Source: Candidatus Colwellbacteria bacterium RIFCSPLOWO2_01_FULL_48_10
GTDB lineage: Bacteria > Patescibacteriota > Minisyncoccia > UBA6257 > Colwellbacteraceae
Length of the DNA: 26,826 nucleotides
Assembly: GCA_001817755.1 (NCBI GenBank)
Contig: MHIY01000012.1
Coordinates: forward strand, 11,145 to 37,970
Reading direction: 5' to 3'
Shown here: positions 1 to 26,826 of the stretch, one piece after another
How the letters are laid out: each line of letters opens with the position of its first letter
Numbering within the stretch: position 1 is the stretch's first letter
Program-made: the position numbers and the translations under genes
The notes under the pieces: model-generated
The model's input: only the letters and a program-made list of their open reading frames with translations
What the model was told of the DNA's origin: nothing
The model's database searches: none

Positions 1-187
1 ATTCTTCTACAGAAACTCCAGGGAAAAGCTTAAATTCTCCAGGCTTTGAAGTCAGAATAGGAGATATTGCACCTGGATACTTATTTCGTAGAGTTGCAAC
101 GTCTTCACTAAAATCATCTCTTAATATCAATTGTAGAATCTCCAACCATTTTTCTTTATTTTTTGTGAGATATTTCTTTTGGCGCAT
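1..187 (-). CDS. Hypothetical protein, N-terminal part only (runs off the window start)
   Basis: ATG at 187 on the minus strand, open to base 1 (MRQKKYLTKNKEKWLEILQLILRDDFSEDVATLRNKYPG...). Read by hand; absent from the ORF track because there is no stop in the window. Confidence 0.55.
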   Translation of the reverse strand, partial: MRQKKYLTKNKEKWLEILQLILRDDFSEDVATLRNKYPGAISPILTSKPGEFKLFPGVSVEE

Positions 188-280
188 TATTGTCAGGATA
201 AGGTCTTTGGGGTATATTTACAACACAATTTAATAAGAAAGTAGCCTAAACCAGTAGTAATGCTGGCATGGCTCAAGAAT

Positions 281-379
281 CCTCTCATCGATACCAAACT
301 CCACGTTTGGCCAACTTCGATGAGAGGTCACACCCGAAAGGGTGTGGATGCCGCAAGGCATCAGGTCGGCGTGGAGTTT
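281..379 (+). ncRNA. Structured element: pseudoknot plus two GNRA hairpins, class unknown
   Basis: 281-291 pairs with 317-327 (11 bp); 296-305 pairs with 370-379 (10 bp); cacaccc-GAAA-gggtgtg 329-346; gatgcc-GCAA-ggcatc 347-362. Confidence 0.4.
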
Positions 380-401
380 TGTGTTTTTATAGAAAATTTA
401 A

Positions 402-752
402 ATGAATATGAAAAATAAAAGTGTCGCTGAAGAGGTTTTCGAAAAAATAGAAAAGGAACAGGCTCAATGGGCTGCTATGAGCGATATTGAGCGTGATCAA
501 GTGGTAAGGTATAAAGTTAATCAATCGCTGATCCTACAAAAAGAAAAGGCGGAAGCAGAACAAATCGAAAGAAAAAGAAATGAAAAACATCCAGTTGTTA
601 CATTTGTAGAAAGTCATAAAATTCTGGCTCCAATTATTTTTTGGGGACTTTGGGTGCTTCTTCTATGGTGGCTCATGGTGAGAAGTGATGTTAAACCTGA
701 TTACGATTTTCCAAGTGAGAACTATGAGAGTGTTGATAGCTATGGATTCTAA
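402..752 (+). CDS. Hypothetical protein with one C-terminal transmembrane helix
   Basis: 116-aa ORF; charged helical N-terminus, hydrophobic stretch ILAPIIFWGLWVLLLWWLMV. Confidence 0.7.
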   Translation: MNMKNKSVAEEVFEKIEKEQAQWAAMSDIERDQVVRYKVNQSLILQKEKAEAEQIERKRNEKHPVVTFVESHKILAPIIFWGLWVLLLWWLMVRSDVKPDYDFPSENYESVDSYGF

Positions 753-804
753 TCATGAGTAAAAAATTATTTAAGAAGAGTAGAGATAGATCCTCTCGAT
801 AACC

Positions 805-1536
805 ATGAAAAAAACAATATCCGCAATAATAATCTTAGTTGTTTTGTCTTTTGGGTTTCCTTCGATTGCCAATGCAGCGTGGTGGAATCCATTCTCTTGG
901 AAAGTTTTCAATAAAACTATAGCTCCACCAGCTATCCCGCCTTCTTTAACTGAAGCTTCGAATATTCCTCCCGATACTAGTGATAAATCAGCAGAGATAA
1001 TTAAATTGAAAAGAGAAATAGAGGAACTGAAAAAGAAGAACGATCAGTCTAGCGCCAAGCCAAAACTATCGACACCTCCAGTTGCTGCGCCCAAAATTAT
1101 TCCTAAACCAACGCCTGTACCTCCTCCTTTTGCAACGTGGCAAGAATTAGAAAATAAACATTTTCCGGAAGCGGATCAGAATGGATGGGCTACACTTTAT
1201 ATTACTAACCAAGAAGGAGAAAAAAGATATTATTACAAAAATAAAGATCAGTGGATTAGAGCGAATAGTGAGCAGCATGCTAGGAGCGAGAGGTATTTTA
1301 TTGAGACATGCGCAGATAAACCAAAAGACATGGCTACAGCCGAATTGTGCTTAGAATTAGCCGGCCAAAGAATAGGATTTAAACAGGGCTGGTATGACGG
1401 ATACAACGAGGGATCTCCCTATTCCCCGCCACCTTCTTATTCTGCTCCACCAACACCATCGTTTTCTGAAACCATGCGTCAACATGAAATGTGCGATCTT
1501 GTTGATGGCCTATTCTTTGACGGCAAGTGTTATTAA
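805..1536 (+). CDS. Secreted/surface hypothetical protein with Pro-rich linkers
   Basis: Signal peptide ending ANA|A followed by WWNPFSW, a short coiled coil and Pro-rich segments. Confidence 0.8.
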   Translation: MKKTISAIIILVVLSFGFPSIANAAWWNPFSWKVFNKTIAPPAIPPSLTEASNIPPDTSDKSAEIIKLKREIEELKKKNDQSSAKPKLSTPPVAAPKIIPKPTPVPPPFATWQELENKHFPEADQNGWATLYITNQEGEKRYYYKNKDQWIRANSEQHARSERYFIETCADKPKDMATAELCLELAGQRIGFKQGWYDGYNEGSPYSPPPSYSAPPTPSFSETMRQHEMCDLVDGLFFDGKCY

Positions 1537-1611
1537 TAAAATTTATACTGGAATATTGTATTTAGCATCTCATAGCGCTATATTTGAGCCTAATCTGGTT
1601 AAAAACTTTAT

Positions 1612-4600
1612 ATGGCAAATGATGAGATTTCCCCAAATTCCAATAGCCCCAAGAAGCTTCCTTTCAAACTGGATGATCGGCAAGAAATAATTTATGAACG
1701 TCTTAATAGGCTGGTTGGACCCGGAGCGGCTGCATTTTATAAAGATGCCTGCAGACATCTAGTCATAGATCCTTCTTTTGTTGCGGTTACTCATATCGTT
1801 GCGCATCTACTACGAGAAATCGAGAGCGCTCTACGCGATGTTCTAGAGTCTGTGACTGGCCCAACTCAGGAGAAAGAAGGATTGAAAGAAGAAGAAAAAC
1901 ACAGGCAAGAAATCGAATTAATTTTAAAAGCCCTTGGTTTTAATGAATCTGATTTAATTTCTAAAGTCTGGCTTGAATTGCCTGGTAAGAATGGCCTGCA
2001 AAGATACGCTCACCGAAATAATCTCGAAGCCGCAAGGCCATTGGATCAGGTTTTCTTAGAACTTTGGTCTAGAATGCAAATTATTTTGGGCAATGTATTA
2101 GATAGGTTTGAAACTCAATACACTAAAGTTTTCGCATCGATTGATGTATTGGTTCAGAAAGCTAATCCAACCGAATCAGATGCAAAAATAATTAAATCGA
2201 ATATTCCAAATAACTTTGTCGCTCACCAAAAATTCTTTAGCCAGTTGGAGAATCCTAAATGGCTTCCTTTACTTAAAGAAAAGGAGATGTTCTTGGACCC
2301 TCCGCTGGCAGAACAAAATCCCGAAGAAGGAACTGTAAGACATATGCCTTGGGCTGCAACTGTTTATTTGGAGAAAATGGCCACCATAAATCCATCCTTA
2401 GTCGCCGAGGTCTTGCGAGAAATCAAAGATACAGATAATTCGACTGTTAGATCAAGTCTGTTGAGAATAGCGTCTCTTTTGCCTAGCAGCGAAAGAGAGA
2501 CAGTAAGTGACAAGATTAGGAAATGGTTAAAGGTAGATCATCAGTTTTTTCAGAGCACCCTATTAGAGCCTAGTACAATATTAATGAATAAATTCATCGA
2601 AGACGGTAAAGAAGATAAAGCTTTCGAAATTGCGAAAACACTTTTAGAGATTCTCCCTAATTCTAGCCCTATAACCACTGACGAATATATTTCACTTCGA
2701 GATCCAAAAACGCGACTAGACCATTGGCATTATAATGAGTTTTTAGAAAAAGAGTTTCAGACATTAATACAACTTAATCCTAAATATTCCTTCTCTCTAG
2801 TTTCTGAATTACTTTCTGAATATTTTAAATTAAGACGTGAAGCGCGCCAGGATAATATTGATAACTATGAAGATCTGTCTTATATTTCGCGGCCAGCAAT
2901 TGAGGATCATGACCAAAATAGGGACCGCGAAAATATTGAGGATGCTCTTATAACAGCGATTAGGGATATTGGGTTAAAGATGATTCAGGAAAATCCAACA
3001 ATAGTAGAAGATCTTATAGAAGAATTAGAAAGCAAAAAATGGACAGTTTTCCGCAGAATAGCTTTATACCTCTTAAGCGAGTATCCAGAAAAATCAATAA
3101 AGTGGTTGAATAAGTATTTACTTGACCTGACTCTTTTCGATAGTTCTGATGTTAAACATGAATACGCCCGGCTGATGAATAAGGGATTCCATTTGCTGAG
3201 CAGAGAGCAAAAGGAAAAAATACTAGATTGGATTGATAAGGCTAAAGTTATTACAGAACATATTGAGGAACAAAATAGAGAGAATCCTATAGAAGCAGAT
3301 AGGGCAAGGAAATTTAAAGAGGTTTGGCAAAGAGATCGTCTCTCACATATAAAAGATGATTTAACAGATATCTGGGGAACCCGATATATTGATTTTATTA
3401 GTAAGTATGGGGAACCAGAACATCCGGATTTCGCTGCATACAGAACTGAATGGATTGGTCCTACTAGCGAATTTAAAGCTGAAGACTTAATCAATATGGA
3501 CGTAGATAAAATGATTCATATTCTTAAAACTTGGGAACCTAAGGAGGATTCTCATGGCTTTGGTGCAACCAAAGAAGGTTTAGGGAGAGAGCTTGGAGTA
3601 GCAATAAAATCTAAGCCAGATTACTTTGTTATAATCGCAGAGAAATTTAAAGAATTAGACCCAACATATGTCAGAACTTATATCCAAACATTCTCTGAAA
3701 TAATTCAAAATGATTATAAGCTATATTGGCTTCCAGTCCTTGAGTTGGCACTATGGGTTGTTCGACAACCGAGGGAGATATTAGGAAGAAAAGGAACAGT
3801 AATGGATCAAGATCCTGATTGGAGTTGGACGAGAAAAGCTATCGCATCTCTAATTTCCAGAGGAGCGAATGATAATCAAATTCCTTATGAACTTCGCGAT
3901 AAAGTTTGGCAAATTCTTAAAGAGATAACTCTTGATCCCGATCCTACTCCAGACGATGAGATTAAACGCGAGGAAAATACAGACGATGCCTACCACCTGG
4001 CAATAAATACCACTCGTGGTGAAGCCATGAATGCAGTTATTGAATATGCTCTTTGGGTATATAGATATGTTAAAGATCAGCCGAATGGTGAAGAAAAGAT
4101 TAAGGAGGGATTCTTATTAATGCCTGAGGTGCGGGAAACTTTAGAATGGCATTTAGATCCTCAGAATGATCCTTCTATTGCAGTCAGATCAGTATATGCG
4201 AGATTCTTCCCTTGGTTATTGTTATTAGATAGAAAATGGACATTAGATCATATAAATAAAATCTTCCCGATAAAACAACCAGAAGATCGACTTTATAAAG
4301 GAGCTTGGAATACTTTTATGCTATATACTCCAGCCTATAATGATCCGTTTAAACTACTTCAAGAACAATATATGGAAGCAGTAAAAAATCTAGGAAAAGT
4401 AGATAAAAAGCGTAAAAGATTTACTGATAGAGATGAAAGGTTGGCAGAACATTTAATGCTTTTCTACGGCCGAGGGCAAATAAGTTTATCAGATTCCCTA
4501 TTCAAAGAATTTTGGGACGCAGCAAATGATGACCTTAGAGGCCACGCTTTAGGCTTTATCGGGCGCCTACTACAGAACAAGGAAGGCGATTTTGATCCGA

Positions 4601-5037
4601 GCACTTTAGAAAGGCTAAAACTTCTCTGGGAAAATAGATTAGAAATAGTAAAATCTTCTGTAGATAAAAGTGAACACGAGAAAGAAATGTCTGCTTTTGG
4701 TTGGTGGTTTTCTTCAGATAGATTTGATCCTAAATGGACCAGTAACCAATACTTAGAAGCTTTAGAAATCGGTAGAGAAACGCAGTCTGATTACTTTGTA
4801 TTCAAGCGATTGGTTGAAATAACTGAGGTGTTACCGGTTGAGGCGGTAAGAATACTCAATAAATTGGTCATGCCAGATCAGCCTGGCTGGACCATATTTG
4901 GTAATAAAGGCGAGATAAGAAGTATTCTTTCCAGGGCCTTAAAGGCTCCTGAGAATATAGCTAAGGAAGAAGCGAAGAATCTTATTAATCGTTTAGTAGC
5001 AAAAGGATATACGGAATTTAATGATCTTCTAAGCTAG
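1612..5037 (+). CDS. Large alpha-helical protein (1141 aa), candidate antiphage sensor-effector
   Basis: Uninterrupted 3.4-kb ORF. N-terminal ~170-aa domain with HLLREIE and LQRYAH motifs (HEPN-like by eye), then ~950 aa of Trp-studded helical repeats. No Walker A motif. Function is inference. Confidence 0.85.
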   Translation: MANDEISPNSNSPKKLPFKLDDRQEIIYERLNRLVGPGAAAFYKDACRHLVIDPSFVAVTHIVAHLLREIESALRDVLESVTGPTQEKEGLKEEEKHRQEIELILKALGFNESDLISKVWLELPGKNGLQRYAHRNNLEAARPLDQVFLELWSRMQIILGNVLDRFETQYTKVFASIDVLVQKANPTESDAKIIKSNIPNNFVAHQKFFSQLENPKWLPLLKEKEMFLDPPLAEQNPEEGTVRHMPWAATVYLEKMATINPSLVAEVLREIKDTDNSTVRSSLLRIASLLPSSERETVSDKIRKWLKVDHQFFQSTLLEPSTILMNKFIEDGKEDKAFEIAKTLLEILPNSSPITTDEYISLRDPKTRLDHWHYNEFLEKEFQTLIQLNPKYSFSLVSELLSEYFKLRREARQDNIDNYEDLSYISRPAIEDHDQNRDRENIEDALITAIRDIGLKMIQENPTIVEDLIEELESKKWTVFRRIALYLLSEYPEKSIKWLNKYLLDLTLFDSSDVKHEYARLMNKGFHLLSREQKEKILDWIDKAKVITEHIEEQNRENPIEADRARKFKEVWQRDRLSHIKDDLTDIWGTRYIDFISKYGEPEHPDFAAYRTEWIGPTSEFKAEDLINMDVDKMIHILKTWEPKEDSHGFGATKEGLGRELGVAIKSKPDYFVIIAEKFKELDPTYVRTYIQTFSEIIQNDYKLYWLPVLELALWVVRQPREILGRKGTVMDQDPDWSWTRKAIASLISRGANDNQIPYELRDKVWQILKEITLDPDPTPDDEIKREENTDDAYHLAINTTRGEAMNAVIEYALWVYRYVKDQPNGEEKIKEGFLLMPEVRETLEWHLDPQNDPSIAVRSVYARFFPWLLLLDRKWTLDHINKIFPIKQPEDRLYKGAWNTFMLYTPAYNDPFKLLQEQYMEAVKNLGKVDKKRKRFTDRDERLAEHLMLFYGRGQISLSDSLFKEFWDAANDDLRGHALGFIGRLLQNKEGDFDPSTLERLKLLWENRLEIVKSSVDKSEHEKEMSAFGWWFSSDRFDPKWTSNQYLEALEIGRETQSDYFVFKRLVEITEVLPVEAVRILNKLVMPDQPGWTIFGNKGEIRSILSRALKAPENIAKEEAKNLINRLVAKGYTEFNDLLS

Positions 5038-5043
5038 TGATCT

Positions 5044-5330
5044 ATGATCTCAAAAGAGATGCTAGAAAAGTATAAGACTATTTATCGAAAGAAATTCGGT
5101 AAAGATATTTCTGATGACGGAGCTCTTACGCAAGCGACAAAGTTGGTAACCCTAATTAAGGCGGTATATAAGCCGATGACCAAGGAGGAATTTAAGCAGC
5201 TATAGTCCCCGCAAAACAAAACCCGACATTGTGGTGTTAAATAACCAAGTAAATCAATGGTTTTCTGGATTACAAATGAACGTTTTGTTTTACGGGGGCT
5301 ATAGAAAAAAGACGTAAGGAATTGGGTTGA
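5044..5330 (+). pseudogene. Small protein gene interrupted by a MITE (53 aa as is, 61 aa when restored)
   Basis: MISKEMLEKYKTIYRKKFGKDISDDGALTQATKLVTLIKAVYKPMTKEEFKQL stops at TAG 5203-5205, supplied by the insert. Removing 5203-5303 restores ...KQLEKRRKELG* ending at TGA 5328-5330. Confidence 0.65.
5203..5301. mobile_element. 99-bp MITE, IS630/Tc1-mariner-like (TA duplication at CTAG)
   Basis: 20-bp terminal inverted repeats tagtccccgcaaaacaaaac (5203-5222) and gttttgttttacgggggcta (5282-5301), 18/20 match; TA on both flanks (5201-5202, 5302-5303); the empty site reads CTAG. Confidence 0.75.
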
Positions 5331-5340
5331 TAATTTGCTA

Positions 5341-5674
5341 TAATATCCTTAATACCACCCCCAATTATTCGTCACAAACTACGTTGATTACCTCCCGTGT
5401 TTAGTGGGATCAACGAGTTTATATTTACTCCCCGGCTTCGGAGTAGGAGGAAAGGGCTCACCCTTAGTAACGGTGCGCTCTTTTCCTGTGTTGCCTCTAC
5501 GTGGACCAATAATTTCATATTGGCCTGAACGCTTGGCTTCCTCGCCAGGTCTAAAAGTCTTTCTCATAAGACAATAAAAGTTGTTATACGAGTTCGACGG
5601 CTCGTTGCTGCTAATTGCAGCAAGTGGTCAACCGCTTGCAGCAAACGAGATTAGGGGTGGTATCAAAGATATTA
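5341..5674 (-). repeat. 25-bp inverted repeat bracketing the YjzC-like gene
   Basis: 5341-5365 vs 5650-5674, 22/25 identical; all three mismatches become G-U pairs on the minus (mRNA) strand. Confidence 0.8.
5388..5567 (-). CDS. YjzC-family small protein (59 aa)
   Basis: Hand translation: MRKTFRPGEEAKRSGQYEIIGPRRGNTGKERTVTKGEPFPPTPKPGSKYKLVDPTKHGR*. The PGE..SGQY..GPR..PPT..D.TKH pattern is YjzC-like. Below the ORF-track size cutoff. Confidence 0.78.
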   Translation of the reverse strand: MRKTFRPGEEAKRSGQYEIIGPRRGNTGKERTVTKGEPFPPTPKPGSKYKLVDPTKHGR

Positions 5675-5905
5675 AGATACTAACCTAAGTTTTATATAGG
5701 AATATCTATAAGTCAAAAAAGAAATGCAGACATAGACCACCCTTTTGAAAAAGATTTTGTATCTTTGGCTGGCGCCCTCTCCCGTTCTAGGATCCTAATC
5801 ATTAACTATATTGCCTATAAGTACCCGATTCTTTGGGCTGGGGGGTCGGTTCCAAGTCAGATTCACCAGAATACAGTGAGTGGCATGGTGGGCTACTCGG
5901 ACGAA

Positions 5906-5998
5906 CTAAGAGGTTGCAGCAAAACTAGTCTGAATCTGCTTCCATTCTCTCAATTCCTGGATAATTCGGTTCCAGTCAAATATACTTAGGTCTACTAA
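5906..5998 (-). pseudogene. Possible orphan C-terminal tail of a recombinase, read inward from the att site
   Basis: LVDLSIFDWNRIIQELREWKQIQTSFAATS* starts exactly at the degenerate att copy and has no start codon of its own. Family assignment is from recollection and unverified. Confidence 0.33.
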
Positions 5999-6026
5999 CG
6001 AAATAAACCTTACTAGGTTTATTTTT

Positions 6027-6159
6027 GTAGTCCGGGGAAGCGAACGGGAAGGGGGTCGGGGAAACGGAAGTTTTCCCGTGGCGGAAATATTAAAACCGCT
6101 GGGTTTTAAAGCGCAGCCGCCAAGAGCGGCGAGCAGTGAGACTCCCCTTGGGACTACCA
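6027..6159 (+). repeat. tRNA-3'-anchored structured element, copy 1 (ends in a tRNA-type 3' end with CCA, possibly tRNA-Glu-derived)
   Basis: gtagtcc 6027-6033 pairs with ggactac 6151-6157; three internal hairpins; shares GGGTCGG, CCGTG.CGGA, GCG.AGCC and GGCGAGCAG.GA.ACTCCC blocks with the copy at 23523-23654. Confidence 0.7.
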
Positions 6160-6253
6160 ATAAAAACAAAAGATATCTTTTGTTTTGCTGCTATAATTGA
6201 TCGCAAGGCGGATATGATGCTAGTTACTAATGAGATGCTTGCCAGCTTAGCTC

Positions 6254-6288
6254 TTGCAATGTGCAATACATAGTATATACTATGTATT
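6254..6288 (+). promoter_or_regulatory. Toxin-antitoxin promoter with palindromic operator; probably leaderless mRNA
   Basis: ttgcaa 6254-6259 and tatact 6276-6281; perfect 24-bp palindrome aatacatagtatatactatgtatt 6265-6288 covers the -10; ATG follows 7 nt after the -10. Confidence 0.6.
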
Positions 6289-6561
6289 ATGAAAACAACG
6301 ACGAGTGTAAAAATCGACAAGAACATCAAGGAGGAGGCGGCCAAGCTAGCCTCTGAGATGGGCCTGAACTTGAGCAGTGTCATTAACGCTACTCTAAAGA
6401 AATTTGTCGATGAGAGGCGCGTCGTATTCAATGTTTCTCCGGAATTCAATGTCGAAACCGAAAAAGAATTCGCAAAGATCAGGGAGGAGATAAAAAACAG
6501 GCGTAATGTTGTTGGACCGTTCAATACTGTCCGTGACCTGAAAAGGGCTCTCTTGGATTAA
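6289..6561 (+). CDS. RelB/DinJ-family antitoxin
   Basis: N-terminal ribbon-helix-helix pattern (TTTSVKIDKNIKEEAAKLASEMGLNLSSVINATLKKFV); directly upstream of a RelE-fold toxin. Confidence 0.85.
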   Translation: MKTTTSVKIDKNIKEEAAKLASEMGLNLSSVINATLKKFVDERRVVFNVSPEFNVETEKEFAKIREEIKNRRNVVGPFNTVRDLKRALLD

Positions 6562-6566
6562 CTGAG

Positions 6567-6821
6567 ATGGAGATCGAATACCACCGGAATTTCAAGAAGA
6601 CTTTTCGAAAGCGCGACAAGAAGATCCAGAGCAGATTCTTCGAACGGTTATCTGTGTTCATGGAAAACCAATTTCATTATTCACTTAACAATCACGCTTT
6701 GACCGGAAAATTCAAAGGAGTGAGAAGTTTCGATATCACCGGCGATGTCCGAGTTCATTATGAACAGGTCGGCGACGTTATTGTCTTGATCAATATCGGG
6801 ACACACAGCGAGCTATATTAG
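6567..6821 (+). CDS. RelE/YafQ-family mRNA interferase toxin
   Basis: 84 aa with NHALTGKFKG.RSFDI.GD.R and the C-terminal IGTHSELY typical of YafQ-like toxins. Confidence 0.9.
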   Translation: MEIEYHRNFKKTFRKRDKKIQSRFFERLSVFMENQFHYSLNNHALTGKFKGVRSFDITGDVRVHYEQVGDVIVLINIGTHSELY

Positions 6822-6842
6822 AACAACTTCAACGTCTGCCGC

Positions 6843-13635: not shown

Positions 13636-15074
13636 TAGAAATACTTAATTGTGTCCCCGACCATTATCTTCGCATCGGCCTCGATCAACATGCCGCACTC
13701 ATTGCCGGCAATAACTTCGGCCGCATTGTTTTTCTTGCTCTGCAGGTTGGCTATCGTCCCCATCCCAACCTTCTCCCCGCCCCGCACGATTTCGATTTTT
13801 GCGCCGTTCCTGGCCATACCCTTAACCACTTTACCGCCCGCCATCTGCTTGCCGGCCTTGTTGTCAAAAACTTTCAATACCTCCAGTTCGCCCACCGGCT
13901 GAAAACTGGTCTCGTGTTTTATATACGCCTCGACTTCTTTCAAAAGTTCGTAGATGATGTCCGACGAAAATATCTTGACCTTGCGGATCTGCGCCAGACT
14001 CTCGGTGGCTTTGTCGCCCTTCACGCCGAAGGCGATTATCACACTCCCGGTGTTTACGGCATGGGTTACGTCGGCGGCCGTTATGTCGCCGACCGACATC
14101 TCGACGATCTGCGCCATCGGCTCAATAAGCTGTTTTAAAGCTTCCAGCGAACCCGACATCTCGGCTTTCAAAACCACTTTAAGCCGTCCGGTCTCTTTTT
14201 CTTCATGGCTTTTTGCAGACGTGTCGGCCCTCGCGCCCGCCTCCGCTTCCCCGACCCAGAACTCTTCGCCGGCCTTGGGTATCGTTTCGAAACCGACAAT
14301 CGACGCGGGCGAAGACGGCGCGAGCGACTTCGCGCGCTTGCCCAAAAAATTTTCAAGAAATCTTGCCTGGCCGGATGCGCTGTAAGTCGCAATCTTATCG
14401 CCTTCTTTCAGAACGCCTTCCCTGATGATAACGCTCGCCACGACCCCGCGGCGGCTGTCTTTATGCGATTCGAGCACAAACCCGCGCGCAGCTGCCAGCG
14501 GGTTGTATTGCAATGCTTCGACTTCGGAAAGCAGCAGTATCGTCTCCAAAAGCTCCTTTACTCCCTCGCCGGTTTTAACCGAAACCCCCTGCCAGCTCAC
14601 ATTTCCGCCGGCTCCTTCGAGCAAGACCTCCTCGGACATCAGATCATTCTTCACCCGTTCAATATCCGCATTGTTGCGATCAATCTTGGTTATCGCAACG
14701 ACATACGGTGTACTCGTGTCTTTTAAAATTTTTATAGATTCCCTCGTCTGCGGCTTGATACTCTCGTCGGCTGCGACCACCAAAATCGCAAAATCCGCGA
14801 CAGTCGCACCGCGCGCCCTCATCTTCGAGAAAGCCTCGTGCCCAGGCGTATCGATAAATGTTATTTTTCTAGACGCGGATTTAGGCTGATTAGCATGCGG
14901 TACGTCTATTTCATAAGCGCCGATTGACTGAGTTATCCCACCTGCTTCCCGCTCGGCCTTATTGGTCTTGCGGATGTAGTCCAAGAGAGAGGTTTTCCCG
15001 TGGTCAACGTGACCCATAACCGCGACAATCGGCGGCCTCGGCAGAAATCCCTTGTTTTCATTAGCTAAAGTCAT
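13635..15074 (-). CDS. infB: Translation initiation factor IF-2 (short form)
   Basis: RPPIVAVMGHVDHGKTSLLD, AGGITQ.IG, FIDTPGHEAF, TKID and C-terminal G.ECG motifs; 479 aa with no N-terminal domain. Confidence 0.97.
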   Translation of the reverse strand: MTLANENKGFLPRPPIVAVMGHVDHGKTSLLDYIRKTNKAEREAGGITQSIGAYEIDVPHANQPKSASRKITFIDTPGHEAFSKMRARGATVADFAILVVAADESIKPQTRESIKILKDTSTPYVVAITKIDRNNADIERVKNDLMSEEVLLEGAGGNVSWQGVSVKTGEGVKELLETILLLSEVEALQYNPLAAARGFVLESHKDSRRGVVASVIIREGVLKEGDKIATYSASGQARFLENFLGKRAKSLAPSSPASIVGFETIPKAGEEFWVGEAEAGARADTSAKSHEEKETGRLKVVLKAEMSGSLEALKQLIEPMAQIVEMSVGDITAADVTHAVNTGSVIIAFGVKGDKATESLAQIRKVKIFSSDIIYELLKEVEAYIKHETSFQPVGELEVLKVFDNKAGKQMAGGKVVKGMARNGAKIEIVRGGEKVGMGTIANLQSKKNNAAEVIAGNECGMLIEADAKIMVGDTIKYF

Positions 15075-15155
15075 AACAATGGGCTAAAAATAGCACAAAA
15101 ATCAGTCTACAACAAACAAATATGGACTTTTCTAAAGGTAGCTGGTTTAATTCCA

Positions 15156-15422
15156 GTGAGGCATGAGATGACATACATCATGTGGATCGCGATTATCGCC
15201 CTAGCTATGATGATTCCGCTCGGCCGAGCTCTTTCTAATCTGCAGAAGATGCGATGCATGGAAGGCATCCGCTGGGATGACCGGCGGGGAATCATGCACT
15301 GCATGTTCTTGTGGCACACAGACCACAAGCAAGGAGTGCTGGCCGGACAGTGTAAGTGGTGTGGCCGGACCGCAACCAAATCCCGCGGTAGCTCCGTTCA
15401 CGTCGATTTGCCAGTCGACTAG
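15156..15422 (+). CDS. Small membrane-anchored Cys-containing hypothetical protein
   Basis: N-terminal TM helix, CKWC motif; divergent from infB; start codon uncertain (15156 or 15168). Confidence 0.45.
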   Translation: MRHEMTYIMWIAIIALAMMIPLGRALSNLQKMRCMEGIRWDDRRGIMHCMFLWHTDHKQGVLAGQCKWCGRTATKSRGSSVHVDLPVD

Positions 15423-15565
15423 TCCATGGTTAACAGCCCAATACCTCTGGCAATCCCCCACCCTCCCACTTCGTAATGGCCAAAAACCAAAGCGAAAGCG
15501 GGGGGTTTTCTTTTTCTCAAAATCTGGTTGTCTCACGCAATAACTGTTATATTAATTCGATTCGC

Positions 15566-16780
15566 ATGCACAACATCCATCACCGCAGAAGAGCCATCCC
15601 CGCCGGAGTGCGCCTTATAACCTTCGCCACGACCATAAGGTGGATCGGCTGGGGCTTCTTTGAGGCGCTCTTACCCATCTTCATATTTTCATTCGCCGAC
15701 AGCTATGCCGAGACTGGCTTATTCTCGTCGGTGTTTGATGTCATGTTCCTGATCTCGCTGCCAGCGATCGGCGCGCTCGCCGATAAGGTGGCGGCCAAAA
15801 CCCTCATTATCATCGGGCTCGCCATGTATCCGTTCATCGGCATCGGCTACTTTTTGGCCGGAGCGACCGGCATAGCCGCGTTCATCGTTCTCACCAAAGC
15901 CCTAAACGGCACGGCCTACGCCCTCGACAGTGTCGGGCGCAGCGCGTATTTCATGCGCCACGTCCCGAAGGACAAAATCGCGACCGCTTTCGGATATTTC
16001 GAGTCAATGTCCACTTTTTGGTGGATACTCGCCGTGCTCTCGAGCATCTTCCTCATCAAGGTCGTCGAGGTCCACTGGCTATTTCTACTTCTAATACCGT
16101 CGCACCTCATCGCCATCTGGATAATATCCAAGCTCCGCGCCGACAACCACGAGTCAATGAAAGACGGCGTAAAAGACGTGCTCCGTGACGGCGCATACGC
16201 CAGCATGATCCGCGAAATAAAAGAATGGGGAGCGGGACTTAAACTGATAGGCTTCCTGGTATTTTTCCTCAGCCTGATAAGCCCGGTCATAGATTTTTTC
16301 ATTCCTATTCTCACGTACGCCGATAGCGCAAGCATCGAAAAGGCAGTCCTCATAGCGGCTGTTATGGCGATACCGGCGGTCTTCGGCGCATTCTGGGGCA
16401 AGATCGCCGACCGCTATAAGAAAAACGGCATCTTCTGGGGACTAGGAATCGCCGCGTTTCTCATCTTCGCCCTAGGGCAAACAGACGTCTACATTTTCCA
16501 CTTAGGCCTTGCGTTTCTCATAAAATGCGCCCTTGAGGTCGTAAACCTCGCGAGCGACGGCATCACGACCCGCATCATCCGGCCTGAGCATTACGGCCGC
16601 CTTTCCGGCGCCATGCAGGCCATAGGCGATGTTGGAAGCCTTATCGGACCCATTTCGCTTGGCTTATTGATAGACCAAGCCGGCGCATCTTTTGCATTCA
16701 CTGCCGTTTCGATCGCGTCGATCGCAATGCTTTGCCTGCTTATGTTCAAATCACACGCGTTGTCGCCAAAAGAGATCTGA
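15566..16780 (+). CDS. MFS transporter
   Basis: About 12 TM helices, G.LADK motif in loop 2-3 and GKIADRY in loop 8-9; start placed at ATG 15566. Confidence 0.9.
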   Translation: MHNIHHRRRAIPAGVRLITFATTIRWIGWGFFEALLPIFIFSFADSYAETGLFSSVFDVMFLISLPAIGALADKVAAKTLIIIGLAMYPFIGIGYFLAGATGIAAFIVLTKALNGTAYALDSVGRSAYFMRHVPKDKIATAFGYFESMSTFWWILAVLSSIFLIKVVEVHWLFLLLIPSHLIAIWIISKLRADNHESMKDGVKDVLRDGAYASMIREIKEWGAGLKLIGFLVFFLSLISPVIDFFIPILTYADSASIEKAVLIAAVMAIPAVFGAFWGKIADRYKKNGIFWGLGIAAFLIFALGQTDVYIFHLGLAFLIKCALEVVNLASDGITTRIIRPEHYGRLSGAMQAIGDVGSLIGPISLGLLIDQAGASFAFTAVSIASIAMLCLLMFKSHALSPKEI

Positions 16781-16782
16781 TC

Positions 16783-16896
16783 TTAAGCTTGTCTTTGAAT
16801 GGGCGACGTACTGGCTTTCAATAGTTTAGTTTTCAACGACTCTATCTCTTTCTTCAACTCGATCGTCTTTAGCTCACGGCCGGTCATAAAAGCCAT
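16783..16896 (-). CDS. 37-aa coiled-coil peptide (RELK motif) or gene remnant
   Basis: MAFMTGRELKTIELKKEIESLKTKLLKASTSPIQRQA* starts 4 nt after the DoxX stop and resembles the tail of the PAS protein (FMIDRELKMVELKREI). Confidence 0.5.
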   Translation of the reverse strand: MAFMTGRELKTIELKKEIESLKTKLLKASTSPIQRQA

Positions 16897-16900
16897 AAAT

Positions 16901-17380
16901 TTATCCCAGCCATTCTCTCAATCTTGGATACCTAGAGCAAATCGGCAAATTTGAACACCAATTCTCAAGCCCCCAAACTCTGCCGGGCCTTGAAGTCGCA
17001 AAGAAAAATAGAATTGAAGCATAAATGATATGCTCATCAATGATAAAAGCGTGGGCGCCTGGGATATAAGGAAACTCAAGAACTGGGAAGTAATAGAGGA
17101 GCATTAGAGCGATTCCAAGAATTGATGAGAATCTCACAAATACGCCCAGTATCAATGAGATGCCCAAAAGTGTTAAGCCCCATTCGTTTATGAAATTTAT
17201 AAACGGCAATATATTCGGACCGGTAAATAGACTATAAAACCCTCCGAATGTTTTTGCGTTTTGGAGATAGCCGATCGCAGACCAACTGGGGTCCATTAGC
17301 TTGGTAATACCAGCGTAGAACATAAGCCAACCGGTTCCTACTCTCAAGAGAAACAATGGAACTCTGTGGTATTGTGTCAT
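16901..17380 (-). CDS. DoxX-family membrane protein
   Basis: LLRVGTGWLMFYAGITK, EWGLTLLGISLILG...R and terminal GRVWGLE pattern of DoxX/DoxD-like proteins. Confidence 0.88.
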   Translation of the reverse strand: MTQYHRVPLFLLRVGTGWLMFYAGITKLMDPSWSAIGYLQNAKTFGGFYSLFTGPNILPFINFINEWGLTLLGISLILGVFVRFSSILGIALMLLYYFPVLEFPYIPGAHAFIIDEHIIYASILFFFATSRPGRVWGLENWCSNLPICSRYPRLREWLG

Positions 17381-17432
17381 AATGATATGATATCACGCTT
17401 GTTCTCGGAGCTACGTGAAAATAGAGAATCTA

Positions 17433-18104
17433 ATGAAATTAATAGCAAAAGTAGAGTCAATCAAATTGGTTGCTGATAATACTTTCGAGGCTGCTTTTTA
17501 TATTGATGGTTTTAACTTTAAGGCGGGCCAATACGTAACCGTCACATTGCCCAATCTAAAAAATCTTGAAACCAGAGAACAGTTTAGAGATTTTTCGGTT
17601 GTTTCATCCCCGAATGAACTACCTCTTCTCCGAATTGTAATGCGTAAATCAGAAACAGCCTTCAGACAAGAGTTGTTCGGTATGAAGAACGGAGAAGAAA
17701 TTGTTCTCGAGGGTCCAGCTGGTATCTTTACCCTGCCAAATGATTTTGAGAGATCAATCGTGTTCATAGCTGGCGGCGTTGGCATCAGTCCATTTTTAAG
17801 TATGATGAAATTTATAACCGATAATAAAATGCCCTATTCCATAACTCTTGCATATTTTAATAGAAGTATTGGGAGCTCGGCTTATTTACCAGAACTTGAT
17901 ACAATTTTAGAGAATAACCCTCGCCTGCGAGTTATTAAGATATTGGGTCTTTTAGAAGAAAAATATATTGTGCCTCTTATAAATCAAAATCCTCTTTGGT
18001 ATATCGCAGGCCCGCCAGGGATGGTAAAGGCTGGCAGAGAAATTCTCACAAAACTTGGTATAATTGATAACGATATAAAAACGGAAGAATTTAGCGGATA
18101 TTAA
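17433..18104 (+). CDS. FAD/NAD(P)-binding oxidoreductase (ferredoxin-NADP reductase-like)
   Basis: FKAGQY, RDFSVVSSP, EGPAG.F, FIAGGVGISPF, YIAGPPGM and terminal EEFSGY; alternative GTG start at 17415. Confidence 0.9.
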   Translation: MKLIAKVESIKLVADNTFEAAFYIDGFNFKAGQYVTVTLPNLKNLETREQFRDFSVVSSPNELPLLRIVMRKSETAFRQELFGMKNGEEIVLEGPAGIFTLPNDFERSIVFIAGGVGISPFLSMMKFITDNKMPYSITLAYFNRSIGSSAYLPELDTILENNPRLRVIKILGLLEEKYIVPLINQNPLWYIAGPPGMVKAGREILTKLGIIDNDIKTEEFSGY

Positions 18105-18108
18105 AACA

Positions 18109-18627
18109 ATGCCATTAGGATTAGATCAGAATTTAACCGAAAAGGATTATCAAGGGCTCCTTACTGCCCTCGACAAGACGGCACTCGTCTCAATGACCGA
18201 TAATAAAGGAAACATTCTCTACGCCAATAATAAGTTTATTGAGGTTTCCAAGTATTCTCTACCCGAACTTTTCGGACAGAATCACAGGATATTAAAATCA
18301 CATCAGCAACCTGATGAGGTGTTTGTTGATCTTTGGAAAACGATCTCGAGTGGCCAAGTCTGGAGAGGAGAAATCAAGAATCGAGCTAAGGATAGCACAT
18401 ACTATTGGGTTGATACTTCAATAGCTCCGATCCTTGGATCCGATGGCAAGCCAGAAAGATATATTTCGGTCAGATTCCTCATCACCGATAAAAAGAATGT
18501 TGAGGAGGCCGAAAAGAAACGCTCTGAAGAAATTGAGAAAATGAACAAATTTATGATAGATCGGGAGTTAAAAATGGTGGAATTGAAGAGAGAAATTGAT
18601 AACTCGAAAAAGCAACCCCCGTTTTGA
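18109..18627 (+). CDS. Single PAS/PAC-domain protein with a coiled-coil tail and no output domain
   Basis: TDNKGNILYANNKF.EVSKYS..EL.GQNHRILKS...W.TI..G.VWRGEIKNRAKD..YYWV (Aer/NifL-like PAS), then RELKMVELK and stop. Confidence 0.9.
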   Translation: MPLGLDQNLTEKDYQGLLTALDKTALVSMTDNKGNILYANNKFIEVSKYSLPELFGQNHRILKSHQQPDEVFVDLWKTISSGQVWRGEIKNRAKDSTYYWVDTSIAPILGSDGKPERYISVRFLITDKKNVEEAEKKRSEEIEKMNKFMIDRELKMVELKREIDNSKKQPPF

Positions 18628-18631
18628 ATAA

Positions 18632-18694
18632 TCTCCGACACGGGAAACCGGTCGCGGTTTCCCGACCCCTTCCGCTGTTCGAATCCTTGCCTCC
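18632..18694 (-). repeat. tRNA-3'-anchored structured element, copy 2 (partial; tRNA-Ser-associated)
   Basis: Minus strand reads ggaggcaaggattcgaac (near reverse complement of the tRNA-Ser T-arm/acceptor), then ggggtcggg-stem-cccgtgtcggaga as in the other copies. Confidence 0.6.
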
Positions 18695-18696
18695 AT

Positions 18697-18735
18697 ATAC
18701 AAATTCAGCGCCCAAAATGGGCACTGAATTTGTAT
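18697..18735 (-). terminator. Hairpin behind the displaced tRNA-Ser 3' end
   Basis: atacaaattcag(c)gccc-aaaat-gggc(a)ctgaatttgtat; the single mismatch is U-G on the minus strand. Confidence 0.6.
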
Positions 18736-18813
18736 TTGCGGAGGGTAGTGGACGATGTTAGAACCTATTTTGAGATGAATGCTGGTCTATTCCACGTACC
18801 TTCTATGAAGTAA
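18736..18813 (+). pseudogene. Possible orphan recombinase C-terminal tail
   Basis: LRRVVDDVRTYFEMNAGLFHVPSMK* begins inside the att direct repeat and reads into the cassette; no start codon. Family resemblance is unverified. Confidence 0.35.
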
Positions 18814-18838
18814 TGCAACGTCAGATTTGGATTGAAGA

Positions 18839-19765
18839 TCAGAATTGACCGGTTTTAAGAGGCGATTTATTTGGATCTTCTATGCATTGACCGTCTTCAG
18901 GGCAATTTTCGCTGCCAGCAACAACTTCTTTATATTCATAAGCTCCATTATCACGCCATTTGAATTCAATAACCTCACCAATATTTTTAGATTGTAAAGT
19001 TTTTGTATCAAGAAGCATCCTATATGGCACATGCTCTCCACAACCCCAACATCTAAATAGATCTATAACGGCGTATCTTCCGCTATCATCAAAGGCTTCA
19101 ATTTTTGGAATCGCATAATTTCCGAAAATCATGGGTGGGATAATTTGTAATCCTTTATTTGGATCGGTCAGTGAATAAAGATAGATTTTATATCCGCTAT
19201 CTGGAAGTAAGTGCGGCGTGCCAAAATTTGGCCCCCATTCCGTATAAGATCGATTCCAGTCCATGACAAATAAAATATTATCTTTCGTAGGGCTAACTTG
19301 ATAGCTAAACAAACTGTCAGAAACTGATGCGTCTGGATATACCTTGGGATTTTGTAAACTATTAGAGACAAGAGCTGTCCACTGATACTTTCCTGGGTCT
19401 ATATTGGGAATCCCTACCGGATCAAAACCGTCATCTTCGTTATAAACGGTTACTATATTTCTTCGCTGATCTCTCTTCGATTTATCAGGATCCGGAAAAC
19501 CATAATATATAATTGGCAAGCTTAAATTAATCTCTGTTTTAAACAGTATCTTTGAATCAGTCTTCGTGAAAGAAACAGAGGTTTCTCCAAGTATTGGTGA
19601 TTTATTTGGGGATGGGCTTATATCAGCCGGCGCTGGTGCAATGTTATTAGTTGTAGTCGCCGAATTGTTTCTATAAATGGCGAACCCAGCGGCGCCAATA
19701 ATTCCCAGAACAACTAAAACACCAATTAAAATTGGCAACGCAATAAATCCTTTTTTATTTAACAT
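18839..19765 (-). CDS. Surface/secreted protein with a pilin-like N-terminal signal
   Basis: MLNKKG|FIALPILIGVLVVLGIIGAAGFAIY resembles a class III signal; Thr/Pro linker; soluble domain with CWGC and CPEDGQC. Confidence 0.8.
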   Translation of the reverse strand: MLNKKGFIALPILIGVLVVLGIIGAAGFAIYRNNSATTTNNIAPAPADISPSPNKSPILGETSVSFTKTDSKILFKTEINLSLPIIYYGFPDPDKSKRDQRRNIVTVYNEDDGFDPVGIPNIDPGKYQWTALVSNSLQNPKVYPDASVSDSLFSYQVSPTKDNILFVMDWNRSYTEWGPNFGTPHLLPDSGYKIYLYSLTDPNKGLQIIPPMIFGNYAIPKIEAFDDSGRYAVIDLFRCWGCGEHVPYRMLLDTKTLQSKNIGEVIEFKWRDNGAYEYKEVVAGSENCPEDGQCIEDPNKSPLKTGQF

Positions 19766-19845
19766 ATTCAGAATTTTACCATAAAGTTCTAATGTCCTAT
19801 CTTCCCCTCAAGAAAAGTGTAGGAAGTAAGAGCTAATCTAATTTG

Positions 19846-19934
19846 CGGAGGCGGAAGGATTCGAACCTTCGAGGGAGTTTTACCTCCCTAACAAGTTAGC
19901 AACCTGCCGCTTTCGGCCACTCAGCCACGCCTCC
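19846..19934 (-). tRNA. tRNA-Ser(GCT)
   Basis: GGAGGCG acceptor, GCAGG-TTGCTAA-CTTGT anticodon arm, long variable arm, GGTTCGAATCC, G73. Confidence 0.97.
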
Positions 19935-19956
19935 AAAACTCATAACTCAGGGTAGT

Positions 19957-20955
19957 CTATTCTTTGTATCTCTTCAAGTGTTTTGGGTTATGAGAACTAA
20001 TGATCTTGAAATATTTTTCTACGTTCTTTGAGGCGCTAATTGTTAGATGCCTTTTGTTGCGGTTAGGGTTCAGACCTAGTTTTGTGAGGATCTCGACAAC
20101 AGATTCAAACAGGGGCCTAGAAGCACTTGAGAATTCTATTTTTTTATAACTATATCTTTTGCCGCCAACCCTATATTTATGGATGACAACAGATCCGTCA
20201 GTATCAATCAATCCTCTAAGACATGCAATCTGAAAATCTTTACTAGCATTTATCCAATCAGGAATATCTAGCCGTTGCTTGATCTTGTGGCCTAAGGGCA
20301 GACCAAGTCCATTAGTACAAAACTTAACCAGTTCTGTTCTTGAGACAAAAATTGTATTAGCTAGAGAATCGCCACGTTTGTGCACTCCGGGCATTACCCC
20401 GAAAAGTTTTCTAATTAATTTAACGACAAAATCTTTATATTGGTCATCGGTGATTGAATGCAGTGTTATAGATATTTGTCTTTCAGATACGCCGCCATCA
20501 CCCATCATGATCCCAACGAATTCAGCAAGATCACTGCTCTCAGTTGGTATTTTGATCTGCTTCGGTTCTAATATCTTGTTCTTAATAAATTTGCCTTCGC
20601 GATTCCACCAATTCCTCCAAGCGGTTTTCCTTTTTTCTGAATCGCCGCCAACTGATCCATATTTTGCGATTATAGCTTTGCCACCAAGAGAACCAGCGAT
20701 TCTAACATGATCATAGCGCCCGCGTATTTCAAATTTAGGCACCTTAATCGATGCAAGCCTCGTCAGCTTTCTAACTGTTAGGAGCGGCATTAAGAACTTT
20801 TCGCGGTGCCAATCACTAATTGCGCGCTCGCTAACTTTTAAAAAATTCGCCAATTCTTTAATAGATCTACCACTCTTAGTGAGAATATTTTCGATAAACG
20901 CCCTTTGCTTTCCTTCCTTAAAAACTACTCTCTTGGAATTCAACAATTCAGCCAT
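19957..20955 (-). CDS. Double-motif LAGLIDADG endonuclease-like protein with N-terminal HTH
   Basis: LAEFVGIMMGDGGVS and ACLRGLIDTDGSV motifs; HTH-like SIKELANFLKVSERAISDW. Confidence 0.88.
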   Translation of the reverse strand: MAELLNSKRVVFKEGKQRAFIENILTKSGRSIKELANFLKVSERAISDWHREKFLMPLLTVRKLTRLASIKVPKFEIRGRYDHVRIAGSLGGKAIIAKYGSVGGDSEKRKTAWRNWWNREGKFIKNKILEPKQIKIPTESSDLAEFVGIMMGDGGVSERQISITLHSITDDQYKDFVVKLIRKLFGVMPGVHKRGDSLANTIFVSRTELVKFCTNGLGLPLGHKIKQRLDIPDWINASKDFQIACLRGLIDTDGSVVIHKYRVGGKRYSYKKIEFSSASRPLFESVVEILTKLGLNPNRNKRHLTISASKNVEKYFKIISSHNPKHLKRYKE

Positions 20956-21028
20956 GCCTCCATGATAGCAAACCTAGACCAAGCTGCTAGGCGCAGTTAG
21001 CCAACTCGGCAACTAATTGCCGCAACCC

Positions 21029-21319
21029 CTATTTCCCCTGAAGATCAGTTCTGACTCTTATGAGTTCGTTAAGAAGACTTTTTAGTCTCGCGTGTTCTGC
21101 GTCGGTACTCTCCGCTTTGATCGAAAAAGCAGTAACTTCGCGCAGGAACATGAGATAGATGTCGCCAAAATACTCTCCCAAGACTTTGCTTTTTTCTTCC
21201 GATGCGGCGTCCGAGACCATCGGCGCATTGAAAGATATCTTGCGTCCGCCGTAACACGCATCGCCGCAGATCGTGACCTGATTTGCAGAAATTGTCTGCG
21301 AGTTTTCCATGTTAGTCAT
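21029..21319 (-). CDS. Hypothetical protein
   Basis: 96-aa ORF whose start overlaps the radC stop; co-oriented. Confidence 0.6.
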   Translation of the reverse strand: MTNMENSQTISANQVTICGDACYGGRKISFNAPMVSDAASEEKSKVLGEYFGDIYLMFLREVTAFSIKAESTDAEHARLKSLLNELIRVRTDLQGK

Positions 21320-22055
21320 AATTTATTTCAATGCTCGCAAATTTATCTTTGGCTATTATAACATGATCCAAGAGGTTGATGCCAAGGATCTTTCCGGTAG
21401 CGACGATCTGTTTTGTAACTTCGATGTCGGCCTCGCTCGGATTGACCACGCCGGAGGGATGATTGTGCGCCAAGATCACGCCAACCGCCCCGTATTCTAT
21501 CGCCGGGCGGAAAACTTCGCGCGGATGTATAAGATTCGAATTCACTGTGCCGATGGATATAACCTCGTCGTGCGCCACGCGGTGGTGGGCGTCGATGTAT
21601 ATTCCGTGTAGATACTCTTTGGGCAAGTCACGCATCTCGCTCAGATACTCATAGACGTCTTTCGCAGTCCTTATCGTGGCCACCGATCCTCTGCGCTCAT
21701 AGAACCTTCTGCCCAACTCGAAACAGGCTACTATCTGCGCCGCTTTCCCCGCCGGTATTCCCAAGTCTTCGGCCAACTTACCCGGATTTTTCTGGTTTAC
21801 GAGCATCTTTTCGCCGTATTCACGGCTGATGCGAGCAGTCATCTCTAAGACACCTTCTTTTTTGGTGCCGGTGTTCAAAACCACTGCCAGAAGCTCTTTG
21901 ACCGAAAGGGCGGAAGGGCCATATTTCGCAAGTTTCTCGCGCGGCTTGTCTTCGGCGGCAAGGTCGCGAATCTTCAACGAATACTTTTTACCCTCGCCAT
22001 CCAGTATAAGGTCGCTGTCGGTGCGCAACGCATACAAACCTGTTTTCATGTTCAA
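21312..22055 (-). CDS. radC: RadC-family JAB/MPN-domain protein
   Basis: DKPREKL..YG..ALS..ELLAVVL.TG, IVACFELGRR, IGTVN...IHPREVF and HNHPSG...PS.AD (JAMM) motifs. Confidence 0.9.
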   Translation of the reverse strand: MNMKTGLYALRTDSDLILDGEGKKYSLKIRDLAAEDKPREKLAKYGPSALSVKELLAVVLNTGTKKEGVLEMTARISREYGEKMLVNQKNPGKLAEDLGIPAGKAAQIVACFELGRRFYERRGSVATIRTAKDVYEYLSEMRDLPKEYLHGIYIDAHHRVAHDEVISIGTVNSNLIHPREVFRPAIEYGAVGVILAHNHPSGVVNPSEADIEVTKQIVATGKILGINLLDHVIIAKDKFASIEINYD

Positions 22056-22181
22056 AAGTATATCAGATAGCCCGACTTACAACTATTTTCGGTATGAAGA
22101 AAAAATGAATTTTGGGGCCGACATCAAAACCTCCGTAGGCGAAAATGCGCCAGACAACGAGATTGTGGTATAATAACTTCG

Positions 22182-22322
22182 ATGAATTGTTTCAACTGCA
22201 AATATCCGCTTGAAAAGAAAACCCTAAAGGCAAAGCTTATCTTGTCCCGAACCTGCCGGAACTGCGGCAAGAAACAGGCTCCCCGTCAATCTCAGAGGCC
22301 CATGAAACCCACAAGGAAATAG
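22182..22322 (+). CDS. 46-aa basic zinc-ribbon microprotein
   Basis: MNCFNCKYPLEKKTLKAKLILSRTCRNCGKKQAPRQSQRPMKPTRK*; two CxxC; extended -10 TGgTATAAT 22166-22174 lies 7 nt before the ATG. Confidence 0.55.
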   Translation: MNCFNCKYPLEKKTLKAKLILSRTCRNCGKKQAPRQSQRPMKPTRK

Positions 22323-22488
22323 CTAACTAGCTCGATAGCGCTCTGGATTACCAGGGCGTTTAGCTTCTTAGCTCCTCGTTCCGCGAAGCGGAACTCGCAG
22401 TCTAGTAACTCAAGACTTACTAAAGAACTAGACTTTGTTGTAATCAACAATGCTATCGAGCTTCGGCACTAACGAGCCATGTCGCTAT

Positions 22489-22785
22489 CTACGGTTTCAG
22501 TATTGCCCACATACGCATGGCTTCCTCCTCGATCACAGAACCGTCGTATTCCCCGCTATGCGCGGTCTGCCCTTCGTAGACCGGCTTTTTTTGGTCCAGA
22601 TGGAGATTAAATACCCAGTTATTTGCATCTCTCTCCTTTACGTACAAGTGAAAACGCGGATAGCCGCCGCGCACCAGGTCGCGCGTAAAGGCCTGCTCGC
22701 CCGGATTCGAATGTTGGAGCACGTAACCTATCCGCCGGGCAGTCGCGATAAGGGTTTCTTTTGGTTTGGGAATTAATAACTTCAT
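22489..22785 (-). CDS. Conserved-looking hypothetical protein
   Basis: MKLLIPKPK...GGYPRFHLYV...LHLDQKKP.YEG..AHSGEY; start placed at 22785 (ORF track extends to 22905). Confidence 0.7.
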   Translation of the reverse strand: MKLLIPKPKETLIATARRIGYVLQHSNPGEQAFTRDLVRGGYPRFHLYVKERDANNWVFNLHLDQKKPVYEGQTAHSGEYDGSVIEEEAMRMWAILKP

Positions 22786-23050
22786 TTTCGCAATTCTCGC
22801 ATTAAAAAGAGCTTTAGCCAACTCTTGCCTCTGGGTGTAACTTTGAATTACGAAACGGACATATGTGATATAATACCAATGATATTTTTCTGGTCTTTCT
22901 CTCAAATTTTGGCTGAAAATCCGCTACTACTCGTCGAATTAACCTCTGGCTAGTCCGTCCTCACATTATCGAATTTTCATCACAAAATTTGAAAGAAATC
23001 CTCAGAAACCGTTTCGTAATTCAAAGTGTGTAAGATTAAGATAAATTATT

Positions 23051-23500
23051 ATGTCTGACTTGGAGCTGTTGGTTCCCGAATTTGAATATCGACCCAAGGG
23101 AATCGTCTGGCACATTGTGTTCGGCATCTTGGCCACGAGCGCGGCCGCGCTTGCGTGGTTCTTTGGGGACCGCACTTTCACAACACTCATTGCCGTAATC
23201 TGGATGATATTGATCATGAGACAATTCAAAAAGCCCGCCCTCGTTACCCTGCGCATCGACGATAAAGGATTATCCATCGGAACAAAAACTTGGGAATACA
23301 AAGAGCTTAAAAATTTCTCAATTGCCGAGATAGAGACCAAAAAACGCCTTGTCATAACACCGTCCGGCCGTTTTCAAGTCGCTATCAAAATTCCCATAAG
23401 CGACCCATCAAGCGTAGCGGCAAAATTGAATCATTACCTTTCTCAAGTAGAATATGAAGAATCTTTGCTAGAGTCTCTGGCAAGGATGCTGAGGATTTGA
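23051..23500 (+). CDS. Two-TM hypothetical membrane protein
   Basis: PEFEYRPK, two TM helices, then a beta-rich domain and ESLLESLARML terminus. Confidence 0.75.
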   Translation: MSDLELLVPEFEYRPKGIVWHIVFGILATSAAALAWFFGDRTFTTLIAVIWMILIMRQFKKPALVTLRIDDKGLSIGTKTWEYKELKNFSIAEIETKKRLVITPSGRFQVAIKIPISDPSSVAAKLNHYLSQVEYEESLLESLARMLRI

Positions 23501-23522
23501 AACCGCGCTTAACCAATTGAAA

Positions 23523-23654
23523 TGCTCTCGTGGGAGTTTCGCTGCTCGCCCCGCCAAGGCGGGGCTACGCCTCGAGAACCCTCGGTTCTCGAGGTCTCCG
23601 ACACGGTCCGACCCGGGTCGGACCGACCCACCCTTCGTTCAATTCCTCACTTCG
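23523..23654 (-). repeat. tRNA-3'-anchored structured element, copy 3 (tRNA-Arg-associated, complete)
   Basis: Direct repeat tgctctcgtg at 23523-23532 and 23658-23667; three perfect hairpins; 14-bp perfect reverse complement of the tRNA T-arm at 23637-23650. Confidence 0.75.
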
Positions 23655-23657
23655 TTG

Positions 23658-23729
23658 TGCTCTCGTGAGGAATTGAACCTCAATTTGCTCCTTCGCAGGG
23701 AGCCGTCCTATCCGTTGAACGACGAGAGC
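23658..23729 (-). tRNA. tRNA-Arg(GCG)
   Basis: GCTCTCG acceptor, D-loop with A20, GCTCC-CTGCGAA-GGAGC anticodon arm, TGAGG-TTCAATT-CCTCA T-arm; CCA not encoded. Confidence 0.95.
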
Positions 23730-23819
23730 TTGCAGGCCTAAATATAGTTTCTTACAGGTTTTTTTTCAAATTTGGTGTTTGCGAAGCAATTTTATTTTAT
23801 AAGCCACATCACAAAACTA

Positions 23820-24413
23820 ATGCTTAAAGCAATAATCTTCGACTGGCATGGTGTTCTTGACGATACGAATTGTGCCGGTTACGTGAGTAAACTATCTAAA
23901 ATAATAGGTAAAAGTTTTAATGAAACCCTGGAACAAATGGGGACATTAGATGCCAGATGGGGTAGCGGCGAACTTCCGCCTGAAAAATTTTGGACCAATA
24001 TAAAAGCAATATTCGGGTTGTCTGAAGAAGAAACTGTCTCAATCAAGTCGTATATATTAAATGTTGAGAACAACGCCGCGCTTTGGCAACAGATACCAGA
24101 TTTAGCAAAAAAATATCGCTTAGCAATCCTTTCAGATTGCCCGCTCGATAAACTAAGCATAATCAAGGAAAAGGCCGATCTAAAAGATTTTGAGCAAGCT
24201 TATTTTTCTGCCGAACATGGCATGTCGAAAGAATCCGATAAATTCTTTTTATCTCTTCTCCGCGTGATGGGGCTGAAGGCCGAAGAGGCGTTGTTTGTTG
24301 ATGACAAGGTGAAAAATATAGAAAAAGCTCAAAAACTGGGCTTCAACACTTGCTTGTTTTCAAATTCAAAAGACCTAGATGTATGCCTAGCCAAGTATTC
24401 TGGTGTAGAATGA
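23820..24413 (+). CDS. HAD-superfamily phosphatase
   Basis: Motif I AIIFDWHGVL, motif II ILSD, motif III K and motif IV LFVDDKVKNI; start at ATG 23820. Confidence 0.88.
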   Translation: MLKAIIFDWHGVLDDTNCAGYVSKLSKIIGKSFNETLEQMGTLDARWGSGELPPEKFWTNIKAIFGLSEEETVSIKSYILNVENNAALWQQIPDLAKKYRLAILSDCPLDKLSIIKEKADLKDFEQAYFSAEHGMSKESDKFFLSLLRVMGLKAEEALFVDDKVKNIEKAQKLGFNTCLFSNSKDLDVCLAKYSGVE

Positions 24414-24417
24414 TCAT

Positions 24418-24867
24418 ATGAACCTCGCTGAATTCGACCGGATATTCATAAAAGAAATGCACCGCTGGGGCGTGCCAACGCTGCGCGTAACCCTGGGAAT
24501 TGTTTTTCTTTGGTTCGGCGCGTTGAAACTCATCGGGGCAAGCCCCGTGGCGAACCTTATCGCCGAAACATATTCGTTTCTGCCCGCCGACCTGTTCCTC
24601 GCCGTTCTGGGATATTGGGAGATCGCGATCGGATTAGGCCTGCTTTTAAACTTTGCTCTTCGCACAACACTGGCCTTGCTATGGCTGCAAATGTTCGGAA
24701 CGCTCGCCTCTCCCCTTTTTAATCCGGAATTGTTTTTCCAAAACGGCAACATTTTTCTCCTTACAACCGAAGGCGAGTTCGTAGTCAAAAATCTGGTCCT
24801 CATCGCCGCGAGCCTTGTCATCGGCGGATATGGCGTGCGAGCCATGGACTCCAGCCAGAAGTCTTGA
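24418..24867 (+). CDS. DoxX/YkgB-like membrane protein
   Basis: LRVTLGIVFLWFGALK, G..EIAIGLGLL, LT.EGEFVVKNLVLI. Confidence 0.8.
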   Translation: MNLAEFDRIFIKEMHRWGVPTLRVTLGIVFLWFGALKLIGASPVANLIAETYSFLPADLFLAVLGYWEIAIGLGLLLNFALRTTLALLWLQMFGTLASPLFNPELFFQNGNIFLLTTEGEFVVKNLVLIAASLVIGGYGVRAMDSSQKS

Positions 24868-24889
24868 GTTTTGATGGGCTTGCTATAAA

Positions 24890-25081
24890 ATGTCTTCGAT
24901 GAACGTAAGAAAGATTTGGGCGGTAATCGGCTTAGCTGTTGCGATTTTTGCAATTGGAACGTATATTTACAGCCGGTTTTCTCCTACCGTCCAAGCCCCG
25001 ACTGATAGCACCTTTCGCGGACCGACCGGCGGCCCATACGTGAAAGGGCCGACCGAGGATCCACCCATGGGCAGCTATTAG
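24890..25081 (+). CDS. Small membrane-anchored hypothetical protein
   Basis: N-terminal TM helix, then FRGPTGGPYVKGPTEDPP. Confidence 0.6.
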   Translation: MSSMNVRKIWAVIGLAVAIFAIGTYIYSRFSPTVQAPTDSTFRGPTGGPYVKGPTEDPPMGSY

Positions 25082-25163
25082 TAATTAGCGATTGGTTGAT
25101 AATGGCCAAGGGATTTAGACAATTGTTGTAAACAAGCTAGAATATAAAAGGCTTTTAGCCATT

Positions 25164-25228
25164 TTCTGACTTCGCTCGGCCCAAACATGGATGGTTACAT
25201 CCGCATTTGGCTCTCTCGCTAGTCAGAA
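25164..25228 (-). repeat. Dispersed hairpin element, copy B
   Basis: Minus strand: ttctgact-AGCGAGAGAG-CCAAAT-gcggatg-taac-catccat-GTTTGG-GCCGAGCGA-agtcagaa; same core as 8459-8523 with different stems. Confidence 0.65.
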
Positions 25229-25237
25229 TAGAAAATT

Positions 25238-25308
25238 GCGGGATTAGTATAATGGCAGTACACGATCCTTCCAAGATCGATGCGCCGGTTCGATTCCGGT
25301 ATCCCGCT
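25238..25308 (+). tRNA. tRNA-Gly(TCC)
   Basis: GCGGGAT/ATCCCGC acceptor, CGATC-CTTCCAA-GATCG anticodon arm, CCGGTTCGATTCCGG T-arm, U73. Confidence 0.95.
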
Positions 25309-25415
25309 CACTGCGTGGGTTTAAAAGCTTGCGGATAAGAATGGAGGGGGCGAGGGGAAAAATTTTTTGCCCGCTCGCCGAGAACGCAGCCCATAACGTT
25401 AACCGTACGGTTTCA

Positions 25416-25444
25416 TTGCTTTAAAATTTTGCCTTTGGTAGAAT
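25416..25444 (+). promoter_or_regulatory. Putative nrdA promoter
   Basis: TTGCTT 25416-25421, 17-nt spacer, TG-extended TAGAAT 25439-25444. Confidence 0.6.
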
Positions 25445-25450
25445 TATAAA

Positions 25451-25590
25451 GTTAAAATTTAAAAGTGGTTGTTTGGTGAAGTCGGTGTAAATCCGACACT
25501 ATCGTGTAACGGTGATTCTTGTTCAAACAGGATTAGTCCGGTCCCATACAGACGAGACTCGCGTCTCCCACTAGCCCACGCAGGCAATAA
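25451..25590 (+). promoter_or_regulatory. Cobalamin riboswitch (compact type)
   Basis: GAAgtcGGTGtAAATCCgac T-loop stem; B12-box-like ACGGTGA...AGTCCG with CGG/CCG pairing; kissing-loop candidates CGTG 25503-25506 and CACG 25577-25580; AGTGG/CCACT closing helix. Confidence 0.7.
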
Positions 25591-25622
25591 TTCGGCTTTT
25601 ACTCTAAAAGTATTCTTATTGG

Positions 25623-25646
25623 CTTACGCGGGTGCGTAAGTTTTTT
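25623..25646 (+). terminator. Leader intrinsic terminator (probable riboswitch expression platform)
   Basis: cttacgc-gggt-gcgtaag followed by tttttt, 22 nt before the nrdA ATG. Confidence 0.7.
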
Positions 25647-25668
25647 GGTTTTGTAATAAATAAAAGAC

Positions 25669-26826
25669 ATGATACAAAAAGTTAAAAAGAGAAACGGAAC
25701 GTTGGTTGATTTTGATCGTGAGAAAATAAGCCTTGCCATTGAAAAGGCCTTTATCGCGGTGCGTGGCGGCATCGACAAGGTGAAATTAAAAGAAATTACC
25801 GACTCGGCTGTTATATTAATTGATAACAAATTTACGGAAGCTATCCCTCCGGTTGAAGCGATACAGGACGCGGTCGAAACGAACATTATGGAGAACGGTT
25901 TTCACGATGTTGCGAAAGCCTACATCGTTTATCGCTATCAGCACTCCAAAATCCGCGAAGAGAAGAAAAAAGAAACCATAAAAAAGATCGCCGAAAATGT
26001 GCTCATGGTTGTGAAGCGTTCCGGAGTCAAAGAATTATTCTCAACCGAGAAAATTGTTAAGACGCTTTCACGTTATACCAAAGGACTAGAAAAAGATGTT
26101 GACGTAAATGAAATAGCTCGCCAGTGCCAAGCCGAAGTTTACGACGGCATCACTACCATCGAAGTGACCCGCGCTCTTATAATGGTTGTTCGTTCGAATA
26201 TTGAGCGCGACCCGGCTTATTCAAAAGTAGCCTCGGGCCTTTTGCTCGACAAATTATATAAAGATGTTTTTGGCGCCGGCTTTGACTATGCCAAATTGCC
26301 GGAACTCCACTCCAAAGTTTTTATAAAGAATATTAAAGACGCGGTAGCAAACGGTTATCTTGATGCTCGCATGCTCGACTTTGATCTGGATAAATTATCC
26401 AAGTCTCTTAAACTCGACAACGACAGCCTATTTGAATACATGGGCCTCGAGATCCTTTCTTCAAGATATTTCATCGAGAACCCCAATACCAAAACATCGA
26501 TTGAGACTCCTCAGATGTTTTGGATGCGTATCGGGATGGGTACGGCACTGCTTGAGGATGCGGCAAAACGCAACGACGTTGCCCTACAATTTTATGAGGT
26601 TTTATCAGGGTTTTATTACACTCCCGGTGGCCGAACTCTATTTCAGGCAGGTGCAAAAAAAGCTCAGCTCTCAAACTGTTTCCTTAATGTTGTGCCGGAC
26701 TCACTTGATGCTATTTTCAAAACTTTTAGCGATAACGCCCAATATCTAAAATGGTCCGGTGGTACCGGCACCAGCTGGACTCCATTGCGTGCGACCGGAG
26801 CTTATATCAAAGGCACCGCCGTCAGT
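25669..26826 (+). CDS. nrdA: Ribonucleoside-diphosphate reductase large subunit, class Ia-like, two ATP-cones (runs off the window end)
   Basis: Hand translation: MIQKVKKRNG..VDFDREKI (cone 1), VVKRSG.KE.FS.EKI (cone 2), ETPQMFWMRI, TPGGRTLFQAG, QLSNCF, SGGTGTSWT.LRA.G..IKGT. Confidence 0.95.
   Translation, partial: MIQKVKKRNGTLVDFDREKISLAIEKAFIAVRGGIDKVKLKEITDSAVILIDNKFTEAIPPVEAIQDAVETNIMENGFHDVAKAYIVYRYQHSKIREEKKKETIKKIAENVLMVVKRSGVKELFSTEKIVKTLSRYTKGLEKDVDVNEIARQCQAEVYDGITTIEVTRALIMVVRSNIERDPAYSKVASGLLLDKLYKDVFGAGFDYAKLPELHSKVFIKNIKDAVANGYLDARMLDFDLDKLSKSLKLDNDSLFEYMGLEILSSRYFIENPNTKTSIETPQMFWMRIGMGTALLEDAAKRNDVALQFYEVLSGFYYTPGGRTLFQAGAKKAQLSNCFLNVVPDSLDAIFKTFSDNAQYLKWSGGTGTSWTPLRATGAYIKGTAVS

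Follow-up and report, generated by a model that had tools for sequence, protein, structure and literature searches.

The sequence behind the tRNA-Arg(GCG) gene in the window (the whole stretch of 26,826 nucleotides analysed here) appears to belong to a family of small, non-autonomous integrative elements that encode no protein and would enter the chromosome by Campbell-type recombination, by way of a folded single strand and with an enzyme acting in trans; we give this reading a probability of roughly 0.55. The family is apparently undescribed. Its members, about 130 to 250 bases long (130-250 bp per unit) and devoid of open reading frames, are found in Patescibacteria at the ends of tRNA genes, of the tmRNA gene and of a few essential protein genes. 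In outline, this agrees with an earlier note on this DNA, which had listed a non-autonomous, tRNA-targeting mobile element among its candidates: the many copies, their patchy occurrence, the tandem arrays, the precise T-loop junction and the lack of reading frames all speak for such an element.

Scanning the 746-kb, 34-contig genome revealed the same core behind many of its 39 tRNAs. Two covariance models were used, one describing the 5' module (R1) and one the full length (R2). The covariance-model scan suggested in the earlier note proved productive: R1 identified 14 copies in the source genome and detected the family in 25 of 40 order-level relatives, with a maximum of 15 copies per genome. 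Beyond the order the distribution is patchy, R2 finding the family in 11 of 150 other Patescibacteria genomes, from several families, in a phylum-wide sample. In the fetched loci, 83 copies were recovered with R2. A loose version of the core pattern, run against public genome contigs, gave mostly chance matches in high-GC genomes, and the few specific matches were to records titled Parcubacteria, Paceibacterota, Saccharibacteria or Staskawiczbacteria. The DNA runs that contain the window are groundwater and soil metagenomes; among RNA runs, none was found to contain it. An Rfam 15 covariance search with the three window copies returned nothing at E <= 1; the core pattern had no match in viral contigs, blastn gave none in the phage and plasmid collections, and a full-text literature search found no description of the design. 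The statement that no named element is built in this way thus holds for all of these sources.

The copy at tRNA-Arg is composed of the following features, listed in the direction of the tRNA:

23741..23769, minus strand: promoter-like site TTGAAA-17-TATATT, upstream of tRNA-Arg
23657..23729, minus strand: host tRNA-Arg(GCG), intact (ARAGORN; Rfam tRNA model, 59.6 bits)
23637..23650, minus strand: arm GTGAGGAATTGAAC, perfect antisense of the tRNA-Arg T-loop and T-stem 3' strand (sequence read)
23543..23636, minus strand: conserved folded core of the tRNA-Arg copy (fold, models R1 and R2, covariation)
23533..23542, minus strand: element-borne right junction GCGAAACTCC, which replaces the T-loop and is a variant of the family sequence GTGAGAC/GTGAGAT
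23523..23532, minus strand: direct repeat CACGAGAGCA, a second tRNA-Arg 3' end

Six nucleotides separate the end of tRNA-Arg from the arm, a perfect 14-mer reverse complement of the tRNA segment GTTCAATTCCTCAC lying 14 nt past it, just as had been pointed out. The core begins with the G-rich linker GGGTGGGTC and hairpin 1 (GGTCCGAC/GTCGGACC) and continues through the linker GTGTCGGAGA, hairpin 2 (CTCGAGAACC/GGTTCTCGAG), hairpin 3 (CCCCGCC/GGCGGGG) and the linker CGAGCA. No terminator-like site was called in the tRNA-Arg locus between 23350 and 23850. In the minimum-energy fold predicted for a tRNA-Arg co-transcript (-108.6 kcal/mol, z = -6.2), the T-arm pairs with the arm over 14 bp and the 5' strand of the tRNA pairs with the distal repeat, an arrangement that would disrupt the tRNA, as the earlier note had supposed. 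Both full copies in the window are more stable than their shuffled versions (z = -3.6 and -2.8). Metagenome contigs did not yield the empty site predicted for the tRNA-Arg locus, and no excision joint was seen in the contigs of the four DNA runs that hold the window, contigs which break at repeats.

Copies had been reported at 6027-6159 (+), 18632-18694 (-) and 23523-23654 (-), and all three are indeed present, with the common linkers GGGTCGG and CCGTG.CGGA. The features of the other two copies are these:

1..6000, no strand assigned: right part of an 11.8-kb island between tRNA-Glu and the copy at 6027
6001..6026, plus strand: A/T-flanked hairpin (spacer) before the tRNA-Glu-type copy
6027..6045, plus strand: arm GTAGTCCGGGGAAGCGAAC, antisense to the 3' part of tRNA-Glu
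6046..6142, plus strand: core of this second copy, ending in GTGAGAC (fold, covariance models, 114.7 bits)
6143..6157, plus strand: direct repeat TCCCCTTGGGACTAC, the 3' end of tRNA-Glu(TTC)
18611..18676, minus strand: truncated core of the tRNA-Ser copy, no trailing repeat (76.9 bits with R1; R2)
18677..18694, minus strand: arm GGAGGCAAGGATTCGAAC, antisense to the 3' part of tRNA-Ser(GCT), with a 2-nt deletion
18699..18733, minus strand: spacer hairpin ACAAATTCAGTGCCC...GGGCGCTGAATTTGT before the Ser arm
18734..19844, minus strand: later 1.1-kb insertion between tRNA-Ser and the Ser element
19845..19934, minus strand: host tRNA-Ser(GCT) (ARAGORN)

The architecture described for the copy at 6027 stands; its host has to be corrected, being a tRNA-Glu(TTC) gene outside the window, 11.7 kb upstream (contig C12:5382-5454). 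The tRNA-Ser copy keeps the first part of the element only, as claimed, with linker, hairpin 1, linker and a degenerate hairpin 2. Insertions are present at two of the three sites, as the earlier note had said. A large serine recombinase (Resolvase, Recombinase and Zn-ribbon domains) is encoded at the far end of the 11.8-kb island at tRNA-Glu, beyond the window; the island contains no further copy of the tRNA-Glu end. The 1.1-kb insertion at tRNA-Ser encodes a predicted membrane-anchored protein of 308 aa without Pfam match, and the 11 bases at its end (18744-18734), CCTCCGCAAAT, are a repeat of the tRNA-Ser 3' end together with the first flanking bases.

A number of neighboring features were recorded. 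The recombinase of the tRNA-Glu island is 516 aa long (contig C12:5416-6966, minus strand), and its gene reaches with the 3' end into tRNA-Glu(TTC), sharing the final 39 nt of the latter. An 881-aa protein with a winged-helix domain and an 1141-aa protein without Pfam match are also encoded on the island, which harbors a LOOT RNA (RF03000; window 243-362, plus strand, 81.5 bits, E = 3.5e-14). Directly behind the copy at 6027, the stretch 6289-6821 (plus strand) codes for a 90-aa RelB-like antitoxin and an 84-aa YafQ/ParE-like toxin; TsaD and then a class I aminoacyl-tRNA synthetase come next. A free-standing ORF of 332 aa with a LAGLIDADG_3 domain (19957-20955, minus strand) lies immediately upstream of tRNA-Ser(GCT). 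Between tRNA-Leu and tRNA-Cys, a 34-nt segment (12388-12421, plus strand) matches positions 763-796 of bacterial SSU rRNA with 30.6 bits.

Later insertions between tRNA and element affect 4 of the 79 sampled copies. In relative G014, tRNA-Ser is separated from its element by a 14.7-kb island that encodes a serine recombinase together with a type I restriction-modification system (locus L244, contig C1:1-15400); since the island is bounded by a short repeat of flank sequence, it resembles a later insertion into an existing unit. In relative G018, a 2.5-kb insert bounded by GCACAA and carrying a Fic/DOC gene has displaced the copy at tRNA-Arg (locus L249, contig C2:37400-40000). Two of the four insertions bear short direct repeats of their own, of 6 nt (tRNA-Arg in G018) and 11 nt (tRNA-Ser in the window). 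The 3' ends of tRNA genes are general insertion hot spots, and we read all four inserts as secondary insertions at this usual site. The proposal that the element is a device for keeping att sites available to islands finds no support in these data.

Covariation in the core hairpins is strong. Across 21 modelled pairs in the 83-copy alignment, 92.9% of cells hold a standard pair, as compared to 83.0% after shuffling, and double-sided changes number 172 versus 43. None of 500 shuffles reached either value, and the covariation signal was lost when pairing partners were slid out of register. The contention that the hairpins differ in sequence and nonetheless stay paired is thereby borne out. Non-Watson-Crick cells in hairpins 1 and 2, read on the tRNA strand, comprise 41 G-U and 12 A-C combinations; in the arm stem the numbers are 23 and 21. 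The excess of G-U over A-C indicates that the core hairpins are selected as a folded single strand of tRNA-sense polarity, either RNA or DNA. Pairing of the arm without strand bias is what would be expected if the arm is made or kept at the DNA level. Folding energy also favors the tRNA strand over the antisense (66 of 78 copies); however, this strand is G-rich, and the strand inference therefore rests on the G-U and A-C counts rather than on energy. The tRNA-sense strand of the family core also displays runs of G (GGG-AAA-GGGG-TC-GGGG followed by GTGG.GG, for example at 6046-6062), which, from their sequence, could form a G-quadruplex in competition with hairpin 1.

The usual order of elements at a locus is gene body, T-loop GTTC, gene end E1, spacer, arm, core, GTGA or GTTC, and second gene end E2. 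The spacer is often a terminator-like hairpin flanked by A/T residues. The arm is the reverse complement of the T-loop, of the 3' strand of the T-stem and of part of the acceptor strand. Within the core, a G-rich linker (..GGAAAGGGGTC) is followed by hairpin 1, a GTGG.GGA linker, hairpin 2, whose top is conserved (AACCG..GGGTT), a variable hairpin 3 and ..CGAC. Attachment to tRNA genes, which the earlier note had taken as the rule, applies to 57 of the 79 sampled copies; these lie just behind a tRNA on the same strand, from overlapping with the arm to approximately 140 nt downstream. At least 35 isoacceptors host copies, and the occupied sets vary between genomes. The part of the claim that did not stand concerns exclusivity. 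Four of the 79 copies follow tmRNA genes, and protein genes serve as hosts at their 5' end (typA, on contig C33 of the source genome, lepA and rnhA) or 3' end (pyrG). Given these additional sites, the family must be regarded as targeting conserved gene ends generally. The functional gene always lies on the same side of the element, so that at 5'-end targets the element is antisense and upstream; the pyrG copy is downstream and sense.

That the leading segment tracks the local tRNA, as had been predicted, is confirmed by scoring: with the local tRNA the arm reaches a score of 11.7, as opposed to 7.3 with other tRNAs, the local one being best or tied in 39 of 57 cases. The trailing repeat does so more strongly (17.4 versus 7.6; in 44 of 57 cases no other tRNA equals the local one). 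For 47 of 53 copies the real tRNA, and not the 3' flank of the element, is the better complement of the arm, because this flank usually starts with GTGA and not GTTC; the closer match to the resident gene copy also fits copying of the arm from the local gene. In many copies, identity with the tRNA resumes exactly at T-loop position 57, after the element-borne GTGA, while in GTTC-type copies it starts at position 53. From there the gene-end repeats extend to the gene end over a variable length (about 10 to about 70 nt). They include flanking sequence absent from mature tRNA and have no added CCA. Pairing with the acceptor stem does not tell the native gene end from the other, the two copies being identical in 48 of 53 cases and the resident better paired in the other 5.

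Partial genes accompany some of the elements. On contig C1 of the source genome (10700-11090, locus L014), a partial copy of the 3' third of tRNA-Pro(GGG) stands behind tRNA-Pro(TGG); 35 nt are identical to the real gene on contig C17, and the partial copy has an element of its own, whose core is of another type. Behind tRNA-Leu(TAG) there is likewise a partial tRNA with an element (locus L012). At L219 (188-382, plus strand) and at L171 and L048 upstream of typA and lepA, the displaced gene start opens an upstream ORF running through the reverse complement of the core. ORFs of this kind end at or just before the real start codon and, at rnhA, the stop overlaps the ATG region. As read from these sequences, the arrangement suggests translational coupling with the real gene; the open frames may also be a mere effect of the pyrimidine-rich strand.

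The protein genes allow the history of the two gene ends to be followed. At four such genes the two copies differ by 52 nucleotides, distributed 13/7/32 over the codon positions (chi-square of about 20 against equal thirds, 2 degrees of freedom). Reading frames are kept, with the start or stop codon in register, and codon changes are 22 synonymous versus 16 non-synonymous, the latter mostly conservative. The third-position excess indicates that both ends evolved as working genes in separate lineages, which means that one of them was imported, as integrative elements do. On this sequence evidence, local duplication followed by decay does not fit.

Units of [gene end-spacer-arm-core] are found in tandem in three genomes, at tRNA-Asp in G014, at tRNA-Lys in G027 and at tmRNA in G004, and at tRNA-Ser of G014 an older, truncated unit stands behind a newer one in the manner of a staircase. 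The closest relative of a copy lies in its own genome in 35 of 73 cases (4.9 expected), although at a different tRNA. Accordingly, cores at different loci of one genome are sisters, and spacers at the same tRNA in different genera are not conserved; a unit pre-adapted to its target fits this pattern only if cores are frequently exchanged or re-targeted. Altogether, the tandem units, the patchy distribution and the clustering within genomes point to a mobile integrative element.

We envisage the mobile unit, which would exist in a free and perhaps circular form, as consisting of a replacement gene end (sometimes with a terminator or promoter), the arm, which would be a short inverted copy of the junction region, and the folded core ending in ...CGAC-GTGA. 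Entry would proceed by recombination in the Campbell manner inside the shared gene-end segment, driven either by homology or by an enzyme supplied in trans. Once inserted, the unit lies at a defined position within a conserved stretch of an essential gene (between T-loop positions 56 and 57 in tRNA and tmRNA genes), the gene body staying joined to a full gene end and the other end copy standing behind the core as a direct repeat. The relevant form would be a single strand of tRNA-sense polarity, DNA or RNA, with the arm turned back onto the gene end and a junction of three to four helices in the core. We favor Campbell-type entry with moderate confidence; it fits the precise left boundary, the variable right boundary of the repeat, the tandems, the staircase and the imported gene ends. 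In a bolder version, the arm and the gene-end copy, kept together by the folded core as single-stranded DNA or RNA, would pair with both strands of a chosen conserved gene segment, and housekeeping functions of the host alone (recombination, repair or replication enzymes) would insert the unit; we give this version a low probability.

No enzyme could be assigned to the family. The earlier note had suggested looking for a co-occurring recombinase or reverse transcriptase, and none tracks the element across the 41 genomes compared. Large serine recombinases, present in 10 of the 41, are unrelated to it: they are missing from genomes with 9-15 copies, and the element is missing from genomes with 2-7 recombinases. 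The single one of the source genome sits in the tRNA-Glu island. Reverse transcriptases (RVT_1, E <= 0.001) occur in 12 of the 41 genomes without relation to copy number, and Y1_Tnp matches in 9 of 26 genomes with the element versus 3 of 15 without it, which again shows no tracking. In the search for Y2_Tnp the control matched nowhere, so that an absence of Y2 matches carries no information. Profile searches of the source genome for TnpB (Cas12f/TnpB) and IS110 (PF01548) gave no match. This genome contains one tyrosine recombinase and one reverse transcriptase. Among five copy-rich genomes without serine recombinase, four hold a single Xer-like tyrosine recombinase each, and none was found in the fifth (88% complete); the genomes searched thus have one Xer-like enzyme or none found. 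The source genome's only reverse transcriptase (C1:47889-48503, minus strand, in a 382-aa frame) is near tRNA-Val(TAC) and adjoins no element copy; nor does a Y1-transposase-like frame of 230 aa (C29:13946-14248, minus strand).

The main rival of the integrative reading is fold-back and template switching during replication or repair. A resident core would be copied, with the arm and the trailing repeat made on the spot: a 3' end folding back at the terminator hairpin or T-arm would copy the gene end backwards, thus producing the arm, and then switch through the T-loop microhomology GAAC/GTTC to an existing core and back again, no dedicated enzyme being needed. Such a process explains why the arm mirrors the resident gene more closely than the element's own flank, and in several copies the inverted repeat is unbroken all the way from the end of the tRNA to the arm, terminator hairpin included. 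It would also suit the locus-specific spacers combined with sister cores within a genome, and the want of a recombinase that tracks the family. It fails, however, on the protein-gene copies, whose ends diverged under purifying selection and whose arms span only 9-14 nt beside the junction, discontinuous with the spacer. A junction precise to the nucleotide in many independent copies is equally difficult to obtain in this way, and a core carried along passively would not maintain a covarying fold with a strand bias. We therefore regard this origin as unlikely. The arm-core module might instead represent the attR side of large-serine-recombinase islands, the small copies being leftovers after island loss. 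Two serine-recombinase islands do lie exactly between the tRNA and the arm-core-repeat, without an inner copy of the tRNA end; but recombinases and elements are distributed independently, as noted above, the G014 island is bounded by its own flank-sequence repeat in the fashion of a later insertion, two further inserts are bounded by repeats of their own, of 6 and 11 nt, and a serine integrase specific for one site could not serve more than 35 targets. This makes the remnant reading very improbable.

A role as cis-acting RNA has to be weighed separately. Co-transcribed with the tRNA, the arm would trap the T-arm, the trailing copy would compete, and precursor maturation would be set by the balance. 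The tRNA-Arg locus lends itself to this view, with its promoter-like site, the lack of a terminator before the element and the very stable predicted fold of the co-transcript; the G-U bias of the core hairpins on the tRNA strand is in line with it as well. From these predictions, a maturation switch is conceivable at this locus, and a regulatory-RNA reading is possible for the Arg copy only. As a general function, the switch suggested in the earlier note is not supported, given the terminator-like hairpins that separate many copies from their tRNA and the opposite placements at typA, lepA and rnhA (upstream and antisense) and at pyrG (downstream and sense). Moreover, the occupied tRNAs vary by genome, 15 of 40 relatives have no copy at all, and four copies lie kilobases away from their own tRNA. 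For the family as a whole we deem this explanation quite improbable.

Other candidates were tried and rejected. Splicing of an intron or RNA would need to work in both orientations relative to the host genes; reverse transcription primed by tRNA is at odds with the absence of added CCA and with repeats that include flanking DNA; and fragments of tmRNA, RNase P RNA or SRP RNA would have matched the respective models, which none did.

The integrative reading places the family near several known systems, and within none of them. Like the phages, ICEs and islands that target tRNA or tmRNA genes (T-loop sublocation class), the element inserts in the T-loop or 3' part, supplies a replacement gene end that keeps the gene intact, is flanked by direct repeats and forms tandem or staircase arrays. 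Unlike them, it has neither integrase nor any other gene, measures 130-250 bp and combines a conserved folded core with a target-specific inverted arm; furthermore, it uses more than 35 tRNAs as well as protein genes, whereas the integrase of known elements normally serves one site. SXT/R391 (5' end of prfC) and phage 21/e14 (icd) likewise insert inside a conserved essential gene near its end, providing a diverged functional gene end and leaving the displaced copy beside the element, but they span tens of kilobases and encode a tyrosine integrase, while here the whole element is non-coding. With MITEs and palindrome elements derived from IS200/IS605, the family shares small size, lack of ORFs, multiple copies, hairpins on one strand and a need for mobilisation in trans. 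It departs from MITEs in having no fixed terminal inverted repeats, because the arm is derived from the target, and no target duplication of fixed length, because the repeats of 10-70 nt extend to the gene end. It departs from the IS200/IS605 type in its long gene-end repeats and in that no cognate transposase tracks it; compared with the strand-specific hairpins of that type, the 41:12 ratio of G-U to A-C in the core fits folded single-stranded DNA and RNA alike.

A parallel in form is offered by integron attC sites and the attP hairpin of CTX phage (XerCD), folded single-strand recombination sites in which structure is better conserved than sequence and the fold is strand-specific. By analogy, a hairpin could rebuild a double-stranded target site on which a recombinase of the host acts. 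The ends of the element (...TCGAAC / GTGAGAT) agree with the attC core sites RYYYAAC/GTTRRRY at 6 of 7 positions, with the stem running outward. On the other hand, no IntI was found here, the target is not dif and the stem sequence changes with the target. Bridge (seek) RNAs of IS110/IS1111 are also non-coding, structured and endowed with segments that match the insertion target; unlike these systems, the source genome has no DEDD recombinase gene that we could find, the two matching segments share one target stretch, and insertion yields a long gene-end repeat. In conclusion, the family lacks the defining features of elements with an encoded integrase, MITEs, IS200/IS605, bridge RNAs, retroelements or DGRs, and Rfam families.

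For the annotation of Patescibacteria genomes, the elements have immediate consequences, as pseudo gene starts and ends arise from them, along with upstream ORFs, tRNA-like fragments and breaks in assemblies; contigs from public runs end at each element copy. The core is in itself a well-supported structured nucleic-acid motif without catalogued relative. If mobile as we infer, these would be the smallest gene-end-restoring integrative elements known, enzyme-less units using dozens of targets in genomes of 0.4-1.3 Mb with almost no recombinases. Their route of entry would then bring to light either host machinery put to a new use or a hidden partner, for instance an enzyme from a phage or plasmid. 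Should the guided version prove true, the family would represent a programmable, nucleic-acid-guided integrative element that operates without a dedicated recombinase.
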